The translations under genes and the position numbers were made by a program. A stretch of 64,000 nucleotides of DNA. Source: Bacteroidota bacterium. GTDB taxonomy: Bacteria > Bacteroidota > Ignavibacteria > Kryptoniales > JAKASW01. Location of the stretch: contig JAMCQL010000014.1 in assembly GCA_023381615.1 (NCBI GenBank), positions 16,569 to 80,568 of the forward strand, given 5' to 3'. Position 1 is the stretch's first letter. Each line of letters opens with the position of its first letter. Below, piece after piece: positions 1 to 64,000 of the stretch. The notes under the pieces are model-generated. The model did not search any database. It was given only the letters and a program-made list of their open reading frames with translations, and had not been told where the DNA came from.

Positions 1-606
1 CCGGTCGGAATTATAAGCGGAAGGAAATTAGATGAGCTTAAAAAGTTTGTCGGAGTGAGAGGAGTTTTCTACTCTGGAAATCACGGAGTGGAAATCAAAG
101 GGCCGGGACTGAAATTTGTTGAACCAAATTCCGCAAAGTCGGTCGGATACATTACATCTCTTTCAAGACAAATCGAGCGTGTGCTGAGACCGTATGGAGC
201 ACTCATCGAGTCGAAAAAATACTCCGTGTCTGTTCACTACCGAACGGTTAAACCGCACCTTGTGCAAAAACTGTTGTTCGATCTCGATGCGCTCGTTCGC
301 CAGCCGCTCAAGGAAGGGAAGGTCAAGCTTCTGCGCGGGAAAAAAGTAGTGGAAGTAAAGGCGCCTGTTGATTGGAACAAGGGGAAAGCCTTAGAATTAA
401 TTTTGAGAAAAATTGGAAAGCGTGGAAAGCCGATCTTCTTTGGAGATGACTTGACGGACGAGTTCGGTTTCGAGAAAGTGAATGCGCTTGGTGGTATAAG
501 CGTGTTTGTGGGAAGACTGCGGCGAACGACCGCGGCAAAATATCGGATCGATTCGCCTGCCGCGTTGGTTGGAGAATTAGCGAAGTTCCTGTTCCTTTTG
601 AGTTGA
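1..606 (+). CDS. otsB: trehalose-6-phosphate phosphatase (OtsB-like HAD hydrolase), 5' end outside window
   Basis: The frame is open from nt 1 (PVGIISGRKLDELKKF...) into ORF 55..606. The GNHG...WNKG...FFGDDLTDE pattern is typical of trehalose phosphatases. Confidence 0.75.
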   Translation, partial: PVGIISGRKLDELKKFVGVRGVFYSGNHGVEIKGPGLKFVEPNSAKSVGYITSLSRQIERVLRPYGALIESKKYSVSVHYRTVKPHLVQKLLFDLDALVRQPLKEGKVKLLRGKKVVEVKAPVDWNKGKALELILRKIGKRGKPIFFGDDLTDEFGFEKVNALGGISVFVGRLRRTTAAKYRIDSPAALVGELAKFLFLLS

Positions 607-708
607 GACAATCTCGATTGCAGAGTCCGAGAAGCAGGCTTCGGGAATGCCAAAACTTTTCCGTTCGAGCCTGACATAGGTTCTTGTATTTCGAAAGCTA
701 CCCATACG

Positions 709-1020
709 TCAAAAGGTTGACTCGTCCGCACAGCCGTGTCCGTGAATAAAAAGGTTACAGCGATTGCGATTTAACAGATGTTCCCGACCAAGTCTCGACT
801 GTTCGGGCGCGAGTGCGATATTGAGCTGCGGTAACTGTTTCATATCTTCCAATTTGGCAGATGTAATCACGTGAGTTAGAACGAAAGGTCGTGCACCTTT
901 TGTTATAGGAGTTTTTAAGTGGTAAGTGGACCCACTTTTAATATCAGCATCGTTCCAGACCTTTGAAAGGATTGGAATCTTGCTAATATATTGGGAAAAA
1001 CTCACGGCTGCTGAGAACAT
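709..1020 (-). CDS. hypothetical protein, possibly the 3' remnant of a gene truncated by MITE/IS insertion
   Basis: This is only the part of ORF 709..1527 that lies outside the MITE (first Met at 1020). No family recognised. Confidence 0.2.
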   Translation of the reverse strand: MFSAAVSFSQYISKIPILSKVWNDADIKSGSTYHLKTPITKGARPFVLTHVITSAKLEDMKQLPQLNIALAPEQSRLGREHLLNRNRCNLFIHGHGCADESTF

Positions 1021-1042
1021 TCCTCTTACTGTATCGAGGGTT

Positions 1043-1238
1043 ACGACGAGTTTACCCAAAATGCCATGAGATTTGAGAATTTGGTCTTGACCTCCCCTTA
1101 GTCCCCTCCTTGACAAGGAGGGGATAAAGGGGTGGTTGATTCGTGATGATCTTAGTAGGCTTATCTTACAACTTGAGTTAGATCCTATGTCGATTTCCAC
1201 GAGGTCCTGTCGATCGTAATCAAAATGGGTAAACTCGT
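1043..1238. mobile_element. 196-bp MITE, copy 1
   Basis: Identical by eye to 43761..43956. The termini ACGACGAGTTTACCCA... and ...TGGGTAAACTCGT form 13-15 bp inverted repeats. A perfect 8-bp direct repeat CGAGGGTT flanks it directly (1035..1042 and 1239..1246). It has a central hairpin CCCCTCCTTGACAAGGAGGGG and no coding capacity. Confidence 0.8.
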
Positions 1239-1244
1239 CGAGGG

Positions 1245-2790
1245 TTCCTGAGTTTCCCACGTTGTTGAGGGAATGTTGAAAAGCCTTGAAATGGAGGTAA
1301 ATTTTGGGTAAACCAGGATGTGAAACCGCACTACGAGAGAATACGGAAAGTGAAGACGGCTTCTGGAAGTACAGCCGTACAGGTAGGATGGTACGTTGGG
1401 AAACGGTTTCATGTGACAAAGCATATTGGTTCAGCTCGCGAGACAGAGAAGGTCGTGGAATTAGTGAGGATGGGGGAAGAATATATTCGTTCGCATTCTC
1501 GGCAAGTAGAACTGAACTTCGACCCACATTCGGAAGAAATCTTATTTAAAAGAGGGATTACTGTTGCCAAGAGCACGCTTTCGGAAGCATACTCTTATCT
1601 GGGTGAGGTATATGAGAAGATCGGCTTTAGGCAACTGAGAAGCGCTGTCCTCAAAGATTTCGCCATTGTTCGAGTATTGGAGCCATCTTCTAAAGCAAGG
1701 TCAGTCTTGCTATTGAAGAAATATTTTGACATCGACTATAAAAAGACAACAGTCTTTAGGCATCTTGATGAATTGGTGGATCTGAAGGATGAAGCAGTCC
1801 GGGTCGCCATAGAATATGCGAGGGAGCATTTGCAATTTGATTTCACCCTTATCTTTTATGATGTCACGACGTTGTACTTTGAGAGTTTTAGCGAAGACGA
1901 GTTAAGACGGAATGGGTTTTCCAAGGACAATAAAATCAATCAGCCGCAAATTCTCATCGGCTTGGTTGTCGATAGAACGGGGTTCCCCATTTACTACGAC
2001 ATGTTCGCCGGGAATACGTTTGAAGGAAAAACAATTATTCCGGTCATCATGGCTCTGAAAGAGCGGTACCAGATAGAGAAGTGTACCATCGTTGCCGATG
2101 CTGGGATGCTTTCTGAAAAGAATTTGGAAGAGCTTCAGAAGAACCGCCTTGATTACATAGTTGGTGCGCGGATAGGCAACATGAACCCTGAGGAGGCGAG
2201 GCGCATTGCAAATCAACTTGAGAAGACAGATAAGAGGATCATTAAATCTGACACTGTACTCTATGAATATTCCGCGGCGAGAGCAAAGAAAGACAAAGCA
2301 GATAATGATAAAGCGATTGCGAAAGCAGAGTACTACCTGAAGCACCCTTCGAGGGTGTTGAAGCGATCTAAGTTTTTAGCAAGCAGCGGAGAGAGGGACT
2401 TTGCTCTTGATGAGAAACTTATCGAGAAACACAGGTTGCTCGAAGGAATAAAGGGATACAGAACCAACATTACCGACGTGCCACCGGATGTTTTGATTGC
2501 TCGCTACAGAGATCTGTGGAAAATCGAGCAATCATTCAGAATAGCAAAATCTGATCTGGGAGAACGACCAATCTACCACCGTATGGAGAGACCGATTAAA
2601 TATCATCTCCTGATTGTCTTTGTCGCACTTTGCATGACACGCGTCATCGAGAAAGAAAAAGGAACATCCATTAACCATATCGTAAGCGAACTCAAGGACA
2701 AATGGACAATTACTCTAAATGATGAAATATCAGGCAATTCCCTTAACATCACCCTCGATAAAAAACCGCACTAAATGGGAAACTCGGGAA
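1245..2790 (+). mobile_element. insertion sequence, IS4 superfamily (IS1634-like), about 1.55 kb
   Basis: Terminal inverted repeats TTCCTGAGTTTCCCA (1245..1259) and TGGGAAACTCGGGAA (2776..2790) are 14/15 complementary. They enclose a single transposase ORF. I found no clear target duplication. Confidence 0.8.
1320..2774 (+). CDS. DDE transposase, IS4/IS1634 group
   Basis: 484 aa with a GTG start. The C-terminal signature YRDLWKIEQSFRIAK (Y-x3-W-x-I-E-x2-F-x3-K) and DAGM... acidic motifs match IS4-superfamily transposases. Confidence 0.85.
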   Translation: MKPHYERIRKVKTASGSTAVQVGWYVGKRFHVTKHIGSARETEKVVELVRMGEEYIRSHSRQVELNFDPHSEEILFKRGITVAKSTLSEAYSYLGEVYEKIGFRQLRSAVLKDFAIVRVLEPSSKARSVLLLKKYFDIDYKKTTVFRHLDELVDLKDEAVRVAIEYAREHLQFDFTLIFYDVTTLYFESFSEDELRRNGFSKDNKINQPQILIGLVVDRTGFPIYYDMFAGNTFEGKTIIPVIMALKERYQIEKCTIVADAGMLSEKNLEELQKNRLDYIVGARIGNMNPEEARRIANQLEKTDKRIIKSDTVLYEYSAARAKKDKADNDKAIAKAEYYLKHPSRVLKRSKFLASSGERDFALDEKLIEKHRLLEGIKGYRTNITDVPPDVLIARYRDLWKIEQSFRIAKSDLGERPIYHRMERPIKYHLLIVFVALCMTRVIEKEKGTSINHIVSELKDKWTITLNDEISGNSLNITLDKKPH

Positions 2791-2880
2791 AGAACATTAC
2801 TCAAAGAAAAATCTGAAAGCAAACTACAACATTGCAAAGAAAGGAATATAATTATGACTGGTTCAAAGAACATTAATCAA

Positions 2881-2959
2881 ATGCCGCCTTTGCCGCCTTC
2901 GGCATGCCGTAAGCGGCAGCGGCATCCCGCACTCCAAATTCAATAATGTTGAGCGGGAG
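2881..2959 (-). repeat. hairpin repeat family TCCCGCTCA..ATTATT..TGCGGGATGCCGC, reverse-orientation copy
   Basis: The reverse complement reads CTCCCGCTCAACATTATTGAATTTGGAGTGCGGGATGCCGC...GGCAT. Related copies lie at 40358..40406 and 41800..41876. Confidence 0.6.
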
Positions 2960-2994
2960 AAAAATCTGAAAGCATTGATAGGGATTTAGCAATT

Positions 2995-3027
2995 AAAAAG
3001 TCCCCCGATAAAATCGGGGGACTTTTT
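2995..3027 (-). terminator. symmetric (bidirectional) Rho-independent terminator downstream of groEL
   Basis: AAAAAGTCCCCCGAT-AAA-ATCGGGGGACTTTTT forms a 15-bp perfect stem with A/T runs on both sides, 31 nt after the groEL stop. Confidence 0.8.
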
Positions 3028-3057
3028 CGTATACACGGATTTATTTGTCTGACTGAA

Positions 3058-4698
<1,641 letters not shown>

Positions 4699-4702
4699 TC
4701 AT

Positions 4703-4987
4703 TTAGATAATTGCAAAGATGTCGCTTTCGCGCATGATGAGGTACTCTTCACCGTCGTAGTTAACTTCGGTGCCCGAATACTTTCCGTATAAAATTTTGT
4801 CTCCGACCTTCACATCGATCGGAATCTTCTTTCCATCGTCCGTGACTCTTCCGGGTCCAACGGCGACAATTTCGCCTTGCTGCGGACGTTCCTTTGCCGT
4901 GTCCGGAACGAAAAGTCCGCCTTTGGTTTTGTCGTCTGCCGGCAACGGCTTGACAACAACACGATCTGCCAACGGCTTAATCTTCAT
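4703..4987 (-). CDS. groS: co-chaperonin GroES (Cpn10)
   Basis: 94 aa, [14 protein letters not shown]...[14 protein letters not shown], located 19 nt upstream of groEL. Confidence 0.97.
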
Positions 4988-5036
4988 TTGTTAATCCTCC
5001 TTTTTATTTAATACTCATTAAGGATTTGATTCTCTT

Positions 5037-5063
5037 TTAGCACTTAGTCTGTGCGATTGCTAA
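5037..5063 (-). promoter_or_regulatory. CIRCE (HrcA operator) upstream of groES
   Basis: TTAGCACTT-N9-GATTGCTAA against consensus TTAGCACTC-N9-GAGTGCTAA, 50 nt upstream of the groES start. Confidence 0.7.
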
Positions 5064-5087
5064 TTTAGTTTCGGGGACTCTAAAAAT

Positions 5088-5114
5088 CAAGCACTCTCTA
5101 ACCAAGAGTGCCAA
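5088..5114 (-). promoter_or_regulatory. second, more degenerate CIRCE-like inverted repeat
   Basis: CAAGCACTC-N9-GAGTGCCAA. The core AGCACTC/GAGTGC arms are perfect and the outer positions diverge. Confidence 0.5.
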
Positions 5115-5400
5115 CAGTCCATCGAGAATTGTAGGGAACCTGCCTTCGTTCACTGATTTCTTCGCAAATATCACGGAAAGTTGCCTCTTTGCTTTGCGGA
5201 AAAATGACCTGAGGGCCTAAACTTGCACTTTCAGATAGCAGATTTTTCCTGATTAACTTCGGCACGTCCGTTGCCCTTAATTCATTGCCCGGATGCCAAA
5301 AGCATCCGACCTGCAGCGAAGTTTCTACCGAAAAACTCAGAAAACTTCGGATGCTTGGAATTTTGAAGACCAACAAGATTTGAAGAAAAGGAGAAGTCCG

Positions 5401-5655
5401 ATGCGAGATCAACCGAATGTGAGTCAAATCGCTGAAGTGCGATTCTACGTCACGGAAGACTGCAACGGATGCGGCGTGTGTAAGAGCATGGCTCCTGACT
5501 TCTTCGATTTTTCAGAATACGCCTACTACTATTTCCTCGTCCGCCAGCCGCAGAACGAATTAGAAATCAGTCTTTTGCGAGATGTTGCGGCAGTCTGTAC
5601 CGTCGATGCGATTCGCGAAACACAGAGAACAAATACTCATATAGAAGAAGGATGA
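5401..5655 (+). CDS. small ferredoxin (single 4Fe-4S-type Cys motif)
   Basis: Contains the CNGCGVCKSMAP motif. I chose the ATG at 5401, which follows AAAAGGAGAAG, rather than the upstream ORF start at 5293. Confidence 0.55.
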   Translation: MRDQPNVSQIAEVRFYVTEDCNGCGVCKSMAPDFFDFSEYAYYYFLVRQPQNELEISLLRDVAAVCTVDAIRETQRTNTHIEEG

Positions 5656-5664
5656 AAGGATCGA

Positions 5665-6540
5665 ATGATGTTTGAGATACTCAACAAGGAAGTACTCGCA
5701 CGTGGAATTACAAAATTCCTCATCAAGGCTCCCTTCGTTGCCCGAAAGCACAAAGCGGGGAACTTCGTGATTATCCGAGTGAACGACCATGGAGAACGAA
5801 TTCCACTTACGATTGTCGATTCTGATGCGAAGAATGGCACCATTACTATTATTGCCCAGACTATTGGCAAGACCACGAAACTTCTGAGCATGCAAAATGC
5901 GGGCGGGTTTCTTCTTGATGTCGCGGGACCGTTAGGCAATCCGACTCCGATCCATAATTACGGAACGGTAGTCTGCATAGGCGGCGGCGTGGGAACGGCG
6001 GAAGTTTATCCGATCGCAAAAGCGTTGAAGAACGCGGGAAACAAACTGATAACGATTGTCGGCGCGAGGTCAAAAGACCTTGTCATACTTGAAAATGAGT
6101 TGAGAGAAATTTCCGATGAATTTTTTGTAACCACAGACGACGGCTCCTACGGGATGAAAGGGCTTGTCACCAATGCACTCGACCAATATCTGAAAAAGGA
6201 TCCGAGCGTGAAGTCGGTTTATGCAATCGGTCCTATTATAATGATGAAAGCTGTTTCGGATTTCACAAAGCCGATCGGAATTAAGACGTATGTGAGTTTG
6301 AATCCGATCATGATGGATGGAACAGGAATGTGCGGCGCATGCAGAGTCACAATAGGTTCGGAAACAAAGTTTGCTTGTGTGGACGGCCCGGAATTCGAGG
6401 GACATCTGGTTGACTTTGATGAGTTGATGACGCGAAACAGGAGCTACATGGATCTGGAAAAACTTTCTCTTGAGAATTTCGAAAAAGAAATTTCGGAGCA
6501 CGAATGCAAAGCAGTCGCGAAGGAGGCAGCCAATGCCTAA
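5665..6540 (+). CDS. FAD/NAD(P)-binding ferredoxin-NADP reductase-like subunit (NfnA/SudB/GltD-partner type)
   Basis: 291 aa. Has RIPLTIVD, GGGVGTAEVYPIAKAL and a C-terminal CGACRV [2Fe-2S]-type motif. It overlaps the downstream GltD-like gene. Confidence 0.75.
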   Translation: MMFEILNKEVLARGITKFLIKAPFVARKHKAGNFVIIRVNDHGERIPLTIVDSDAKNGTITIIAQTIGKTTKLLSMQNAGGFLLDVAGPLGNPTPIHNYGTVVCIGGGVGTAEVYPIAKALKNAGNKLITIVGARSKDLVILENELREISDEFFVTTDDGSYGMKGLVTNALDQYLKKDPSVKSVYAIGPIIMMKAVSDFTKPIGIKTYVSLNPIMMDGTGMCGACRVTIGSETKFACVDGPEFEGHLVDFDELMTRNRSYMDLEKLSLENFEKEISEHECKAVAKEAANA

Positions 6541-7987
6541 TACGCTGAAGCCATCGGAACGTTTAAAGATCCCGAGACAAAATCCATTGGAGCAGGACCC
6601 CGAAGTGCGGCGGCGCAACTTCGAAGAAGTGTCTCTGGGTTTTAACGAAGACCTCGTTTTGCAGGAAGCGCTTCGCTGCATAGATTGCAAAGAGCCGCTT
6701 TGCATAGAAGGATGTCCTGTCCGTATAGACATTCCGGCATTTATAAAACTGGTCGTTGATAAAGACTATTTGGGCGCAGCTCAAAAAATAAAAGAGAAAG
6801 ATTATCTCCCGGCTATCACCGGCAGAGTTTGTCCTCAAGAGAGTCAGTGCGAAGCAGTTTGTCCAATTGGCAAGAAGCATTTGCCGGTTGCTATCGGGAA
6901 GATCGAACGCTTCGTTGCTGATTACGAGCGATTGCACAACATGTTTAATGGATCCGTGGTCGAGCAGAAGCGTAAAGAAAGAGTCGCGATTGTCGGCTCG
7001 GGACCTTCGGGCTTGACGTGCGCTGCTGAACTCGCAAAACTCGGTTACAACGTCACCATTTTTGAAGCGCTCCATGCTGCCGGCGGAGTGCTGCGGTACG
7101 GGATTCCGGAATTCCGATTGCCCAAGTCGATTCTCGATGCTGAAATAGAAAACGTCAAGAAATTAGGTGTCGAACTTGTTCCGAACTTCATCATTGGCAG
7201 GACTGCAACTGTCGATGAGTTGATGGATGAACTTGGGTTTGAAGCTGTCTTTCTTGGAACAGGAGCAGGGACACCGACCTTCCTGAACATTCCCGGCGAG
7301 AATTTCCCCGGTGTTTATTCGGCAAGCGAGTTTCTGACAAGGGTAAATTTCATGAAGGGATACAGGTTCCCTGAATATGACACGCCGGTGAAACTTGGAC
7401 GAAGGGTAGCTGTCGTAGGCGGCGGCGATACAGCAATGGATGCCGTTCGCACCGCAATGCGGCTTGGCCCGGACAAGGCGTATCTCATTTACCGAAGAAG
7501 CAAAGAAGAGATGCCCGCCCGTGACGAAGAGGTGCATCATGCAGAACAAGAAGGAATTGAGTTCCATGTGCTGACGAATCCTGTTCGCATAATTGCCGGA
7601 GAAAATAAATGGGTTAAAGCTATCGAATGTGTGAAGATGGAGCTTGGCGAACCCGATGCCGACGGCCGCAGGAGACCTATTCCGATTTCAAACTCGAATT
7701 TTATCATGGATGTCGACACGGTCATAATTGCGGTTGGCCAACGCCCGAATCCTATCTTGCAGGCGACGACACCCGGTTTAAATATGTCGAAACGTGGGAC
7801 CGTCGTTGTCGACGGGAACGGTCAGACAAGCCGCGAAGGAGTTTTTGCCGGCGGCGACCTCTCGCGAGGCGGCGCAACAGTGATCCTGGCGATGGAAGAT
7901 GGCCAGCGGTCGGCCGCTGCCATACATGATTATTTGAAAGTCAAAGGTCAAAAGGCAAAAGCCAAAGAGCAGAGCATTCCAATTTGA
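6533..7987 (+). CDS. glutamate synthase small-subunit-like NADPH oxidoreductase (NfnB/GltD family)
   Basis: Has Cys clusters CIDCKEPLCIEGCP and CPQESQCEAVCP, then VAIVGSGPSGLTCA and VAVVGGGDTAMD dinucleotide folds. The ATG at 6533 follows AAGGAGG. Confidence 0.8.
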   Translation: MPNTLKPSERLKIPRQNPLEQDPEVRRRNFEEVSLGFNEDLVLQEALRCIDCKEPLCIEGCPVRIDIPAFIKLVVDKDYLGAAQKIKEKDYLPAITGRVCPQESQCEAVCPIGKKHLPVAIGKIERFVADYERLHNMFNGSVVEQKRKERVAIVGSGPSGLTCAAELAKLGYNVTIFEALHAAGGVLRYGIPEFRLPKSILDAEIENVKKLGVELVPNFIIGRTATVDELMDELGFEAVFLGTGAGTPTFLNIPGENFPGVYSASEFLTRVNFMKGYRFPEYDTPVKLGRRVAVVGGGDTAMDAVRTAMRLGPDKAYLIYRRSKEEMPARDEEVHHAEQEGIEFHVLTNPVRIIAGENKWVKAIECVKMELGEPDADGRRRPIPISNSNFIMDVDTVIIAVGQRPNPILQATTPGLNMSKRGTVVVDGNGQTSREGVFAGGDLSRGGATVILAMEDGQRSAAAIHDYLKVKGQKAKAKEQSIPI

Positions 7988-8010
7988 ATTTTGACTTTTG
8001 AGGTTGAAAT

Positions 8011-9129
8011 ATGAACATTGGCATTCCCAACGAGTTATTGAAACATGAGAACCGCGTTTCGCTTACTCCCGCGGCAGTCGCTGCTTTGACGCAGCTTGGA
8101 CACACGATCTTTGTCGAGTCGCAAGCGGGGAAGTCGAGCCGGTTCGGCGACGAGGTCTATCGCAATGCCGGTGCCACGGTCGTTTATTCGAAGGACGAAG
8201 TCTTCCGGCGGTGCGAACTTATCTGTGGAGTCGAGCCTCCAACAATGGACGAAATCGGAATGATGGAGTCGGGGCAAACGACTTTCAGTTTTCTGAATCT
8301 TCCAGTGGCGCGTCCGCAGTTTATCGAAGCGATTATTCGGAAAAAAATAAATACGGTTGGTTACGAGCTGATCGAAAGCGACGATGGTGATCGTCCGGTT
8401 TTCCACTCGATGAGTGAGATAGCGGGACAGCTCTCAGTTTTCATCGCCGCACGTTATTTGGAAACAGGAGATCATGGACGCGGTATAATTCTCGGCGGTA
8501 TAGCGGGGGTCGCTCCTGCCGCGGTGGTAATCATTGGTGCAGGTGTTGTCGGGACGGAGGCTGCGCGGACAGCAGCTGGACTTGGTGCACAGGTGATTGT
8601 TCTCGATACAGACCTCCGGCGTTTGAGAAATGTCGATCGTTTGTTGTTGAAGCGAGTTTCCACGGCGCTTGCGACGCCGGTCAATATAAGAAAAAGCGTT
8701 ACTTATGCCGATGTTCTTGTCGGCGCAGTTTTTATAAGAGGAGAGCGCTCGCCAAATGTCGTAACCGAAGACATGGTGAAGTCGATGAAGCCCGGCGCGG
8801 TTATAATTGACATCTCGATCGATCAGGGAGGCTGCGTCGAAACAAGCCGTCCGACTACTCTACAAGACCCGGCCTATGTTCTCCACGACGTGATTCATTA
8901 TTGCGTTCCAAATATAACGGGAACGGTTGCGAGAACAGCTACGTACGCTCTGACGAACTCGATTCTCCCGTTCGTGATCGAGATCGCGCAGAAAGGAATC
9001 GTCCAAGCCTTGCGAGAAGACAAAGGTCTTGCAAAGGGCGTGTGCAGCTTCAATGGTTTCTGCACGCAAGAAATGGTCACTACAATTTTCGGTAAGAAAT
9101 TTTCATCAATCGAAAGCTTACTGAGTTAA
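8011..9129 (+). CDS. ald: alanine dehydrogenase
   Basis: 372 aa. Starts MNIGIPNELLKHENRVSLTPAAV and has the VIIGAGVVGTEAARTA NAD fold. Confidence 0.85.
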   Translation: MNIGIPNELLKHENRVSLTPAAVAALTQLGHTIFVESQAGKSSRFGDEVYRNAGATVVYSKDEVFRRCELICGVEPPTMDEIGMMESGQTTFSFLNLPVARPQFIEAIIRKKINTVGYELIESDDGDRPVFHSMSEIAGQLSVFIAARYLETGDHGRGIILGGIAGVAPAAVVIIGAGVVGTEAARTAAGLGAQVIVLDTDLRRLRNVDRLLLKRVSTALATPVNIRKSVTYADVLVGAVFIRGERSPNVVTEDMVKSMKPGAVIIDISIDQGGCVETSRPTTLQDPAYVLHDVIHYCVPNITGTVARTATYALTNSILPFVIEIAQKGIVQALREDKGLAKGVCSFNGFCTQEMVTTIFGKKFSSIESLLS

Positions 9130-10442
9130 TGGCTTGGATAGATACATATAAAAGCAAAATTGCATCTGCAGATGAAGCGGTAAGACTGATTCAGTCGGGA
9201 GACACCGTTTACATTCATCCCGGCTGCGCGGTGCCTGAAGTTCTCGTCGATGCAATGGTGGAACGCGCAAATGAACTTCACAATTGCGAAGTCCTTCATA
9301 TCCTTTCTCTTGGGAAAGCGATGTATGCTAGGCCGGAAATGGCGCCGCATTTTAGGCATACTGCGCTTTTCATCGGAAAGAACACACGTAATGCCGTCAA
9401 CGAAGGACGAGCGGATTTCGTGCCGGTTTTCCTTTCGGAGATACCTCAGCTTTTTTACTCTGGCGAGATGAAGATAGACGTGGCGCTGATTCACGTGTCT
9501 CCTCCGGATGAACACGGCTTCTGCAGCTTTGGAGTTGGAATAGAAACGACAAAAGCCGCAACCGAAGTTGCGCGCGTTGTGATAGCGCAAGTCAATCCGA
9601 ACATGCCGCGCACTTTGGGAGACAGCTTCATTCACGTCAGTAAGATTCACAAAGTCGTCGAGACTGACGTCCCGATCATGGAGCTTCCCCAGGTTGAGCC
9701 GGACACATCGGAGGAAGAACTCGAAGTTTACAAAAAGATCGGTCAGAATATCGCCGACCTGATAGAGAACGGTTCAACGCTTCAAATGGGCATAGGTAAA
9801 ATTCCGGATGCTGTCCTGATGTCGCTTGGAGGCAAGAAAGACCTCGGTATTCACTCCGAAATGTTTTCCGACGGCGTGATAAAACTTGTTGAGAGCGGCG
9901 TCATCACGAACGAAAAGAAGTCGCTGCACCCCGGAAAGATAGTCGCAAGCTTTGTGCTTGGAAGCAGGAAACTTTTCAATTTCATTCACAATAATCCGAT
10001 AGCGGAGTTCCATCCTTCGCAGTACGTCAACGATCCATTTATAATCAGTCAGAACAAAAAAATGGTCGCGATAAACTCCGCGCTCCAGATCGATCTGACG
10101 GGGCAGGTTTGCGCGGATTCCATCGGATATAATTTCTACAGCGGCTTTGGTGGTCAGGTTGACTTTATTCGCGGAGCCGCGAGATCGGAAGGAGGAAAAC
10201 CTATCATGGCGCTCCCTTCAACGGCGAGAGGCAGCACCGTCTCGAGAATCGCAGTTCATTTGGCTGAGGGCGCAGGAGTTACGACCTCCCGCGGAGATGT
10301 TCATTACGTCGCGACGGAATATGGCGTTGTGAATCTGCACGGCAAGAAAGTCAGCGAGAGGGTGAAATCGTTAATCAGTGTTGCGCATCCGAAATTTAGA
10401 GATGAGCTCACACATTTCGCAAAGCAAAGGTGCTGGATATGA
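9129..10442 (+). CDS. acetyl-CoA hydrolase/transferase family protein (4-hydroxybutyrate CoA-transferase-like)
   Basis: 437 aa. Has LQMGIGKIPDAV...SEMFSDG and GFGGQVDFIRGA motifs. Its start overlaps the ald stop. Confidence 0.8.
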   Translation: MAWIDTYKSKIASADEAVRLIQSGDTVYIHPGCAVPEVLVDAMVERANELHNCEVLHILSLGKAMYARPEMAPHFRHTALFIGKNTRNAVNEGRADFVPVFLSEIPQLFYSGEMKIDVALIHVSPPDEHGFCSFGVGIETTKAATEVARVVIAQVNPNMPRTLGDSFIHVSKIHKVVETDVPIMELPQVEPDTSEEELEVYKKIGQNIADLIENGSTLQMGIGKIPDAVLMSLGGKKDLGIHSEMFSDGVIKLVESGVITNEKKSLHPGKIVASFVLGSRKLFNFIHNNPIAEFHPSQYVNDPFIISQNKKMVAINSALQIDLTGQVCADSIGYNFYSGFGGQVDFIRGAARSEGGKPIMALPSTARGSTVSRIAVHLAEGAGVTTSRGDVHYVATEYGVVNLHGKKVSERVKSLISVAHPKFRDELTHFAKQRCWI

Positions 10443-10578
10443 AATCTTCAGAACCACAAGTAGAGTTCTGTGAACATCGAACAAGTAACTTCAGTTTTTC
10501 TTTTTGGAGTAAAGGCTCAAAAATTTTTTGCCTAAAACCTACTCCTGTTGGTGTAGATTTTATAAATAGGAGGTTGCG

Positions 10579-11013
10579 ATGACAACGGGGAAACTCTTGA
10601 AGATTGGGGAAGTTGCAAAGCGGTTAGGTGTTGCAGTGTCAACGGTACGAAAGTATGAGGCTGCTGGAATTGTCTTGCCCGTCCGTACGGCAGGCAAACA
10701 CAGGCTTTTCTCGGAAGATGACATTTACTGGTTGGGATGCGTGCGAGATTTGATCACACGTAAAGGCATGACTTTAGAGGCGATCAGAAGAATGGTTTCC
10801 ATGGTGCCCTGCTGGGAAATGCGAAAGTGTCCGATGGAAGAAAGGCTAAAGTGTCCTGCATATACGAATGATTCGGCACCTTGTTGGCTGCTCCACGGCA
10901 CTAGATTCGATTGTTCGACTGCGGATTGTCGGACTTGCGTTGTTTACAAAAGCGTTACTCACTGTGAAAATCTTAAAGTACTTCTTACTGAACTTGTTTA
11001 CTCGAAGGACTAG
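10579..11013 (+). CDS. MerR-family regulator with a duplicated P-C-W Cys-rich C-terminal module
   Basis: N-terminal HTH is IGEVAKRLGVAVSTVRKYE. The C-terminus reads VPCWEMRKCPMEERLKCPAYTNDSAPCWLLHGTRFDCSTADCRTCVVYK. The start is preceded by AGGAGG. Confidence 0.8.
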   Translation: MTTGKLLKIGEVAKRLGVAVSTVRKYEAAGIVLPVRTAGKHRLFSEDDIYWLGCVRDLITRKGMTLEAIRRMVSMVPCWEMRKCPMEERLKCPAYTNDSAPCWLLHGTRFDCSTADCRTCVVYKSVTHCENLKVLLTELVYSKD

Positions 11014-11015
11014 GA

Positions 11016-12020
11016 ATGCAAAAAGTAATCACATTAATATTTTTCTTTCTTACACTCTTGGTTAGTGCTTCTGCCGGCATTTATCAAGCTCAGAAGTTTC
11101 CACTTGGCGTTGACAACACTCAGCGCTGCTTGAGATGTCATGGGATGCACAATTTCACTTATGTTGATAGCTCTAAGACTTTAGTTAATCTCACTGTTGA
11201 TTCGACAATTTTCTTCTCATCCGTTCACGGAAAACTCCAATGCCAGTCGTGTCATCCCGGAATAACTGAGTATCCTCACAATCTTTTGGCGGCAGGAAAA
11301 ACGACTTGCGCTTCCGAGTGCCACGCAACGAAAGAAGGCAAACCTTACGATCACAAAACCGTCTACGAAACTTTCTTACACAGTGTTCACGGAAAAAGTC
11401 TTACCGGTAAGGATCCGGACGCACCGACTTGTCTAACGTGTCACGGAGGAAGTGCACACGTGGTGCAGCCTGTCAAAAAGGTGATGAAGGTGGACGAGAA
11501 GATGGCACTGTGCGTTTCGTGTCACAGCAATCGTGAGATGATGGTCAAGCACAAGGTCGATCCTAATGCTGTTAGCTCGTATGAAAGAAGTTTCCATTGG
11601 AAAGCGATCCATTATGGATATGACAAGACTGCGGTTTGCGAAAATTGTCATACGAGCCACTCGGTTCTGCCGCCTGAGAACCCGTATTCCACAGTGAACA
11701 CGGCAAATCTTGAAAAGACTTGCGGACAGACCAATTGTCATCCGGGTGCAAAAATGAACTTTGCTATGTCAAATGCAAACCACCTCGAGTTTATGGTGGA
11801 AAAGAAACCAGTCCTTCGATACGAGGAGAAATTTTTTTATGTCTTGACGGACGGCACTTTAATGATGCTTGCGGTAGGAATTGTGCTTGATGTTCAGCGG
11901 AAATTTGGCTGGATCTTTTTGATCAAGAGATTGTTCGTTTGGCTTGATAGAAAGACAGACCAGCTTGGGAACATGATCGTGAAAGTCTTGAAATTCATAA
12001 AAAAAGTATTAGTGGATTGA
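11016..12020 (+). CDS. membrane-anchored multihaem c-type cytochrome
   Basis: Has a signal/anchor sequence and five CXXCH motifs (CLRCH, CQSCH, CLTCH, CVSCH, CENCH). It also has CASECH and CGQTNCH variants and a C-terminal hydrophobic helix. Confidence 0.8.
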   Translation: MQKVITLIFFFLTLLVSASAGIYQAQKFPLGVDNTQRCLRCHGMHNFTYVDSSKTLVNLTVDSTIFFSSVHGKLQCQSCHPGITEYPHNLLAAGKTTCASECHATKEGKPYDHKTVYETFLHSVHGKSLTGKDPDAPTCLTCHGGSAHVVQPVKKVMKVDEKMALCVSCHSNREMMVKHKVDPNAVSSYERSFHWKAIHYGYDKTAVCENCHTSHSVLPPENPYSTVNTANLEKTCGQTNCHPGAKMNFAMSNANHLEFMVEKKPVLRYEEKFFYVLTDGTLMMLAVGIVLDVQRKFGWIFLIKRLFVWLDRKTDQLGNMIVKVLKFIKKVLVD

Positions 12021-12028
12021 GGTTCACC

Positions 12029-12799
12029 ATGAAAGAAAACAAACAAAAAGAGAATCAAGAATACTTTGTAAGATTAAACTTATTCCAGAGAATTCAGCAC
12101 TGGATGCTGCTAGGCAGTTTTATCCTTCTCGCTGTCACCGGACTTCCAATGAGGTTCCCGGATGTCCGATGGCTTGGATTTGTCTATCGTCTTGTCGGCG
12201 GGTTGGAAGTAGCCCGAACAATTCACCGGATTGCAGCCGTGATTATGATTGTTGGTGGGCTTATTCATTTAGGCTACATACTCTATTTACTCAAGAAGAA
12301 CAACTTCAAAATCCTTAAGGCTTGGCCCATGATACCTACATGGAAAGATGCGGTCGACTGGTGGAAGACGTCGCTTTACTATTTTGGGTTGAGGGACAGT
12401 CTTCCTCAGTATGATCGTTTCAATTTCCGTGAGAAGTTCGATTACTTTGCTGTGTTCTGGGGATTGCCGGTTATGATGCTTTCCGGATTAGTTCTCTGGT
12501 TCCCAGTCTTTTTTGGAAACCATCTTCCAAATCTTGCGATTGACATTGCATATATCGCCCACAGCGATGAGGCAATTCTCGCAATCTCGGCAATTGTACT
12601 CTGGCATTTTTACAACGTGCATTACGATCCCGACAAGTTTCCAATGAGCTGGATATGGTGGCACGGTAAGATCTCAAAAGAAGAAATAAAAAAAGAACAC
12701 CCACTTGAGTATCAAAGACTTATTTTGTCTGATATTGCCGACAACTCAATCAGCAACAAGCAATCCTTAGAAATAAATCCAAAACAAAACAAAAGATGA
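12029..12799 (+). CDS. integral-membrane b-type cytochrome subunit (FdhC/PhsC/hydrogenase cyt b-like)
   Basis: Multiple TM helices carry conserved His residues (RIQHWMLL, TIHRIAAV, IAHSDEA, LWHFYNVH). I chose the ATG at 12029 after GAGG; a TTG at 12017 is also possible. Confidence 0.65.
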   Translation: MKENKQKENQEYFVRLNLFQRIQHWMLLGSFILLAVTGLPMRFPDVRWLGFVYRLVGGLEVARTIHRIAAVIMIVGGLIHLGYILYLLKKNNFKILKAWPMIPTWKDAVDWWKTSLYYFGLRDSLPQYDRFNFREKFDYFAVFWGLPVMMLSGLVLWFPVFFGNHLPNLAIDIAYIAHSDEAILAISAIVLWHFYNVHYDPDKFPMSWIWWHGKISKEEIKKEHPLEYQRLILSDIADNSISNKQSLEINPKQNKR

Positions 12800-12843
12800 T
12801 TACTTATTCAAAAAAACTCTTTCAATTGGAGGTTAGTTACGCA

Positions 12844-14862
12844 ATGTCTTCCTCAAAAAAGAAACGCTGGATAATTCGAATAGCTGGACTGGTAATAGTC
12901 CTTGCGCTGTTCGTGTACTTTGATTGGTCGAACCTGCTAAACCTGATTGTCCCTTACAATGTACGCACCGGTGAAGTTGACTATTCATCACATCCGGTTA
13001 GTAATGCTCAGTTTGAACAAATAGCGCAATCTCTCCTTAATTCAAAATTTGATTACCAGACGATTGATTCGTCGGCGTTGTCAAACTCTGTATATAAACA
13101 GGTTGCACGGACTCTCGCTGAAAATCACCTTCCCTCGTTATACCAAAAAATCGGCTTGAACCACATTGACTATTTTCGTAAAGCCGGCATTCGAGAATAT
13201 GACGGCCCAAAAACTTGCTTGAAATGTCATTCGACAATCCAGGTAAAGAACAGCCACGGCAGTTATGACAAGGTAAGTCTGAAAGAAGACGTTCTTTCGA
13301 GCGTTCATTTCAGGCTGAACATGTGGCATGGTTTCAGCACTGTTGGTTTTGACGGCAGACCGGTTAAAGATATTCCCTTGGGAAAGATCGACCGTGCTTG
13401 TGGAATACCGGGAAGTTTTACGTGGGTGGCATGGGCTGCCTTAGTTAAAACAAAAAACGGGGAAACCAGAAGCGATGGATGCGGCCAGTGCCATATTGGC
13501 GGAAATTACGGTCCGCCTACCGGAACTATGCTGCCGGGTTACAAGCCGACTGATGATGAATTCAATTCTATAGATTGCCTGATTTGTCACTCGCAGTCAT
13601 ACGACATGAATCAGCTTTATGTTGTCAAAGATCCGAATGGCAAACTCCGTTGGCATCAGGATAGAAGTCTTGAAGCTGCAATGTCAGTTACAAAGCCGAC
13701 GAACAACACTTGCTTGCGATGTCATCAACATAATTTCGGCGGCGACCTCTATCCGGGAAATGTTGCAGCACATGAACTTGGGTATAAAAATCCTCGACTT
13801 CTTCACCCGGGCGCAAAGAGAGGTACGCCATTTGGCATCGAGGATGTTCACTATAGAGCTGGTGTTCAATGTCTCGATTGCCACGAAGCCCACGGACACA
13901 AGATCGCGCGCGGCGATATGGGGACCGACCTGATCGACAACGATCTACCCGGCGTCAAGGTAAGCTGCACAAAGTGTCACGGGGACTCTCCGCACATTCA
14001 GAATCCCGTTACCCGCGCATTCTTGAATGCTCACACCGATAAGATTGCTTGCGAGACTTGCCACATCCCAAGCCTGCGGCCAGAAAACGTTGTGCTGCGA
14101 GACTGGGCAGATCCGGTATTCAGCGATGAGGAGCAACTTTACGTTTACCGTGACGTGCTTCGTTCGGGCGCTCCTGATACAGCGATCGTTTATAAGTGGT
14201 GGAACGGCTGGGGAACGTTCATGGCAGGTGCTCTCGGAGATAATCCGAATGGACTTCATACTTACTATGCCTTCACCACTCATCCCGATTCAGCGTTCAA
14301 GAACTTCAACTATAAGGCATACTACGACAGCGTGCTGAGACCTGTTGCCGATCTTGGCAAGTCGAAGATCTATCCGTTCAAGAGATTCAATGCCAAGATG
14401 TACGAGGATATGGACAATCAGGGGCCTTTCGGCGGAATGATCCTTCCATTCGACTACCCAACTTATTATGAAACGGGCGACGCAAAAAAATCAGTCGAAG
14501 TGGCGCTTCAGCAGCCGATCATGAAAGAACTCTACGGTTCAATGTTCAAGTACTATATTATGGACGACTACATGCATTACATGGACATCGAGAAAGGCTG
14601 GACGATTCCATTTACGAACAACATTGAAGCGAAGTGGATGAGACAGGATGCAACCCTTATGTTGAACCATTACATCAGAAAGAGTCAAGCTCTACAGTGT
14701 CAGCAGTGTCATGCTCCTGTAGGAAAGGGAATCATGCCTTTTGAAGAATTAGGTTATCCGCCGGCTCGCGTGAAGGACCTTAGAAATCTTCCGGAGCTTA
14801 AGTTCGTTCTTCCGCTTGAAAAAGCTGAGCAGTTGCGAAATGCAAAGGTGACTGCCAAGTAG
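12844..14862 (+). CDS. octahaem c-type cytochrome, N-terminally anchored
   Basis: Eight CXXCH motifs (CLKCH, CGQCH, CLICH, CLRCH, CLDCH, CTKCH, CETCH, CQQCH). The ATG at 12844 follows GGAGG. TM helix WIIRIAGLVIVLALFVYF. Confidence 0.8.
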   Translation: MSSSKKKRWIIRIAGLVIVLALFVYFDWSNLLNLIVPYNVRTGEVDYSSHPVSNAQFEQIAQSLLNSKFDYQTIDSSALSNSVYKQVARTLAENHLPSLYQKIGLNHIDYFRKAGIREYDGPKTCLKCHSTIQVKNSHGSYDKVSLKEDVLSSVHFRLNMWHGFSTVGFDGRPVKDIPLGKIDRACGIPGSFTWVAWAALVKTKNGETRSDGCGQCHIGGNYGPPTGTMLPGYKPTDDEFNSIDCLICHSQSYDMNQLYVVKDPNGKLRWHQDRSLEAAMSVTKPTNNTCLRCHQHNFGGDLYPGNVAAHELGYKNPRLLHPGAKRGTPFGIEDVHYRAGVQCLDCHEAHGHKIARGDMGTDLIDNDLPGVKVSCTKCHGDSPHIQNPVTRAFLNAHTDKIACETCHIPSLRPENVVLRDWADPVFSDEEQLYVYRDVLRSGAPDTAIVYKWWNGWGTFMAGALGDNPNGLHTYYAFTTHPDSAFKNFNYKAYYDSVLRPVADLGKSKIYPFKRFNAKMYEDMDNQGPFGGMILPFDYPTYYETGDAKKSVEVALQQPIMKELYGSMFKYYIMDDYMHYMDIEKGWTIPFTNNIEAKWMRQDATLMLNHYIRKSQALQCQQCHAPVGKGIMPFEELGYPPARVKDLRNLPELKFVLPLEKAEQLRNAKVTAK

Positions 14863-14882
14863 AAATAAAATTCAGTAAGATC

Positions 14883-14923
14883 AAAAAAAGCGGCGTGGAG
14901 CTAACCTTCATGCCGCTTTTTTT
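14883..14923 (+). terminator. Rho-independent terminator of the cytochrome operon
   Basis: AAAAAAAGCGGC...GCCGCTTTTTTT stem-loop with a T-run, 21 nt after the stop. Confidence 0.8.
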
Positions 14924-15455
14924 GTTTTGATGGGTCGTGAGTTTATACTGTTTTTCCAAGCGCCAAACATCAGTAGAGTCCGATTCTCAATCGGACGCTA
15001 TTTCCCCCTCACTCCAGCACTTAGAAACGTTCGTTAGCTTTTACTTGGGTTGTCCCAAAAGGTCTGAAAATGTCGTTGCAGGATGTCCCGATTTTTCCGA
15101 ATTTATAGCGAGCTTCGCGCTAGGATCTCGTCTCAGCGAGCCTGTTGCCTTTAGATTTGTAATCGGGCTCTACATATTTTGTCTTGGGACAAACCGCACC
15201 AGCCGAATTTGGTAAATCGCCACGTTCTGAAGCTTACATATCTCGTGTCATAGTGATCGTCCGAAAGAGGGAGATCGCCGGTTGGAGAATATATCTAACT
15301 AATTGTCATTCCAAGAGTCATACAACCGCTTCTCTTTCTCTTGCTTCCGCCCTAACCGCACCATCAATTTGGTTTGGCACGACTGTTGATGCTACATTAG
15401 CGAATGTAGGTTATATGTAGCAGATATTGTAGAAAACATCAAAAGAAAGATCAGT

Positions 15456-15932
15456 ATGCAGACAGACTTGGGAGTTTACGATCCGGTCTTGACAATTGGG
15501 ACAGTTGCGAAGATGCTTGATATTGCGGTTCAGACGATAAGGATGTACGAGCAGGAGGGGCTGATTATAGCCTACAAGACTGAGGGCGGGCACCGGATGT
15601 ATTCGCTGCATGATGTGGAAAGACTTCGATGCATCAGGAAGATGATTACGGAGCATGGGCTGAACATCAACGGGATTAGGAAAATGATGTCTCTAGTTCC
15701 TTGTTGGGGCTTCAAAGGAGGACTGGATGATGAATGCAGACAATGTCCTGTGTACTATGACGCCGAAGGCCCATGCTGGGCGCAAAAGAATGTCGGGTCA
15801 AAGTGCCGGCTGGCAGATTGCAGATCTTGCCCCGTCTACAGAATTGAGTTTAACTGCACTACAATAAAGGAAGTCGTTTTTGGACATAAAAGAGATATAA
15901 AACCACTTTCAAATCAAGAACAAAAAAAGTAA
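15456..15932 (+). CDS. MerR-family regulator, paralog with the same P-C-W Cys-rich module
   Basis: HTH is IGTVAKMLDIAVQTIRMYE. The C-terminus reads VPCWGFKGGLDDECRQCPVYYDAEGPCWAQKNVGSKCRLADCRSCPVYR and aligns without gaps to 10579..11013. Confidence 0.8.
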   Translation: MQTDLGVYDPVLTIGTVAKMLDIAVQTIRMYEQEGLIIAYKTEGGHRMYSLHDVERLRCIRKMITEHGLNINGIRKMMSLVPCWGFKGGLDDECRQCPVYYDAEGPCWAQKNVGSKCRLADCRSCPVYRIEFNCTTIKEVVFGHKRDIKPLSNQEQKK

Positions 15933-15943
15933 ATGAGGAAATT

Positions 15944-17182
15944 ATGAAAAAACTTGTGATTCTCGGAGCGGGCACAGCAGGAACCATCATGCTCAACAAA
16001 TTGTCTGCTGCGCTTGACAAAAAGGAATGGCAAATAACGATTGTGGATCAAAACGAGACGCACTATTATCAGCCAGGCTTTCTCTTCATACCCTTTGGAA
16101 TTTATACGCGAGACGATGTTATCAAACCGAGGCGCGACTTCTTTCCGTCCGGCACTGAAGTCATCATTTCTCCTATCGAGTTAATTCTCCCGGCGGAAAA
16201 TAAAGTCAAACTTGCCAACGGGAAAGTTCTTAACTATGATTACTTGATAATTGCGACCGGCACCCAGATCCGTCCCGAAGAGCTGGATGGCTTGACAGGT
16301 GACGGATGGAGACAAAACATTTTCGACTTCTACACGGTTGATGGTGCTGTGGCGCTGAGCAACTTTTTGAAATACTGGAAAGGCGGCAAGATGGTGCTAA
16401 ACATCGTGGAGATGCCGATAAAGTGTCCGGTCGCACCTCTTGAATTCGTATTCCTGGCTGATTGGTGGTTTACTGAACAAGGGATCCGGGACAAAGTTGA
16501 GATCGAGTATGTAACACCATTGCCAGGTGCATTCACAAAGCCGATCGCATCAAAGTTTCTCGGCCAGTTTCTTGAAAAGAAAAATATCAATTTGACCACC
16601 GATTTTAGTACAGGCAAAGTTGACAGCGGAAACAATAAAATCGTTTCATGGGACGGGAAAGAGATTTCCTACGATCTGTTGGTTACGATTCCGACCAACA
16701 TGGGTTCAGATCTGATTGCACGTTCCGGCATGGGAGACGATTTGAATTACGTCCCGACAGATCCCAAAACGCTCCAGTCAAAGAATTACGAAAACGTTTT
16801 TGTGATTGGCGACGCGGTCGACTTGCCTACATCGAAAGCAGGTTCGGTTGCGCACTTCGAAGCCGAGATACTTTTCGAAAATTTCCTGAGAAAGATTGAA
16901 GGACGGAAACTTGAACCCAAATTCGATGGGCATGCCAACTGCTTCATAGAGTCCGGGTTTGGGAAGGGGATTCTGATCGATTTCAATTATGATGTTGAGC
17001 CTCTGCCGGGCAAGTTTCCTCTTCCGGGCATCGGCCCGTTCTCGCTCCTTCAGGAGACGCGCATGAATCATTGGGGGAAAATGACGTTCCGCTCAGTTTA
17101 TTGGAATCTCCTTTTGAAAGGCGCGGAATTACCTGTTGAATCCCAAATGAACATGGCAGGAAAAATGAGGATGCAGCAATGA
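15944..17182 (+). CDS. FAD-dependent pyridine-nucleotide-disulfide oxidoreductase, sulfide:quinone oxidoreductase-like
   Basis: 412 aa. Has the N-terminal KKLVILGAGTAGT Rossmann motif and VFVIGDAVDLPTSKAG. Confidence 0.7.
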   Translation: MKKLVILGAGTAGTIMLNKLSAALDKKEWQITIVDQNETHYYQPGFLFIPFGIYTRDDVIKPRRDFFPSGTEVIISPIELILPAENKVKLANGKVLNYDYLIIATGTQIRPEELDGLTGDGWRQNIFDFYTVDGAVALSNFLKYWKGGKMVLNIVEMPIKCPVAPLEFVFLADWWFTEQGIRDKVEIEYVTPLPGAFTKPIASKFLGQFLEKKNINLTTDFSTGKVDSGNNKIVSWDGKEISYDLLVTIPTNMGSDLIARSGMGDDLNYVPTDPKTLQSKNYENVFVIGDAVDLPTSKAGSVAHFEAEILFENFLRKIEGRKLEPKFDGHANCFIESGFGKGILIDFNYDVEPLPGKFPLPGIGPFSLLQETRMNHWGKMTFRSVYWNLLLKGAELPVESQMNMAGKMRMQQ

Positions 17183-17898
17183 GCACAGAGTTAATCGAAC
17201 AGCAGTTGGCGGATATTCAGCAAAAGCTGAATTTTATCAGTGAGGAAATGCAGGAATATCGCGCACGTCAACGCGAGTTGCAGGAGTTCAAGAACGATTT
17301 CACACTGATTGCCAAAGATGTTTTCCAGGCAGCGTCGGAAGAACTCGAGGAGGTGGGGAATCACTTTGACACGGCAGACATTCTTCACCTGTTCAAGAAG
17401 CTGCTGAGAAACGTCAGGAATTTGAACAAGATGCTGGATCAGATGGAGAGCGCACAAGATCTCTTCCGCGATGCAGGGCCGCTTGGGAAGATAGTGTTCG
17501 ATGAACTTCTGCATAAACTTGATGAGATGGATAAGAGAGGATACTTCGATTTCCTTCATGAGGCAGGAAAGTTAGTTGACCAGGTCGTTACTTCCTTCAG
17601 TCACGAAGATGTGCGCCTGTTGAGGGAAAACGTCGTTTCCATTCTTTTGACCGTCAAGACCATAACTCAACCAGAAATGTTAGCACTTACGAACAATGCT
17701 GTCGGATTCTTCAAAAAGATGAATGCCGATGTAAGAGAGAATGTTTCTTTCTTTGAGCTTCTGAAAATACTCAGAGACCCGCAAACGAGGCGGGGGATTG
17801 TCTTCATGCTGGAGTTCGTAAGGAAAATGGCGAGCTCCAATGGAGGAACGACTCAAGGGCACATTACAAGCAGTAACTTATTAACCAAAGGAGAATAA
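17179..17898 (+). CDS. DUF1641-like protein (usual partner of SQR-like flavoproteins)
   Basis: 239 aa, helical. The C-terminal LLKILRDPQTRRGIVFMLEFVRKM resembles the DUF1641 signature. It overlaps the upstream gene by 4 nt. Confidence 0.5.
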   Translation: MSTELIEQQLADIQQKLNFISEEMQEYRARQRELQEFKNDFTLIAKDVFQAASEELEEVGNHFDTADILHLFKKLLRNVRNLNKMLDQMESAQDLFRDAGPLGKIVFDELLHKLDEMDKRGYFDFLHEAGKLVDQVVTSFSHEDVRLLRENVVSILLTVKTITQPEMLALTNNAVGFFKKMNADVRENVSFFELLKILRDPQTRRGIVFMLEFVRKMASSNGGTTQGHITSSNLLTKGE

Positions 17899-17900
17899 CC

Positions 17901-18218
17901 ATGGCAATGAAAAATCTGGCGGGAAAAACCGTCGAAGTAAATGATGAAGGCTTTTTGGCAAATCCGAATGATTGGACAGAAGATATGGCGCCAGAGCTGG
18001 CAAAGGAAGAAGGGATAAATACCCTGACCGAACAGCATTTGAAAGTTATACGATTTATGAGACAGGACTACAAAGAGAAAGGACAGATCCCAACGATAAG
18101 GCGCATTAAGAATGCAAGTGGAGTTGGCGTGCAGGATCTTTACGCTCTTTTTCCTGAGGGTCCTGCAAAAAAGGCAGCAAAGATTGCCGGACTTGGTAAA
18201 CCGGTCGGCTGCGTGTGA
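17901..18218 (+). CDS. TusE/DsrC-family sulfur-relay protein (single C-terminal Cys)
   Basis: 105 aa ending ...GLGKPVGCV. Only the penultimate Cys is present, and the second DsrC Cys about 10 residues upstream is absent. Confidence 0.75.
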   Translation: MAMKNLAGKTVEVNDEGFLANPNDWTEDMAPELAKEEGINTLTEQHLKVIRFMRQDYKEKGQIPTIRRIKNASGVGVQDLYALFPEGPAKKAAKIAGLGKPVGCV

Positions 18219-18272
18219 ACTATTCTTTGAAATTTCTAACAAAAATTTATTTATCGGAAAGGAAACTTTAAA

Positions 18273-18743
18273 ATGGCTGAAGAAAAGATCAAAAAAGTCT
18301 CCATTGTTGTTTCTAAAGGATCGCTTGAAGGAATCTATCCCGGTTTGATCATGGCAAATGGGGCAAGGATGGAGGGAATGGAAGCCAACCTGTTCTTCAC
18401 TTTCTTTGGGTTGGAAGCGGTTTTGAAGAACAAGATGGACAAAATAAAAGTCGCAACGGTTGGCAATCCTGCGATGCATCTTCCATCATTGCTAGGCATA
18501 ATTCCCGGGATGTCGGCATTTGCCACTTCCAAGATGAAAAAGGAAATGGAGAAGTTAGACATACCACCTGTCGGAGAATTCATAGAGATGATCCACGATG
18601 CTGGCGCTAAGCTTTACGCATGTAAAGCAACGGTGGAGATGTTTCATCTCACGAAAGATGATTTCTGCGGACAAGTAGAGGCAATTATTCCGGTTGGGAA
18701 ATTTTATGAAGTCTCCGCTGGCGGACAGATAATTTTTACATAA
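18273..18743 (+). CDS. DsrE/DsrF-like (COG2210-type) sulfur-transfer family protein
   Basis: 156 aa. Has KVSIVVSKGSLEG...FFTFFGL...LYACKATVEMF. Confidence 0.65.
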   Translation: MAEEKIKKVSIVVSKGSLEGIYPGLIMANGARMEGMEANLFFTFFGLEAVLKNKMDKIKVATVGNPAMHLPSLLGIIPGMSAFATSKMKKEMEKLDIPPVGEFIEMIHDAGAKLYACKATVEMFHLTKDDFCGQVEAIIPVGKFYEVSAGGQIIFT

Positions 18744-18772
18744 CTGTCAAACGAATACTCAAGTGAAAACAA

Positions 18773-18813
18773 GAAGGCGATGCGGTAATTCCACATCGCC
18801 TTCTCTGTGTTTT
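18773..18813 (+). terminator. Rho-independent terminator of the sulfur operon
   Basis: GAAGGCGATG-N11-CATCGCCTTC followed by TCTGTGTTTT. Confidence 0.75.
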
Positions 18814-19111
18814 AGCTGGACATAGAAACCCCACCGTCTTTTCCCAAAGGACTCGTGCGGAGACGGTGTTTATGTACAAATGGCTTTGTCTGTTTATCGA
18901 CCCTTACTGTCCTCCCCGCAAAGTCGGGACGGGGCTTCTCCCCCTTGTCAAGGGGGAGAAAAAGAGGGGGTTGTCCACGGGATCTCCGCTTACGGAGTCT
19001 TCGACCTGCGGAAAAGAAAGCCGCCGCCTACGGCGGTGGTCGTTTACCTTTCGCTCTATTCTTACAGAATTAGCAGCCGCCAGCCATTTCGATATTATCC
19101 ACATAAGTTTA

Positions 19112-21382
19112 CTATCCGGGGAAACTGTCTGACCCAATGCTTACTTTAAAAATGAAACTCCTCGGAGTTCCCCAAGCCGCGCCGCTGAAGAACGAACCTT
19201 TCAGCAGATATTGGTGGTTGAGAATGTTATTTACATAAAGTTCCGGCTTTATGCTGAAATTATTCCAATAAAAAGTTTTGCCGAGTGAGCCGTCGAATAT
19301 GAGATGCGGATTCACGTGTCCATTGACTGTGCCGTTTGCCAAGCCGCTTCCATAGCTCCCGACCATGCTTGCGAAGTAACCGCTCTTGTCGTAGTTGACT
19401 CCGAGAGAATATGTGATTCTCTGATCATGGTCGAGGTCGAATGCGGTTGTCGGCGGAAGGGCGGGCAGGAAACCTCCGGTTGTTGTTCCCACACCTTGCG
19501 CGTGGCTGACAGCGAGATTGAAGTAACCGGTTAGCGGTCCTTCAGGATGGTAATCGATTCCAAGTTCAGCGCCGCGCACAAAAATTTCCTGAATATTGAC
19601 TGCTGTTTGGAGATTCGTGCCGGGGATTGTGTTGTCATCCATCCCGGGATTTTCTTCGGTGTAATAGCCGACGAGTTTTGTCGAAATTGAATTTGTAAAC
19701 GAGTGAGTAATACCCGCTTCGAAGTAATTCCCCCTGACGGCTTTCGTCGGCTGCGAGACCGTGCCCGTGGCGCCGGTGATTTGTCGCAGCTGCTCGATGA
19801 GTACCGGCACGAAAAGCCGTCCGTAGTAAACATAAGCTGTTGTTGACAAATCGGGTATGTAGGTGAGTTTTACTTTCGGCGAAACCTGCGATTCGCTTCC
19901 GATGCCTTTAGCATAATGCAAATCGTATCTGACTCCTGCGTCAACCTGGAAAATCGGAAGAGGCTGGTAAACTGTTTGGACGTAACTGCCGAAGTCGTAC
20001 CCCTGTAGAGCCTCGATTGACTGGGGTCCAACTATGTTGCCATTGAATGTAGAAAAGTTTTCGTTGCCGCTTGTCCAGTAGTTTGAAGCGCCAACTTTGA
20101 ACGACAAATTGTCTTTTACCGGCAAAGACACATCAGACTTTATTCCGTAAACATTAAATTTTCGATCTTCTTTAATGTTATAGGCGGTAGTCGTGTCTCC
20201 AGAAAAGAAGAATGATGGAACGTCATTTGTCCCCGGCGTGTATGTTGAAGTCCCCTGTCTGTGAGTTACTGCAATGAATAGTTCACCCGAATTTGCATCG
20301 TCTCCAAAACCATGCCTGTAGATAAGATTTTGGAAGCCGCCGTTCTGTTGCTGATTGTCGTTCATTGTAATCCCACCCGTCGAATCGTATGGAACTTGAA
20401 ATTTAGAATTACTGAAGTCGAGGTCGAGCGCAAGAATATCGTTCGGGGAAAAGATGTACTGAACTTTGCCAAGACCGTACAAATCCTGACCGTGGTCGTG
20501 AAAAATATCAGGCATCGGTGTATCAATCCTTCTGTCGGTGACTTTCCTTGAGCCGGCGAAAAAGTAAGCGAAGTTTCCCGTGTGCGCATTAAACGAAAGC
20601 GACTGTCCTGACGAGTTGAAACTGCCGAGATAGCCGGAAGCATTTGCATGGAGTTTTGTAGCAGGTATTTTTGTTTTCACGTCAATAACAGCGAGCGCGT
20701 CTCCGTACTCGGCCGGGAGATCGCCGACACGGAATGTGATGCGGTCGACGACACGCGGATCAAAGAGTTCCGTCATTCCTTCGCTTTGTGTCTCGGGAAT
20801 TGGGACGCCATCCACGTAGTATGAATATTCGGCATGTTGTCCGCGAATGTGGACTTCGCCGGTCGGAGCCTGCACAGCACCCGGGATGTTTTGCTGAATG
20901 ATGGTGGAGGGGAGGCTTGTTGGCGCAGCGTGATATGTGTTCTCCTGGAAGAGCAGAGCGTTTGTTATGATGTCAAGTTTCTCCCTGTGCGCCTTATTCT
21001 GTGAATTTGCCGTCACCGTAACCCCTTCAAGCGTAATGTCGCTCGCTTCCAAAGCGAAATTCAATTCATTACGGCCTAACGCGAGGTCTGTATTTGTTTG
21101 TGATTTCTTGAATCCGACGATATATGCGACGATTGTGTATCGTCCCGGGATCAGGTTTCTTATTTCGTAATTGCCTAACTCGTCTGCGATTGTCCCGGTT
21201 ACAACGTCATTTCCTCTCATCACTGCAACTTCGGCATAAGCGATTGGGTGCCCGTCGGCTTTCTCAGTAATTTTCCCGCTAATTGACGCCCTATCGGATT
21301 TTTCCGGCACAGGCGCTTGTGAAAATGCTGTGACTTGAAAAGCTGTGAAAATGATTATTGATATAACGATGCTCCTCAGCAT
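19112..21382 (-). CDS. TonB-dependent receptor with N-terminal carboxypeptidase-regulatory-like domain
   Basis: 756 aa. Has a signal peptide and a CarbopepD_reg-like segment (GKITEK..GHPIAYAEVAV..GRYTIVAYIVGF), then a plug and a long Gly/Tyr/Asn-rich barrel. Confidence 0.8.
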   Translation of the reverse strand: MLRSIVISIIIFTAFQVTAFSQAPVPEKSDRASISGKITEKADGHPIAYAEVAVMRGNDVVTGTIADELGNYEIRNLIPGRYTIVAYIVGFKKSQTNTDLALGRNELNFALEASDITLEGVTVTANSQNKAHREKLDIITNALLFQENTYHAAPTSLPSTIIQQNIPGAVQAPTGEVHIRGQHAEYSYYVDGVPIPETQSEGMTELFDPRVVDRITFRVGDLPAEYGDALAVIDVKTKIPATKLHANASGYLGSFNSSGQSLSFNAHTGNFAYFFAGSRKVTDRRIDTPMPDIFHDHGQDLYGLGKVQYIFSPNDILALDLDFSNSKFQVPYDSTGGITMNDNQQQNGGFQNLIYRHGFGDDANSGELFIAVTHRQGTSTYTPGTNDVPSFFFSGDTTTAYNIKEDRKFNVYGIKSDVSLPVKDNLSFKVGASNYWTSGNENFSTFNGNIVGPQSIEALQGYDFGSYVQTVYQPLPIFQVDAGVRYDLHYAKGIGSESQVSPKVKLTYIPDLSTTAYVYYGRLFVPVLIEQLRQITGATGTVSQPTKAVRGNYFEAGITHSFTNSISTKLVGYYTEENPGMDDNTIPGTNLQTAVNIQEIFVRGAELGIDYHPEGPLTGYFNLAVSHAQGVGTTTGGFLPALPPTTAFDLDHDQRITYSLGVNYDKSGYFASMVGSYGSGLANGTVNGHVNPHLIFDGSLGKTFYWNNFSIKPELYVNNILNHQYLLKGSFFSGAAWGTPRSFIFKVSIGSDSFPG

Positions 21383-21441
21383 TTATAATTCTCCTTTTGG
21401 AATTTCGTGAAAACTTGACTATTGGGAAATTGGGCTTCGAA

Positions 21442-21771
21442 TTATGCTTGAGGAGGCGCGCGAGTGGATTGCTTTGGCGCTGGCTCGAAAGAGTGATAAG
21501 GTAGGTCGCTTATCCGTATTAGGTGAAAATTCTTCGGTGTAGAAAAATGTAAGTTGGAAAGTACGGGGCTTGTTGTCGATTGCGCAAAGTTATGGGCGGG
21601 GCAAACGAAGTTGTCGTCATTGACGGCGCCGCCCGCCGCATTGTCCGTCGGCGTGATGAACCGCCTTGAACTCAGTGGGACGTAGTCTTTGTGAGCAAGT
21701 GCGAAAGTCGCACTGATCATAAAATAGACTAGGGCTACAAATATTGCTGTTTTTCTGCGCTCTTTAAGCAA
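21442..21771 (-). CDS. hypothetical small secreted or membrane protein upstream of the TonB-dependent receptor
   Basis: 109 aa with an N-terminal hydrophobic helix. No family recognised. Confidence 0.3.
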   Translation of the reverse strand: MLKERRKTAIFVALVYFMISATFALAHKDYVPLSSRRFITPTDNAAGGAVNDDNFVCPAHNFAQSTTSPVLSNLHFSTPKNFHLIRISDLPYHSFEPAPKQSTRAPPQA

Positions 21772-21896
21772 TTGTCCCGTTTTCTCTGTCGTTATGATCT
21801 GTCATCGATGCAAAAGTATTAGACGCAAAACGCAGCGCATTAGTTCCCGATTTTTAGATTGAATCATTCTCATAACGCAAAGCCGGCTTTGTCGGA

Positions 21897-23042
21897 TCAG
21901 ATACTTTCAATCGCCTGTTTCAGATCTGATATCAAATCATCCGCGTCTTCGACTCCGACGGATAGTCGTATGAGCGTGTCTTCCAGACCGGATTGAAGCC
22001 TGACTTCGCGTGGTAAAGAGGAATGCGTCATCGAAGCCGGATGCTCGATAAGAGATTCGACGCCGCCTAAACTTTCTGCGAGGGTAAAAATCTTCGTAAG
22101 CGTTGTCAGCTTCTTTGCGGCACTCATGTCATCGTTCTTAAGTGTGAATGAAACCATTCCGCCGAAGTCGCTCATCTGCCTCTTCGCGATTTCGTAATTT
22201 GGATGAGTCTTGAAGCCCGGAAAATTTACATGCTTGACTTTCGGATGAGCAGCAAGAAATTCCGCAACTGCCGTGGCGTTCTCGCAATGTCTCTGCATTC
22301 TTAGATGCAAAGTCTTGGTGCCGCGGAGCGCGAGGAAGCAGTCGAATGGTCCAGGAACCGCGCCGCTCGATTTTTGGATGAAATAAAGTTTCTCGGCGAT
22401 CGCGTCGTCGTTGGTAATCGCGGCTCCTAAAATTACATCAGAATGTCCGCCGATATATTTCGTCGCGCTGTGTACCACGATGTCTGCACCCAACGCGAGC
22501 GGTCTCTGTAAGTACGGCGTCGCAAATGTGTTATCGACAACCGACAAAGCGCCAATTTGTTTTGCCAACTTTGTTACGCTTTCTATATCGACGATCCTGA
22601 GCAGCGGGTTTGTCGGTGTTTCTATCCAAATCATCTTTGTGTTCGACTTCAAAGCCTCCTTTACATTCTCGATATTGCTCATGTCGATAAAGTCGAAGCT
22701 AAGACCAAACTGCTCGAAGACCTTCACGAAGATCCTGTAAGTTCCGCCGTAGAGATCATTTCCCGCGACAACGTGATCTCCCGATTTCAGGAGTTTCACG
22801 ACCGCGTCGATCGCCCCCATCCCGGATGAGAAGGCTGCACAATATTTCGCCCCTTCAAGCGCGGCTAAGTTTTTTTCGAGGGCGGTTCGAGTCGGATTTC
22901 CCGCCCGTGAATAATCGTAGCCTTTGTGTACCGTCGGCTCTGATTGAGCGAATGTTGATGTCTGGTAGATTGGCGTCATTATTGCGCCGGTCGCGCTGTC
23001 GGGTTTCTGCCCTGCGTGGATGGCTAACGTAGCAAACTTCAT
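21897..23042 (-). CDS. cystathionine gamma-lyase/gamma-synthase family PLP enzyme
   Basis: 381 aa. Has MKFATLAIHAGQ and the SATKYIGGHSD PLP-lysine motif. Confidence 0.85.
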   Translation of the reverse strand: MKFATLAIHAGQKPDSATGAIMTPIYQTSTFAQSEPTVHKGYDYSRAGNPTRTALEKNLAALEGAKYCAAFSSGMGAIDAVVKLLKSGDHVVAGNDLYGGTYRIFVKVFEQFGLSFDFIDMSNIENVKEALKSNTKMIWIETPTNPLLRIVDIESVTKLAKQIGALSVVDNTFATPYLQRPLALGADIVVHSATKYIGGHSDVILGAAITNDDAIAEKLYFIQKSSGAVPGPFDCFLALRGTKTLHLRMQRHCENATAVAEFLAAHPKVKHVNFPGFKTHPNYEIAKRQMSDFGGMVSFTLKNDDMSAAKKLTTLTKIFTLAESLGGVESLIEHPASMTHSSLPREVRLQSGLEDTLIRLSVGVEDADDLISDLKQAIESI

Positions 23043-24490
23043 TATCTCTCCGTGCTTTCAGTTGAATTTTCGGTTATGGCGTAAATCAAATCTGATTTTG
23101 AAATTATATCGAGCGAGCTGTCTTCATGCTTGACGATAACTGCCGGACTTTCTTTGTCGAGCATCTTGTACAAGTTCTCGATTGATATTTTCTCGTTGAC
23201 GACAGGAAAGGGTTTGTCAAGGAATTCTTTGACTTTGTGTTCACGCAGTGTTGGATTGGACACCAGCGTCGAAAGGACTCTGTTCTCTGTCAAGCTTCCG
23301 ACAACTTGTCCGTTTTCAATAACGGGCAATTGGGAGATATCATTTTCCTGCATCAGCTTGATTGCCTGCATCAAAGTTGCCTCTGTGCCGACGCTGATTA
23401 GAACTCGTTTCCCTCGCTTGCCGTGTGTTATGTCTCCGGCGGACAATTTGAGTTTAGGCTCAAGATACTGATTATCTTTCATCCAAGTGTCGTTGTAAAG
23501 TTTCGAGAGGTATCTTGAACCGTGGTCGGGAATAATTACGACGATGATGTCGTTCTCCGTGAGGTCGTTAGCAATCTTCAAAGCCGCATAAGTGGCAGTT
23601 CCGGCCGATCCACCTGCAAATACTCCTTCTTTCCTGGCGAGCTGTCGCGTGACTAAGAATGAATCTTTGTCGGAAACCGCGATTACCTCGTCGATATTTG
23701 TGAAGTCCATTATTTTTGGCATTGAGTCCTGCCCGATTCCTTCTACTTTGTAAGGATGGCTTTCCGGAAGTTTTCTCGTCTTGAAATAGTCTGCGTAAAT
23801 ACTTCCTTCGGGGTCCACGCCGATGACTTTTATGCTTGGATTTTTCTCCTTCAAGTATTTAGCCGCGCCGACAATTGTTCCGCCAGTTCCAATGCCGCAG
23901 ACGAAATGTGTGATCTTACCTTCGGTTTGTTCCCAAACCTCTGGACCGGTTGTTTCGTAGTGCGCCTGCGGGTTGCTCGGATTGTCGTATTGGTTTGGGA
24001 AGTATGAATTTGGGATTTCTTCGTTGAGTCGGTGCGCGACAGAATGGTAACTCCGTGGATCATCAGGTTCGACGGCGGTCGGAGTGACGATTACCTCAGC
24101 TCCAAAGGCGCGAAGCAGGTCGATTTTTTCCTGGCTCATCTTGTCAGGCATTGTAAAAATACATTTGTAACCTTTCATGGCCGCCGCGAGCGCCAATCCC
24201 ATTCCGGTATTTCCGGAAGTTCCTTCGATGATTGTTCCGCCCGGTTTTATAAGCCCTCTTCGTTCGGCGTCTTCGATCATTGTCAAACCGATTCTGTCTT
24301 TGATCGAACCGCCCGGATTCAGGTTTTCCATCTTTGCGAGTAAAATTGGTTTGATGCCCGGAGCGACGCGCGTGAGCCGAAGCATTGGTGTATTACCAAT
24401 AATTTCAAGTATAGAATTGTACCACATCTGTGTCACCGGATCTCTTTTTATGTATGAATGTTTACCGAATGATTGGGAATCGACAGTCAT
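23042..24490 (-). CDS. cystathionine beta-synthase (PLP domain plus C-terminal CBS pair)
   Basis: Has GNTPMLRL, NPGGSIKDR and GTSGNTGMGLA, then a CBS-domain tail. The start is uncertain: GTG at 24559, ATG at 24490 or ATG at 24427. It overlaps the downstream lyase gene by 1 nt. Confidence 0.85.
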   Translation of the reverse strand: MTVDSQSFGKHSYIKRDPVTQMWYNSILEIIGNTPMLRLTRVAPGIKPILLAKMENLNPGGSIKDRIGLTMIEDAERRGLIKPGGTIIEGTSGNTGMGLALAAAMKGYKCIFTMPDKMSQEKIDLLRAFGAEVIVTPTAVEPDDPRSYHSVAHRLNEEIPNSYFPNQYDNPSNPQAHYETTGPEVWEQTEGKITHFVCGIGTGGTIVGAAKYLKEKNPSIKVIGVDPEGSIYADYFKTRKLPESHPYKVEGIGQDSMPKIMDFTNIDEVIAVSDKDSFLVTRQLARKEGVFAGGSAGTATYAALKIANDLTENDIIVVIIPDHGSRYLSKLYNDTWMKDNQYLEPKLKLSAGDITHGKRGKRVLISVGTEATLMQAIKLMQENDISQLPVIENGQVVGSLTENRVLSTLVSNPTLREHKVKEFLDKPFPVVNEKISIENLYKMLDKESPAVIVKHEDSSLDIISKSDLIYAITENSTESTER

Positions 24491-24875
24491 CTCATTGCGT
24501 GCTGACCTGTTTTCAAGATGGGAAAAATGCTCCAAAAAAACAACGACTGAAAAGCTCACTATCTCATCTCAACTTTTCCAGCGTCATTTTCCAAATCCAC
24601 GTGAAAGCCGGGGGATATTCGCGATGCCTATCGCGGTATTTGCAAGTGCGGAAAAGGAAGCCAACTCGTTGAAACGAAAGGCGGCCAACCGGATATCGCA
24701 CGCAACTCTTGCAGCTATGGTGAAAAGCATTCGCATAGAACGACGTGTTAAGACGCATTTGGATTTCCCAATCCGATATTGAACGCTAAGGATAAGGTTT
24801 ATAAATTTTTTGTTATGAAGTACTTATCAGTTGTGAGATGAGGAGATGAGAATACCATTTTTCTATCGTGAACGA

Positions 24876-25841
24876 ATGAACGTTAAGAAAATCCTGCAGA
24901 GAAGCAGAGTTAGACGATCCTTCTTGAAGATCGTGACCGCTGCAATTCTTTTGCTCTCGGGGACGTCGAGACCTGCTTCTGCCTGTGCATGTGGTTGCGG
25001 TGTGTTCAATGTAGGCACCAGATGGATGATGATTACGGGGACCGGCTTACGCGTATTCTTTCAGTATTCCTATATGGATCAAAATAGGAATTGGTCGCGA
25101 TTGAGTTTGGCTGAATCCAGCTTTAACAATGACAAAGAGATAAGGACAAGTTTCTATACGCTCGGCTTTCAATATATGTTCGATAGGGATTGGGGAATCA
25201 TGGGGCAGTTTCCTTATTGGGACCGTTATTTTAACACCATAGATAATTTTGGCGCCCCCGTTTCTGTTGACCATAAAGCTATCGGCGATGTTCGTTTGCT
25301 TGGGATGTACACCGGTTTTTCCCCAGACATGTCGAAGGCTCTCCTTTTCGGGGTGAAGCTTCCGACAGGACCAACGAATCTTTCTATCATGGACAGAGAC
25401 ACGCAGATAGGAACAGGAACTACCGACCTCCTTCTGGGCGGATACCATGCGGCACAGTTAGATTACTGGGGATGGTACTTACAAATCATGTGGAGACATG
25501 CGCTGAATACTTATCAAGACTATCGGCCCGGCGACAGCTATAATATGGCACTCGGTTTCCACTATGATTCCTTTTTGCAGGATTCTTCGGGCGAGGACAA
25601 ATACAAATTTACACCTATCGTCCAACTGATTGCTTCAATAAGAAATCGAGACAGTGGGGCAAACTCGGATCCGTCTAACACCGGTTTCCAAAGATTATAT
25701 GTGGCGCCCGGTTTTGAGATTGATCTGAAAAATAATTGGCAGCTTTACGGTGAGGTTCAAGTCCCAGTATACACCCTTGTAAACGGTTATCAGCTTGTCG
25801 CGCTCTTACTTTTCAACGCGAGCATCAGTTATCATTTCTGA
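24876..25841 (+). CDS. outer-membrane beta-barrel protein (MetA-pathway/transporter-like) with N-terminal CACGCG motif
   Basis: Has a signal peptide, then ASACACGCGVFNVG and alternating beta-strand patterns. The C-terminus is ...SISYHF. Confidence 0.55.
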   Translation: MNVKKILQRSRVRRSFLKIVTAAILLLSGTSRPASACACGCGVFNVGTRWMMITGTGLRVFFQYSYMDQNRNWSRLSLAESSFNNDKEIRTSFYTLGFQYMFDRDWGIMGQFPYWDRYFNTIDNFGAPVSVDHKAIGDVRLLGMYTGFSPDMSKALLFGVKLPTGPTNLSIMDRDTQIGTGTTDLLLGGYHAAQLDYWGWYLQIMWRHALNTYQDYRPGDSYNMALGFHYDSFLQDSSGEDKYKFTPIVQLIASIRNRDSGANSDPSNTGFQRLYVAPGFEIDLKNNWQLYGEVQVPVYTLVNGYQLVALLLFNASISYHF

Positions 25842-25922
25842 GTTCTAAGACATTGAACCTCGATGCGGCGAGAGGTTCTGTGTGTTACAGCGTCGGAGGA
25901 TTTACTTGTTTGTTCGAAGCGA

Positions 25923-26987
25923 TCACACGAACCGTTGTTCGGGCTCGAAGCCGGCGTTTTTTATCGCGCGAGTGATATGACTTAAGCTGAATCCGGAAAA
26001 ATGTTTCGTACCTGCCGCGCTTACCACGTTCTCTTCGATCATCAGGCTTCCGAAATCGTCTGCTCCGAATCGAAGGCCAATCTGCGCAATTTTCAAACCT
26101 TGTGTAACCCAGCTTACTTGAATCGAATCAATGTTGTCGAGCATGAGTCTGGAAATTGCGAGTGTCTTCAGGTAATCGAACGCTGATGATTTCTCTCGAA
26201 GGTTATCGTGATTCTCAGCGAGTTCGGTATTCCTCGGTTGAAATGTCCAAGGAATAAATGCCGTGAAGCCGCCCGTGATATCCTGAAGCTCACGTACGAC
26301 GATCATATGTTGGAGTCTGTCTTCGTAACTTTCTACATGTCCGAACATCATCGTGGCTGTTGACTTCAGTCCCAACTTGTGAGCTTCGTGCATCACACCG
26401 AGCCATTCGTCGGAGGTACACTTTTTGGGTGCTATCTTATCCCGAACGGAATCAACAAGAATTTCTGCGCCGCCTCCGGGAATTGAATCGAGTCCCGCCT
26501 CTATCAAGCGCTTGATTACATCTCGTGTTTTTAGTCCGCTTTGTTCCGCGATGAAGACGACTTCTTCGGGGGAGAGGGCATGGAGCCAGATCTTGTAATT
26601 TGACTTGATGAATCTGAAAGTATCTTCGTAATAATCGAGTCCGAGTTCCGGATTCAAACCGCCTTGAAGAAGAATCCTCGAGCCGCCGAGGTCTATTGTC
26701 TCCTGAATTTTCCTGCCGAGCTCATCGTACGAAAGCGTGTAGCTCTTTTTCTCGTCGCCGACCTTCGCGTAAAATGCACAAAAAGTACATTCGGTAACGC
26801 AGACGTTTGTATAGTTTATATTCCTGTCTATTATATATGTAACGATCGGCTTTGGATGTTTTTTCCGGCGCACGTATTCCGCCATCATGCCGATGGTCAG
26901 GAGATCGTTGGATCCAAACAATTCCATCCCGTCTTCAAGCGTGAGACGTTTACTATCACGAACTTTATCGAAAATTTGTTTTAACAT
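25923..26987 (-). CDS. radical-SAM menaquinone (futalosine pathway) enzyme, MqnC/MqnE family
   Basis: 354 aa. Has NINYTNVCVTECTFCAF (CX5CX2C) and the GGLNPELGLDYYE and IPGGGAEIL motifs of the CofH/MqnC/MqnE group. Confidence 0.8.
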   Translation of the reverse strand: MLKQIFDKVRDSKRLTLEDGMELFGSNDLLTIGMMAEYVRRKKHPKPIVTYIIDRNINYTNVCVTECTFCAFYAKVGDEKKSYTLSYDELGRKIQETIDLGGSRILLQGGLNPELGLDYYEDTFRFIKSNYKIWLHALSPEEVVFIAEQSGLKTRDVIKRLIEAGLDSIPGGGAEILVDSVRDKIAPKKCTSDEWLGVMHEAHKLGLKSTATMMFGHVESYEDRLQHMIVVRELQDITGGFTAFIPWTFQPRNTELAENHDNLREKSSAFDYLKTLAISRLMLDNIDSIQVSWVTQGLKIAQIGLRFGADDFGSLMIEENVVSAAGTKHFSGFSLSHITRAIKNAGFEPEQRFV

Positions 26988-27310
26988 TTTCTGAGCTTTT
27001 TAACAAAAATCGCAAAAAAATGACGAAGAAACAACGTAAGTGTTCTGGCTCAATACAAAAGGTGTACATGCCCCGCGACGGGACGCCACGGCGGATGAAA
27101 ATGCGGCACGTGACCGTCACTTTTATGTCAGATTGTCAGTGCATTGCAATATTGACACAAGTGACGGTCACCTTCACATTAAACATACAAGGTTGAATAA
27201 GGCTGGAGTGCCCTGTGGCAGAACATTTGGCATTTTCGAGGGAGGGAGTATTAACATTGTGAAGCGGGTATTGCGTTTCCATTTTCAAACGAAGGACCGT
27301 AAAATTATTT

Positions 27311-27339
27311 GTAGAATCCGATTCGGAATCGGATTCTAC
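27311..27339 (-). terminator. hairpin terminator downstream of the cytochrome-porin gene
   Basis: GTAGAATCCGAT-TCGGA-ATCGGATTCTAC forms a 12-bp perfect stem. On the minus strand it is followed by AAATAATTTT. Confidence 0.55.
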
Positions 27340-27393
27340 GGAGACATTTGGCTCCGACGGCGACCATCGGAGCGAGAAGACGGAATTCTCAAG

Positions 27394-28653
27394 TCAAAAA
27401 TCAAAGTCTACAAGCACCGTAAAAAGATTATCCTTGGTCGGGTTTGTTGTTCCTATTTCTCTATATGTATACTCTCCATGAAGCGCAACATTGAACGCTG
27501 TCCAGTCGCCAAGATAATACCTCACAAGTGCGGAGTACGCATTGATAGACCTTCCGTTATCATAAGATGGCGGCGTAACCCAGTTGTAAAGCACAGAGGC
27601 TATAAGTCTATTGTTCATCAGCGCTGCCCAATCAAGCTCTACAAACCCACCTGAATATCGATAATCTTTTGTAGGATCCAAAGTGTTAAGAGCCTTGTCA
27701 TCATTACCACCCATGACAAGTACTTCGAGATTTAATGTTGACCAGTTAAGGCTGACATCCCCGCCAAGTTTGTAAAACGGCTTGTTACCACTGCCATTCG
27801 TCTCGCCGGTTGGTGCAACAACGCTGCCTGGAAGAACGGTAGGCTGCCATCCATAATAACCAAATACGCCTATCCTCTGGCCGGCGCTCTGCCCATCACC
27901 TTTGCCAATTATCTGAACAAGGTTAAGGTATACGTCTTTATAGTTACTGTTATCAGGATTGCCGCCATTGCCGTTAACGACACCAAGTCCATACTTAAAG
28001 CCGCTCTTGAAATGTCCTGTTGCCTCAACACCCATCTGATTATCGGAAAACAGATAGCTGTTTGCTGGTGTGGTGAACGTGTAAACCTCGTAAGGCTCCA
28101 TGATATAAAATGAGCGGTGTGAACTGAACACCTGATAAGCGGGTTCAAACCTGCCTATCCTGAGATTAAGAGCATTCTGGACAATGTTGCTGAATACAAT
28201 ATTTGCTGATTCCATTGAGCCTAACTGCGATGGGTTGGCACCATTGTTAGGGCCAGCGTAGTCTCCTGCGGGCTCGTCAATTCTCGGTGTATAGATAAGC
28301 AGGAATGAGATATTTTTGTGAAGTACGCCCGCTGCAAGCAGATCAAGCCCGTAGACATTAAAGCCTGATGTAGCACCCTGTTTTGAATCATATACAGAAA
28401 ACCCTACCGGTGTTCGCATTGATATAGGTGGTGGTATTTCAAAGACGTTCTTTTCATACCCTTCTTGTCCAGGGATTTGATACCCGTTATCTCTGAACCT
28501 CTGGCCAAAATCATTTAACTTTGGAAACGCCGTATGGCACATTGTGCAAGTGAAGCCATACTTTCTTGCAAATGCCGGTATGGCATGAGCCGTTTCCGGC
28601 ACTAAAAAAGACAGAGCAATAAATGCTAATATCAAAACATAAAGTTTTTTCAT
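27394..28653 (-). CDS. fused monohaem cytochrome c / outer-membrane beta-barrel protein (Cyc2-like architecture)
   Basis: Signal peptide, then FARKYGFTCTMCHTAFPKLNDFG (single CXXCH followed by P-x-L). About 370 aa of barrel-like sequence follows, ending ...VLVDFDF. Confidence 0.7.
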   Translation of the reverse strand: MKKLYVLILAFIALSFLVPETAHAIPAFARKYGFTCTMCHTAFPKLNDFGQRFRDNGYQIPGQEGYEKNVFEIPPPISMRTPVGFSVYDSKQGATSGFNVYGLDLLAAGVLHKNISFLLIYTPRIDEPAGDYAGPNNGANPSQLGSMESANIVFSNIVQNALNLRIGRFEPAYQVFSSHRSFYIMEPYEVYTFTTPANSYLFSDNQMGVEATGHFKSGFKYGLGVVNGNGGNPDNSNYKDVYLNLVQIIGKGDGQSAGQRIGVFGYYGWQPTVLPGSVVAPTGETNGSGNKPFYKLGGDVSLNWSTLNLEVLVMGGNDDKALNTLDPTKDYRYSGGFVELDWAALMNNRLIASVLYNWVTPPSYDNGRSINAYSALVRYYLGDWTAFNVALHGEYTYREIGTTNPTKDNLFTVLVDFDF

Positions 28654-28664
28654 GGCAACCTCCG

Positions 28665-29747
28665 TTATTTAGGCAATTCAGAAACAGGGATGGGTTTCAC
28701 GTGGGCGACTTCCGGATTGTTGCTTGTTAATGCAACGCGCATAAATGCGACCAGAGCCTTGACCTCTTCCTTTGACAGCCCAAGCGGCACGATCAAGGGA
28801 TCAAGATTGGGATCATCATCGCCTCCACCTCTGTTGTAAAGATCAACCACTGTCTCAAGTGTTTTTTCTGAACCATCGTGCATGTAAGGTGGGCGCAGTC
28901 CTGCATCCCTTACAGTTGGGGTTTTAAATGCACCCATGTCTGCTGGATTATGCGTTACATCGTATCTGCCATTATCAACCTTTGATGGCCCTGTTTGCAC
29001 AACACCAAGATTATGGAATCTCCCATCACTGAAGTCGGGTCCCCAATGACATGCTGTGCAGTGTCCTTTGCCATTGAAGATTGCCATACCCTGTTTTTCA
29101 AGAGGTGTAAGAGCCTTTCTATCACCTCTAATGTACCTATCAAATGGTGAATCTGTTGTAACGACAGTGCGTTCAAATGCTGCAATAGCTTGCACAACCT
29201 GAGCTATTGTAATAGGCGTTGTCCCAAACACCTGCTTAAACTCTTCGACGTAACCTGGAATGCCATTAAGTGTTTCAACCACATTATCAAGTGTATTGCC
29301 CATCTCAACCGGATTTTGCATAGGACCTTCTGCCTGCTCTTCAAGACTGGCAGCTCTTCCATCCCAGAATTGCAGAGGGTTATATGCAGCATTTGAAACA
29401 GGTGGGGCTCTGCGAGGGCCTTTCTGTCCATGAATACCCGTGCTTGTTGGACCTGCATCGGACCAGCCCATAGCTGGGTCATGGCAAGTTTGACAGCTCA
29501 CCGTATTGTCTTTTGATAAACGGGTATCAAAGTAAAGCTGCTTGCCAAGCTGTACCTTCATGCTTGTTTGCGGGTTATCAGGCGGAACAGGAACCGGAGG
29601 GAGATTACCGATTCTCTGTGGACCAAGGGAATGCACATTAATAGTCGTAATATTCGGAAGAACTTGCTGCTTGGGACTCCCCTGTGCAATTAAACTTGAA
29701 GGAGCTATGAGTACCGCAAGCATCAGAAAATACTTTGCACGTTTCAT
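28665..29747 (-). CDS. di-haem cytochrome c peroxidase (CCP/MauG family)
   Basis: 360 aa with a signal peptide. Has CQTCHDP and CTACHWGP haem motifs, and PTVRDAGLRPPYMHDG. Confidence 0.85.
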   Translation of the reverse strand: MKRAKYFLMLAVLIAPSSLIAQGSPKQQVLPNITTINVHSLGPQRIGNLPPVPVPPDNPQTSMKVQLGKQLYFDTRLSKDNTVSCQTCHDPAMGWSDAGPTSTGIHGQKGPRRAPPVSNAAYNPLQFWDGRAASLEEQAEGPMQNPVEMGNTLDNVVETLNGIPGYVEEFKQVFGTTPITIAQVVQAIAAFERTVVTTDSPFDRYIRGDRKALTPLEKQGMAIFNGKGHCTACHWGPDFSDGRFHNLGVVQTGPSKVDNGRYDVTHNPADMGAFKTPTVRDAGLRPPYMHDGSEKTLETVVDLYNRGGGDDDPNLDPLIVPLGLSKEEVKALVAFMRVALTSNNPEVAHVKPIPVSELPK

Positions 29748-29823
29748 CGAAGCCTCCTATTTTAATGTTAGGCGAATTTAGATAGTAGTTTTGTAAAATG
29801 CAACTTGCAAAAAGTATTTTTGG

Positions 29824-29943
29824 GTAATCCGTCAGTGATGAGGGTAAGTTACAACCTTGCGAAGGTTCGAAACCATCGCAAGGTTCTATTCTCTCGGGAC
29901 GGCGAGGTGTCTTGTCCTAACCACACCGTCACTGACGGATTAC
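29824..29943. repeat. 120-nt element bounded by perfect 15-bp inverted repeats
   Basis: GTAATCCGTCAGTGA (29824..29838) pairs with TCACTGACGGATTAC (29929..29943). Inside lies the AACCTTGCGAAGGTT-CGA-AACCATCGCAAGGTT hairpin. Confidence 0.6.
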
Positions 29944-30017
29944 GAACGGCATGTTGAAGATTTTTGCAACTTCCGCCGCTAACTGTTAAATTTTCACGCA
30001 AAAAACCTTTTGAAAAG

Positions 30018-30995
30018 ATGAGAGCTTTAATCCCTGTCGCAGGGGTGGGAACACGTCTGCGTCCGCACACTTACACATTGCCGAAAGTCTTACTCAACGT
30101 CGGCGGCAAACCGATCGTCGGGCATATTGTAGATAAACTTTCCAACATTGGAATAAGAAATATTTCTGTTGTCGTCGGGTACATGGGAGATATGGTGGAA
30201 GAATATCTCCAAACCAATTACAAAGCAAATTTCAAATTCATTTATCAGGAAGAGAGACTCGGTCTCGGTCATGCAACTTATGTTGCGCTTTCCCAAGACG
30301 GCAATGACGAGCCGCTTCTTATCATTCTGGGCGATACCGTTTTTGACGTTGACCTTTCGCCGCTTTTGAAGAGTGAGTTTTCAAGTATCGGTGTTAAAAG
30401 GGTTGAAGACCCAAGAAGATTCGGCGTTGCCGAGACGGCGGGCGACAAAGTGACAAAGCTGATAGAGAAGCCCGATCATCCGACTTCAAACCTTGCCGTC
30501 GTTGGTTTGTATTATATAAAATCGCCGAAGAAACTTCTTGCGGCACTTCAGGAACTCATTGACAAGAACATAAAAACTAAAGGGGAGTATCAACTCACCG
30601 ACGCGCTTCAGATGATGCTAGATCGCGGCGAGGTGATAACATTTTTTGAGATCGATGGCTGGTACGATTGCGGCAAGCCCGAGACACTTCTTGCTACGAA
30701 TCGTTACTTATTGAAAAAGACCAAACATTTCAAGAAGCGCGATGACGTGGTTATCATCCCTCCCGTTTACATAGCCGACTCAGCGAAGATATCAAACTCA
30801 GTAATCGGTCCGAACGCAACAATCGATTCTGATGTAACAGTAGTCGACTCATTGATTCGTGATTCAATAATCGGCTCCGGCGCTTCAATACAGAACGCGC
30901 TTCTTGAGGGATCGATAGTCGGACAGAACGCACAACTTAAAGGAAGTTTCAAACGCGTCAACGCGGGCGATTCTACCGAGATAGACTTTTCATAA
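30018..30995 (+). CDS. sugar-1-phosphate nucleotidyltransferase with C-terminal left-handed beta-helix
   Basis: Starts MRALIPVAGVGTRLRP..LPKVLL and has hexapeptide-like repeats at the C-terminus. I chose the ATG at 30018. Confidence 0.8.
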   Translation: MRALIPVAGVGTRLRPHTYTLPKVLLNVGGKPIVGHIVDKLSNIGIRNISVVVGYMGDMVEEYLQTNYKANFKFIYQEERLGLGHATYVALSQDGNDEPLLIILGDTVFDVDLSPLLKSEFSSIGVKRVEDPRRFGVAETAGDKVTKLIEKPDHPTSNLAVVGLYYIKSPKKLLAALQELIDKNIKTKGEYQLTDALQMMLDRGEVITFFEIDGWYDCGKPETLLATNRYLLKKTKHFKKRDDVVIIPPVYIADSAKISNSVIGPNATIDSDVTVVDSLIRDSIIGSGASIQNALLEGSIVGQNAQLKGSFKRVNAGDSTEIDFS

Positions 30996-31013
30996 CAAAT
31001 TACTGGAGAAGAA

Positions 31014-32192
31014 ATGTACAAGCTATTCACATCGGAATCAGTCACTGAAGGGCATCCTGACAAGATTTGCGATCAGATTTCCGATGCAGTGCTAGATGCA
31101 CATTTAGCAATCGAACCAAACTCGAGGGTTGCCTGTGAAACGTACGTAACGACGGGACTCGTGGTTATTGGCGGCGAAGTAACAACCACCGAAAAAGCTA
31201 AGGCGAAGATAGATGTTGCCGACATTGCCCGCGGAGTCATAGAGCGAATCGGTTATACAGACAGTAGTTATAAGTTTGACGCGTACTCCTGTGGTGTTAT
31301 CAATGTCATGCACTCCCAATCAGGGGACATAAGTCGCGGCGTCGAGCGCGGCGGTGCGGGCGACCAGGGGATGATGTTCGGTTACGCCTGCTCGCAGACG
31401 GAAGAATACATGCCTCTTCCGATTGCACTTGCGCATAGAATTACTCGCAGACTTGCCGAAGTTAGAAAGATGAAAAATTCTCCCATGCCTTATCTGCGTC
31501 CTGATGGGAAGAGCCAGGTTACGATTGCCTACCACGATGGCGGCAAGGTAACGGTGGAGACGGTTGTTGTTTCGACTCAGCACGATCCCGAACCCAAGGG
31601 AAAGACCGAGAGTCAGTGGCAGAAAAAAATCTCCGATGATGTGAAGAAGTATATCGTAAAGAATGCCGTTTCAGAAAAGTGGCTTACGAAGGACACGAAA
31701 TATTACATCAACCCGACGGGAAGATTTGAGATCGGCGGTCCGCACGGAGACACGGGACTGACAGGCAGGAAGATTATCGTCGATACTTACGGCGGATATG
31801 CTCCACACGGCGGCGGCTCATTTTCCGGAAAAGATCCGTCCAAAGTCGACCGAAGTGCCGCCTATGCCGCGCGTTATCTTGCAAAAAACATCGTCGCTGC
31901 AGGTTTGGCAGATGAGTGCATGATCCAACTTGCATACGCGATCGGAGTTGCAAAACCGGTTTCGGTTTTGGTCGACACCCGCGGAACTTCAAAGTTCTCT
32001 TCTGATTCCGATCTGGCAAAGACGGTGAGCAAAGTTATGGATCTCACTCCGGGTGGTATCACAAAGCATCTCAATCTTCGCCGGCCAATCTTCGAGAAGA
32101 CCGCTGCTTACGGACATTTCGGCAGAGATGACAAGGATTTCACCTGGGAAAAACTGGACCTTGTGAAAACTCTGCAGAGTGAAGTGAAATAA
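31014..32192 (+). CDS. metK: S-adenosylmethionine synthetase
   Basis: Has [32 protein letters not shown] and [16 protein letters not shown]. Confidence 0.97.
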
Positions 32193-32241
32193 TTCTAGTT
32201 TAAATTGTCAATCTCAATTAATTCTTTGGAGAAGTTTCTAG

Positions 32242-33522
32242 ATGAATGAAGTAAAAGGATTATACAAAGTGCGGGACATTTCTCTCGCTGATGAAGGCAA
32301 GAAAAGGATCGCATGGGCGGAATCGAGAATGCCTGTGTTAATGGCGTTAAAAGAAAAATACAGCGCATCAAAACCGTTCAAGGGTTACAAGATCGCCGGA
32401 TGCCTTCATGTTACAAAGGAGACGGCTGTTCTTGTGAAGACGTTTGCTGCTTGCGGCGCGCAGGTAAGCTGGAGCGGATGCAACCCGCTTTCGACTCAGG
32501 ACTCGGTTGCCGCGGCACTCGCCTCCGAAGACATTTCAATCTTCGCATGGCACGGAATGTCAGTGAAGGAATTTTACTGGGCAATCGACGAAACGATAAA
32601 GATGAAGCCGAATCTGACGCTCGATGACGGCGCAGATTTGATTTTCACTTTGCACAAGAAATATCCCGAGCTTGCCGAAAGCACGATCATCGGCGGGACG
32701 GAAGAGACAACGACAGGTGTTCACAGGCTCCGCGCGATGGCAGACGACGGTGCGTTGAAGTATCCGGTCATTGCAGTGAACGACGCTGAGACGAAATGGG
32801 ATTTTGACAACGTTTACGGAACGGGGCAATCGACGCTCGATGGAATCCTGCGTGCGACAAGCGTGCTCCTCGCGGGAAAAAACATCGTCGTTGCCGGTTT
32901 CGGCCACTGCGGCAAAGGCGTTGCGATGCGCGCAAAGGGACTCGGCGCGAACGTTATAGTCACTGAAGTGAAACCGACAGCTGCTCTCAAAGCAACTCTC
33001 GAAGGATTCAGAGTCATGACGATGGACGAAGCGGCAAAGGTCGGAGACATTTTTGTGACGGCAACCGGCGTGAAAGATATTGTGGTCGACCGGCACTTTG
33101 AAAAGCTCAAAGACGGAGCGATCGTCTGCAATACCGGACACTACGATTGCGAGCTTAACCTCGATCATCTGAAAAACATCACGAAGAAGGTTCAGGAGAT
33201 CCGGCCGAACAACGAGGAGTATCTTCTGAAAGATGGCAGGCGCATCTACGTGTTGGCGCAGGGAAGGCTTGTCAACCTCGCCGCGGCAGAAGGACATCCT
33301 TCCGAAGTGATGGACATGTCGTTCGCGAATCAATTTATGTCGCAGCTTAAACTTGCCGAGCTTTACAGGAAGGGCAAGAAGCTTGACAATAAAGTCCACG
33401 ATATTCCCGCTGAGCAGGACCAGGAAATCGCAAGGGTGAAATTGAAAACGATGGGAATCAAGATCGACAAGTTGACTCCGGAGCAGGTGAAGTATCAGAC
33501 CGATTATAGCTCCGGAACGTAA
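32242..33522 (+). CDS. ahcY: adenosylhomocysteinase
   Basis: 426 aa. Has CLHVTKETAVL, DDGADL, VAGFGHCGKGVA and GRLVNLAAAEGHPSEVMD. Confidence 0.95.
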   Translation: MNEVKGLYKVRDISLADEGKKRIAWAESRMPVLMALKEKYSASKPFKGYKIAGCLHVTKETAVLVKTFAACGAQVSWSGCNPLSTQDSVAAALASEDISIFAWHGMSVKEFYWAIDETIKMKPNLTLDDGADLIFTLHKKYPELAESTIIGGTEETTTGVHRLRAMADDGALKYPVIAVNDAETKWDFDNVYGTGQSTLDGILRATSVLLAGKNIVVAGFGHCGKGVAMRAKGLGANVIVTEVKPTAALKATLEGFRVMTMDEAAKVGDIFVTATGVKDIVVDRHFEKLKDGAIVCNTGHYDCELNLDHLKNITKKVQEIRPNNEEYLLKDGRRIYVLAQGRLVNLAAAEGHPSEVMDMSFANQFMSQLKLAELYRKGKKLDNKVHDIPAEQDQEIARVKLKTMGIKIDKLTPEQVKYQTDYSSGT

Positions 33523-33537
33523 AACCATACTCTGGCT

Positions 33538-33579
33538 AACCTTGTCAAGGTTGAAAACGCTCTTAACCTTGACAAGGTT
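33538..33579. repeat. REP-like palindrome pair (CCTTGWCAAGG family), probable ahcY terminator
   Basis: AACCTTGTCAAGGTT-GAAAACGCTCTT-AACCTTGACAAGGTT, then TTTG, 16 nt after the ahcY stop. Confidence 0.7.
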
Positions 33580-33686
33580 TTGAATGAGGCTGTTCCTGTA
33601 TGCGGGACAGTCTATTGCTTTTAAAGCGTCTTCCAAGACTTGCTCTCGGGAGACGATAGTCTTTAACACTTTGTCAGGGAGGCAAA

Positions 33687-35018
33687 ATGAAAACTTTATT
33701 TGTGTTATTCTCGGTTCTTTTTTTCGCGGAGGTTTCATTAGCTCAGATGGACGAGAATTGGATCAAACAGGCGGCTGTTGATCGGCTTCTTCGGTACGTC
33801 AAGATCGACACGCAATCTAAGGAAGAAGTAGATCGTGTGCCAAGCACGGAAAAGCAATTCGATCTTGCACGGATACTTTTGAAGGAGCTGCAGGACATTG
33901 GGCTGAAAGATGCACGGCTTGACGAAGAGTACTGCTATGTCTATGCGACTTTACCTTCAAATCTTTCCGAGGAGGAAGCTGCGAAGGTCCCCGTGATTGG
34001 GTTCATAGCGCATGTAGATGCCTCGCCTTCGGTCAGCGATGCTAACGTGAATCCTATCATTCACAAAAACTATCAGGGTGGAGACATCGTCCTTCCGAAC
34101 GACACAACGCAAGTAATCACCGTGAAGAACAATCCGAACCTCCTGAACAACATAGGCAGTGATATTATTACCACCGACGGGACGACTTTGCTTGCGGCAG
34201 ACGATAAGGCCGGTATTGCCGAAATCATGACCGCTGTAGAGTACCTGCTGAAACATCCTCAGATAAAACACGGGACGATCAAGATAGCATTTACTCCTGA
34301 TGAGGAAGTCGGACACGGACCGAAGTATTTCGATGTCAAAGGATGGGGCGCAAAGTACGCTTATACGATTGACGGCGGCCAGCGCGGTGAACTTAGTGAT
34401 GAAACATTTAATGCTAATACTGCCATAGTGACTTTCAACGGCAAGAATACGCATCCTGGTTACGCGAAAGGGATCATGGTAAATTCGTTATATGCGGCGT
34501 CTTATTTCATCTCATTATTTCCGGAGAATATGAAACCTGAGACAACATCCGGCAGAGAAGGTTATCTTCATCCGTACGATCTTACCGGCAATGAGGAGCA
34601 GACTCGTCTGAAGATTCTTATCCGCGATTTCGAAATGAGCGGAATGGAAGCTAAGGCGAAGATACTTGAGAATATGAAAGAGAAAACCCTCGGGGAGTTT
34701 CCAAAGGTCAAGATAGACTTAAACATCACCGAAAGTTATCGCAACATGAACTCGATCCTCAGCAAATATTCTGAGGTCACGAAGTTTGCGGAAGAGGCAA
34801 TGAAACAGGCGGATGTTAGGCCGGTCAATCTGCCGATACGGGGTGGAACCGACGGTTCGAAGTTGACATTCATGGGATTGCCGACTCCTAATATTTTTGC
34901 GGGAGAGGAGAATCCGCACGGAAAGCAGGAATGGGTCTCCGATAAGTCGATGGTGAAGGCCGTAGAGACTATCGTGAACCTCTCAAACATCTGGGCGGAA
35001 AAAGATGCCGGGAAATAA
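33687..35018 (+). CDS. pepT: peptidase T (M20B tripeptide aminopeptidase)
   Basis: 443 aa with a signal-like N-terminus. Has VKIDTQS, GFIAHVDASP, DDKAGIAEIM and FTPDEEVGHG. Confidence 0.85.
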   Translation: MKTLFVLFSVLFFAEVSLAQMDENWIKQAAVDRLLRYVKIDTQSKEEVDRVPSTEKQFDLARILLKELQDIGLKDARLDEEYCYVYATLPSNLSEEEAAKVPVIGFIAHVDASPSVSDANVNPIIHKNYQGGDIVLPNDTTQVITVKNNPNLLNNIGSDIITTDGTTLLAADDKAGIAEIMTAVEYLLKHPQIKHGTIKIAFTPDEEVGHGPKYFDVKGWGAKYAYTIDGGQRGELSDETFNANTAIVTFNGKNTHPGYAKGIMVNSLYAASYFISLFPENMKPETTSGREGYLHPYDLTGNEEQTRLKILIRDFEMSGMEAKAKILENMKEKTLGEFPKVKIDLNITESYRNMNSILSKYSEVTKFAEEAMKQADVRPVNLPIRGGTDGSKLTFMGLPTPNIFAGEENPHGKQEWVSDKSMVKAVETIVNLSNIWAEKDAGK

Positions 35019-35022
35019 TGCT

Positions 35023-35133
35023 AACCTTGACAAGGTTGAAAAGCTTCTTACCTTGACAAGGTTCGTCAAGCAATGCTGCCTGTCTCTGCCGCCACCAACC
35101 TTGTCAATGGTAAGAAGAAACCTTGACAAGGTT
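35023..35133. repeat. cluster of four REP-like palindromes (CCTTGWCAAGG family)
   Basis: AACCTTGACAAGGTT (35023), ACCTTGACAAGGTT (35050), AACCTTGTCAATGGT (35097) and AACCTTGACAAGGTT (35119). The first pair has the same GAAAAnnnTCTT spacer as 33538..33579. Confidence 0.75.
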
Positions 35134-35146
35134 TATAGAAGAACAA

Positions 35147-35965
35147 ATGGACATAACCCAAATCGATTCATTATCGCTACCTGAGCTTAAACCTTACCGT
35201 ACAATGCGGCGAACGCTGGAGCATCGCGCGAAAGGAATTTTCGTTGCGGAAAGTGAGAAGGTTGTCCGGCGTCTTCTCGAGAGCGACCTGAAAGTTGTGT
35301 CGATCCTCCTGACGAGAGGGTGGCTTAATATTTATGAAAATTTGCTTGAGAACAGGCAAATTGAAAACGGAATTTTTGTAGGCGAGAAAAGTTTGCTTGA
35401 GCAAATTGTCGGCTGCGGTTTGCATCAGGGGATAATGGCAATCGGAAGAGTGCCGGCATCAGTTGCTATTTTTGATTTACTGAATAAATTTCCCAATCCC
35501 CGCTTGCTTGTTGCATCGGATGGAATAGCGAACTCGGAAAACATGGGGGTAATTGTCAGGAACTGTGCCGCGTTTGGCGTGCAAGCGCTTATCGCCGGTG
35601 AGACTTCATGCGATCCGTATTTGCGGCGCTCCGTCAGGAATTCCATGGGAACGATTTTTAAATTGCCAATCGCTAGCGCAGAGAAGCTTTCGATTGTCCT
35701 AAAGAGATTGCGGGACGAATTTTCATTTCAAATTGTTGCGGCACATCCACAGAGTGGTTCGAAGGACATTGCGGATGCTGATTTTAGTAAAGATATTTGC
35801 ATCGTTTTTGGAGGCGAAGGTAAGGGGATTTCGGAAGAAATTCTGGATGAATGCAGCATTCGCGTCAGAATTCCGATGCAGAACGATGTTGATTCAATAA
35901 ATGTGGCGAGTTCGGTTGGCGTAGTTTTGTACGAGACAATTCGTCAACGGGGAATGGGCGTTTGA
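35147..35965 (+). CDS. TrmH/SpoU-family RNA 2'-O-methyltransferase
   Basis: Has NSENMGVIVRNCAAFG and the C-terminal SINVASSVGVVLYE knot motif. I chose the ATG at 35147 because the listed start at 35123 lies inside the repeat cluster. Confidence 0.75.
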   Translation: MDITQIDSLSLPELKPYRTMRRTLEHRAKGIFVAESEKVVRRLLESDLKVVSILLTRGWLNIYENLLENRQIENGIFVGEKSLLEQIVGCGLHQGIMAIGRVPASVAIFDLLNKFPNPRLLVASDGIANSENMGVIVRNCAAFGVQALIAGETSCDPYLRRSVRNSMGTIFKLPIASAEKLSIVLKRLRDEFSFQIVAAHPQSGSKDIADADFSKDICIVFGGEGKGISEEILDECSIRVRIPMQNDVDSINVASSVGVVLYETIRQRGMGV

Positions 35966-36082
35966 TGATTGATGCGGAAAGTTGAAATTGCCGGCCGATG
36001 TCTTTGCAATTCAGTGAAAGATTTACAGAGTGTTGCGTCATGGCACCATTGTAAATAGATTATACGTGAGAGGTGATAAAAT

Positions 36083-36340
36083 ATGTGCTTAGGAGTTCCA
36101 GGAAAAGTTGTTCGAATTGACGAGAATCCGCTCGGGATGACAATGGGAAAGGTGAACTTCGGCGGGATATCAAAAGATGTTTGCCTTGCTTATGTGCCTG
36201 AGGCGAAGGTCGGGGACTACGTCATCGTTCACGTCGGCTTTGCAATAAGTAAGCTCGACGAAAATGAGGCAAAGCAGGTTTTTGAATATCTTGAGCAGAT
36301 GGGAGACCTGAAGGAAATAAAAGGCTCCGGGCAGACTTAA
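36083..36340 (+). CDS. hypC: hydrogenase maturation chaperone HypC
   Basis: Starts MCLGVPGKVV and has GDYVIVHVGFA. Confidence 0.9.
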   Translation: MCLGVPGKVVRIDENPLGMTMGKVNFGGISKDVCLAYVPEAKVGDYVIVHVGFAISKLDENEAKQVFEYLEQMGDLKEIKGSGQT

Positions 36341-36455
36341 TAGTATGTCGCCTGTAAATGCCCGAGATTTGATTTTTAGATCCGAGGAATTTCTTCCCGC
36401 GTGGTTCGTTGGAGAGGTCGTTCTGTCGTTGTGGATGGAATCGGAGAATTAGAGT

Positions 36456-36818
36456 ATGCACGAACTTTCAATAGCTGAGAGCATCGTCGATATAGTCAGA
36501 GAAAATCTTGCCGCCAATGGCTCGGGCGCAGTAAAGAGCGTAAGAGTCAGAGTCGGCGAACTTGCGGGCGTCGTTCCTGATTCGCTGGATTTTTGTTTCA
36601 TTGCAATCACTAACGGAACTCCGCTCGAGGGCGCCAAGCTTGAAATTGAGAAGACGAATATCGTGGCGCATTGTCAGGATTGCGGAGTTGATTCAAAAGT
36701 TGAAGGACTTGTGTTCCAATGTCCCGTATGCACGAGTACAAATATTCAAGTTGTTTCAGGAAATGAATTGCAAGTCGTCGAGATCGAAATCGACGATGAA
36801 AAGATAATAGACCACTGA
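36456..36818 (+). CDS. hypA: hydrogenase nickel-insertion protein HypA
   Basis: Starts MHELSIAESIV and has the CQDCG...CPVC zinc motif. Confidence 0.9.
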   Translation: MHELSIAESIVDIVRENLAANGSGAVKSVRVRVGELAGVVPDSLDFCFIAITNGTPLEGAKLEIEKTNIVAHCQDCGVDSKVEGLVFQCPVCTSTNIQVVSGNELQVVEIEIDDEKIIDH

Positions 36819-36820
36819 TA

Positions 36821-36905
36821 ACACGGATGACACTGATTTACACAGATAAAATGAATGAGGATGAAACAATCCGTGAAGATCCGTGTAATCAGTGTAATCT
36901 GTGTG
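36821..36905. repeat. opposed 9-bp tandem arrays (ACACNGATN x3 facing ATCNGTGTA x3-4) in the hypA-hypB spacer
   Basis: ACACGGATG ACACTGATT TACACAGAT occupies 36821..36847. ATCCGTGAAG ATCCGTGTA ATCAGTGTA ATCTGTGTG occupies 36869..36905. The arrays are mutually complementary. Confidence 0.6.
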
Positions 36906-36957
36906 CTATCATTTCTTACCAGTATTGTTCCCGATTGTCTGTATTAGGAGAGTCGAA

Positions 36958-37623
36958 ATGAGTGTCGTAACGATTGAACGAAAAGTTTTGCAGAAGAACG
37001 ACGAGTTAGCACAGCAAAACAGGTCTCTTTTTGCACAAAATGGCGTCTTTGTGATAAATCTCGTCAGTTCGCCCGGTTCCGGAAAGACAAGCCTTCTTGA
37101 GAGAACGCTCGATCATTTGAATGGCAAGATCAATGTTGCCGTCGTCGAGGGGGATGTGCAGACGGATTTGGATGCTCAGCGAGTTGCGAAGTTTGGTGTG
37201 CCGGTCGTCCAGATCGTAACAAACGGCGCTTGCCACCTTGAGGCAAAGCTCGTTCAGGATGCAATCGCGAACATCGATTTGAAAGGTGTCGAGCTGCTTG
37301 TTATAGAGAACGTGGGCAATCTCGTTTGTCCGGCAGGATACGATCTCGGCGAGGCGATGAAAGTCGTCATCGCAAGCACGACTGAAGGGGACGACAAGCC
37401 GTTGAAATATCCGGCGATGTTCCGCAACGCTTCGGTCTTGATCATAAATAAGATCGATCTTGTCCCGTATGTAAACTGCAATCTTGAAGTCCTTAAGAAA
37501 AATGCTTTCCAGATCAATCCGAACCTGACAGTCTTCGAGACTTCGTGCACCATCCCGACAGGTGTCGGGACCGGTATTGTGGAGTGGTCGAACTGGCTTT
37601 TGAATAAAACCAGAAACTCTTGA
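36958..37623 (+). CDS. hypB: hydrogenase nickel-incorporation GTPase HypB
   Basis: Has SSPGSGKTSLL (P-loop), ENVGNLVCP and INKIDL. The ATG at 36958 follows AGGAGAG. Confidence 0.9.
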   Translation: MSVVTIERKVLQKNDELAQQNRSLFAQNGVFVINLVSSPGSGKTSLLERTLDHLNGKINVAVVEGDVQTDLDAQRVAKFGVPVVQIVTNGACHLEAKLVQDAIANIDLKGVELLVIENVGNLVCPAGYDLGEAMKVVIASTTEGDDKPLKYPAMFRNASVLIINKIDLVPYVNCNLEVLKKNAFQINPNLTVFETSCTIPTGVGTGIVEWSNWLLNKTRNS

Positions 37624-40139
37624 AAAGTCGGCTTCATATTGCCTTGCGCGGTGCAGTGCAAGGTGTTGGATTCAGGCCTTTTGTTTATCGACTTGCTGTG
37701 GAAATGGGACTCAACGGTTGGGTCCTCAATTCATCTCAGGGAGTCTTTATTGAGATTGAGGGCGAGAAGAATCTACTCGACATTTTCCTATCCAGACTCG
37801 AAAAGGAAAAACCGCCGCGTTCATATATTCAGGGAATGGAATTTTCGTTTCTCGACGTTATCGGTTTTACGAAGTTTGAAATAAGAGAGAGCAGTTCGAA
37901 CGGCGAGAAGAGCGCGATTGTTTTGCCTGATATCGCGACATGTCCCGACTGTGCAAGCGAAATTCTTGACCCGAGCAACAGACGGTATTTGTATCCATTT
38001 ACAAATTGCACGAACTGCGGTCCGCGTTTCAGCATAATCAGAGCTCTTCCTTACGATAGGTCGAATACCACGATGCAGAAATTCGAGATGTGCGAGAAGT
38101 GCAGGGAAGAATATAATAATCCGCTCGACAGGCGATTCCATGCGCAGCCGAACGCGTGTCCGAAGTGTGGGCCGCACATCGAGCTTTGGGATAAGAGTGG
38201 CGGCATTTTGTCGATGCGCCGCGATGCGCTTCTTCATGCCGCTGACTCACTCCGGCGTGGTAAAATTGTTGCGCTGAAAGGGATCGGCGGATTCCAGCTG
38301 ATTGTCGACGCAAGAAATGAAGAGGCAGTAAAACTCCTGCGTACCCGGAAGCATCGTGAGGAGAAACCGTTCGCGCTGATGTATCCATCACTAGAATACT
38401 TGAAACGTCATTGTGAAATATCTGAGGTAGAGGAAAGATTGCTTTTATCACCGGAGGCACCGATTGTATTGCTGAGGAGAAAGAAGATAACCTTGTCAAA
38501 GAGCAAGCTACCCTTGCGAAGGTTTCCAGAGACGGATAACCCCAACAGCTTTCATGAGTGTGGAACCTTCGCAAGGTTAAAGGCATCGGATATCGCCGAT
38601 TCCGTGGCGCCTCGGAATCCCTATCTCGGAGCTATGCTGCCTTATACACCGCTCCATCTTATCTTGATGTGTGAGCTTGGATTCCCGGTGGTCGCAACAA
38701 GCGGAAATATTTCTGACGAACCGATTTGTATCGATGAGCACGAGGCGCTGGAAAAGCTGCGGGACATCGCCGATTTGTTCTTGGTTCACGACAGGCCGAT
38801 TGAAAGGCATGTAGATGATTCCGTCGTTCGCATCATGATGGAGCGCGTCCAGATGGTTCGCCGCGCCCGCGGTTATGCGCCGTTTCCGATTGAACTTGAT
38901 GGAGAGAACCATGCGTCGGTGCTTGCAGTCGGTGGGCATTTGAAGAACACAATTGCAATCAATTCGGGAAATAACATTTTTGTGAGTCAGCATATCGGCG
39001 ATCTGTCGACCGAAGAAGCGTTTAAGGCTTTTGAAAAAGTGACTCGCGATTTTCAGAAGCTGTACGAAATCTCACCTCAAGTGATCGCGCACGACATCCA
39101 TCCGGATTATCTCTCGACGCAGTTTGCTCGTGCAGCAATCAGCAGTCAGCAATCAGCGGTCAGCATCCAGCATCACTTTGCTCATGTCGCCTCTTGCATG
39201 GCGGAGAATAAGTTGAATGGGCAAGTGCTTGGAGTTTCCTGGGACGGTACCGGCTACGGTGAAGTCGAAGATCCCCCGAAGGGGCAGGCCGTTCGCGGGA
39301 ACGGGACAGTCTGGGGCGGAGAATTTCTCCTGACAGACGGCGGCGATTATAAACGTGTTGCGACATTTAGATCATTTCGCTTGCCGGGGAATTCGGCGTC
39401 TGTGAAAGAGCCGCGGCGGACAGCGCTCGGAGTTCTTTATGAAATCTTTGGCGAAAAATTGTTCGGGATGACGGAGATGCCGCCTGTCAATGCATTCGAG
39501 GAACAGTCACTGCCAATCTTGAAGAAAATGCTTGAAACTGGTTTGAATTCTCCGACAACGACAAGCGCGGGAAGATTATTTGATGCCGTTTCCTCGATCA
39601 TCGGGCTTCGACAAGTTGTGAATTTCGAAGGACAGGGCGCGATGGAACTTGAGTTTGCCGCGGATGGAACGGAGTCGGATGATTGTTACGATTTTGACGT
39701 TACAGGAAACAGGAGAAAGGAGACAGGAGACAGGACAGGATACGAACCTTCATTCATCGTAAATTGGGAACCGATGGTCAAAGAGATTCTTGATGATAAA
39801 TCGAGGGGTATGCCGGTCGGCTTGATAGCTGCTAAGTTTCATAATACTCTCGCGGCGATTATTGTCGATGTTGCGAAACGAGTCGGCGAAGAAAGGGTCG
39901 TCATTAGTGGCGGATGTTTCCAGAACAGATATCTTACGGAGCGAACGATTTGGCTCTTGAGCGGGAATGGTTTCAAACCTTACTGGCACCAACGAATACC
40001 GCCAAACGACGGAGGGATTTCGCTGGGACAGCTGTTTGTGGCGTTAAGGAAGGAAAAAAGGAGGCAGGAGACGAAAGGCAAAGTGGAAGAATGGAATTGT
40101 GGAGGAATGGAATTGTGGAAGAATGGAATATCTGAGTAA
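37620..40139 (+). CDS. hypF: carbamoyltransferase HypF, about 90 aa longer than typical because of repeat-derived inserts
   Basis: Has the acylphosphatase domain (RGAVQGVGFRPFVY), CPDC..CTNCGPRF..CEKC..CPKCGP zinc fingers, YrdC-like and Kae1-like parts (VQHHFAH, GGCFQN). TTG start overlaps the hypB stop. Confidence 0.9.
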   Translation: MKSRLHIALRGAVQGVGFRPFVYRLAVEMGLNGWVLNSSQGVFIEIEGEKNLLDIFLSRLEKEKPPRSYIQGMEFSFLDVIGFTKFEIRESSSNGEKSAIVLPDIATCPDCASEILDPSNRRYLYPFTNCTNCGPRFSIIRALPYDRSNTTMQKFEMCEKCREEYNNPLDRRFHAQPNACPKCGPHIELWDKSGGILSMRRDALLHAADSLRRGKIVALKGIGGFQLIVDARNEEAVKLLRTRKHREEKPFALMYPSLEYLKRHCEISEVEERLLLSPEAPIVLLRRKKITLSKSKLPLRRFPETDNPNSFHECGTFARLKASDIADSVAPRNPYLGAMLPYTPLHLILMCELGFPVVATSGNISDEPICIDEHEALEKLRDIADLFLVHDRPIERHVDDSVVRIMMERVQMVRRARGYAPFPIELDGENHASVLAVGGHLKNTIAINSGNNIFVSQHIGDLSTEEAFKAFEKVTRDFQKLYEISPQVIAHDIHPDYLSTQFARAAISSQQSAVSIQHHFAHVASCMAENKLNGQVLGVSWDGTGYGEVEDPPKGQAVRGNGTVWGGEFLLTDGGDYKRVATFRSFRLPGNSASVKEPRRTALGVLYEIFGEKLFGMTEMPPVNAFEEQSLPILKKMLETGLNSPTTTSAGRLFDAVSSIIGLRQVVNFEGQGAMELEFAADGTESDDCYDFDVTGNRRKETGDRTGYEPSFIVNWEPMVKEILDDKSRGMPVGLIAAKFHNTLAAIIVDVAKRVGEERVVISGGCFQNRYLTERTIWLLSGNGFKPYWHQRIPPNDGGISLGQLFVALRKEKRRQETKGKVEEWNCGGMELWKNGISE
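38489..38578 (+). repeat. REP-like palindrome element (CCTTGCGAAGG variant) embedded in-frame in hypF
   Basis: AACCTTGTCAAAG...ACCCTTGCGAAGGTT...AACCTTCGCAAGGTT. It is 90 nt (30 codons) and encodes ...TLSKSKLPLRRFPETDNPNSFHECGTFARL... Confidence 0.7.
39137..39171 (+). repeat. heptanucleotide tandem array NNTCAGC x5 inside hypF
   Basis: AATCAGC AGTCAGC AATCAGC GGTCAGC ATCCAGC. Confidence 0.75.
39703..39737 (+). repeat. heptanucleotide tandem array CAGGAGA x5 inside hypF
   Basis: CAGGAAA CAGGAGA AAGGAGA CAGGAGA CAGGACA. Confidence 0.75.
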
Positions 40140-40152
40140 TGGAATTGTGTCT
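40089..40152 (+). repeat. 16-bp tandem repeat x4 spanning the hypF stop codon
   Basis: GAATGGAATTGTGGAG GAATGGAATTGTGGAA GAATGGAATATCTGAG TAATGGAATTGTGTCT. Degenerate AATGGAAT copies continue to about 40540. Confidence 0.8.
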
Positions 40153-40357
40153 CGAAATTGAGCCGGCCTTGAGTCCCGTTAGGGACGAAATGTTTGTAGT
40201 TAAGGGAAGGAAGTCAAGGCAGCCCCGCAGGGGCGACATGTGCGTGGACGAATGGAATAATGAAAAGCGAAGGCGGGATGCGGAACCAGAAGTTAGGAGC
40301 AAGATGCAAGAAAGAAAAAACAGGGGCAAGAAGGCAGAAGGGAATAATGGAAAAATG

Positions 40358-40406
40358 TCCCGCTCAATTATTCTATACGAGAGTGCGGGATCCCGCAGAG
40401 CGGGAG
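40358..40406 (+). repeat. hairpin repeat family TCCCGCTCA..ATTATT..TGCGGGATSCCGC, copy in hypF-hypD spacer
   Basis: TCCCGCTCAATTATTCTATACGAGAGTGCGGGATCCCGCAGAGCGGGAG. Confidence 0.6.
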
Positions 40407-40557
40407 AATAATGGAATACTGGATAATTTCCGAGAATGAAAGAAGCCAGAGCAGGAAAGAAGAGCGAGTGTCAAGCCCTCCTCTCCCTCGCGGGAGAGGA
40501 AAGAGGTGAGGGCGAAATGGAATGGTGGAATACAAGAAATTAGAAGTGATAAGTTAG

Positions 40558-41661
40558 ATGAAATACATAGACGAATATAGAGATGCAGAGACGGCGAAGA
40601 AATACGCCGAGATGATTCACAAGATCACGACTCGTGAGTGGACTATGATGGAAATATGCGGTGGGCAGACACATGCAATCGTGAAGTTCGGCATCGATTT
40701 TCTTCTCCCGAAAGAAATTACACTTGTTCACGGGCCGGGCTGTCCCGTTTGTGTCACGCCGCTAGAGATAATCGACAAGGCGATTGTCATCGCAAGCCGT
40801 CCCGATGTCATCTTCACATCGTTCGGAGATATGCTTCGCGTTCCCGGCTCGAAAAAAGATTTGCTCACTGTCAAGTCCGAAGGCGGCGACGTTCGAATAG
40901 TATATTCTCCGCTCGATGCGCTTAAGGTGGCACAGCAAAACCCGAACAAGAAAGTTGTGTTCTTCGCAGTGGGATTTGAAACGACCGCTCCGGCGAACGC
41001 GATGGCTGTCTGGCAGGCGAGGGAATTAGGCGTAAAGAATTTTTCGGCGCTTGCTTCGCACGTTCTTGTTCCGCCGGCGATGGTGGCGATATTGTCTTCG
41101 CCTTCTCATCTTGTCCAAGCTTTTCTTGCAGCCGGGCATGTTTGCACGGTGATGGGATACGAAGACTATTTCCCGATTGCGGGAAAATACAAAGCGCCGA
41201 TCATCGTAACGGGTTTCGAGCCGGTGGATATTCTGCAGGGAATTTATATGGCAGTTAAGCAGCTTGAAGAAGGGAGAGTCGACGTCGAGAATCAATATGC
41301 GCGTGCGGTTCGAAGAGAAGGAAATATTCCCGCGAAGAAGTTGCTCGCAGATGTATTCGAGGTCATTGACAGGAAGTGGCGCGGCATTGGAATAATTCCG
41401 CAGAGCGGCTGGGGATTGAAACCGGAATTTGCGGACCACGATGCAGAGAAAATCTTCGACGTTGGTGGAATCGAGACTCAGGAATCGCCTCTCTGCATCG
41501 CGGGAGAAATTTTGCAGGGGCTGAAGAAGCCGCATGAGTGCACTGCCTTCGGAACGCTTTGCAAGCCCGAGCATCCGTTAGGTGCGCCGATGGTGTCGTC
41601 GGAAGGAGCGTGTGCGGCGTATTTCGCCTATGGAAGGTATAGGGAGGCCGATGGACGTTGA
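40558..41661 (+). CDS. hypD: hydrogenase maturation protein HypD
   Basis: Has [27 protein letters not shown] and FFAVGFETT. Confidence 0.93.
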
Positions 41662-41799
41662 GCATTTCGCTGGACTAAATTCGAAACTCGAAAAACTAAA
41701 TCCTAAACAAATCCGAAATCCTAAATCGGAAATTCCGAATTGCGAAATCCTTTGTTTTGGATTTTTGTCATTCGAATTTGTCCCGTCAAAAACTATTTA

Positions 41800-41876
41800 T
41801 CCCGCTCATTATTACCAGAAAAGGAATATGCGGGATGCCGCAAGGCGGCATATGTCGGGATGCCGAAAAGCGGCAT
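41800..41876 (+). repeat. hairpin repeat family TCCCGCTCA..ATTATT..TGCGGGATGCCGC, copy in hypD-hypE spacer
   Basis: TCCCGCTCATTATTACCAGAAAAGGAATATGCGGGATGCCGCAAGGCGGCATATGTCGGGATGCCGAAAAGCGGCAT. Confidence 0.6.
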
Positions 41877-41924
41877 TTAGAGTTTCGGATTTCTGAACGA
41901 CGTTAGTCAACAAAGGAAGAGGTT

Positions 41925-42992
41925 ATGTCAAGTTACCGGCAATTAGACCTTAGAAGCGGCTTCGCCTGTCCGATTCCGAAGTCGGACTATACAAACATCC
42001 TCCTCGCACACGGCAGCGGCGGAAAACTCACTCACCAGCTAATCGAGAAAATGTTCGTGCCTCAATTTCAAAACGAACTTCTTGAGCCGCTCCACGATGG
42101 CGCAGTATTTACTGCTGGAAACAAACGGTTCGCATTCTCGACCGATTCATTTGTCGTCAGTCCGATCTTCTTTCCGGGCGGAGACATAGGTGAGCTCGCA
42201 ATAAACGGAACCGTAAACGACATTGCGATGTGCGGAGCGAAGCCGTTGTATTTGTCATCGGCGTTCATCATTGAAGAAGGTCTTCCAATTGACGATCTGT
42301 GGCGAGTTGTGCTCTCCATGCAAGAAGCGGCCAAGCGGGCTGGAGTTCTGCTTGTTACCGGCGATACGAAAGTCGTGGACCGCGGAAAAGGGGACAAGAT
42401 TTTTATCAACACTTCCGGCATCGGGATAATTGAGGATGGCGTCGACATAAGTCCGAAGCGGATAAAAGTCGGCGACAAGATAATTGTGAACGGCGAAATC
42501 GCGGTGCACGGAATTGCGATAATGTCCGTCCGCGAGGGATTAGAATTCGAGACTCAGATCAAAAGCGACACCGCGCCGTTGAATGGACTCGTCGAGGAAA
42601 TGCTGAAGGCAAGCAAAAACATACACGTTATGCGCGACCCGACCCGCGGTGGAGTTGCAACGACACTGAACGAATTGGCCGAGCAGTCGAACCTCGGAAT
42701 TCTTGTCAATGAAGAAAGCATCCCTGTATCGGATGACGTCAAAGGAGCGTGTGAGATCCTCGGCTTAGATCCGCTTTACATTGCCAACGAAGGAAAGCTC
42801 CTCGCGTTTGTTTCGCCTGAAGATGCAGACAAAGTCTTGGATACAATGCGGAGACATCCGCTTGGCAAAGGCTCGGTCATAATCGGAGAAGTTGTCGACC
42901 GGTATCCGGGCACGGTGGTCATGAAAAGCAAAATCGGCGGGACGAGAGTCGTTGACATGTTGACAGGCGAACAGCTTCCAAGGATCTGTTAG
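41925..42992 (+). CDS. hypE: hydrogenase maturation protein HypE
   Basis: AIR-synthase-like fold (AHGSGG, VTGDTKVV, MRDPTRGG) and the C-terminal PRIC motif. Confidence 0.93.
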   Translation: MSSYRQLDLRSGFACPIPKSDYTNILLAHGSGGKLTHQLIEKMFVPQFQNELLEPLHDGAVFTAGNKRFAFSTDSFVVSPIFFPGGDIGELAINGTVNDIAMCGAKPLYLSSAFIIEEGLPIDDLWRVVLSMQEAAKRAGVLLVTGDTKVVDRGKGDKIFINTSGIGIIEDGVDISPKRIKVGDKIIVNGEIAVHGIAIMSVREGLEFETQIKSDTAPLNGLVEEMLKASKNIHVMRDPTRGGVATTLNELAEQSNLGILVNEESIPVSDDVKGACEILGLDPLYIANEGKLLAFVSPEDADKVLDTMRRHPLGKGSVIIGEVVDRYPGTVVMKSKIGGTRVVDMLTGEQLPRIC

Positions 42993-43020
42993 ACCGTTGA
43001 ACACGCCGGATATAAGAAAG

Positions 43021-43051
43021 GGGCGCTCAGTTGGACGCCCATTTCTTTTTT
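43021..43051 (+). terminator. Rho-independent terminator after hypE
   Basis: GGGCG-N10-CGCCC followed by ATTTCTTTTTT. Confidence 0.6.
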
Positions 43052-43096
43052 GTTTCAATGAAAAAATTGCTAATATTTTTTGCCTGTTGGCCGCGG

Positions 43097-43203
43097 TTCT
43101 TTGATTCCGAGGTTGTATGCCATGAAAGCCAGCACATCCGCAGCTTGCGCGATGCGCTTGTCTGTCGGCATGTAGTTGTGGCTCGTCTTTGTCTCGACTC
43201 GAA
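43097..43203 (-). pseudogene. orphan duplicate of the prolyl-oligopeptidase 3' end (left copy of a 107-bp direct repeat)
   Basis: Base-for-base identical to 44048..44154. In frame it encodes ...ETKTSHNYMPTDKRIAQAADVLAFMAYNLGIKE, then its own tail PRPTGKKY and a stop. Confidence 0.8.
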
Positions 43204-43243
43204 CTAATGCACGGTTTCCTTGCGCAAATCAGACCTCGGCGCA

Positions 43244-43498
43244 TCACTTATACACATCTTTTCTATGCTTGATTCTGTAGATCAGGATTTCTTTACCCTT
43301 ATCAGAGATTTCATATAGGATGCGATAATTGCCCGCGCGAATTCTATATCCGTCAGTGCCTGTAAGCTTCTGTACGCCAATCGGCCGTGGCTCTTCAGAA
43401 AGGTTTTGTATCCGGGATGAAATGTGTAAGACTTCCTTATCGGGAAGCGAATCCAGATCTTTTTGCGCTGATGGCTTAACGATTATCTCGTATGCCAC
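43244..43498 (-). CDS. RelE/ParE-family type II toxin
   Basis: 84 aa, MAYEIIVKPSAQKDLDSLP...YRIRAGNYRILYEI...ILIYRIKHRKDVY. Confidence 0.8.
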   Translation of the reverse strand: MAYEIIVKPSAQKDLDSLPDKEVLHISSRIQNLSEEPRPIGVQKLTGTDGYRIRAGNYRILYEISDKGKEILIYRIKHRKDVYK

Positions 43499-43691
43499 GC
43501 TTGCTCAAGTATCCGATCAAGGTTAGATCTTTCCCTTTTACAGTCTTTGCGCTCTCCAAATCATACTTGTCTTCAAGCAATTCAACCAGTTCACCAAAGG
43601 TCGGACTCTTCTTCAACTGTTCCCATTCCTTCCTCGGAATGCGAATATCATCTTTCCTTTGCTGCAACCGCGCTCTTCGATTGGCTAACAT
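43476..43691 (-). CDS. putative cognate antitoxin
   Basis: 71 aa. The ATG at 43691 follows GAGGTG. It overlaps the toxin start by 23 nt. Family not recognised. Confidence 0.55.
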   Translation of the reverse strand: MLANRRARLQQRKDDIRIPRKEWEQLKKSPTFGELVELLEDKYDLESAKTVKGKDLTLIGYLSKRGIRDNR

Positions 43692-43760
43692 TGTATCACC
43701 TCTGTAAAAATCTCTTCTGAATAAGTTAAGGCAATTTTCTGGGACGGTCAACAGGAAGCG

Positions 43761-43956
43761 ACGACGAGTTTACCCAAAATGCCATGAGATTTGAGAATTT
43801 GGTCTTGACCTCCCCTTAGTCCCCTCCTTGACAAGGAGGGGATAAAGGGGTGGTTGATTCGTGATGATCTTAGTAGGCTTATCTTACAACTTGAGTTAGA
43901 TCCTATGTCGATTTCCACGAGGTCCTGTCGATCGTAATCAAAATGGGTAAACTCGT
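43761..43956. mobile_element. 196-bp MITE, copy 2
   Basis: Identical by eye to 1043..1238. GAAGCG is repeated on both flanks (43755..43760 and 43958..43963, the right copy offset by 1 nt). Confidence 0.8.
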
Positions 43957-44029
43957 TGAAGCGACCGATCAGCCATCGAATTTCAGCCACTGTCTGACTG
44001 CTGAAAGCTGACAGCTGATCGCGCCTTTT

Positions 44030-46315
44030 TTACTTTCCCGCCGGTGCTTCTTTGATTCCGAGGTTGTATGCCATGAAAGCCAGCACATCCGCAGCTTGCG
44101 CGATGCGCTTGTCTGTCGGCATGTAGTTGTGGCTCGTCTTTGTCTCGACTCGAATCAGCACCGGGTTATCACAAGCCTGATCGTGCTGCATCTCGGCGAT
44201 GAATTTGTATGAGTGGCTCGGCACGACCCTGTCATCGTGATCGGCGGTCGTGACAATTGTCGGAGGATAACATGTACCAGGCTTGATGTTCTGCACCGGT
44301 GAATATTTGATAAGATACTGGAAATCAGTTGAGTCATCCGATGAACCGTACTCAGGAACCCAACCTACTCCCGCGGAAAATTTCTGGTAACGAAGCATGT
44401 CCATGACTCCCGCGCCGGCGTATGCTGCTCCGTAAAGGTCGGGGCGCTGTGTCTCTACAGCACCGATAAGAAGTCCGCCATTCGAATATCCCTCGATGCC
44501 GAGCTTCGGTGTCGATGTGTATTTTTCTTTTATCAGGTATTCGGCAGCGGCAATGAAATCGTCGAACACGTTCTGCTTTTTGCTCAGCATCCCAGCGTGA
44601 TGCCACGCTTCGCCATATTCGCCGCCGCCTCGTAAGTTTGCCACCGCATAAATGCCGCCCATCTCAAGCCAGGCGGCGGTCGTAGGACTGAATGACGGCG
44701 TGATGCTGATATTGAATCCGCCGTAGGCATAAAGGAGTGTCGGGTTCTCCCCGTCGAGCTTCAATCCCTTTTTCATCGTAATAAACATCGGAATTCGAGT
44801 GCCATCTTTGGAGTGATAAAACACTTGCTTTGTCTCATAATTGTTTGGACTAAAGTCTACATGCGGCGGTTGGAATTCCGTGCTCTTTCCTGTCTTGTCC
44901 CGACGAAGGTCGGGATCCTTCGGAAAGTCATAATGGAACACTGTTGTTGGATAGAGAAATGACGTGAAAGCGTAGAATAGCTCCGGTGTGTCGTAACGGC
45001 CGCTCATTCCTCCTACTGTGCCAAGTCCGGGTAGCTTCAGTTTTCCTTCGGCTTTTCCTTTGAGCGAGTAGAATGACACTTCGCTCTTCGCATCGACGAG
45101 ACGCATGACAACAACCCGTCCGCCCGCGAGGAGCGACTGCTCAATCACATTCTTCGATTCAGGAACGACTGTCTTCCAATTTTTCGGATCGGGATGGTTT
45201 ATATCGAATGACACCATGCGACGGTTCGGTGCATCAAGAGTTGTCTGCATATAAAGTGTCGTCCCGACATTTCCAATCGGATAGTATTCGGCGTCGTCTT
45301 TTTCAAATAACGGAGTGACAGGCGATGAAAGGTCGGGATTTCCCGGGTCTTTCAGATCGACATAATAGACTTTGTTTTTGGACTCCGTCCCTTTATTCAG
45401 GATTATGAAAAGGTACCGCCCATCTTCCGTTACTCCACCGCCAACGTACCAGCCGGGATAGTCTTTCAGGTCATAGAAAAGTTTATCGTCGCTCTGTGGA
45501 GTTCCGAGTTTGTGGTAGTAAAGCTCCTGTCCGACAGCCTCGGACATCAGAGCCTCACCCTTCTTTGGCTCCGGGAATCTCGAATAGAAGAATCCGCGGT
45601 TGTCGTTCGTCCACGCGATTCCTGAGAATTTTACCCAATGAACCGTGTCGGCGAGATCTTTTCCGGTCGCAAGGTCGCGGACATGAAGCTCCTCCCAATC
45701 CGCTCCGCCTTGAGAAAGTCCATAGCATAGATATTTCCCATTCGGCGAGGCCTCATAGCTTAGAAGCGCAATCGAGCCGTCGGGCGAGAGCTTGTTCGGA
45801 TCGAGGATCATCCTTGGTTTGCCCGCCAAAGACTTCTGGACGTAAACCGGGCTTTGGTTCTGCAATCCGGAGTTCTTGCTGTAGAAGAGTTCCCCCGACC
45901 GGGTCGGGGTCGGCACTCCGACCTTCTCGTAGTTCCAGAGCTTTGTGATTCTTTTATTGATCCACTTTCGGACGGGAATCTTGCCTAAGTAATCGAAGGT
46001 GACTTTGTTTTCCGCTTCGACCCACGTTTCCACTTCAGGACTGTTTTGATTCTCCATCCATTGATATGGGGCGGGGACTTTCGTTCCGAAATAATTGTCA
46101 ACGATAGTATCCCTGCGTGCGACCGGATAAGTCAAGGATTGGCCTTTGACGGTGAGCGGTAAAATAATCATAGCGACAAGAATGAATAATTCGAAGTTAA
46201 GCGCGGTCCGAGTTCCCAGGAAAGATGGAATGTTTCCCTTCCTCGTTCGTCTCGATTGATAAATAGGAATAGCGAAGATCAGCAGAATGCTGAAGAGTAT
46301 TAAGAGCGCTGACAT
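44030..46315 (-). CDS. prolyl oligopeptidase (S9A serine peptidase)
   Basis: N-terminal beta-propeller and a C-terminal hydrolase with GYSNGGLL (nucleophile Ser), ...TADHDDRV... and TKTSHNY. The true start may be an internal Met before the signal-like MIILPLTVKG. Confidence 0.9.
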   Translation of the reverse strand: MSALLILFSILLIFAIPIYQSRRTRKGNIPSFLGTRTALNFELFILVAMIILPLTVKGQSLTYPVARRDTIVDNYFGTKVPAPYQWMENQNSPEVETWVEAENKVTFDYLGKIPVRKWINKRITKLWNYEKVGVPTPTRSGELFYSKNSGLQNQSPVYVQKSLAGKPRMILDPNKLSPDGSIALLSYEASPNGKYLCYGLSQGGADWEELHVRDLATGKDLADTVHWVKFSGIAWTNDNRGFFYSRFPEPKKGEALMSEAVGQELYYHKLGTPQSDDKLFYDLKDYPGWYVGGGVTEDGRYLFIILNKGTESKNKVYYVDLKDPGNPDLSSPVTPLFEKDDAEYYPIGNVGTTLYMQTTLDAPNRRMVSFDINHPDPKNWKTVVPESKNVIEQSLLAGGRVVVMRLVDAKSEVSFYSLKGKAEGKLKLPGLGTVGGMSGRYDTPELFYAFTSFLYPTTVFHYDFPKDPDLRRDKTGKSTEFQPPHVDFSPNNYETKQVFYHSKDGTRIPMFITMKKGLKLDGENPTLLYAYGGFNISITPSFSPTTAAWLEMGGIYAVANLRGGGEYGEAWHHAGMLSKKQNVFDDFIAAAEYLIKEKYTSTPKLGIEGYSNGGLLIGAVETQRPDLYGAAYAGAGVMDMLRYQKFSAGVGWVPEYGSSDDSTDFQYLIKYSPVQNIKPGTCYPPTIVTTADHDDRVVPSHSYKFIAEMQHDQACDNPVLIRVETKTSHNYMPTDKRIAQAADVLAFMAYNLGIKEAPAGK

Positions 46316-46572
46316 TGTTCCTCCTTTTTCTTGTTTTCAAACTTGATGCTGCCGTTTATTTAGAAAATTTCATTGATGGATTACCGTTTTCAAACATCGG
46401 GGAGAAATTCTTGATGATTGAATTGAAGTGTATGCTTTCGATCATTGTTATAAATATCGCAGGAGTGGGCTGAGGTTGCAAGTGGAGTCGGCAGATTAGT
46501 ATTTCTCGATAACGTTTGATTTATTGAATGTGCATAGATACCTTATTCGAGAAGTATAGAGGAGGAAAGTAT

Positions 46573-46995
46573 ATGGCAGACTCAATTCAGTCAAAATCGG
46601 AAGATATCGGCAAGTTGATTCTCCGCATTACGATAGGCGGACTTTTACTTTTCCACGGAATATTCAAACTCATACACGGCGTCGAGTGGATGAAAGGTCC
46701 CCTCAGCGCGTTTTACTTGCCGGGCTTTCTTGCCTACGGTGTCTATATTGCAGAAGTGATCGCGCCTGTTCTTATCATTGTCGGTTTCTGGACTCGTCCC
46801 GCGGCACTTATTATTGCGTTCGATTTGTTCATGGCGATCGTGCTCGTCGGGAGACAGGCTATTTTTACAGTCAAGCAAGCCGGAGGCGGATGGGGAATCG
46901 AGCTGGAAGCATTCTTCCTTCTCGGTTCGTTTGTCCTCTTCTTTTTAGGTGCGGGGAAATACAGTATCACAAAAGGACAGGGCAAGTGGAATTGA
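46573..46995 (+). CDS. DoxX-family membrane protein
   Basis: Has GKLILRITIGGLLLFHGIFKL and four TM segments. The ATG at 46573 follows GGAGGA. Confidence 0.7.
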   Translation: MADSIQSKSEDIGKLILRITIGGLLLFHGIFKLIHGVEWMKGPLSAFYLPGFLAYGVYIAEVIAPVLIIVGFWTRPAALIIAFDLFMAIVLVGRQAIFTVKQAGGGWGIELEAFFLLGSFVLFFLGAGKYSITKGQGKWN

Positions 46996-47089
46996 AAGCG
47001 AGAATCTTTAGTTCATTCACTGCGTAGTATTTTCTGCGTAAAAATTTTTCCTACATATATCGGAATATATTTTGGTGAGGGAAGTTACC

Positions 47090-47851
47090 ATGAAGACTGG
47101 CGATAAGATTAAAGAAGAAGTAAAAGAGAAATACAGCGAGGTTGCCAAGGGAAATTTAAAAGCAATCAAAAGTATATCGGGTTCATGCTGCGGTGGAGAC
47201 AAAGTTGTTGTAGATATGGCGCTTAAGTATGGCGATGCAGATAGAGATGCAATTCCCGATGGGGCTGACCTCGGTCTTGGCTGTGGAACACCAACTGCTT
47301 TTGCGGACATAAAAGAAGGGATGACCGTGCTTGATCTTGGCTCCGGTGCTGGCATTGATTGCTTCATCGCGTCAAAATACGTCGGCTCTGCTGGAAAAGT
47401 CATCGGCGTCGATATGACCGAGGCAATGATCCGGAAAGCCAACGAGAACAAAGCAAAGGTAAATGCTGCGAACGTTGAGTTTCGACTTGGCGAAATCGAA
47501 TCGCTTCCGGTGGAGAATAATGCGGTGGATAGAGTCATCAGCAATTGTGTCATCAATCTTGTGCCCGACAAGGAAGTTGCCTTTAGAGAGATACATCGGG
47601 TGTTGAAACTCGGCGGCAAGTTCACGGTTTCCGATATCGTTGTGGACGGAGAAATATCGGACGAAGAACGGCGCGACGCTTCTTTGTGGGCAGGATGCAT
47701 AAGCGGTGCGATGGATAGGAAAGATTACCTTGCAGTTATCGAGAAAGTTGGATTTAAAAACGTGCAAGTGACCTCCGAGAAAAAGTACGATTACAAACTG
47801 AGTGGTGGAGGTGGACTTTATTCCATAACTGTTGTTGCCGCGAAGGAATAG
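47090..47851 (+). CDS. SAM-dependent methyltransferase, arsenite methyltransferase (ArsM)-like
   Basis: Has SCCGG, GLGCGTP, VLDLGSGAGID, ISNCVINL and AGCISGA, a Cys pattern like ArsM. Confidence 0.7.
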   Translation: MKTGDKIKEEVKEKYSEVAKGNLKAIKSISGSCCGGDKVVVDMALKYGDADRDAIPDGADLGLGCGTPTAFADIKEGMTVLDLGSGAGIDCFIASKYVGSAGKVIGVDMTEAMIRKANENKAKVNAANVEFRLGEIESLPVENNAVDRVISNCVINLVPDKEVAFREIHRVLKLGGKFTVSDIVVDGEISDEERRDASLWAGCISGAMDRKDYLAVIEKVGFKNVQVTSEKKYDYKLSGGGGLYSITVVAAKE

Positions 47852-48382
47852 AGACCGATACTTTCTCGTCTAACCTTTCCGGGGGAGGATTTTGAACGAC
47901 CATTTTTATTGCGGGCACAACTTATTTTCTTAGGGCGCTTCGTAAAAGCCATCGTGGTCTTTGTGTTTACATTCTTTTTTGTTTGTGGCTACGCCGCTTT
48001 AGGGAAACGCCCGACACAGTCTGCCCGTCCGTATGATGAATGGCGTGCATTGGGTTGACACTATGCCAATTTGAGACTAATTTACGGCTGTAGCCATTCC
48101 TCTGCCGATAGTCGGTGGCGCACTTTTTCAACCGGATGCGGTGGATTGAGTCGGCCTGAATCATGTTATCTAAGTACCTTTTGTTAAGTTCGAGGGATGC
48201 TCGAGCTCCATTCTACAGACTTCTAATACCTCATTTTTTGCCGTCCGTCCATGATTGACGGACGGATATTCCGGCTGAAATAGCCTCGACTCTTCCGAGC
48301 CGGTTTTGCCGGATCATTTTCCGAGAAATGGTTGACTGAATTAGACGTAGATCTTATTAACGATTTGACAAGGGAGGTTATC

Positions 48383-48847
48383 ATGACACTCGAGAAATTG
48401 AAAGAATATTTAGACGGTCATGCGGTCAAGTACGTTGTTATCAGCCACTCACCGGCCTATACCTCGCAGGAAATTGCCCACTTTGCGCATATTCCGGCAA
48501 AACAACTGGCGAAGACAGTTATCGTGAGGATTGACGGAAAGTTGTGTATGGCGGTTCTGCCGGCCTCTTACAAAGTTGACCTGCATCTTCTCCGAGAAGT
48601 TACTGGGGCCAAAAAAGTTGAACTTGCCACGGAAGATGAATTTGCCGGCATGTTTCATGGATGTGAGGTCGGGGCGATGGCACCATTCGGAAACATTTAC
48701 GGAATGGATGTATATGTTTCGCATCTCTTGACAGCGCAGGAAGAGATTGCATTTAACGCCTGCTCGCACCGGGAACTTGTGAAAATGGCATTCGCAGACT
48801 ACGCGAAGTTGGTACAGCCGAAGATCATGGAGTTTGCTGAACTTTAG
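48383..48847 (+). CDS. YbaK/EbsC-type aminoacyl-tRNA deacylase domain protein
   Basis: Has AKTVIVRIDGKLCMAVLPASYKVDL..L and GAMAPFGN. The ATG at 48383 follows AGGGAGG. Confidence 0.65.
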   Translation: MTLEKLKEYLDGHAVKYVVISHSPAYTSQEIAHFAHIPAKQLAKTVIVRIDGKLCMAVLPASYKVDLHLLREVTGAKKVELATEDEFAGMFHGCEVGAMAPFGNIYGMDVYVSHLLTAQEEIAFNACSHRELVKMAFADYAKLVQPKIMEFAEL

Positions 48848-49065
48848 TTGGCTGAGTGCACTGCCATTTTTTTGTTTTGATCGGTTGTAAGGAAATGGGA
48901 CGCTCCCCGGCGTCAGAGTGAGTGTCCGTCAATTCCAAAGGGGAGACATATTCTTGCAGATTTCCCGGGATGGAATTCGTCAGGGAATAGTTTGCACAGA
49001 TTTTATTATCTTTCCAGAGAATTAATGACAATTCGGTTCAGTGCTGAATTACATGAAACAAATAA

Positions 49066-49860
49066 ATGGACAAACTGAATATGAAAATTCCAATTTATCA
49101 GATCGACGCTTTTACCGAAGAAAGATTTCACGGCAATCCCGCGGCGGTTTGTATTCTTGAAAACTGGCTGCCCGATGAATTGATGCAGCACATTGCCGCC
49201 GAGAACAACCTCGCGGAGACAGCTTTCGTCGTCCCAAAGGGCGATGCTTTCGAACTCAGATGGTTTACTCCGAAGATCGAAATAGACCTTTGCGGTCATG
49301 CGACGTTAGCGACTGCCTATGCTTATAAGGAGCATCTGAACTATCAGTCCGACGAAATCACTTTCAAAACGAAAAGCGGGATTCTTAAGGTCATTTATGG
49401 AGGCGATTTCATGTCGATGATCTTTCCGAGGAGACCGGGGGAGCCTTGTAGTGTGCCGGACAACCTTATCAATGGAATAAACGCGAAACCCGCGGAAGTC
49501 CTGAAATCGAGGGACTATCTGGTCATTCTCAACAATGAGGACGAGATCAGGAACTTGAAACCTGACTTCGAGAAATTGAAAACATTAGATTGTCTTGGTG
49601 TCATCGTAACTGCGAAGGGATGGGATGTCGATTTTGTGTCGCGTTTCTTTGCACCGAATGCAGGAGTTCCCGAAGACCCGGTGACCGGCTCGTCCCACTC
49701 AACGTTGATTCCGTACTGGTCAAAAAAATTGGGAAAGAACAAACTGACCGCACTTCAACTATCGGAAAGAGGTGGAAAGCTTTTCTGTGAAGACCTTGGC
49801 GACAAAGTGAAGATCGCCGGAAAGGCTGTTACATACTTGGTGGGAGAGATTAGTGTTTAG
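49066..49860 (+). CDS. PhzF-family isomerase
   Basis: Has IYQIDAFT...GNPAAV, ETAF, FTP..EIDLCGHATLA and PVTGSSH. Confidence 0.85.
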   Translation: MDKLNMKIPIYQIDAFTEERFHGNPAAVCILENWLPDELMQHIAAENNLAETAFVVPKGDAFELRWFTPKIEIDLCGHATLATAYAYKEHLNYQSDEITFKTKSGILKVIYGGDFMSMIFPRRPGEPCSVPDNLINGINAKPAEVLKSRDYLVILNNEDEIRNLKPDFEKLKTLDCLGVIVTAKGWDVDFVSRFFAPNAGVPEDPVTGSSHSTLIPYWSKKLGKNKLTALQLSERGGKLFCEDLGDKVKIAGKAVTYLVGEISV

Positions 49861-50195
49861 TACGGCGTAGAAATCCACCGCCTAAGGCAGTGGTAATGGA
49901 CGAATGGCTTTGCCGGTCGAACTCTCCCCTTCGCTCCCCCTCTCTTTGCGAAAGAGAGGGGGACGGGGGGTGAGTTAGGATGCAGGACTACATGAAGGAA
50001 ATCCAGCTCATCGTTTTCTACGAAGCCACCGCCTTTGGCGGTGGTCGTTCACTACGGGAGGCGCTCGTGAAGAGTCCAAAGAAACCGAGTGTCCGGACAG
50101 TTCATAGGGAATTATTTAAGCATCCCTCTGGTTTCCATGCTCCGGTACTGAGCGTCAAGAACATCCCCCGACGAAGATCGTCGGAGGGAGTAAAT

Positions 50196-50332
50196 AATCT
50201 TGGTCCTGTGAACATTGCATTAACTGGGAGCAAGAAAAAGACAAAGACATTTGCAGCAAATGTTACTGGGGAAATCCAGAAAACTATTTACACATTGCAT
50301 TACGCACAGCTCGACGCCTCGATATTCTATAA
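50196..50332 (+). pseudogene. relic 3' end (about 44 codons plus stop) of an HNH endonuclease gene
   Basis: 50196..50307 is identical to 51815..51926 inside the intact HNH gene. Similarity continues with 3 mismatches to 50328. The relic keeps the frame (..CEHCINWEQEKDKDICSKCYWGNPENYLHIALRTARRLDIL) and ends at its own TAA. Confidence 0.75.
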
Positions 50333-50418
50333 TCGCCTTTCTCCTCCTACCTCACGTCAGACACTTTGAGAAAGTCGCTTGCGTTATGTATTATAATACA
50401 TGATAAGGTTGATGTAAG

Positions 50419-51333
50419 ATGAGAACTCCTCATCCTATACCGTATCAAGGAAGCAAACGAAATCTTGCACCCAAGATTTTGTCCTTTATTCCCTCCGATA
50501 TTCAGACATTGTTTGAGCCTTTTGCCGGGTCAGCCGCAGTGTCTATAGCAGCCGCTCTCAGGAAAAAAAGCAAGCTCTTTCATCTTAACGACATAAACAA
50601 ACCGCTCATGGATTTATGGGAATTGATTATTAAAAAACCTGAGGTAATTGTCAAGCAATATGCCAAACTCTGGCATGATCAAAAGGGGAACGAAAGAGAG
50701 TTTTATGACAGGGTGAGAGAGAAGTTCAATAAAACACGAAGGCCGGACTTTCTCTTATACCTTCTTGCGCGATGTGTCAAAGCTGCTATACGGTATAACT
50801 TTGATGGAGAGTTTAACCAAAGTCCGGATAATCGACGGCTTGGACGGCATCCATCCTTGATGAAGCAAGATATCTTGGCTGCATCATATTTACTTAAGAA
50901 TCGCTCAACTCTTACTTGCCAGGATTATAGGGAAGTTCTAAGTCGAGCGAAAAAGCACGACCTCATATATATGGACCCGCCGTATCAAGGTACTTTTGCA
51001 AGCGGCGGATTCCGCTACTTTAAAGATTTGGAGTTCGAAACTTTCGTGTCTTCTTTATATGATCTCACGAGCAGAGACATCCCATTCATCCTAAGCTATG
51101 ATGGACGTACTGAGGACAAAACCTTTGGTAAACCCTTGCCACAGGATCTAGGGTTAAAGAAGATAGAGATTAAAGCCGGCAGATCTTCTCAAGCAACCCT
51201 GTTAGGACGTAATCACTTCACGTATGAATCTCTATATTTATCAAAAGCTTTAATAGTTAAACTAAGGATAGATTCAAAAGAAATCACGGATCACAAATCT
51301 ATTCAACAGACAGAGATGTTTAGCTCCTACTAA
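50419..51333 (+). CDS. Dam-like (D12 class, alpha-type) N6-adenine DNA methyltransferase
   Basis: Has PYQGSKRNLAPKI, FEPFAGSAAVS (SAM motif) and IYMDPPYQG (DPPY). Confidence 0.85.
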   Translation: MRTPHPIPYQGSKRNLAPKILSFIPSDIQTLFEPFAGSAAVSIAAALRKKSKLFHLNDINKPLMDLWELIIKKPEVIVKQYAKLWHDQKGNEREFYDRVREKFNKTRRPDFLLYLLARCVKAAIRYNFDGEFNQSPDNRRLGRHPSLMKQDILAASYLLKNRSTLTCQDYREVLSRAKKHDLIYMDPPYQGTFASGGFRYFKDLEFETFVSSLYDLTSRDIPFILSYDGRTEDKTFGKPLPQDLGLKKIEIKAGRSSQATLLGRNHFTYESLYLSKALIVKLRIDSKEITDHKSIQQTEMFSSY

Positions 51334-52062
51334 ATGAAAAAGCAAAACCCGCCGAAACAATTTCTGAAGATGGCTCGGACAATTACGAACAAGAGGGCGA
51401 AAATTGTCATAGAGCACATTTTGAAGCATGGCTTCATAACAACTGAAGATTTAGAAACCAAATATGGCTATAACCATCCACCTCGTGCTGCACGAGATGT
51501 CCGTGAAGCCGGCATTCCTCTTGAAACATTCAAGGTCAAGGATAGGAAAGGTAGATCAATCGCGGCGTATAGATTTGGGGACTTTTCCAAAATCCAGAAG
51601 AACAAACTTAGTGGCAGGGCAGTCTTTTCAAAGGAATTCAAAGAAGAACTTTTCAAGATGCAGAGTGGCAGGTGTGCAATATGCAATGGCACCTTTGAAA
51701 CTCGGTACCTTCAGATAGACCACAGGGTTCCGTATGAAGTTGCTGGAGATAAAGCTTCGACAAAAAAAGAGACTTCGGAGTTCATGCTGCTCTGTGCCTC
51801 ATGCAACAGAGCAAAATCTTGGTCCTGTGAACATTGCATTAACTGGGAGCAAGAAAAAGACAAAGACATTTGCAGCAAATGTTACTGGGGAAATCCAGAA
51901 AACTATTTACACATTGCATTACGCACGGTTCGGCGCCTCGATATTCTCTGGGAAGAAAACGAAATCAAGAGTTATGATAGGCTTAGAACTCTGGCAGAAC
52001 AAGAAAAGACACCTCTACCCGATTTTGTGAAGAAAACCTTGGAGAAACAATTCAAAAACTAA
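51334..52062 (+). CDS. HNH-family restriction endonuclease candidate
   Basis: Starts 1 nt after the methyltransferase stop. Has CAICNG...LQIDHRVPY...LLCASCNRAKS (HNH) plus CEHC...CSKC zinc-ribbon-like Cys pairs. Confidence 0.75.
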   Translation: MKKQNPPKQFLKMARTITNKRAKIVIEHILKHGFITTEDLETKYGYNHPPRAARDVREAGIPLETFKVKDRKGRSIAAYRFGDFSKIQKNKLSGRAVFSKEFKEELFKMQSGRCAICNGTFETRYLQIDHRVPYEVAGDKASTKKETSEFMLLCASCNRAKSWSCEHCINWEQEKDKDICSKCYWGNPENYLHIALRTVRRLDILWEENEIKSYDRLRTLAEQEKTPLPDFVKKTLEKQFKN

Positions 52063-52191
52063 GAACAAACTTCAGGCAACCCTTTGGATTTCTACATATA
52101 AGTCTTAAAGAAAGAAGAAAAATTAAGTGGTAACGGTGCCAATGCCGGCTAACAATTTCGTCAAGCTCCAACTTACTCAAATGGGCTTCAC

Positions 52192-52341
52192 ATGTTACAC
52201 ATCTTAGCCTTCCTTTTTCCGCCTCACGCAGTCCTTCTCTGCGGGAAGCTGATTAATCTTTTTTGCCAGGCGAAAAGGTTGTTCTCTAAATCGAATCGAG
52301 AATCAGGCTATCAATTACTTCTGAAATTTTGTACATTTTAA
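52192..52341 (+). pseudogene. truncated, diverged 5' copy of the YqaE/Pmp3-like gene
   Basis: MLHILAFLFPPHAVLLCGKLI compared with MLYLLAFFLPPLAVFLCGKPI at 54415. About 80% nt identity over about 65 nt, followed by unrelated sequence. Confidence 0.5.
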
Positions 52342-52348
52342 CCAAGTC

Positions 52349-53707
52349 ATGGCTACACACCACAAGATCATAATTGGCGATTCAAGAAGGATGGCGGAAA
52401 TTCCCGATGAGTCCGTCCATCTTGTCATAACATCGCCGCCGTACTGGCAGCTCAAAGACTATGGCAGCGAGAATCAGATAGGTTTTCATGATTCTTACGA
52501 GAGTTATATCAACAATCTCAATCTGGTCTGGAAAGAATGTTTCCGCGTACTTCACAAAGGATGTCGGTTGTGTGTCAATATCGGTGACCAGTTTGCCCGT
52601 TCTGTGTATTATGGACGATACAAAGTGATTCCTATCAGAACTGAAATTATTAAGTTCTGTGAAGCTCTCGGAATGGATTATATGGGTGCCATCATCTGGC
52701 AGAAAGTCACCACAACGAACACCACTGGTGGCGCAACCATAATGGGCTCCTTCCCCTACCCACGAAATGGAATTCTCAAGATCGACTATGAGTTCATTCT
52801 GATTTTCAAGAAGTTAGGCGACCCGCCGAAGGTAAGCAAGGAGGTGAAGGATCTCTCCAAGCTCACCACTGAGGAATGGAACACTTACTTTGCCGGACAT
52901 TGGAATTTTGGCGGTGAAAAGCAGGACAGACACCTTGCAATGTTTCCAGAGGAGCTCCCCCGCCGACTGATTCGGATGTTTTCCTTTGTTGATGACACCG
53001 TCCTTGATCCCTTTCTTGGCAGCGGAACGACATCGCTTGCCGCAAAGAATCTGAATCGAAACTCGGTTGGGTACGAGATAAACAAAGAGTTCATATCAGT
53101 AATCAAACACAAGTTGGGTGGACATCAGACAGACATTCACGGAACGGAATACGAATTCGTAACTCAGGGACCTAAGGACATCAATTATGACGCCGAAATA
53201 AAACTGCTTCCGTATGTCTTTCGAGATCCTCACAGGCTTGACAAAAAAGTCGATCCTAGAAAACTACAGTTCGGTTCAAAGATAGATAAGAACGGAAGTC
53301 TGAGAAGAGAGGAACTGTTTGAGGTTAGGTACGTCGAATCCGTCAAAACCATAGTATTGGAAAACGACTTGAAGGTAAACCTAATCGGAATTGATCCTTA
53401 TCCTCCAGGGTATAGAATCCTTGGGGAAGATGTTAATAGCGAAGGTCAGAAATTTCTCGAAGAAAAATTCCGTCATAGCAAAGTTTATCTGAGATTTGAT
53501 AAAGAAAAATATGACGGAGACGGAAATCTATTTTGTTATGTGTATCTAGAGAACAGAACCTTCATTAATGCGCATCTGCTAAAGAACGGGTTCGCAAGAG
53601 TCGACACCAAACTTGAGTTCGCCCACAATGCGAAATTTCTCGGCTTAGTTAGAGAGCGCGACGTTGTAATTCGAGAACTATTTAAGAAACAGAGGCTTGC
53701 CTATTAA
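52349..53707 (+). CDS. beta-class N4-cytosine/N6-adenine DNA methyltransferase fused to a degenerate staphylococcal-nuclease-like domain
   Basis: VHLVITSPPYW (motif IV) precedes VLDPFLGSGTTSLAA (motif I). The C-terminal about 130 aa has an SNase-fold pattern (NLIGIDP..., DGDGNLFCYVYLENRTFINAHLLKNGFARV). Confidence 0.85.
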   Translation: MATHHKIIIGDSRRMAEIPDESVHLVITSPPYWQLKDYGSENQIGFHDSYESYINNLNLVWKECFRVLHKGCRLCVNIGDQFARSVYYGRYKVIPIRTEIIKFCEALGMDYMGAIIWQKVTTTNTTGGATIMGSFPYPRNGILKIDYEFILIFKKLGDPPKVSKEVKDLSKLTTEEWNTYFAGHWNFGGEKQDRHLAMFPEELPRRLIRMFSFVDDTVLDPFLGSGTTSLAAKNLNRNSVGYEINKEFISVIKHKLGGHQTDIHGTEYEFVTQGPKDINYDAEIKLLPYVFRDPHRLDKKVDPRKLQFGSKIDKNGSLRREELFEVRYVESVKTIVLENDLKVNLIGIDPYPPGYRILGEDVNSEGQKFLEEKFRHSKVYLRFDKEKYDGDGNLFCYVYLENRTFINAHLLKNGFARVDTKLEFAHNAKFLGLVRERDVVIRELFKKQRLAY

Positions 53708-54389
53708 ACATTACTCCAAAGACTTCGGGAAGAAAGAGAAAGTCCTAAACTATACCTGTCAGGCATACCAGCTTTCGAGACCCAACAAAGTCGGTGCAGT
53801 TATGGCATTGATTAGAGAGTGCCAGCCACGGACTATTGAGGAATGGGAGAGATGGTATTTTGAAAACGCTTTCACAGAAGGGAGGCATCCATCAAAGATC
53901 ACGAAAGAGGGCTTAGAAGAACTCGGTGAGCGACTGTATACGAAAATAAAAGAAATTGTCATCCCAGAATGGTTAGAGGCATTCAATCGACTGACGCAGC
54001 AAGATTGTGCTGACTACATATACAATCTTACTATCAACAGAACATACGATGGATTTCTTCGGGAGAAATCTGTTGTTGAAGATAACTTGGCCAAAAGATT
54101 TCCAGAGGTACGATTTGAACCGAGTGATCCAGAACTTGATCATGCAGGCGATATCGATTATCTCGGCTGGGTAGGCGAGAAGGCGTTCGGTATCCAAATC
54201 AAGCCGGTGACAGCAAAGGCAAATTTTGGCAACTACTCTGTCAGCGAGAGAATGAAAGCGAGCTTCGAAGAATTTACAGAAAACTTCGCTGGAAAGGTCT
54301 TTATCATCTTCAGCCTTGATGGTGAAATCGGTAATGCGGAAGTGCTTGGGCAAATTGAGGATGAGATCCAGCGGCTTCGAACTTTATAA
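53697..54389 (+). CDS. putative Type II restriction endonuclease (PD-(D/E)XK-like)
   Basis: Overlaps the methyltransferase stop. HAGDIDYLGWVGEKAFGIQIKP fits D-x(n)-(E/Q)-x-K. The start is either TTG at 53697 or a downstream in-frame ATG (M-A-L-I-R-E...). I have only a weak memory of similarity to MjaI-type enzymes. Confidence 0.5.
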   Translation: MPIKHYSKDFGKKEKVLNYTCQAYQLSRPNKVGAVMALIRECQPRTIEEWERWYFENAFTEGRHPSKITKEGLEELGERLYTKIKEIVIPEWLEAFNRLTQQDCADYIYNLTINRTYDGFLREKSVVEDNLAKRFPEVRFEPSDPELDHAGDIDYLGWVGEKAFGIQIKPVTAKANFGNYSVSERMKASFEEFTENFAGKVFIIFSLDGEIGNAEVLGQIEDEIQRLRTL

Positions 54390-54414
54390 ATGTCGTTGCA
54401 GTGCACCAACATCC

Positions 54415-54621
54415 ATGTTATACCTTTTAGCCTTTTTTCTTCCGCCTCTCGCAGTCTTTCTCTGCGGTAAGCCGATTCAAGCGGCGGTGAATATCTTTCT
54501 GTGCATCTTTCTGCTGTGGATTCCGGGGGTTATGCATTCGCTGATGGTTGTGCACGATCATTATGCTGATAAACGGACAAAGAAAATTATTAAGGCAATA
54601 AAGGCTGGCAATAGAGTCTGA
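54415..54621 (+). CDS. YqaE/Pmp3 (UPF0057)-family small membrane protein
   Basis: LLAFFLPPLAVFLCGK...FLLWIPGVMHSLMVV. I chose the ATG at 54415. Confidence 0.7.
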   Translation: MLYLLAFFLPPLAVFLCGKPIQAAVNIFLCIFLLWIPGVMHSLMVVHDHYADKRTKKIIKAIKAGNRV

Positions 54622-54842
54622 TTTCTACTGCGATTTTCCACTTTCCGAGTTGTCCGCTCTTCTTCCTTTAGGATTCAGTCCAATGGTATTAAATTCTTAC
54701 GGTTTTGTCGAGCGGACTCGCGGCGAAAATTGTTGTCATAGTTCGTAATGAGTTCGTTATCATAAGAGGTTCTTTCGAAGCGGCTGTCGAGCCGTATTAC
54801 AAATAAGCAATACATTCTACTCATAAACGAAGGACGAATATC

Positions 54843-57800
54843 ATGAAACAGACATCATCCCTTCTTTTCAAACTGTCGGCTTTTCTATTTGTCACGATTG
54901 CGATCCTCTTGATCGCATCTTATGGGATGGCCGGCGCTCAGACTGTCCCCGAGCAGACTTATTCCGATATGCATTGGAGACTTGTCGGCCCTTATCGCGC
55001 GGGCTGGGCGACAATGGCTGTCGGCGTTGCGAATGAGCCGAACACATTTTACTTCGGTGCAGCCGGCGGCGGTGTGTGGAAGACTATCGATGCCGGACGT
55101 ACATGGCAGCCGCTTATGCAGCACGAGTCAGCTTCTTCTGTTGGCGCTATTGACGTCGCGCCTTCCGATCCGAATGTCATTTATGTCGGCACCGGTCAAG
55201 TGGCGCTGCGCTACGACATACTCTCCGGTGACGGCGTGTACCGTTCGAGTGACGGCGGAAAAACCTGGACGAACGTCGGATTGAAAGAGACGCACCACAT
55301 CGGCCGCATCTTGATCGATCCGCAGAATCCAGATCGGGTTTTAGTTGCGGCGCTTGGACATGTCTTCGGTCCGAATTCGGAGCGCGGAGTCTATCTAACC
55401 AATGACGGCGGCAAGAGCTGGCAGAAGGTTCTCTTTGTGGATGACAGCACAGGCGCGGTTGATCTTGCATTTGATCCTCTGCATCCTTCGGTTGTCTACG
55501 CCGCGCTTTGGCAGATGCGAATGCACCCGTGGCTCGATTACTTCTATCCGCAAACTGGCGCCGGTTCCGGAATTTACAAAAGCGAAGACGGCGGCGAACA
55601 CTGGACACGTCTTACTGGCGGCGGTCTTCCTGACGGCCAATTGGGCCGCATCGGGCTTGGAGTCGCGCGCGGCAGCAGAGGACAAATTGTTTATGCAACT
55701 ATTATCGCATCTAAAGGCGAGAGCGGGTTGTATAAGTCCAATGACGGCGGCAAGAGTTGGCAATTCGTTAACAATGATCAAGGGCTTGCTAACTCATACT
55801 TCAGCCGAGTCACCGTCGATCCGAATAATGCTGATATTGTCTACGTCATGGATCGTTCAATACATCGTTCGGATGATGGAGGAAAACATTTCAGTATGTT
55901 CAAGGGCGCGCCGGGCGGCGACGATTACCATTTCCTTTGGATAAATCCTTCGAACACCAAATACATGATCACGGCTTCCGACCAGGGGTGTGTGGTCAGC
56001 GTTGACAGCGGAAAGTCATGGTCAAGCTGGTACAATCAACCGACAGGGCAATTCTATCACATAGCAGTCGACGATCAATTTCCTTACAAAATTTACAGTG
56101 GACAGCAGGATAACGGCACAGTTGGGATATTGAGCCGCGGTCCGTATGGAGTCATCGAAGATCGCGACTGGCATCCGGTCGGCGGAGATGAACGTGATTA
56201 CGATGTTCCAAAGCCTGGTAATCCGAATCTCGTCTTTGGAAGCGGACTCGGCGGCCATGTCTCGCGCTTCGACAATGTGACGCGACAGGTTGCGGAAATT
56301 TCCCCGTGGCCGGTCTCAAGTTACGGCGCACGGCAAGACGACTGTTCGCTACCGTTACACATGGATCACTCCGCTTGCCTTCTCACAAATCGGGAACCAT
56401 GCGCTGTATTTGGGTAACCAATTTCTGTTCAAGTCAACAGACGATGGCGACCACTGGCAGAAAATAAGTCCCGATCTCAGCGGCAAAATTGCGGGCGCAA
56501 AGGATTATACATATCCCGATCAGACTCAAGCACGCGCCGCCGGTTACGGAGTAATTTTCAGCATAGCACCGTCTCCGGTGTCCGAAGGAGTGATCTGGGT
56601 CGGTACCGATGACGGTCTTATTCAGCTCACGACCGACGGCGGAAAACATTGGAAAAATGTAACGCCAAGTACGGTGCCGATGTGGGCGCGGGTTGATGCG
56701 ATTGATCCATCTCCGTTTTCTATTCATGCCGCTTATGTTGCCATGAACACACACCGGCTCGGTTATTCCAAACCTTTAATTCTCAAGACGACCAACGATG
56801 GACGGACGTGGCAGACTATCACAAATGGGATTCTGGCTGATGAGTTTGTGAACGTAGTTAGGACCGATCCCGTGAAAAAGGGCTTGTTGTATGCCGGTAC
56901 AAACCGCAGCGTGTATGTTTCGTTTGATGATGGAGAAAACTGGCAGCCGCTTACGTTGAACTTTCCCACAACGTGTGTGAACGATCTTGTGGTGCATGAC
57001 GGCGATCTCGTTGCTGGTACACAGGGCAGAGCAATCTGGATTCTGGACGACGTTGAGCCGCTGCGTGAGACTACTGCGAAGTTAGCTTCTGAGTCCGTAC
57101 ATCTTTTCCATCTCGCGGATGCGTGGCGCGTGCGAGCCGACGAAAACAAGGATACGCCATGGCCGCCCGAAACAGCGCTCGGACAGAACCCGCCGACTGG
57201 AGCGATAGTTGATTACTGGCTGAAGGATAATGTGCAAGGTCCGGTGACTCTGACAATCCGCGACTCAAAAGGAAATATTGTCCGGAAATTCTCAAGCCAA
57301 GAGGAGCAGGAGAATCTGCCGGCGCACAGGTACTTCCAAAAAGGATGGATCCATCCGGAAGAACAGCTTGCCGCAACGGCAGGTATGCATCGCTTCGTCT
57401 GGGGTTTACGCTATCCTCGACCGTCCGCTTTGCGGTATGAGTATTCGATTGCGGCTGTCTGGACCGAAGGAACACCGCTCGATCCGGAAGGGCCGCTCGT
57501 GCTGCCCGGCAAATATACTGCTGCACTCACCGTCGCTGGAAAAGATTACAGCCAGCCTTTCGTTGTAAAACTTGATCCGCGCGTTCACGTAAGTGAAAAC
57601 GCTTTACAGGCACAGCTTAAGTTGGCAAAGTCAATCGACGCTGCGATTGAACAGGCGGTGTCCGCGCACAATACGATCAACGACGTCCTGAAAGAGAAAA
57701 AGGGAAGTATTCCAACAGCGACAGCCGACACGCTTTTTGCCCTGGCGGATCGCGGGCAGCCAAGTCTCGCATCCGTTGCCGGTGTCTTGACGGGATTGGA

Positions 57801-57936
57801 AACCGCTGTTCAAGGTGCAGATGCAGCACCGGCTCAGGGCGAAAGTGATGTGTATTCTCATTACCGGAAGGAGCTCGATGGACTTCTCGCGCGCTGGCAT
57901 GCGGTGGAGGCTTCGATGACAAAGAGTGGTAAGTAA
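54843..57936 (+). pseudogene. BNR/Asp-box (sortilin/VPS10-like) repeat protein, interrupted by a frameshift near 56.32 kb
   Basis: ORFs 54843..56417 and 56290..57936 overlap in different frames and together form one protein of about 1030 aa. At least 10 S-x-D-x-G-x-x-W boxes are present (SDGGKTW, NDGGKSW, TDGGKHW, ...). Confidence 0.7.
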
Positions 57937-58177
57937 AGCTCAAGCGAGATTGGCGCCCTGAGAATTGGAAACTCCGGATGAGTTTGATCGAATGTAGGTC
58001 ATGCTCATCCGGGACTTTCCCAGCCATGTTGTGGTTTCGCGAAAAGGGAGAATGAAGTGCATCTGGCTTCTGTATTGTAAAGAGTTGCCTCGGTTGTTAA
58101 ATTATCAAACAACAGCGTGGATTTTGGAGTTAAATGCTGGCAAGATATTCATCCGAACTAAAACTTAGGTAATTACT

Positions 58178-58567
58178 GTGGTCGTTACACTTTGCAAGGC
58201 GAAGATTCATAGAGCAAGAGTGACTCAGGCGGAGCTTTATTACGAAGGGAGCCTGACGGTGGACACTGAACTTCTGAAGGCGTCTGGGATTCTCCCTTAC
58301 GAAAAAGTTCAAGTGGTAAATGTCAACAACGGAGCACGGTTCGAGACTTACATAATTCCCGGCAAAGCGAAGTCAGGAATAATTTGTCTGAACGGACCCG
58401 CCGCAAGGTTAGGTACCGTCGGGGATGAAGTCGTTATAATCTCTTATGCAGAGTTCGAGGAGTCGGAGGCTAAGGGCTATGAACCGATAGTTGTCCTCGT
58501 CGATCAGAAAAATAAGATTAAAAGAATTATTAAAGGTCATTTGGAAGAACCAACGGACTTGAAATAG
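58178..58567 (+). CDS. panD: aspartate 1-decarboxylase
   Basis: Has CKAKIHRARVTQAELYYEGSLTVD (the self-processing G-S site) and a GTG start. Confidence 0.9.
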   Translation: MVVTLCKAKIHRARVTQAELYYEGSLTVDTELLKASGILPYEKVQVVNVNNGARFETYIIPGKAKSGIICLNGPAARLGTVGDEVVIISYAEFEESEAKGYEPIVVLVDQKNKIKRIIKGHLEEPTDLK

Positions 58568-58571
58568 AATC

Positions 58572-59342
58572 ATGCATACAACCCCCTTTCAGACAGTAAT
58601 CCTCGCTGCCGGCAAAGGAAAAAGGATGAAGAATCCTGATTTGCCCAAGGTCATGTATAAAGTTAATGGCAAACCAATGGTCGACCATGTGGTCGAACTG
58701 GCGCATAAGCTTGGGAGCCTCTCGGTCATTGCCATTGTTGGTTTCAAGCGCGAGGTCGTGATCGACCATCTGCGGGAAGCTTTTGGCAATGAAGTCACAT
58801 TTGCCGTCCAGGAAGAGCAGCTCGGTACCGGACACGCGGTTATGCAGATCGAGCAGATGCTGAAGGACTTCAACGGAGACGTTCTTGTCCTTTCCGGCGA
58901 TGTGCCGCTGCTGACAGAGAAGACGATGCGGCAGCTTTTGAAAAAGCACCAGGAAAGCGGCGCGGTGATGACCGTCCTGACCGCCAAAATTAACGACCCG
59001 ACCGGCTATGGCAGGATCATCCGTCTTTCCGATGGTCACGTCGATAGGATAGCCGAGGAAAAGGATGCCGCGCCGGAAGAAAAGAAAATCGACGAGATAA
59101 ATTCGGGGATTTACGTTTTCAAGTGCAAGGAGCTGTTCGACGCACTTCATCACTTAAGCCCGGAAAATGCCCAGCACGAGTATTACCTGACGGATGTTCT
59201 CGGCTACTTTGCCCATCACGGAATGAGGGTCAGCGCAGTTCTAGCAAAGCATTTCGACGAAATCAGAGGCGTGAATACCGTAGACCAGCTCTCGGAGGCC
59301 GAAAAAGCTCTCCAGACGAATAATGAGGTCTTTGGGAGCTAA
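58572..59342 (+). CDS. nucleotidyltransferase, GlmU N-terminal-domain-like (no hexapeptide domain)
   Basis: Has VILAAGKGKRMK, LPKV, EQLGTGHAV and LSGDVPL. Confidence 0.8.
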   Translation: MHTTPFQTVILAAGKGKRMKNPDLPKVMYKVNGKPMVDHVVELAHKLGSLSVIAIVGFKREVVIDHLREAFGNEVTFAVQEEQLGTGHAVMQIEQMLKDFNGDVLVLSGDVPLLTEKTMRQLLKKHQESGAVMTVLTAKINDPTGYGRIIRLSDGHVDRIAEEKDAAPEEKKIDEINSGIYVFKCKELFDALHHLSPENAQHEYYLTDVLGYFAHHGMRVSAVLAKHFDEIRGVNTVDQLSEAEKALQTNNEVFGS

Positions 59343-59343
59343 G

Positions 59344-59526
59344 ATGACAAGCGCCGAACAAAAGAAGCTGATTGAAGAGCTGAAATACAAGACTTCCAAG
59401 ATGGTGCCCAAAGACAAGTACGATTATGAAATGTTCGTAAAGCGGGACAAGGATGACGAAGATCTCGATTCTCTGTCCATGAAGAGGCTCCGAGAATTGC
59501 ACGCCAAATATTCGGGGAAAAAGTAA
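59344..59526 (+). CDS. small hypothetical charged protein
   Basis: 60 aa, Lys/Glu/Asp-rich, starting immediately after the upstream stop. No family recognised. Confidence 0.35.
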   Translation: MTSAEQKKLIEELKYKTSKMVPKDKYDYEMFVKRDKDDEDLDSLSMKRLRELHAKYSGKK

Positions 59527-59879
59527 AAGTTGCTCAAAGGCTTGGAGTAGCTCGCATGCACCGCCAAGTCATTTCCTGCCGCTCTTAACCACAACAACAA
59601 AACTTTCGCATGGCCTTGATGTGCGAATCCGACCCGTTTTCGAGGGTGCCTGTGACATTCAACAAACTCAGCCAAAAAAATGTTTGGTGAATTCTAATTT
59701 TGGAAGCAAATTTATAGTAGCAAATGCTCGGTGAACGGGCAATGAAATCGTCGACAGACCTTTATGGACTGTCTTTCGTTGGGGCCGGATTTCTGATAAC
59801 CTTCTGCGGCACCAAAGAAATTTGCTTGGATTAATATCCGGGCATAGAGCGTTGAGCATCGTTAACTAATAATGGAGGA

Positions 59880-60605
59880 ATGATGAAAGGACCCAGAATT
59901 CGAGGTCTGATTATCAGAATCGTTGCATTGGTGGTAGTTGGAATCGCAATCGTCGTTACCAGCGAATCGGACGCTGCCCGCTACTCATATGACAGCACCG
60001 TAATCCCTGAGAATTCCATACCAAAACTTGACCGCCAAACTTACATTTTCTTAACCGAATATGGCAAACAGCTTCAGGACTTGAGTTACACTTATGGTGT
60101 GGATTGGCGGCTGGCATTGGCTGTCTTAAGGCAGGAGTCGGCCTTCAATCCCGAGGCAACCTCTTACAAAGGCGCCGAAGGATTTATGCAGTTGATGCCC
60201 GAAACCGGACTTTGGCTTGCGTCCTTGCATAATGTCGAGGATATTTCCAGTCCTGTCGCGAATATCCAACTCGGCGTAATCCATTTAAGAGATATGCTGA
60301 GGGACTTTCCTGAAGCAGAAGGAGAAAACCGGCTTGAACTCGCCGTCGCGGCTTACAACTCTGGTTTATCGCGTGTTCAGGATGCACAGGCTGTCGCTGA
60401 ATTTCTCGGTGATAATCCAAACACATGGCCATCAGTCAAATCTGCTCTTCCGCTGTTGTCCAAAAGATTTGCGCCTCTTCAGAAGCACATTTGGAGAACG
60501 GGAAGACCAACCTCGGGATACTTTGGTGGATATGACCAAACTTTAGTCTACGTTGAAAATGTGATGCACTATTACAATATTTATCAGAATGTTTTGCACA
60601 GGTAA
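59880..60605 (+). CDS. lytic transglycosylase (SLT domain)
   Basis: Has an N-terminal anchor and the catalytic region QESAFNPEATSYKGAEGFMQLMPETG. Preceded by GGAGG. Confidence 0.8.
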   Translation: MMKGPRIRGLIIRIVALVVVGIAIVVTSESDAARYSYDSTVIPENSIPKLDRQTYIFLTEYGKQLQDLSYTYGVDWRLALAVLRQESAFNPEATSYKGAEGFMQLMPETGLWLASLHNVEDISSPVANIQLGVIHLRDMLRDFPEAEGENRLELAVAAYNSGLSRVQDAQAVAEFLGDNPNTWPSVKSALPLLSKRFAPLQKHIWRTGRPTSGYFGGYDQTLVYVENVMHYYNIYQNVLHR

Positions 60606-61333
60606 TGAAAACTGAATCTACTTTTCTCGGGCGGCAACCCCGACTTGTGGGGGTCGCCGCCTTTTTTTGTTTCATATTAATTTCAACTCCGGCTTTTGTT
60701 TATGCTCAACCGCCCAAGTGGGATGTGAGTATTTTCAGGAGCATCAACAACTCCCGCTCAAGTTTCCTCGATGCGACAGTTGGTGGTAATGACAATGCTG
60801 TCTTACCGATCGCTATTGGGACTCCGCTCGTCTTCGCCGGCGTCGGTCTGGCTGAAAAAGATGCTTACACTTTCGACACGGGCGCAATGGTCGGATTTTC
60901 CGAAGCTTTAGCTTATGTTTTGTATTACCCTATTAAGAACTTTATTGTGAAGCGTGAGCGGCCTTACGTTGCACTTAGCGGAGTCCACACGATGCATCTC
61001 GACAGCGCCGACAAATATTCGATGCCTTCAGGACATACCACCGCCGCATTTGCGATCGCGACGGCGCTGACTCTCCGTTATCCCAAGCCATATGTTTATA
61101 TTCCCGCGTATGCGTGGGCGGCTTTCGTCGGATACGGAAGAATGTACCTCGGTCTGCATTATCCCAGTGATGTGCTTGCGGGAGCGATACTTGGAAGCGC
61201 ATCGGCAATAGCAATTCATCTCATCAGCCCGGAAATCACAAAGCTGCGCGAGAAAATTCTTGGAGACAAATTGGGAATACAATTAAGTGCGTCTCCGGTT
61301 CCGGCACTCGTGAATTTGAGAATCGATTTCTGA
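60605..61333 (+). CDS. PAP2-family phosphatase
   Basis: Has KRERP, PSGHT and GLHYPSDVLAGA, the three PAP2 motifs. Confidence 0.8.
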   Translation: MKTESTFLGRQPRLVGVAAFFCFILISTPAFVYAQPPKWDVSIFRSINNSRSSFLDATVGGNDNAVLPIAIGTPLVFAGVGLAEKDAYTFDTGAMVGFSEALAYVLYYPIKNFIVKRERPYVALSGVHTMHLDSADKYSMPSGHTTAAFAIATALTLRYPKPYVYIPAYAWAAFVGYGRMYLGLHYPSDVLAGAILGSASAIAIHLISPEITKLREKILGDKLGIQLSASPVPALVNLRIDF

Positions 61334-61338
61334 CAAGC

Positions 61339-62283
61339 ATGTCCTCGCAACGTCCGGATAAAATAAAAATTTTTCTCGGATATATTCTGATCTGCCTAAT
61401 CTGGGGAACGACCTGGCTTGCTATCAAAGTATCAATTTTCTCTCTTCCTCCGTTTTTCAGCGCCGGTCTGAGATTCACCCTTGCCTCGGTTTTGATTCTA
61501 GTCGTTCTGAAATTTCGCAAATACAAGTATCATTTTGATTTCAAACAGACAATCTTCCTTTTACTCGTTGGGCTTGGGTCATTCAGCGTTCCTTACGGTT
61601 TGGTTTACTGGGCTGAGGGAAGGATAACCTCAGGACTCACCGCCGTAACGTTCGCGGTTATGCCTTTCTTTGCGGCGATTCTATCCAAGTTCTTTTTGAA
61701 GACAAATGACCTGTCATTCTGGAAAGTTTTCGGGATATTGCTGGGATTTAGCGGACTCATTGTAATCTTCTGGGGGGATTTGAATGTGGGATCCATCGAT
61801 ACCGCCGAGGGAATTCTTGCCGTGGTTGTGAGTTCGTTCTTCAATGCGCTTGTTGCAGTGAACGTCAAGAAATACGGCAAGGACATCGATCCGATTTTTA
61901 TAAACCTGATTCCGATGGCTTTGGGCGCAGTTACCCTCCTTTTGACAAGCGTCTTCATCGAAAGCTGGAGCAGTCTGAAATTTGATCTGCCGACGATTAC
62001 GGCAATTCTGTACCTTGCGGTGTTTGGCTCGGTCGTCGCATTTGCAATTTACTTTTACCTTCTCAAGCACATCAGTGTTGTGCTTCTCTCAATGACTTCA
62101 TTCATCACGCCTGTCCTCGCGATATTTTCTGGCGCAGTTTTTCTCAGCGAGAAATTTCCTTCCGGTACACTCATCGGAGCAGGCTTGATCTTGATGGGCA
62201 TACTCTTCATTAATCTCTACGGCGAGCGTGAAGTGAAATTGGAGGAGCAGACAAAAGAGAGCGGAGAAATCTCAACTAAGTGA
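61339..62283 (+). CDS. EamA/DMT-family transporter
   Basis: About 10 TM helices and duplicated EamA-like halves. Confidence 0.8.
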   Translation: MSSQRPDKIKIFLGYILICLIWGTTWLAIKVSIFSLPPFFSAGLRFTLASVLILVVLKFRKYKYHFDFKQTIFLLLVGLGSFSVPYGLVYWAEGRITSGLTAVTFAVMPFFAAILSKFFLKTNDLSFWKVFGILLGFSGLIVIFWGDLNVGSIDTAEGILAVVVSSFFNALVAVNVKKYGKDIDPIFINLIPMALGAVTLLLTSVFIESWSSLKFDLPTITAILYLAVFGSVVAFAIYFYLLKHISVVLLSMTSFITPVLAIFSGAVFLSEKFPSGTLIGAGLILMGILFINLYGEREVKLEEQTKESGEISTK

Positions 62284-64000
62284 AAAGCTTTACCGTTTTC
62301 ACATTAATCCTTATTTTTGCCGGATCGTCTTTCGCTCAAGAAAAGTATTCCGGAAAAAACGAAAAGAGCAGCTATCGCAGCCAACAGGTTCTGAAGACGA
62401 ACTATGTCGGTCGGCATTCTTACGATGTGCTTAATTATAAGCTTTTCATGGACTGGTATAACGTCCTTGCCGGGCAGTCACTTAGGTATAATGGGATCAT
62501 GCAGGTTACCTTTCGTCCGGATCTTGTTAGCCCTCTCGATTCGATAAGGCTCGACAACGATCCGCTTCATTTGCGTGTCGATTCGGCTTTTGCCAACGGA
62601 CAGAACCTGCCGCTCAACGGCTCCAATGGAAAGCTGACCGTTTTTCTGGATAAGCCGTATTCATCAGGCGATACCGGCGTGGTGACACTGTATTACCATG
62701 TGAACAATCCGGGGACGGCAAACTCCGATCAGCAAAAGGGATTTTACTTGTACTATGCCGGAGAGCAGCCTACAGCCGGATACACCGTTCCGCACACGGT
62801 GGCTTACACGATGAGTGAGCCGAGCGATGCACGGTATTGGATGCCGTGTTATGACGATCCCTCGGATAAGGCGCTCAGCGAAATTTCCGTCAGAGTCCCG
62901 AAAGGTTTTGTGGCAGCATCAAATGGTACGCTTGTAAACACGACAGACAACCACGATGGAAGCGCGACTTTCAATTGGGCGGAAGGCTATCCTATCGCAA
63001 CATATCTCATGTGCGCCACGGCGGCGCAATTTTCTGTTGTACAAAGTAATTATGTCAAGAGCAGCGGCGTTTCAATGCCGGTGCAATACTATGTTTATCC
63101 TGAAGATTCTTCCGCGGCTGTTTCAAACCCTGAGTGCAACATTGACAGCGTTGTCTCGATGATAAAGTTCTACGCGTCCATTTACGGTGAATATCCGTTT
63201 GAGAAATATGGTATGACAGGGATAGAGCCGTTCAAATATGGCGGCATGGAGCATCAAACGATCACTACATTGAACCGAAGATATGAGTTCAGCAGGAGAG
63301 TGGTTGCACATGAACTTGCTCATCAGTGGTGGGGCGACATGGTCACGTTGGGAACATGGAACGACATTTGGCTCAACGAAAGTTTCGCTACATATTCCGA
63401 AGCGATGCAGTTACAGCACTTAAGTCCGTCGGAATTTGAAAATGAAATGCAGAGTTATGCCAGTGGGTATTTTTTGGAGGACAGCACTATCAGGTATCCG
63501 ATATACGCTCCGCCTCCGGGCTACCTTTTTGGTTTGGCGGAATATTACAAAGGAGCGTGGGTTCTCCACATGCTGAGAAATACCGTAGGGGATTCGACAT
63601 TCTTCGCAATATTCAAAAATTATCGTTCCGATTTTGAATACGGGAATGCCGTTACTTCTGATTTCATAAATGTTGTGAACCAGACCTCGCGCACTGACAT
63701 GAATTGGTTCTTCAACGAGTGGATTTACGGGCAGGGTTACCCGGTTTACAGCTACACTTATCGGACATCCGGCAATTCATTGATATTCTATTTGAAGCAA
63801 GAACAGACTAACGCGCCCATTTTTAAAATGCCTGTCCAGTTTGCGGTTTACTGGGGAGGAAAGCAGGCGATTTTTTCCTTCGTCGATTCATTGCAATTGC
63901 AAACCGCCACGTTCTCCTATCTGTCCCCAATTGATTCGCTTGAATTCGATCCAAACAATTTAATTCTAAAGAAGACAGTTGCTTGGGGCGACTCAACAAT
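62280..64000 (+). CDS. M1-family aminopeptidase, 3' end outside window
   Basis: The frame is open from the GTG at 62280 to the window end, so it is not in the ORF track (no stop). Signal peptide VKSFTVFTLILIFAGSSFA. GGMEHQT and VAHELAHQWWGD...WLNESF give the HEXXH-E zinc site. Confidence 0.85.
   Translation, partial: MKSFTVFTLILIFAGSSFAQEKYSGKNEKSSYRSQQVLKTNYVGRHSYDVLNYKLFMDWYNVLAGQSLRYNGIMQVTFRPDLVSPLDSIRLDNDPLHLRVDSAFANGQNLPLNGSNGKLTVFLDKPYSSGDTGVVTLYYHVNNPGTANSDQQKGFYLYYAGEQPTAGYTVPHTVAYTMSEPSDARYWMPCYDDPSDKALSEISVRVPKGFVAASNGTLVNTTDNHDGSATFNWAEGYPIATYLMCATAAQFSVVQSNYVKSSGVSMPVQYYVYPEDSSAAVSNPECNIDSVVSMIKFYASIYGEYPFEKYGMTGIEPFKYGGMEHQTITTLNRRYEFSRRVVAHELAHQWWGDMVTLGTWNDIWLNESFATYSEAMQLQHLSPSEFENEMQSYASGYFLEDSTIRYPIYAPPPGYLFGLAEYYKGAWVLHMLRNTVGDSTFFAIFKNYRSDFEYGNAVTSDFINVVNQTSRTDMNWFFNEWIYGQGYPVYSYTYRTSGNSLIFYLKQEQTNAPIFKMPVQFAVYWGGKQAIFSFVDSLQLQTATFSYLSPIDSLEFDPNNLILKKTVAWGDST

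What the first reader, a model, noticed from the sequence alone, without database searches (positions are those of the whole stretch)
1035..2790. 196-bp MITE with ends resembling the adjacent IS ends, inserted exactly at the IS boundary
Two copies (1043..1238 and 43761..43956) look identical. Copy 1 is flanked by a perfect 8-bp duplication, CGAGGGTT, whose right copy overlaps the first 2 nt of the IS left inverted repeat.

The MITE termini (CGAGTTTACCCA / TGGGTAAACTCG) differ from the IS inverted repeats (YGAGTTTCCCA / TGGGAAACTCR) by essentially one inserted A. The MITE may therefore be a non-autonomous element mobilised by this IS4/IS1634-like transposase or a close relative.

Its centre carries the CCTTGACAAGG palindrome found in the genome's REP-like repeats.
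Basis: seen in the sequence. Interest (0 to 1): 0.55.

Follow-up and report, generated by a model that had tools for sequence, protein, structure and literature searches.

The report
Recently mobile 195-bp MITE beside IS
This is an ordinary small non-coding jumping element (a MITE) that moved recently in an uncultured Bacteroidota-like bacterium; its end sequences resemble those of the neighbouring IS1634-family insertion sequence, but that neighbour is probably not the enzyme source that moves it.

Summary
Two copies are identical over 196 nt (1043-1238, 43761-43956).

An empty site for copy 2 in five related assemblies shows the insertion is 203 bp. That is a 195-bp element (43763-43957; copy 1 = 1045-1239) with 14-bp terminal inverted repeats (GACGAGTTTACCCA) plus an 8-bp target duplication (GAAGCGAC). 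It is therefore a real MITE that moved recently, with at least four copies in the population.

The neighbour (1246-2789, 1544 bp) is an intact IS1634-family IS with inverted repeats TCCYGAGTTTCCCA. The MITE ends share CGAGTTT[A]CCCA(TTT) with it, which is well beyond chance. The similarity stops after about 15 nt, and several things argue against a direct link:
- The outermost nucleotides differ.
- All seven sampled members of this IS clade lack the extra A.
- Where duplications were detectable, the clade makes long ones (33 to about 100 bp; 28-33 bp in distant relatives), not 8-9 bp.

No autonomous element with GAGTTTACCCA ends was found. Other metagenomic MITE families carry the same end core and make 8-11-bp duplications.

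Most likely an unsampled transposase with matching ends mobilises the MITE. It is possibly IS1634-related. The adjacent IS is at best a weak candidate helper.

The duplication of copy 1 straddles the flank/IS junction, so the MITE arrived after the IS, perhaps drawn to its similar end.

Verdict: new member of a known kind, low to moderate interest.

The parts
1045..1239 (+). MITE copy 1 (195 bp), GACGAGTTTACCCA...TGGGTAAACTCGTC, perfect 14-bp terminal inverted repeats
   Evidence: Boundaries carried over from the empty-site comparison of copy 2. They agree with the point where other copies diverge in L001 and L002. Inverted repeat reported (I23). Copy 1 is present in every contig that carries this IS.
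1036..1044 (.). Left flanking repeat of copy 1: GAGGGTTAC. Alternative register: TCGAGGGTT at 1034-1042.
   Evidence: Read directly. The register is supported, where every other element with a clear duplication has exactly 3 nt outside GAGTTT.
1240..1248 (.). Right flanking repeat of copy 1: GAGGGTTCC. Alternative register: TCGAGGGTT at 1238-1246. It overlaps the first 3 (or 1) nt of the IS.
   Evidence: IS start fixed.
1090..1136 (.). Central hairpin of the MITE (23-nt arms, 87% complementary) around the palindrome CCTTGACAAGG (1108-1118)
   Evidence: I6, I7; folded as single-stranded DNA, -36.7 kcal/mol, z = -6.1; the palindrome occurs 8 times against 0.02 expected.
1246..2789 (+). IS1634-family insertion sequence, 1544 bp. 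IRL is TCCTGAGTTTCCCA (1246-1259) and IRR is TGGGAAACTCGGGA (2776-2789).
   Evidence: Ends defined by comparison with seven clade members in different flanks. Exact motif hits. Cluster members are named 'IS1634 family transposase' by NCBI.
1320..2774 (+). Transposase gene, 484 aa, DDE_Tnp_1 domain
   Evidence: E = 1.7e-16; more than 7000 homologues. D181, D260 and E403 are invariant, and L399 sits where IS4 has the R of the YREK motif.
1305..1318 (+). Internal IRR-like site TGGGTAAACCAGGA just upstream of the GTG start. The overlapping stretch 1301-1313, ATTTTGGGTAAAC, matches the MITE-type end 13 of 13.
   Evidence: (13-nt exact match). The homologous region in relatives reads GGTAAAAA(A)GTAGTGTG.
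43763..43957 (+). MITE copy 2 (195 bp), GACGAG...CTCGTT. It is polymorphic: absent from five related assemblies.
   Evidence: empty sites in L071, L072 and L075; the same spacing in L073 and L074. The filled site is also seen independently in L023.
43755..43762 (.). Left target-site duplication of copy 2, GAAGCGAC
   Evidence: present once in the empty sites.
43958..43965 (.). Right target-site duplication of copy 2, GAAGCGAC

Best explanation
The 195-bp element is a genuine MITE, a non-autonomous DNA transposon, and it was active recently. A DDE transposase supplied in trans binds its 14-bp terminal inverted repeats (GACGAGTTTACCCA). It then inserts the element at a staggered cut of 8 (to 9) bp, which becomes the target duplication.

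The inverted repeats are related to those of the IS1634-family clade to which the neighbouring IS (1246-2789) belongs, but they are not identical. The MITE is not a deletion derivative of that IS. Its helper is most likely an unsampled element with GAGTTTACCCA-type ends that makes short duplications. That helper would be a sister lineage of the IS1634/IS4 superfamily. The adjacent IS transposase is only a weak candidate.

Copy 1 inserted after the IS, into a target that straddles the flank/IS junction. The probable reason is that the helper transposase has some affinity for the similar IS end (insertion next to IR-like sequences).

Shown: mobility, boundaries, duplication, copy number, end similarity, order of events. 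Inferred: identity of the helper, and targeting to the IS end.
For: Mobility and boundaries:
- five related assemblies have ...GATCG GTCGCTTC CTGTTG..., where the window and L023 have the same sequence plus 203 bp. That is 195 bp of element plus a second GTCGCTTC.
- copies 1 and 2 are 100% identical, which fits a recent move.
- L001 and L002 show two further copies (97-98% identical) with other left flanks. They diverge exactly at GACGAG.

End similarity:
- and 13/14: the similarity to the IS ends is beyond chance (5 of 20000).
- The shared motif sits at the same distance from the tip if the IS is counted from CC.
- distant IS1634 members share only CCYGAGTT. The CCCA(T)TTT part is therefore specific to this clade.

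Against the adjacent IS as helper:
- seven clade members all have TCCYGA(G/C)TTTCCCA, and none has the extra A.
- duplications in the clade and family are 28, 33, 33, 44, about 60 and about 100 bp.
- there is no subterminal similarity.

A wider MITE group:
- other MITE families carry the same 11-nt core 3 nt from the tip, with duplications of 8, 8, 8, 8, 9, 9 and 11 bp.

Order of events:
- The flanking repeat of copy 1 includes IS nucleotides.
- The right flank of the IS carries no MITE sequence.
Against: No autonomous element with GAGTTTACCCA ends was found anywhere searched, so the helper is hypothetical.

The source genome could not be scanned in full. The helper may be there, or it may really be the adjacent IS.

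Published IS1634/IS1549 duplications range from 8 to 514 bp (PMC2266710). An 8-bp duplication is therefore not formally outside the family's range.

The flanking repeat of copy 1 is ambiguous. It is either 9 bp with one mismatch, or a perfect 8-9 bp in a register shifted by 2 nt.

Targeting to the IS end rests on a single case.
Confidence: 0.6

Rival explanations
1. The adjacent IS1634-family transposase (1320-2774) itself mobilises the MITE. It would tolerate the one-base spacing difference and the different tip nucleotides. The short length of the element would somehow give an 8-bp duplication instead of a long one.
For: - The end similarity is significant and specific to this clade.
- The IS looks intact: 484-aa ORF, DDE residues conserved, inverted repeats matching 13 of 14.
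- The IS is present in every strain seen, including those sampled before copy 2 inserted.
- The MITE sits exactly at its tip.
- An internal site at 1301-1313 matches the MITE-type end 13 of 13.
- PMC2266710 reports duplications of 8-514 bp for IS1634 and IS1549.
Against: - The tips differ (GAC versus TCC). Terminal nucleotides are normally critical for cleavage (general knowledge of DDE transposases).
- The extra A shifts the register between the tip and the CCCA block.
- All detectable duplications in the clade are 33 to about 100 bp.
- There is no subterminal similarity.
- The same MITE-type end core occurs in metagenomic MITE families whose loci contain no IS1634 transposase.
Confidence: 0.17
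2. The helper belongs to a different family, for example an IS4-family subgroup with 7-10-bp duplications. The resemblance to the IS1634 ends would then be shallow or convergent, and the adjacency a coincidence.
For: - Duplications of 8-11 bp fit the IS4 subgroups (IS4Sa 8-10, IS50 8-9, IS10 9, ISPepr1 7-8; table in PMC2266710).
- The metagenomic relatives begin with CT (CTGGAG...), as IS10 and IS50 do.
- No IS1634 member with these ends was found.
Against: - The similarity to this particular IS1634 clade extends over 14 matching positions, including clade-specific bases.
- Landing by chance within 3 nt of an IS tip is very improbable. I estimate under 1e-3 for tens of copies in a genome of a few Mb; this is an estimate, not a computed result.
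- No IS4-type element with these ends was found either.
Confidence: 0.2
3. It is not a transposon. The repeat would be a REP-like palindromic element or a duplicated intergenic segment spread by recombination.
For: - The centre carries the genome's over-represented palindrome CCTTGWCAAGG.
- The element folds strongly as a single strand.
Against: - The empty and filled sites differ by exactly the element plus an 8-bp duplication.
- There are 14-bp terminal inverted repeats.
- The other palindrome copies in the window share only the 11-nt core.
Confidence: 0.02

Closest known systems
MITEs associated with IS1634-family elements in Methanosarcina (partners ISMba11 and ISMac10; 247-249 bp, inverted repeats 18-20 bp, duplication 6 or 0 bp; PMC3852290, table of new MITEs)
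   Same: - A short non-coding element with terminal inverted repeats that resemble those of an IS1634-family IS.
- Several copies per genome.
   Different: - The host here is bacterial (Bacteroidota-like) rather than archaeal.
- The element is 195 bp with an 8-bp duplication.
- No IS with identical ends has been identified; in Methanosarcina a partner IS was assigned.
- There is no sequence similarity to the interior of the neighbouring IS.
IS1634 / IS1549 (IS1634 family; PMC2266710)
   Same: The neighbouring IS fits the family:
- 1544 bp, within the 1500-2000 bp range.
- Ends fit C-----YT (CCTGAGTT).
- DDE transposase lacking the R of the YREK motif.
- Relatives make long duplications of variable length (28 to about 100 bp here).
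   Different: - The MITE makes 8-9-bp duplications.
- Its ends start GAC, not CC.
- It has an extra A between GAGTTT and CCCA.
Classical bacterial MITEs, for example MITECca01 derived from ISCca4 (IS982) in the Bacteroidota endosymbiont Cardinium (PMC9769881), or the 187-nt Microcystis MITE attributed to an ISL3-type transposase (PMC11448079)
   Same: - Size class.
- Terminal inverted repeats and a target duplication.
- Insertion polymorphism between closely related strains.
   Different: - A different IS superfamily.
- In those cases the parental IS with matching ends is known.
Insertion next to IR-like sequences (IS30-type IR targeting; IS911 inserting beside sequences that resemble its own ends). 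This is from my own knowledge and was not checked in the paper library.
   Same: An element inserted within a few nucleotides of an end sequence similar to its own. The MITE right end and the IS left end abut with 6 bp between them.
   Different: This is a single case, no experiment has been done, and the transposase is unknown.

Membership tests
MITE (non-autonomous DNA transposon) | Short (under about 300-500 bp) with no transposase gene | tested here: met
   The element is 195 bp. Only spurious ORFs run through it. No Rfam family reaches its threshold.
MITE (non-autonomous DNA transposon) | Terminal inverted repeats | tested here: met
   The 14-bp repeat GACGAGTTTACCCA is perfect in copy 1 and matches 13 of 14 in copy 2.
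MITE (non-autonomous DNA transposon) | Target-site duplication, shown by an empty site | tested here: met
   The 8-bp GAAGCGAC occurs once in five empty sites and twice around copy 2. Copy 1 has 9 bp with one mismatch, or a perfect 8-9 bp in a shifted register.
MITE (non-autonomous DNA transposon) | Several dispersed copies | tested here: met
   Two copies lie in the window. Two further copies with other flanks appear in L001 and L002. The genome-wide count could not be obtained.
MITE (non-autonomous DNA transposon) | An autonomous IS with the same ends in the same or a related genome | tested here: inconclusive
   None was found in the window, in species-representative genomes (chance hits only), in viral contigs, in plasmids, or in the metagenome loci. 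The source genome itself could not be searched.
Non-autonomous derivative of the adjacent IS (1246-2789) | Ends identical or nearly identical to those of the IS | tested here: not met
   There are 14 matching positions with one gap, and the tips differ. Seven clade members all lack the extra A.
Non-autonomous derivative of the adjacent IS (1246-2789) | Subterminal sequence derived from the IS (internal deletion) | tested here: not met
   Nothing beyond the inverted repeats is significantly similar, either to this IS or to three relatives.
Non-autonomous derivative of the adjacent IS (1246-2789) | Same target-duplication length as the IS | tested here: not met
   The MITE makes 8(-9) bp. The clade makes 33, 44, about 60 and about 100 bp, and distant members 28 and 33 bp. 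This IS copy has no detectable duplication.
IS1634 family (for the neighbouring IS) | DDE transposase of the IS4 superfamily lacking the R of the YREK motif | tested here: met
   DDE_Tnp_1, E = 1.7e-16. Y396-x2-L399-x3-E403-x6-K410, with L399 invariant in 20 homologues. The criterion comes from PMC2266710.
IS1634 family (for the neighbouring IS) | Size 1500-2000 bp and ends of the form C-----YT | tested here: met
   1544 bp, with ends CCTGAGTT / CCCGAGTT.
IS1634 family (for the neighbouring IS) | Homology to named family members | tested here: met
   30-34% identity over about 95% of the length to plasmid genes annotated as IS1634 family. Members of its own 90% cluster carry the NCBI name 'IS1634 family transposase'.

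The most novel reading that the evidence does not exclude
The GAGTTTACCCA-ended MITEs (this one and the metagenomic families) would be the non-autonomous partners of an undescribed sister lineage of the IS1634 family. That lineage would make short 8-11-bp duplications rather than the long variable ones. The insertion of copy 1 at the tip of the IS would reflect cross-recognition of IS1634-type ends by that transposase (IR-targeted insertion). If so, the pair gives a natural contrast for asking what sets duplication length in IS1634-type transposition. PMC2266710 notes that no mechanism has been proposed for this.
Probability: 0.2. Interest if true: 0.45.

Novelty: new member of a known kind. 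Interest (0 to 1): 0.3.

Why it matters
It adds a documented MITE that is currently polymorphic, with filled and empty sites, in an uncultured Bacteroidota-like lineage. It also shows that its end motif recurs in MITE families across metagenomes.

For annotation:
- It explains assembly breaks and apparent rearrangements at this repeat.
- It fixes the boundaries of a widespread IS1634 clade of 484-aa transposases (over 7000 relatives) that makes long target duplications.

It does not change how MITEs or IS are thought to work. The only open point of wider interest is why elements with such similar ends make 8-bp rather than 30-100-bp duplications.

Tried and rejected
Searches for further copies or a partner IS:
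- Species-representative genomes, 19-mer of the left end: 5 hits, each only 19 nt long. That equals the chance expectation, so the source species is not represented.
- Viral contigs with the end pattern: 21 single hits, none paired and none with a transposase, so they are chance matches.
- Viral contigs with the transposase alone gave nothing. With an alignment there were two distant IS1634 relatives. The one examined (L076) has CCTGAGTTGGGTCA ends.
- BLASTN of the MITE against plasmids: no match.
- Full-text search for the end sequences: only unrelated primers.
- Supplements of the IS4 paper: no end sequences held as text.

Searches for empty sites:
- For the IS and copy 1: all 26 contigs carrying the exact transposase or GroEL have the same MITE-IS-groEL arrangement.
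- Look-up of the antitoxin-like ORF: not on record.

Attempt to get both flanks of the third copy:
- Instead I used the permitted route: a homologue search, then its best hit.
- That gave only a 96%-identical relative without the MITE and with a diverged upstream region. It is consistent with an empty site but not exact.

Ideas considered and dropped:
- An IS target duplication from the similarity AGAACATTCCTC (1013-1024) / AGAACATTACTC (2791-2802). Only 11 of 12 match and the sequences then diverge, so I do not claim it.
- The 107-bp repeat around copy 2 as a long IS1634-type duplication. Rejected because the segment has no IS-like ends and the repeat is present in strains without the MITE.
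Full report
**1. What is in the sequence**

The two stretches 1043-1238 and 43761-43956 are identical over 196 nt.

Copy 1 is flanked by CGAGGGTT at 1035-1042 and 1239-1246. The repeat actually runs to 9 bp, TCGAGGGTT.

Directly to its right lies a 1455-nt ORF (1320-2774, 484 aa) with a DDE_Tnp_1 domain (E = 1.7e-16). It is bounded by GAGTTTCCCA at 1250-1259 and its complement at 2776-2785. These are the only two occurrences in the window (0.16 expected).

The MITE-type motif GAGTTTACCCA occurs exactly four times, at the four ends of the two copies (0.66 expected even allowing one mismatch).

**2. The element is mobile, and its exact boundaries**

I looked up a 90%-cluster relative of the prolyl-oligopeptidase-like protein next to copy 2. 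This returned five contigs from related strains:
- two from NCBI MAGs (GCA_027401045.1 and GCA_027401035.1);
- three from ENA assemblies (ERZ27237541, ERZ27237554 and ERZ27237563).

In these contigs the intergenic region is 203 bp shorter.

I aligned three of the contigs (L071, L072, L075). They read ...GGCTGATCG GTCGCTTC CTGTTGACC... The window has the same sequence with GTCGCTTC twice and 195 bp in between. The other two (L073, L074) have the same 203-bp-shorter spacing.

On the + strand the element is therefore 43763-43957, GACGAGTTTACCCA...TGGGTAAACTCGTT. The duplication GAAGCGAC lies at 43755-43762 and 43958-43965.

The filled site is seen independently in JGI metagenome 3300017831 (L023). 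A MAG contig (L024) breaks exactly at the duplication.

This is the classical signature of insertion by a DDE transposase. With copies 1 and 2 at 100% identity, the event is recent.

**3. Further copies**

Two metagenome contigs, L001 and L002, join other left flanks to the IS-groEL context. One flank lies upstream of a rimO-like gene and the other downstream of a Crp-like gene.
- The join runs through MITE copies that carry 3-4 SNPs in their left half (97-98% identity).
- The shared sequence starts at GACGAG in all four copies. This agrees with the empty-site boundary.
- It also shows that the 'AC' at 1043-1044 is flank, not element.
- Whether these joins are real recombinants or assembly chimeras cannot be told.
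- A 96%-identical rimO relative (L078) has no MITE upstream.

**4. Register of copy 1**

In the empty-site register, copy 1 is 1045-1239 with a perfect 14-bp inverted repeat. Its flanks are GAGGGTTAC (1036-1044) and GAGGGTTCC (1240-1248), matching 8 of 9.

It makes the element ACGACGAG...CTCGT with the 8-bp repeat, or ...CTCG with the 9-bp one.

In every other element with a clear duplication (copy 2 and six metagenomic ones), the element has exactly 3 nt outside GAGTTT at both ends. That favours the first register, but I cannot decide between them.

Either way the right-hand repeat includes the first 1 or 3 nt of the IS. The MITE therefore inserted into a pre-existing flank/IS junction. The IS right flank carries no MITE sequence, as it would if the IS had come second and made a long duplication.

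**5. The neighbouring IS**

More than 7000 homologues exist. Members of its own 90% cluster, and plasmid homologues at 30-34% identity, are named 'IS1634 family transposase'.

I fetched seven clade members at 60-100% identity, in many different flanks.
- All begin TCCYGA(G/C)TTTCCCA(C/T)TTT. All whose 3' end was recovered finish TAATTGGGAAACTCAGGA.
- This fixes the IS here at 1246-2789 (1544 bp).

Distant members on complete plasmids and one viral contig share only the outer CCYGAGTT:
- Aliarcobacter: CCTGAGTTTCTCA
- Mycobacterium: CCTGAGTTTGGACA
- Rhodococcus: CCCGAGTTAGGACA
- L076: CCTGAGTTGGGTCA

This fits the family consensus C-----YT of PMC2266710.

The transposase has L399 where IS4 has the R of the YREK motif. 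That is the family trait described in the same paper.

Where both flanks could be matched, the duplications are long:

| Source | Duplication |
|---|---|
| Persicobacter plasmid | 33 bp |
| Rhodococcus plasmid | 28 bp |
| L061 | 33 bp |
| P0013 element, across contigs | 44 bp |
| P0032 element, across contigs | about 60 and about 100 bp |

For the copy in the window no duplication is detectable.

**6. How similar are the MITE and IS ends?**

The best alignment is CGAGTTT-CCCATTT (IS right end) against CGAGTTTACCCATTT (MITE right end). It has 14 matches and one gap.
- Only 1 of 5000 shuffles reaches that score.
- Only 5 of 20000 random 25-mers from the window reach it against either IS end.

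The shared CCCA(T)TTT block is specific to this clade, so the resemblance is unlikely to be a generic superfamily feature.

The limits are as follows:
- The tip nucleotides differ (GAC versus TCC).
- The extra A is absent from all seven clade members.
- Nothing beyond the inverted repeats is similar, either to this IS or to three relatives.

The MITE is therefore not an internal-deletion derivative of this IS.

**7. A wider group of MITEs with the same end core**

A metagenome scan for GAGTTTACCCA-N165-195-TGGGTAAACTC gave 19 loci.
- Eleven belong to one MITE family of about 209 bp (CTGGAGTTTACCCAGTGT...).
- One (L025) is a different element with CACGAG tips.
- Seven elements in all have clean duplications, counting copy 2 of the window: 8, 8, 8, 8, 9, 9 and 11 bp.
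- Their interiors are unrelated to the window MITE, and none of the loci encodes an IS1634-type transposase.
- A few hits (L032, L038, L041) are longer palindromes in which the motif is internal, so they do not count.

So there is a set of non-autonomous elements with this end core and short duplications, and their autonomous partner is still unidentified.

**8. Interpretation**

The element works as a MITE. Its helper transposase recognises GAGTTTACCCA-type ends and makes staggered cuts of 8-11 bp.

The adjacent IS belongs to a clade with slightly different ends and long duplications, so it is a poor fit as helper. It cannot be excluded, because published IS1634/IS1549 duplications span 8-514 bp (PMC2266710).

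An insertion whose duplication overlaps an IS tip is very unlikely by chance. I estimate under 1e-3 for tens of copies in a genome of a few Mb; this is an estimate, not a computed result. The most economical reading is that the helper has some affinity for the similar IS end and inserts beside it, as known for some other IS (own knowledge). That in turn favours a helper related to IS1634 over an unrelated family.

I put the possibilities at about:
- 0.6 for an unsampled helper with matching ends, within or beside IS1634. The IS4-type rival below partly overlaps this reading, so the four figures do not add up exactly;
- 0.17 for the adjacent IS itself;
- 0.2 for a different IS4-type family with coincidental adjacency;
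- 0.02 for something that is not a transposon.

**9. Centre of the MITE**

A hairpin with 23-nt arms (1090-1136) surrounds CCTTGACAAGG. The palindrome CCTTGWCAAGG occurs 8 times in 64 kb against 0.02 expected.

The other copies lie in intergenic regions. Most are AACCTTGACAAGGTT, often in tandem pairs. One, at 18943, sits in a G/C-rich stem like that of the MITE.

What the palindrome does is unknown; it could be a protein-binding site or a REP-like element. Its presence in the MITE may simply mean the MITE arose from, or captured, such a site.

**10. Comparison with what is known, and verdict**

MITEs linked to IS1634-family elements have been reported in Methanosarcina (PMC3852290). MITEs are also known in Bacteroidota (PMC9769881).

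This is a new member of a known kind and is well documented by an empty site. There are two points of modest interest: the mismatch in duplication length with the IS clade it resembles, and its landing on the IS tip.

Interest 0.3.

Noticed in passing
window 43097-43203 and 44048-44154: A perfect 107-nt direct repeat of the 3' end of the prolyl-oligopeptidase-like gene (44030-46315, minus strand). It brackets a RelE/ParE-like toxin ORF (43244-43498, minus), an antitoxin-like ORF (43476-43751, minus) and MITE copy 2.

The repeat and the cassette are also present in strains that lack the MITE (spacing 748 instead of 951). This looks like insertion of a toxin-antitoxin cassette with a long target duplication. 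The toxin and antitoxin roles were judged by eye and not confirmed with a family search.
   Followed up: partly
window 50196-50328 and 51815-51947: A 133-nt direct repeat, 98% identical. One copy lies inside the 3' part of an HNH-type endonuclease-like gene (51334-52062). The other lies upstream of the adjacent adenine-methyltransferase-like gene (50419-51333).

This could be a restriction-modification unit flanked by a partial copy of its own R gene, either a remnant of a tandem duplication or a mobile unit. The gene functions were judged from the translations only.
   Followed up: partly
window 1301-1318: Inside the IS, just before the GTG start, the sequence TGGGTAAACCAGGA resembles the IS right end (TGGGAAACTCGGGA). 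The overlapping ATTTTGGGTAAAC matches the MITE-type end 13 of 13.

The homologous position in relatives reads GGTAAAAA(A)GTAGTGTG. It may be a subterminal transposase-binding or autoregulatory site.
   Followed up: partly
window 18943, 33540, 33567, 35025, 35051, 35121 (plus 1108 and 43826): The palindrome CCTTGWCAAGG occurs 8 times against 0.02 expected. Outside the MITE it sits in intergenic regions, often as tandem AACCTTGACAAGGTT pairs about 26 nt apart. It could be a REP-like repeat or an operator; its function is unknown.
   Followed up: partly
L001 (ERZ27237587 k141_3163938) and L002 (ERZ27237541 k141_900124), about 2726-2919 in each: These contigs join rimO-like and Crp-like flanks, through variant MITE copies, to the IS-groEL locus. 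They are either real rearrangements by recombination between MITE copies or assembly chimeras at the repeat.
   Followed up: partly
L061, L050/L052, L101/L108, L102/L106/L110, L067, L069: The 484-aa IS1634 clade and distant plasmid-borne relatives are flanked by long direct duplications of target DNA: 28, 33, 33, 44, about 60 and about 100 bp. This extends the 'long variable direct repeat' behaviour reported for IS1634 and IS1549 to many uncultured lineages.
   Followed up: partly
L042 1178-1406: A metagenomic MITE of about 209 bp lies 20 nt inside the left end of another copy of the same family. There is no clean duplication and the outer element does not continue on the other side. This is a complex nested or deleted arrangement near an element end.
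   Followed up: no
window 2790-2980: The region between the IS right end and the groEL terminator contains short internal repeats. AAGAACATTA occurs at 2790 and 2868, and GAAAAATCTGAAAGCA at about 2806 and 2960. The first resembles AGAACATTCCTC at 1013-1024, left of the MITE. It is not enough to call an IS target duplication.
   Followed up: no

What the first reader, a model, noticed from the sequence alone, without database searches (positions are those of the whole stretch)
10579..11013. MerR HTH fused to a duplicated P-C-W cysteine-rich module, in two paralogs each leading a redox operon
Residues 1-70 are a standard MerR HTH. The last ~70 aa match no MerR effector domain I know (MerR, CueR, SoxR, BmrR types).

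The paralog at 15456..15932 aligns without gaps over this region. The shared pattern is P-C-W-x12-C-P-x-Y-x5-P-C-W-x8-C-x3-D-C-R-x-C-x-V-Y, with six invariant Cys.

Each regulator is the first gene of a redox operon. One lies 2 nt before the multihaem cytochrome genes and the other 11 nt before the SQR-like sulfur genes.

The layout suggests a metal-, Fe-S- or thiol-based redox sensor wired to respiratory modules. I vaguely recall a 'two-CW' signalling domain in TIGRFAMs but cannot confirm it is the same.
Basis: partly seen in the sequence, partly recalled or inferred. Interest (0 to 1): 0.7.

Follow-up and report, generated by a model that had tools for sequence, protein, structure and literature searches.

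The report
MerR regulators with two-CW cysteine sensor
Two neighbouring genes encode DNA-binding regulators whose sensing half is an uncharacterised seven-cysteine "two-CW" domain; each has a conserved binding site at its own promoter and heads an operon for cytochrome or sulfur respiration, so they are probably unstudied redox or sulfur switches.

Summary
Genes 10579-11013 (144 aa) and 15456-15932 (158 aa) are paralogs, 40% identical without gaps. Each has a MerR-type HTH followed directly by a Cys-rich module that no Pfam model or solved structure covers.

The module is a compact form of NCBIfam NF045718, the "two-CW domain". It scores below the curated cutoff (17 vs 35 bits). However, profile-profile comparison with members that pass the cutoff, taken from chemoreceptors, kinases and diguanylate cyclases, gives 99.1% probability (E 5e-19).

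An 18-bp dyad, CTACAY-N6-RTGTAG, occurs only twice in the 64 kb, once just upstream of each gene. It recurs upstream of homologs in several phyla. There it abuts a sigma-70 -10 box or a sigma-54-like -24/-12 element, which is repressor geometry.

CW2-type genes repeatedly head type III SQR-DUF1641-DsrC/TusE-DsrE2 operons. A distant CW1-like clade sits beside multihaem cytochromes in 10 of 11 loci. Most close CW1 orthologs (17 of 20 loci) lack the cytochrome operon.

Best reading: these are autoregulated local repressors whose metal or Fe-S/thiol two-CW domain senses redox or sulfur status. The ligand, the metal and the sign of regulation are untested. I found no literature on the domain. I rate it a new variant of a known kind.

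The parts
10528..10559 (+). Candidate CW1 promoter: TTGCCT (10528-10533), 20-nt spacer, TAGATT (10554-10559). The same layout is seen in L023 and L038.
   Evidence: Read by eye. The consensus scanner did not report it. Weak and inferred.
10539..10556 (.). Operator dyad CTACTC-CTGTTG-GTGTAG upstream of MerR-CW1. It starts 40 nt before the ATG.
   Evidence: One of only 2 matches (<=1 mismatch) to CTACAY-N6-RTGTAG in 64 kb; 0.15 expected by chance. Conserved upstream of the L023 and L038 orthologs.
10579..11013 (+). MerR-CW1 gene (144 aa).
   Evidence: Identical to MCL4509789.1 / MCL5737474.1, named only 'MerR family transcriptional regulator'.
10600..10800 (+). MerR-type winged HTH of CW1 (residues 8-74).
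   Evidence: Pfam MerR_1, E 5.9e-16. Foldseek matches SoxR, NmlR, RacA, CarH, BldC and GlnR over ~62-65 residues only.
10807..10947 (+). Compact two-CW domain of CW1 (residues 77-123). Cys at 78, 84, 92, 102, 112, 117, 120; Trp at 79 and 103.
   Evidence: NF045718 at 17.1 bits, below the cutoff of 35. hhalign against members that pass the cutoff: 99.1%, E 4.7e-19. Cys conservation.
10963..11004 (+). C-terminal helix (residues 129-142); a possible dimer contact.
   Evidence: AF2 secondary structure. K133 is invariant in alignment A1. The dimer role is inferred.
11016..12020 (+). Multihaem c-type cytochrome (334 aa) with 5 CXXCH and 2 CX3-4CH motifs.
12017..12799 (+). Membrane cytochrome b (Ni_hydr_CYTB / formate dehydrogenase gamma-like). 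It overlaps both neighbouring genes by 4 nt.
12796..14862 (+). Octahaem c-type cytochrome (688 aa, 8 CXXCH). It is weakly related to the octahaem tetrathionate reductase family.
   Evidence: TIGR04315 at 85 bits, below the cutoff of 375. Haem motif count.
14882..14924 (+). Intrinsic terminator that closes the cytochrome operon.
15375..15389 (+). Sigma-54-like -24/-12 element TGGCACGACTGTTGA, ending 2 nt before the CW2 dyad.
   Evidence: The same motif lies 2-5 nt upstream of the dyad in 9 loci. Background frequency of GGCAY-N5-TTG is 5.3e-5 per nt.
15392..15409 (.). Operator dyad CTACAT-TAGCGA-ATGTAG upstream of MerR-CW2.
   Evidence: Perfect match. Perfect or 1-mismatch copies sit at the same place in L023, L035, L036, L037 and L038.
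15415..15432 (.). Extra half-sites ATGTAG...TTGTAG downstream of the dyad; a possible second operator.
   Evidence: L023 and L038 show a second RATGTAR about 23 bp downstream of the first.
15456..15932 (+). MerR-CW2 gene (158 aa). HTH is residues 13-79 (15492-15692). Two-CW module is residues 82-128 (15699-15839), with Cys at 83, 94, 97, 107, 117, 122, 125.
15944..17182 (+). Type III sulfide:quinone reductase.
   Evidence: NF049943 at 670.6 bits, above the cutoff of 525.
17179..17898 (+). DUF1641/HMP-domain protein.
17901..18218 (+). TusE/DsrC-family sulfur relay protein.
18273..18743 (+). DsrE2-like sulfur carrier.

Best explanation
MerR-CW1 and MerR-CW2 belong to a widespread, unstudied subfamily of short MerR/HspR-like DNA-binding proteins. 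In this subfamily the usual coiled coil and effector pocket are replaced by a compact 'two-CW' domain.

The two-CW domain is a ~50-residue, pseudo-duplicated module with seven Cys and two Trp. The same domain serves as a cytoplasmic module on chemoreceptors, histidine kinases, diguanylate cyclases and HD-GYP proteins.

Each regulator, presumably as a dimer, binds an 18-bp dyad (CTAYAY-N6-RTRTAG) that abuts or overlaps the -10/-12 element of its own promoter. This would repress its own operon.

A change in the Cys-ligated metal or Fe-S centre would release repression. Alternatively the trigger is oxidation or persulfidation of the thiols, in response to cellular redox or reduced-sulfur status.

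Release would switch on a quinol-linked octahaem cytochrome module (CW1) and a type III SQR-DsrC/TusE-DsrE2 sulfur module (CW2). The CW2-type promoters look sigma-54-dependent, so an unidentified enhancer-binding protein would be a second input.

Shown here: homology to two-CW, the conserved operator, and the conserved gene linkage. Inferred: repression, metal or cluster binding, and the signal.
For: Domain identity:
- A profile of the MerR C-termini finds 588 representative clusters (E<=1e-3). They include MCP, GGDEF, HK and HD-GYP proteins; the MCP, GGDEF and MCP-like ones tested pass the NF045718 cutoff at 93, 91 and 78 bits.
- hhalign of the MerR module against those domains gives 99.1%, E 4.7e-19.
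- Six Cys columns are >=90% conserved over 183 copies.

Operator:
- The dyad occurs twice in 64 kb, both times upstream of the two genes; 0.15 expected by chance.
- 10 of 12 hits with <=1 mismatch in ~494 kb of window plus loci lie 33-76 nt upstream of MerR-CW start codons.
- The half-site sequence is conserved while the 6-nt spacer varies.

Repressor geometry:
- The dyad starts 0 nt after a TTGACA-N17-TAtAAT promoter in L005, L028, L030 and L032.
- It starts 2-5 nt after a TGGCAC-N5-TTGC element in 9 loci.
- The HTH is closest to the HspR models.
- The AF2 model (pLDDT 88) shows no long coiled coil.

Wiring:
- MerR-CW followed by SQR-HMP-DsrC-DsrE2 is seen in the window, L037, L038, L041 and L042, and in L035 where the SQR reading frame is broken.
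- A second MerR-CW in L035 heads a molybdopterin/Fer4/NrfD (Psr/Phs-like) operon.
- 10 of 11 distant CW1-like loci are flanked by 7-9-haem cytochromes.
- The dyad is intact only in the CW1 loci that keep the cytochrome operon.
Against: - No experiment or structure shows metal binding. The CW-only model is mediocre (pLDDT 75) and has no fold match.
- Transcription start sites are unknown. Promoter calls are pattern matches only, and the scanner found no canonical promoter in the window.
- At CW1 the best promoter guess puts the dyad inside a 20-nt spacer. That resembles MerR-type activation rather than repression.
- 17 of 20 close CW1 orthologs have no cytochrome operon, and often no dyad. They sit 3-60 nt after an acetyl-CoA hydrolase gene, so their targets are unknown.
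- No enhancer-binding protein gene is in the window.
- Another MerR-CW clade (L039, L040) lies near thioredoxin, CsoR-like and peroxidase genes rather than respiratory operons.
Confidence: 0.55

Rival explanations
1. Classical MerR-type activator. The dimer sits in an over-long promoter spacer and, on sensing its signal, untwists the DNA to activate transcription of the cytochrome and sulfur operons.
For: The HTH is MerR-type. In the window, L023 and L038, the CW1 upstream regions can be read as TTGNNN-N20-TAGATT with the dyad in the spacer.
Against: The AF2 model has no long coiled-coil helix, which transmits the distortion in known MerR activators. In the other clades the spacer is the optimal 17 nt and the dyad lies after the -10 box, or after a sigma-54 -12 element where spacer distortion has no known role. 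The CW1 dyad centre is shifted towards the -10 box rather than mid-spacer.
Confidence: 0.2
2. Thiol-only sulfane-sulfur sensor. The Cys residues carry no metal and are persulfidated or cross-linked by polysulfide. This releases DNA, as in SqrR, CstR or BigR, which are functional analogues from other families.
For: The best-conserved targets are sulfur modules: type III SQR, DsrC/TusE, DsrE2, a Psr/Phs-like reductase, a nearby rhodanese, and an OTR-like octahaem cytochrome.
Against: Known persulfide sensors use two or three Cys. Here seven are conserved, together with flanking aromatic residues and a C-P motif, which looks more like a metal or cluster site (inference). The same domain sits on chemoreceptors, kinases and c-di-GMP enzymes, and beside cytochrome or thioredoxin genes with no sulfur genes nearby.
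Confidence: 0.2
3. The two-CW module is only a structural zinc-binding or dimerisation module that replaces the coiled coil. The signal comes from elsewhere, such as a partner protein or an enhancer-binding protein.
For: The protein needs some dimer interface for a dyad operator and lacks the coiled coil. Small domains with many Cys are often structural zinc sites (general knowledge).
Against: The domain recurs, often in tandem, on signalling proteins. In the histidine kinase P0140 and the diguanylate cyclase P0118 it is the only domain identified apart from the output domains. That is typical of input domains.
Confidence: 0.15
4. It is HspR, the heat-shock repressor, as JGI annotation suggests.
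For: The best NCBIfam HTH hit is HspR (49.7 and 70.5 bits). JGI names homologs 'MerR family transcriptional regulator/heat shock protein HspR'.
Against: The scores are below the HspR cutoff of 105. The window has no HAIR element above chance. groES carries two CIRCE elements instead. The genes head respiratory operons, not chaperone operons.
Confidence: 0.02

Closest known systems
NCBIfam NF045718 'two-CW domain-containing protein' (80-position domain model; I found no published function)
   Same: Two CW motifs and the same ordered Cys pattern: CW-x4-C-x7-C-x9-CW-...-C-...-C-x2-C-x-[VF]-Y. Profile-profile probability is 99.1%. The MerR-derived profile retrieves members that pass the cutoff at E down to 1.7e-20.
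   Different: The MerR form is about 8 residues shorter between the second CW and CxxC, and its fifth Cys wanders in position. Single sequences score 17 bits or nothing against a cutoff of 35, so annotation pipelines do not label them.
HspR and other short MerR-like DNA binders without an effector pocket (BldC, GlnR/TnrA, RacA)
   Same: MerR-type winged HTH. The best HMM and fold matches are to these and to SoxR/NmlR over ~62-65 residues. The operator is placed at or after the -10 box, as for a repressor.
   Different: A different C-terminal domain. The operator is CTAYAY-N6-RTRTAG, not HAIR. The targets are respiratory or sulfur operons, not chaperones.
SoxR, the [2Fe-2S] redox-sensing MerR activator
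   Same: A MerR HTH joined to a Cys-ligated redox centre is the nearest mechanistic precedent. The operator is also an 18-bp dyad.
   Different: SoxR has the coiled coil and a CX2CXCX5C motif, neither of which is present here. TIGR01950 scores 42 bits against a cutoff of 117. SoxR acts in a 19-bp spacer as an activator.
Sulfide/persulfide-responsive regulators of sqr operons: SqrR (ArsR family), CstR (CsoR family), BigR, and FisR (a sigma-54 activator). Listed from my own knowledge.
   Same: They are local regulators of sulfide:quinone reductase and sulfur-transfer genes. Cys-based sensing and sigma-54 involvement (FisR) are precedents.
   Different: There is no sequence relationship. They use 2-3 reactive Cys rather than a seven-Cys domain. 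No MerR-family member of this functional class turned up in the literature searches.

Membership tests
MerR family transcription regulators | N-terminal MerR-type winged helix-turn-helix | tested here: met
   PF13411 at E 5.9e-16 and 5.6e-18, and PF00376 above cutoff. Foldseek matches the SoxR, NmlR and CueR HTH.
MerR family transcription regulators | Long antiparallel coiled-coil dimerisation helix after the HTH | tested here: not met
   In the AF2 model (pLDDT 88, pTM 0.81), helix 66-74 is followed at residue 77 by the CW module of 4-6-residue helices. The longest later helix is 14 residues, 129-142. This rests on prediction only.
MerR family transcription regulators | Known C-terminal effector module (metal loop, SoxR cluster motif, GyrI-like, B12-binding) | tested here: not met
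   No Pfam or NCBIfam effector family matches. The equivalog models match the HTH part only and all score below cutoff.
MerR family transcription regulators | Operator dyad centred in a 19-20 bp -35/-10 spacer | tested here: inconclusive
   This reading is possible for CW1 (TTGCCT-N20-TAGATT, by eye). In other clades the dyad follows a 17-bp-spaced -10 box or a sigma-54 -12 element. No start sites are known.
two-CW domain (NCBIfam NF045718) | Score at or above the curated cutoff of 35 bits | tested here: not met
   CW1 scores 17.1 bits (E 0.0055). CW2 is not listed at E<=1. 13 of 21 homologs give weak hits.
two-CW domain (NCBIfam NF045718) | Two CW motifs and the conserved Cys framework | tested here: met
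   C, W, C, C, C, W, C, C, C appear in the same order.
two-CW domain (NCBIfam NF045718) | Demonstrable homology to members that pass the cutoff | tested here: met
   hhalign gives 99.1%, E 4.7e-19. The exhaustive profile search retrieves P0031, P0063 and P0118, which score 93, 91 and 78 bits on NF045718.
HspR heat-shock repressor | NF047375 score at or above 105 bits, and HAIR operators at chaperone genes | tested here: not met
   Scores are 49.7 and 70.5 bits. HAIR matches are at chance level. groES has CIRCE elements.
SoxR | CX2CXCX5C [2Fe-2S] motif and TIGR01950 score at or above 116.9 bits | tested here: not met
   Scores are 42.2 and 31.6 bits, on the HTH only. The motif is absent from both sequences.
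Fe-S or metal-binding sensor domain (functional class) | Bound metal or cluster that changes with the signal | not testable with these tools
   Only Cys conservation and domain context are available.

The most novel reading that the evidence does not exclude
The two-CW domain is an unrecognised Cys7 iron-sulfur (or other metal) sensor of redox or reduced-sulfur status. It serves as a general cytoplasmic input module for chemotaxis, two-component, c-di-GMP and transcriptional outputs in anaerobes. Its MerR fusions are a new class of local repressors that gate sigma-54 and sigma-70 promoters of sulfur and multihaem-cytochrome respiration across Kryptoniota, Calditrichota, KSB1 and other phyla.
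Probability: 0.3. Interest if true: 0.8.

Novelty: new variant of a known kind. Interest (0 to 1): 0.62.

Why it matters
Regulation of sulfide oxidation, sulfur relay and multihaem-cytochrome respiration is essentially unknown in the FCB-group and candidate phyla, which are mostly uncultured (Kryptoniota, Calditrichota, KSB1).

This work gives three things that can be tested:
- a regulator family with at least 588 clusters at 50% identity carrying the domain;
- a defined 18-bp operator;
- predicted target operons.

It also assigns a likely role to a catalogued but unstudied domain that sits on many signalling proteins. If the domain proves to be a metal-cluster or thiol sensor, it would add a new input module to bacterial signal transduction. 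It would also provide an example of a MerR-type protein acting at sigma-54 promoters.

Current annotation calls these proteins plain 'MerR family' or, wrongly, 'HspR'.

Tried and rejected
- Pfam on both proteins and on long-form relatives found nothing on the Cys module, including the similarly named eukaryotic zf-CW.
- PDB sequence profiles of both the MerR form and the long form gave 0 hits.
- Foldseek against PDB matched only the HTH for the full model, and gave 0 hits for the CW-only model.
I used the full-length alignment instead.
- HspR identity was rejected.
- An RNA element in the 470-nt gap before CW2 is not supported: no Rfam match anywhere in the window.
- The dyad as an RNA hairpin was rejected, because the half-site sequence itself is conserved rather than just the pairing.
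- Composition gives no clear island signal for 11-19 kb: GC is 0.41-0.47 against 0.46-0.52 in the flanks.
- The direct repeat AACCGCACCA..AATTTGGT as an enhancer site is not conserved in L023 or L038.
- The context of a stand-alone CW protein in Thermanaerosceptrum was uninformative.
- Literature searches for two-CW, NF045718, MerR with multihaem or Cys-rich, MerR with sulfane sulfur and DsrE, and DUF1641 with DsrE found nothing relevant.
- No enhancer-binding protein (GAFTGA motif) is encoded in the window.
Full report
**1. The observation.** The two ORFs are present exactly as described: 10579..11013 (144 aa) and 15456..15932 (158 aa), both on the + strand. They align at 40% identity over 128 residues with no gaps, E 9e-38. 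Pfam places a MerR_1 HTH at residues 8-74 of the first and 13-79 of the second. It reports nothing for the last ~70 residues even at E<=1.

Each module actually holds seven Cys:
- CW1: C78, C84, C92, C102, C112, C117, C120.
- CW2: C83, C94, C97, C107, C117, C122, C125.

A profile of the first half against a profile of the second half gives hhalign probability 93.7%, E 1.9e-7. The repeated unit is PCW...C...C-x-x-Y. 'Duplicated' is therefore reasonable, with the caveat that Cys/Trp-rich composition may inflate the score.

**2. What the C-terminal module is.** NCBIfam lists NF045718 'two_CW_domain' for CW1 at only 17.1 bits (cutoff 35), and does not list it for CW2. 13 of 21 close homologs give similarly weak hits.

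I built a profile from the C-termini of MerR-fused homologs only (A2). I ran it against 1.84 billion representative proteins. It found 588 clusters at E<=1e-3 and 81 at E<=1e-10. Of the best 150, 84 carry the MerR HTH. The others include:
- methyl-accepting chemotaxis proteins with two tandem copies after the signalling domain (P0031, P0063);
- a GGDEF diguanylate cyclase (P0118);
- a histidine kinase (P0140);
- an HD-GYP-type protein (P0152);
- a receiver-MerR-CW protein (P0163);
- ~80-aa stand-alone proteins.

The chemoreceptor and cyclase examples pass the NF045718 cutoff at 93, 91 and 78 bits. A formal profile-profile comparison of the MerR-only alignment with eleven long-form copies, most from proteins that pass the cutoff, gives 99.1% probability, E 4.7e-19. 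There is an 8-residue deletion in the MerR form between the second CW and the CxxC.

This is a compact subtype of the two-CW domain that individual-sequence scoring misses. NCBI names the window's own proteins (MCL4509789.1 / MCL5737474.1 and MCL5737470.1) only 'MerR family transcriptional regulator'.

Six Cys columns are >=90% conserved over 183 domain copies. A seventh Cys is invariant in the long form and positionally loose in the MerR form. No solved structure matches either form by sequence.

**3. Structure.** AF2 on an 88-sequence alignment gives pLDDT 88.3 and pTM 0.81. After helix 66-74 the chain goes straight into the CW module at residue 77. The module is a string of 4-6-residue helices, and the chain ends in a 14-residue helix (129-142). 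There is no long coiled coil.

Foldseek against the PDB aligns only ~62-65 residues of HTH at low rmsd; longer alignments have rmsd above 5 A. The matches are SoxR, NmlR, RacA, CarH, BldC, GlnR and CueR. The CW-only model (pLDDT 75) has no PDB match at all. Other fold libraries were unavailable, and model coordinates could not be inspected.

**4. Surroundings in the window.**

Operon 1:
- MerR-CW1.
- A cytochrome with 5 CXXCH and 2 CX3-4CH motifs (11016-12020).
- A cytochrome b of the formate dehydrogenase gamma / Ni_hydr_CYTB type (12017-12799).
- An octahaem cytochrome with a weak match to the octahaem tetrathionate reductase family (12796-14862).
- The three cytochrome genes overlap by 4 nt, and a strong terminator follows at 14882-14924.

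Operon 2:
- MerR-CW2.
- A type III sulfide:quinone reductase (NF049943, 670.6 bits against a cutoff of 525).
- A DUF1641/HMP protein.
- A TusE/DsrC protein.
- A DsrE2-like carrier.

**5. A shared operator.** The upstream regions of both genes contain CTACAY-N6-RTGTAG, at 10539-10556 (1 mismatch) and 15392-15409 (perfect). These are the only two matches with <=1 mismatch in the 64 kb; 0.15 are expected from shuffles.

Across the window plus fetched loci (~494 kb), 10 of 12 hits with <=1 mismatch lie 33-76 nt upstream of a MerR-CW start codon. A relaxed form, CTAYAY-N6-RTRTAG, appears at the same place in the distant clade: L005, L025, L028, L032, L033 and the second L035 gene. The half-site sequence is kept while the 6-nt centre varies. 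This argues for a protein-binding site rather than an RNA hairpin.

Several CW2-type loci carry a further half-site or weak dyad about 23 bp downstream. The two paralogs share almost the same operator, so cross-talk between them is possible.

**6. Promoter geometry (pattern-based, inferred).**
- In L005, L028, L030 and L032 (and L027 by eye), a near-consensus TTGACA-N17-TAtAAT promoter ends exactly where the dyad starts.
- Nine loci have a sigma-54-type element, [T/G]GGCA[C/T]-N5-TTG[C/T/A], ending 2-5 nt before the dyad. They are all six CW2-type genes examined, the second L035 regulator, L025 and L026. Three are perfect TGGCAC-N5-TTGC. In the window this element is 15375-15389.
- The background frequency of the core motif is 5.3e-5 per nt. 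Its repeated presence in that ~10-nt slot is therefore not chance.
- In both arrangements the bound protein would cover roughly -8 to +12, which is repressor geometry.
- For CW1 in the window, L023 and L038, the best reading by eye is TTGNNN-N20-TAGATT with the dyad in the spacer and overlapping the -10 box. This could mean either occlusion or MerR-like activation. The consensus scanner found no canonical promoter.
- No enhancer-binding protein gene is in the window. L037 has one about 5 kb away.

**7. Conservation of the wiring.**

CW2-type genes have 57-73% identical homologs, many from Calditrichota. They head SQR-HMP-DsrC-DsrE2 operons in L037, L038, L041 and L042, and in L035 where the SQR frame is broken. 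In L036 the gene precedes a FadL-like channel, with a rhodanese nearby. In the cultured Calditrichota strain GD2 (L035), a second MerR-CW heads a molybdopterin/Fer4/NrfD operon of the Psr/Phs type.

A CW1-like clade at 40-46% identity comes from MAGs labelled KSB1, 'Cytophagia' and 'Deferribacteres'. It is flanked by 7-, 8- or 9-haem cytochromes in 10 of 11 loci.

The closest CW1 orthologs (68-84% identity, Kryptoniota) behave differently. They always follow a conserved block: Fer4_13, a sulfide/dihydroorotate-dehydrogenase-like subunit, a GltD-like flavoprotein, alanine dehydrogenase and acetyl-CoA hydrolase/transferase. Only the window, L023 and L038 continue into the cytochrome operon and CW2. 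In the other 17 loci, unrelated genes or the TonB-dependent receptor follow directly (window homolog 19112-21382). In those loci the gap to the upstream gene is often 3-60 nt, and the dyad is degraded or absent.

The roughly 8-kb block 11016-19100 is therefore a variable insert relative to most relatives. CW1's cytochrome link is lineage-restricted. Another clade (L039, L040) sits among thioredoxin, CsoR-like and cytochrome c peroxidase genes.

**8. Mechanism.** The best-supported model is an autoregulated local repressor whose DNA binding is controlled by the state of the two-CW domain.

The case for a metal or Fe-S centre is inferential. It rests on seven conserved Cys, aromatic residues next to two of them, a C-P motif, a pseudo-duplicated layout, use of the domain as a module on many signalling proteins, and occurrence in lineages that I take, from general knowledge, to be anaerobic or sulfur-cycling. 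A thiol-only persulfide sensor is a serious alternative, given the sulfur targets.

Confidence in each step:
- Homology to two-CW: ~0.95.
- The dyad is the operator: ~0.85.
- The regulators control the adjacent operons: ~0.8.
- Repression rather than activation: ~0.55.
- A metal or cluster is bound: ~0.6.
- The signal is unknown.

**9. Comparison and novelty.** The protein has a MerR HTH but fails two other hallmarks of the family: the coiled coil and a known effector module. It is not HspR. Its scores are below the HspR cutoff, the window has no HAIR element above chance, and groES carries CIRCE elements. It is not SoxR either.

It is homologous to NF045718 but is not captured by that model's cutoff. 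I found no paper on the domain or on such regulators in the searchable library. I file it as a new variant of a known kind: a MerR-type regulator with an uncharacterised, catalogued sensor domain. It comes with a defined operator and regulon hypothesis, and a possible first case of a MerR-type protein acting at sigma-54 promoters.

Noticed in passing
window 5037-5063 and 5088-5114: Two CIRCE-like inverted repeats (2 and 3 mismatches to TTAGCACTC-N9-GAGTGCTAA; 0.01 expected by chance). They lie in the divergent region upstream of groES (4703-4987, minus strand) and groEL (3058-4683, minus strand). This implies HrcA control of the chaperonin genes.
   Followed up: partly
window 11016-19100, compared with L003, L007-L022: The cytochrome operon, CW2 and the SQR operon are missing between the CW1 ortholog and the TonB-dependent receptor in 17 of 20 related Kryptoniota loci. 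That slot holds different unrelated genes in different genomes, so it is a variable hotspot. GC is only slightly lower than in the flanks.
   Followed up: partly
window 15192-15213 and 15354-15373: A direct repeat AACCGCACCA-(N2-4)-AATTTGGT, each copy containing ACCA..TGGT. The copies are 160 bp apart, and the second abuts the sigma-54-like element. It could be an enhancer-protein site, but it is not conserved in L023 or L038.
   Followed up: partly
window 5260-5274: A sigma-54-like match CGGCACGTCCGTTGC (1 mismatch) lies 19 nt upstream of the ORF starting at 5293, which is probably the first gene of the conserved Fer4_13/flavoprotein/AlaDH/acetyl-CoA hydrolase cluster. Such matches in the window are not more frequent than chance overall (6 found, 3.2 expected).
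   Followed up: no
L035 7460-8714 (Calditrichota bacterium GD2, CM137747.1): The type III SQR gene downstream of the MerR-CW2 ortholog has no gene call. Its reading frame shifts near '...SKAGP*'. This is either a frameshift pseudogene or an assembly error in a cultured strain's genome.
   Followed up: partly
window 15944-17182: The SQR scores above the cutoff for the model named 'type III SQR, selenoprotein subtype'. Yet the ORF has no in-frame stop codon and only two Cys (C161, C333). It appears to be the Cys-containing counterpart of a selenoprotein family.
   Followed up: no
L041 2739-6444: One locus has two MerR-CW genes bracketing a single SQR-HMP-DsrC-DsrE2 operon: one at the head and one directly after DsrE2.
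   Followed up: no
L005, L028-L033 (distant clade): The divergently transcribed 9-haem proteins of ~870-975 aa include at least one (L005) with a faint Por_Secre_tail (T9SS sorting) hit and a FlgD_ig domain. This suggests secreted or surface multihaem cytochromes under MerR-CW control.
   Followed up: no
window 14925-15374: There is about 450 nt of non-coding sequence between the operon-1 terminator and the CW2 promoter. It has no Rfam match and no convincing ORF, and its content is unexplained.
   Followed up: partly

What the first reader, a model, noticed from the sequence alone, without database searches (positions are those of the whole stretch)
27394..29747. Cyc2-like fused monohaem cytochrome-porin paired with a di-haem CCP/MauG-family protein
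The 419-aa protein has a signal peptide and then FARKYGFTCTMCHTAFPKLNDFG, a single CXXCH followed by P-x-L. The rest is porin-sized barrel-like sequence ending in Phe.

One N-terminal haem c fused to an outer-membrane barrel defines Cyc2-type Fe(II) oxidases (Acidithiobacillus, Zetaproteobacteria, Gallionellaceae, Chlorobium ferrooxidans).

The gene lies 11 nt downstream of, and co-directional with, a di-haem peroxidase-family gene. I do not know that pairing from described Cyc2 loci. The di-haem protein could be the periplasmic electron acceptor, or the pair could act on peroxide.
Basis: partly seen in the sequence, partly recalled or inferred. Interest (0 to 1): 0.6.

Follow-up and report, generated by a model that had tools for sequence, protein, structure and literature searches.

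The report
Cyc2-like haem-porin with dedicated peroxidase
A two-gene operon pairs an outer-membrane haem-carrying pore of the Cyc2 iron-oxidase superfamily with an unusual tyrosine-type di-haem peroxidase, which suggests that some 'iron-oxidation marker' genes found in metagenomes serve peroxide removal rather than growth on iron.

Summary
Window 28665-29747(-) encodes a 360-aa di-haem CCP_MauG protein. Eleven nt downstream, 27394-28653(-) encodes a 419-aa protein with a signal peptide, one CXXCH and a C-terminal Phe.

The 419-aa protein matches no Pfam, NCBIfam or PDB sequence. It does carry the published Cyc2 signature, AxPxFAR[K/Q][Y/T]...CXXCH...PxL. Its AF2 model is a porin barrel resembling OprP and OprO. 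Profile searches link it to about 3,140 clusters with the same architecture, including an Acidithiobacillus cyc2-cyc1 locus.

The pairing is real and clade-specific. A CCP gene lies directly upstream in 10 of 10 members checked, with unrelated flanks, across several phyla. It is absent from 117 of 120 random superfamily loci. Other Cyc2 clades carry other c-type cytochrome genes next door.

The peroxidase resembles canonical bCCPs overall. However, the Met ligand of the second haem is replaced by an invariant Tyr, as in MauG and BthA.

Best reading (about 0.45): electrons from extracellular Fe(II) or another reductant pass through the porin haem to the peroxidase and on to H2O2. The main rival is a MauG-like maturase acting on the barrel protein.

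I found no paper describing the pairing. I rate it a new variant of a known kind.

The parts
28665..29747 (-). Gene for a secreted 360-aa di-haem peroxidase of the bCCP/MauG superfamily. It is first in the operon.
   Evidence: ORF. Pfam CCP_MauG 212 bits. Best PDB relatives are canonical bCCPs: 1NML at 2.3e-66, against MbnH at 1e-44 and MauG at about 1e-28. It scores below the NCBIfam cutoffs for MauG (244 vs 443.85) and MbnH (228 vs 362.85).
29481..29495 (-). Haem-binding motif 1 of the peroxidase (C85-Q-T-C-H89), the peroxidatic N-terminal haem
   Evidence: Read from the sequence. It aligns to the first CXXCH of the bCCPs.
29046..29060 (-). Haem-binding motif 2 of the peroxidase (C230-T-A-C-H234), the second haem
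   Evidence: Read from the sequence. It aligns to the second CXXCH of the bCCPs.
28836..28838 (-). Codon for Tyr304 (in VDLYNRGGG). It occupies the position of the Met275 haem ligand of bCCPs and of Tyr294 of MauG.
   Evidence: The explicit alignment to 1NML puts Y304 opposite M275. The MauG alignments end at query 306 = chain 296. Y304 is invariant in all 9 module peroxidases, whereas M289 is not, and the L133 fragment also has it. PMC7567364 states that this Tyr is conserved in MauGs and replaced by Met or His in CCPs.
28654..28664 (-). 11-nt intergenic spacer carrying the ribosome-binding site (CGGAGG) of the second gene
   Evidence: Sequence. In relatives the two genes overlap by 4 nt (L002, L130, L132) or are 11-18 nt apart.
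27394..28653 (-). Gene for a 419-aa Cyc2-superfamily fused monohaem cytochrome-porin. It is second in the operon.
   Evidence: ORF. No Pfam, NCBIfam or PDB sequence match. At least 1,306 close homologs and 3,140 representative clusters in the superfamily.
28585..28653 (-). Signal peptide (residues 1-23, cleavage predicted after AHA)
   Evidence: By inspection of the translation. The position is conserved in alignment A1.
28429..28584 (-). Cytochrome domain (about residues 24-75). It contains A24-I-P-A-F-A-R-K-Y32, C36-T-M-C-H40 (nt 28534-28548) and P44-K-L46.
   Evidence: The motif is as defined in PMC8406198. hhalign against the Acidithiobacillus-type Cyc2 group over residues 3-90 gives probability 98.5% and E 2.3e-15. 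BLASTP gives 5e-17 to the Mariprofundus homolog and 1e-9 to the Acidithiobacillus homolog.
27397..28428 (-). Porin beta-barrel (about residues 76-419), with a long conserved inward loop at about 170-205 and a C-terminal Phe
   Evidence: AF2 model with mean pLDDT 75.8 and pTM 0.77, showing 17 DSSP strand segments, read here as 16 strands. The top Foldseek PDB hits are 16-strand porins, including OprP 2O4V and OprO 4RJW, with E 1e-12 to 1e-10.
27311..27339 (-). Terminator-like hairpin ending the two-gene operon
   Evidence: 13-bp stem followed by AAATAATTTT. A 14-nt perfect inverted repeat.
29824..29943 (-). Strongly structured element in the upstream intergenic region. It may be a 5'-leader or regulatory structure, or an inserted repeat. 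Whether it belongs to the operon is unproven.
   Evidence: A 15-nt perfect inverted repeat encloses an 18-nt hairpin. The RNA fold has z = -5.1. No Rfam match.

Best explanation
This is a self-contained two-gene operon with two products.

Gene 1 makes a periplasmic di-haem peroxidase. It resembles bacterial cytochrome c peroxidases overall. Its second haem is predicted to be His/Tyr-ligated, as in MauG and BthA.

Gene 2 makes an outer-membrane protein of the Cyc2 superfamily. It has one c-type haem on a short N-terminal domain fused to a porin barrel of about 16 strands.

Proposed mechanism:
- Fe(II), or another small extracellular reductant, enters or contacts the pore and reduces the porin's haem.
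- That haem is the dedicated electron donor to the neighbouring peroxidase.
- The peroxidase has reacted with H2O2 at its five-coordinate haem to reach a high-valent state, and is re-reduced by two such one-electron transfers.

The net reaction is 2 Fe(II) + H2O2 + 2 H+ -> 2 Fe(III) + 2 H2O. It takes place at the cell envelope. It removes peroxide, and its Fenton partner, without spending cellular reductant. It would not conserve energy.

What is shown: the gene structure, the domain architecture, superfamily membership, the porin fold, the conserved clade-specific pairing, and the Tyr substitution. What is inferred: the direction of electron flow, the physical contact between the two proteins, Fe(II) as the donor, and the physiological role.
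For: (1) Cyc2-superfamily identity. The protein has the exact AXPXFAR[K][Y] + CXXCH + PXL signature, a length of 419 aa, and a porin fold matching OprP and OprO. Profile links reach an Acidithiobacillus cyc2-cyc1 locus and a Mariprofundus homolog.

(2) The pairing is a conserved unit. CCP lies directly upstream in 10 of 10 clade members, down to roughly 50% identity. These come from MAGs labelled Bacteroidota, Eisenbacteria, Krumholzibacteriia, Acidobacteriota and Pseudomonadota, with unrelated flanks. The stop and start codons often overlap.

(3) The pairing is clade-specific. It is absent from P0146, P0148 and 117 of 120 random superfamily loci.

(4) A general rule holds across the superfamily. 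In 52 of 100 complete Cyc2-like loci, the co-directional neighbouring ORF carries CXXCH motifs. The type depends on the clade: a c4-like di-haem protein in Acidithiobacillus (the known Cyc2 acceptor Cyc1) and Acidobacteria, a 4-5-haem protein in Ignavibacteria, or a monohaem protein. Here the peroxidase sits in the slot that redox partners occupy elsewhere.

(5) The peroxidase keeps the peroxide-reacting site: Glu148/Met149 (= Glu114/Met115) and the inter-haem Trp128.

(6) A Tyr-ligated di-haem enzyme can still turn over H2O2 catalytically, as BthA does (PMC6405878).

(7) No Trp, Tyr, Lys or Cys is conserved specifically in the paired clade. The only clade-specific invariants are M38, G62, R168, A172 and G224. 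This argues against a dedicated modification target.

(8) From established knowledge: monohaem cytochromes are the natural donors of bCCPs, for example ScyA to CcpA in Shewanella.
Against: - The Met-to-Tyr change is the feature used in the literature to tell MauG-type protein-modifying enzymes from peroxidases.
- In the known cases (MauG/preMADH, MbnH/MbnP), the gene beside such an enzyme encodes its protein substrate. That point rests on my own knowledge.
- A tyrosinate-ligated haem has a low potential and is not a classical electron-entry haem.
- No member of this clade has been studied. Fe(II) oxidation is shown for only three distant Cyc2 proteins.
- Barrel-only similarity to Acidithiobacillus Cyc2 is not significant in a direct profile-profile comparison (E 0.25). 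It appears only through intermediate sequences.
- The haem domain is modelled with low confidence (pLDDT below 50 for residues 18-74), so its position relative to the pore and the periplasm is unknown.
- No complex model could be made.
Confidence: 0.45

Rival explanations
1. Maturase and substrate. The di-haem protein is a MauG-like enzyme. It uses H2O2 (or O2 plus electrons) to reach a bis-Fe(IV) state and oxidises one or more residues of the neighbouring barrel protein by long-range hole transfer. This would install a protein-derived cofactor or cross-link that the porin-cytochrome needs.
For: Tyr304 sits at the MauG Tyr294 / bCCP Met275 position and is invariant in all module peroxidases. 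The His71-type distal ligand of activatable bCCPs is not conserved. Gene adjacency with a secreted partner mirrors MauG/preMADH and MbnH/MbnP (my own knowledge). The barrel is unusually conserved for a porin, with 66% mean column identity across phyla. By comparison, characterised Cyc2s share 17-50% identity.
Against: The protein is far closer to true peroxidases than to MauG or MbnH (1e-66 vs 1e-28 and 1e-44) and falls below both NCBIfam cutoffs. No aromatic, Lys or Cys residue is conserved specifically in the paired clade. Other Cyc2 clades work without such an enzyme and carry electron-transfer cytochromes in the same genomic slot. BthA shows that the Tyr ligand is compatible with catalytic peroxidase activity. 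Overlapping stop and start codons suggest equimolar production.
Confidence: 0.2
2. Peroxide-driven oxidation of something outside the cell. Electron flow is the same (outside -> porin haem -> peroxidase -> H2O2), but the purpose differs. The strongly oxidising peroxidase would oxidise an extracellular substrate other than Fe(II), such as Mn(II), reduced humics or sulfide minerals. Alternatively the pair would use H2O2 as a respiratory-type oxidant.
For: This rests on the same structural evidence as the best explanation. High-valent Tyr-type di-haem enzymes are very strong oxidants (PMC6405878). The pore loops are highly conserved, suggesting a specific substrate path. The host genome carries other multihaem electron-transfer modules.
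Against: Nothing here points to a particular substrate. Periplasmic reduction of H2O2 with external electrons builds no proton gradient. The only demonstrated substrate of the superfamily is Fe(II).
Confidence: 0.12
3. Ordinary lithotrophic or photoferrotrophic Cyc2. The porin-cytochrome feeds electrons to the respiratory chain as in Zetaproteobacteria or Acidithiobacillus. The peroxidase is only a co-expressed guard against the reactive oxygen produced when Fe(II) meets O2.
For: The Cyc2 signature and architecture. Peroxide stress is expected during Fe(II) oxidation.
Against: No cyc1-like, c4-type or oxidase genes accompany the pair in any of the loci. The hosts are FCB-group and other MAGs not known as iron oxidisers. 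The strict one-to-one linkage and overlapping codons fit a direct partner better than a bystander.
Confidence: 0.1
4. Chance neighbours: a general porin that happens to contain CXXCH, next to an unrelated peroxidase.
For: The barrel alone resembles general porins, and there is no family annotation.
Against: The CXXCH and the 9-residue Cyc2 motif are invariant across thousands of homologs. Adjacency holds in 10 of 10 cases despite different flanks.
Confidence: 0.02

Closest known systems
Cyc2 fused cytochrome-porins (A. ferrooxidans Cyc2, Leptospirillum Cyt572, Mariprofundus Cyc2PV-1; Keffer et al. 2021, PMC8406198)
   Same: Signal peptide, a single N-terminal CXXCH, the AXPXFAR[Q/K][T/Y] and PXL motifs, a length above 365 aa, and a porin of about 16 strands resembling OprP and OprO. 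The cytochrome domain is far better conserved than the barrel. A cytochrome gene lies next door.
   Different: This clade is much more conserved internally (61-98% identity, against 17-50% among characterised Cyc2s). It occurs mainly in FCB-group MAGs not known to oxidise iron. Its fixed neighbour is a di-haem peroxidase placed upstream, not a Cyc1/c4-type carrier downstream. Direct barrel similarity to Acidithiobacillus and Mariprofundus Cyc2 is not significant.
Bacterial di-haem cytochrome c peroxidases (e.g. Marinobacter/Pseudomonas CCP 1NML, Geobacter CcpA/MacA, Nitrosomonas CCP 1IQC)
   Same: These are the best sequence relatives (E about 1e-66). They share two CXXCH motifs, the inter-haem Trp, the Glu/Met of the peroxidatic pocket, and periplasmic export. 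They are reduced by small monohaem cytochromes.
   Different: The Met275 ligand of the electron-entry haem is replaced by an invariant Tyr. The His71 distal ligand is not conserved. The tight family carries a conserved N-terminal extension of about 45 residues. The gene is genetically fixed to an outer-membrane cytochrome-porin.
MauG, MbnH and BthA (Tyr-ligated di-haem enzymes that form bis-Fe(IV))
   Same: Tyr at the position of the second haem's axial ligand. No distal His on the first haem. For MauG and MbnH, the gene is encoded beside a secreted partner protein.
   Different: Overall similarity is much lower (MauG 1e-28, MbnH 1e-44, BthA 6e-15). The protein falls below the NCBIfam cutoffs for MauG and MbnH. 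No mau or mbn genes are present. The partner is a haem protein, and no clade-specific modifiable residue was found.
Acidithiobacillus rus-operon pair cyc2-cyc1
   Same: The outer-membrane Cyc2 gene lies immediately beside the gene for its periplasmic di-haem electron acceptor. This is seen here in L030, with a 15-nt spacer.
   Different: The partner there is a 213-aa c4-type electron carrier located downstream, which feeds an oxidase. Here the partner is a catalytic peroxidase located upstream.

Membership tests
Cyc2 fused cytochrome-porin superfamily (criteria of Keffer et al. 2021) | Signal peptide and a single CXXCH near the N-terminus | tested here: met
   Residues 1-23 form the signal peptide, and C36-H40 is the only CXXCH. 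The CXXCH is invariant in 40 of 40 homologs.
Cyc2 fused cytochrome-porin superfamily (criteria of Keffer et al. 2021) | AXPXFAR[Q/K][T/Y] motif upstream of the CXXCH, described as unique to Cyc2, and PXL four residues downstream | tested here: met
   A24-I-P-A-F-A-R-K-Y32, with P44-K-L46 placing P at position +4 after H40. The spacing from Y32 to C36 is 3 residues. The paper says '5 amino acids upstream' without giving a reference point.
Cyc2 fused cytochrome-porin superfamily (criteria of Keffer et al. 2021) | Length of at least 365 aa | tested here: met
   419 aa.
Cyc2 fused cytochrome-porin superfamily (criteria of Keffer et al. 2021) | C-terminal outer-membrane porin, predicted 16 strands, structurally like OprO and OprP | tested here: met
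   The AF2 barrel has pTM 0.77. Foldseek finds OprP 2O4V at 6.5e-11 and OprO 4RJW at 7.6e-11 among the top five hits, and all top hits are 16-strand porins. The strand count from DSSP is 17 segments, read here as 16. The exact number is not settled.
Cyc2 fused cytochrome-porin superfamily (criteria of Keffer et al. 2021) | Sequence similarity to known Cyc2 (blastp <= 1e-5) | tested here: met
   The Acidithiobacillus sp. protein from a cyc2-cyc1 locus scores 1e-9, and the Mariprofundus sp. homolog 5e-17. These are pairwise E-values and cover the cytochrome domain only. hhalign gives 98.5% probability over residues 3-90. Similarity in the barrel appears only through iterated profiles, at 1e-36 after convergence, and the Mariprofundus barrel is not linked.
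Cyc2 fused cytochrome-porin superfamily (criteria of Keffer et al. 2021) | Score above threshold with a FeGenie Cyc2 cluster HMM | not testable with these tools
   The HMMs are not available here, so the cluster (1, 2 or 3) could not be assigned.
Cyc2 fused cytochrome-porin superfamily (criteria of Keffer et al. 2021) | Fe(II) oxidase activity and haem c attachment | not testable with these tools
   Requires experiment.
Canonical bacterial di-haem cytochrome c peroxidase (bCCP) | CCP_MauG domain with two CXXCH motifs, an inter-haem Trp, and the Glu/Met of the peroxidatic pocket | tested here: met
   Pfam 212 bits. W128, E148 and M149 are conserved.
Canonical bacterial di-haem cytochrome c peroxidase (bCCP) | His/Met ligation of the high-potential electron-entry haem (Met275) | tested here: not met
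   Met275 of 1NML aligns with Tyr304, which is invariant in 9 of 9 module peroxidases. The nearby M289 is not conserved.
MauG (TTQ biosynthesis) and MbnH | Tyr axial ligand of the six-coordinate haem | tested here: met
   Y304. The MauG alignments end at query 306 = chain 296.
MauG (TTQ biosynthesis) and MbnH | Equivalog-level sequence score and the cognate operon (mau genes, or mbnP) | tested here: not met
   TIGR03791 scores 244 against a cutoff of 443.85, and TIGR04039 scores 228 against 362.85. No mau or mbn genes occur in any of the loci.

The most novel reading that the evidence does not exclude
The pair is an envelope-spanning, peroxide-powered oxidase. A MauG/BthA-like bis-Fe(IV) enzyme in the periplasm uses the haem of a Cyc2-type porin as a wire, pulling electrons from substrates outside the cell (Fe(II), or possibly Mn(II), humics or minerals). 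Under this reading, a sizeable share of the 'cyc2' iron-oxidation marker hits in sediment and groundwater MAGs would report peroxide metabolism rather than iron lithotrophy. A stranger version is also not excluded. In it, the peroxidase installs a protein-derived cofactor inside an outer-membrane barrel, for which I know of no precedent.
Probability: 0.3. Interest if true: 0.8.

Novelty: new variant of a known kind. Interest (0 to 1): 0.6.

Why it matters
The gene cyc2 is the main marker used to infer iron oxidation from genomes and metagenomes, for example through FeGenie. This work points to a widespread, tightly conserved Cyc2 clade whose fixed partner is a peroxidase rather than a respiratory electron carrier.

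If the proposed function is right, three things follow:
- Hits from this clade should not be counted as evidence of iron-based growth.
- Fe(II)-dependent peroxide removal at the outer membrane would be a new defence strategy for anaerobes living at oxic-anoxic interfaces.
- The module would give a compact two-protein system for studying how a single-haem porin passes electrons across the outer membrane, which is still unresolved for Cyc2.

The survey also shows that each Cyc2 clade has its own adjacent cytochrome partner. That pattern could help predict what each clade does.

Tried and rejected
- I looked for Cyc2 reference sequences in the supplements of PMC8406198. They contain only identity tables and figure legends.
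- Looking up names for ten distant representatives gave almost no organism names.
- A direct barrel-only profile-profile comparison with the Acidithiobacillus-type group was not significant (E 0.25). The barrel link therefore rests on iterated searches. A reversed-sequence control gave no hits.
- The Mariprofundus barrel never joined the iterated profile.
- Rfam found nothing in or around the operon.
- Literature searches for Cyc2 together with peroxidase or MauG found no description of the pairing. Two Cyc2 evolution papers do not mention peroxidase or FCB phyla.
- I considered H112 and H392, which are invariant in the tight family, as distal haem ligands. I dropped them because they are not invariant in the wider paired clade.
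- I considered the chance-neighbour reading and rejected it on the conservation data.
- A model of the complex, haem placement, and cluster assignment with the FeGenie HMMs could not be done with these tools.
Full report
OBSERVATION

ORF 28665..29747(-) encodes 360 aa, and ORF 27394..28653(-) encodes 419 aa. They are co-directional with an 11-nt spacer, and each is preceded by a purine-rich ribosome-binding site. A hairpin with a 13-bp stem and a T-rich tail follows the second gene at 27339-27311(-). The flanking genes are housekeeping genes on other transcription units: MqnC downstream, and a divergent sugar-nucleotidyl transferase, MetK and AhcY upstream. This is therefore a two-gene operon.

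The 419-aa protein begins with a typical signal peptide that ends AHA. It continues IPAFARKYGFTCTMCHTAFPKLNDFG, has only one CXXCH, and ends in ...VDFDF.

WHAT THE SECOND GENE ENCODES

The protein matches nothing in Pfam, NCBIfam or PDB sequences. It nevertheless has at least 1,306 close homologs. The best 120 are all about 420 aa and 61-98% identical, and where they carry a name it is 'hypothetical protein'. They come from MAGs labelled Bacteroidetes, Ignavibacteriaceae, Zixibacteria and Eisenbacteria. The window's own protein is recorded from a Bacteroidota MAG.

In a 40-sequence alignment, mean column identity is 66% and C36, C39 and H40 are invariant.

Keffer et al. 2021 define Cyc2 by five features: a signal peptide, one CXXCH, at least 365 aa, a 16-strand porin resembling OprO and OprP, and a consensus AXPXFAR[Q/K][T/Y] before the CXXCH with PXL four residues after it. 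They call the first motif unique to Cyc2 (PMC8406198). The window protein has A24-I-P-A-F-A-R-K-Y32, C36-T-M-C-H40 and P44-K-L46.

An AlphaFold2 model built on the alignment (mean pLDDT 75.8, pTM 0.77) is a closed beta-barrel from about residue 78 to the C-terminus. The haem domain (residues 18-74) has low confidence, as expected without the cofactor. DSSP gives 17 strand segments. I read the first two (78-90 and 93-100) as one kinked strand, which gives 16 strands with long loops on one face. The exact number is not settled.

Foldseek against the PDB returns 16-strand porins at E 1e-12 to 1e-10. OprP (2O4V) and OprO (4RJW) are among the top five. These are the same templates reported for Cyc2.

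LINK TO CANONICAL CYC2

A profile of the family, searched against 1.84 billion representative proteins, finds 3,140 clusters at E <= 1e-3. The whole close family collapses into a single 50%-identity cluster. Every full-length hit has a single CXXCH embedded in the same motif.

The hits lie in Acidobacteriota, Gemmatimonadota, Nitrospirota, Proteobacteria, the FCB group and others. They include a Mariprofundus MAG (L012), a Zetaproteobacteria MAG (L059) and an Acidithiobacillus MAG (L030).

In L030 the 474-aa protein is followed, 15 nt later, by a 213-aa c4-type di-haem cytochrome. This is the cyc2-cyc1 arrangement of the rus operon (the operon organisation is from my own knowledge).

Pairwise BLASTP of the window protein gives 5e-17 to the Mariprofundus protein (residues 1-86) and 1e-9 to the Acidithiobacillus protein (residues 22-58). 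Profile-profile alignment to the Acidithiobacillus-type group gives 98.5% probability over residues 3-90. The barrels alone do not align significantly (E 0.25).

An iterated barrel-only HMM search, scored as if against a database of 1e6 sequences, connects 206 of 208 barrels. These include the Acidithiobacillus barrel (1e-36 at convergence) but not the Mariprofundus barrel. Reversed sequences gave no hits.

This pattern of a conserved cytochrome domain and a barely alignable barrel is what the Cyc2 literature describes between clusters, where full-length identity is 17-23%. I therefore file the protein as a member of the Cyc2 superfamily. Two caveats apply. The FeGenie HMM test could not be run. 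Fe(II) oxidation has been shown for only three distant members.

THE FIRST GENE

The 360-aa protein has a signal peptide without a lipobox, two CXXCH motifs (C85-H89 and C230-H234) and a strong CCP_MauG domain. Its best solved relatives are true peroxidases: Marinobacter CCP 1NML at 2.3e-66, then Geobacter CcpA and MacA, the Nitrosomonas, Paracoccus and Shewanella enzymes, and P. aeruginosa CCP at 1.2e-57. MbnH follows at 1e-44, MauG at about 1e-28 and BthA at 6e-15. It falls below the NCBIfam cutoffs for MauG and MbnH.

The inter-haem Trp (W128) and the Glu/Met of the peroxidatic pocket (E148/M149) are present.

One feature departs from the peroxidases. In the printed alignment, Met275 of 1NML, the axial ligand of the high-potential haem, sits opposite Tyr304 (VDLYNRGGG). 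The MauG alignments end at query 306 = chain 296, which places Y304 on MauG Tyr294. The literature uses this Tyr to separate MauGs from CCPs, in which the position is Met or His (PMC7567364).

Y304 is invariant in all nine module peroxidases examined, including distant ones. The nearby M289 and the His that would correspond to the distal His71 of activatable bCCPs are not conserved.

So the enzyme is peroxidase-like overall, but it should have a His/Tyr second haem and a five-coordinate first haem, like MauG and BthA. BthA shows that such an enzyme can form bis-Fe(IV) and still turn over H2O2 catalytically (PMC6405878).

THE PAIRING

A CCP_MauG gene lies directly upstream of the Cyc2-like gene in every clade member whose neighbourhood could be read:
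- the window and its same-species contigs;
- P0043, P0035 and P0041, at 64-67% identity and with completely different flanks;
- a Krumholzibacteriia genome, L051, and an Acidobacteriota genome, L060;
- the distant representatives P0134 (a Pseudomonadota MAG), P0138, P0135 and P0141, scoring 227-284 bits.

In several of these the stop and start codons overlap by 4 nt.

The next representatives down, P0146 and P0148 (about 195 bits), have no such neighbour. Among the 120 random superfamily loci, only L051 and L060 have an adjacent peroxidase gene. L069 has one about 4 kb away.

Across 100 loci with a complete Cyc2-like gene, 52 have a co-directional neighbouring ORF with CXXCH motifs, and the type follows the clade:
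- c4-like di-haem proteins lie downstream in the Acidithiobacillus-type and Acidobacteria groups;
- 4-5-haem proteins of about 450 aa lie upstream of a 390-aa form in Ignavibacterium, Melioribacteraceae, Caldithrix and Kapabacteria;
- small monohaem proteins occur in other groups.

Cyc2-type genes thus usually travel with a periplasmic haem partner. In this clade, that slot is filled by a peroxidase.

MECHANISM

The best-supported reading is a short electron-transfer chain. An extracellular or pore-entering reductant, most plausibly Fe(II), reduces the porin haem. The porin haem reduces the di-haem peroxidase, and the peroxidase reduces H2O2.

Support comes from the partner-slot argument, the intact peroxidatic site, the precedent of monohaem donors for bCCPs, and the tight genetic coupling. 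A further point is that no Trp, Tyr, Lys or Cys is specific to the paired clade. Its only specific invariants are M38, G62, R168, A172 and G224.

Such a chain would detoxify peroxide and remove Fe(II) at the envelope. It would not conserve energy. I put this reading at about 0.45.

The main rival, at about 0.2, is that the Tyr-type enzyme is a maturase that modifies the barrel protein, as MauG and MbnH modify their neighbours. The Tyr and the unusual conservation of the barrel favour this rival. The overall peroxidase likeness, the lack of a clade-specific target residue and the partner-slot pattern count against it.

Three other readings are less likely:
- a peroxide-driven oxidation of some other extracellular substrate;
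- a classical lithotrophic Cyc2 with a bystander peroxidase;
- chance adjacency, which the conservation data contradict.

NOVELTY

What appears new is a conserved, cross-phylum Cyc2 clade that is hard-wired to a Tyr-type di-haem peroxidase.

Full-text searches for Cyc2 together with peroxidase, CCP or MauG found no description of it. Two recent Cyc2 evolution papers mention neither peroxidases nor the FCB phyla. FeGenie-based studies have reported 'cyc2' in Krumholzibacteria and Aminicenantes MAGs and read it as iron oxidation (PMC7914226). The module found here in a Krumholzibacteriia genome (L051) suggests that some such calls may belong to this clade, though I could not test that.

I rate the finding a new variant of a known kind, with interest 0.6.

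LIMITS

- No complex model, no haem placement and no FeGenie score could be obtained.
- E-values from my local searches depend on the database size I set.
- The equivalence of Y304 and MauG Tyr294 rests on alignment end coordinates plus the explicit Met275 alignment. It does not rest on a printed MauG alignment.

Noticed in passing
window 29802-29972 (core 29824-29943): Nested inverted repeats lie in the intergenic region upstream of the peroxidase gene. A perfect 15-nt pair (GTAATCCGTCAGTGA / TCACTGACGGATTAC) encloses an 18-nt hairpin, and both sit inside a 12-nt pair. Folded as RNA on the operon strand, the energy is -67 kcal/mol with z = -5.1. There is no Rfam match. It could be a leader structure, a regulator site or a small inserted repeat. 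A 2-mismatch copy of one arm occurs at 46370-46384.
   Followed up: partly
window 11016-14862 (+): Three genes with overlapping ends: a pentahaem c-type cytochrome (334 aa), a cytochrome b561 / Ni_hydr_CYTB membrane protein (260 aa), and an octahaem cytochrome (688 aa). Together they look like a quinol-linked multihaem electron-transfer module, about 13 kb from the finding.
   Followed up: partly
window 24846-25841 (+): A 331-aa secreted protein with an unusual CACGCG stretch after the signal peptide and a C-terminal ...SYHF. It has no family match, only weak hints of MtrB_PioB and OMP_b-brl barrels. It is conserved in the same position in same-species contigs.
   Followed up: no
window 15456-18743 (+); also L006 19724-21260: A sulfur-related cluster: a MerR regulator, a 412-aa Pyr_redox_2 flavoprotein, a DUF1641 protein and a DsrE-like protein. 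The list of called genes for same-species contigs also shows a gene with a DsrC Pfam hit beside the DsrE-like gene.
   Followed up: no
window 26988-27393, compared with L006 11261-11479: The spacer between the Cyc2-like gene and mqnC is 406 nt in the window and in three same-species contigs, but only 219 nt in a fourth (L006). This is a strain-level indel of about 187 nt, in a region that carries several inverted repeats (27110-27171 and 27038-27228).
   Followed up: no
L078, L035, L042, L055, L095, L100, L020, L046 and others (genome-contig loci): A separate Cyc2-like subfamily of about 390-400 aa (motif AIPAFARKYNMSCxTCH..FPKLKxYGDEFAG, C-terminal ...SAF) occurs in Ignavibacterium album, Melioribacteraceae, Caldithrix, Kapabacteria and Chloroherpeton. 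It is always preceded by a 4-5-haem cytochrome gene of about 450 aa. Acidobacteria forms are followed by di-haem cytochromes of about 290-330 aa. Each Cyc2 clade appears to have its own fixed haem partner.
   Followed up: partly
window 28665-29747 (-), residues about 22-60 of the peroxidase: The tight-family peroxidases share a conserved N-terminal extension (T..NV..LGPQK.GNLP.VPVP) ahead of the CCP domain. The extension is missing or shorter in the more distant module peroxidases (L060, L130, L132). Its role is unknown; it might be a docking segment.
   Followed up: no
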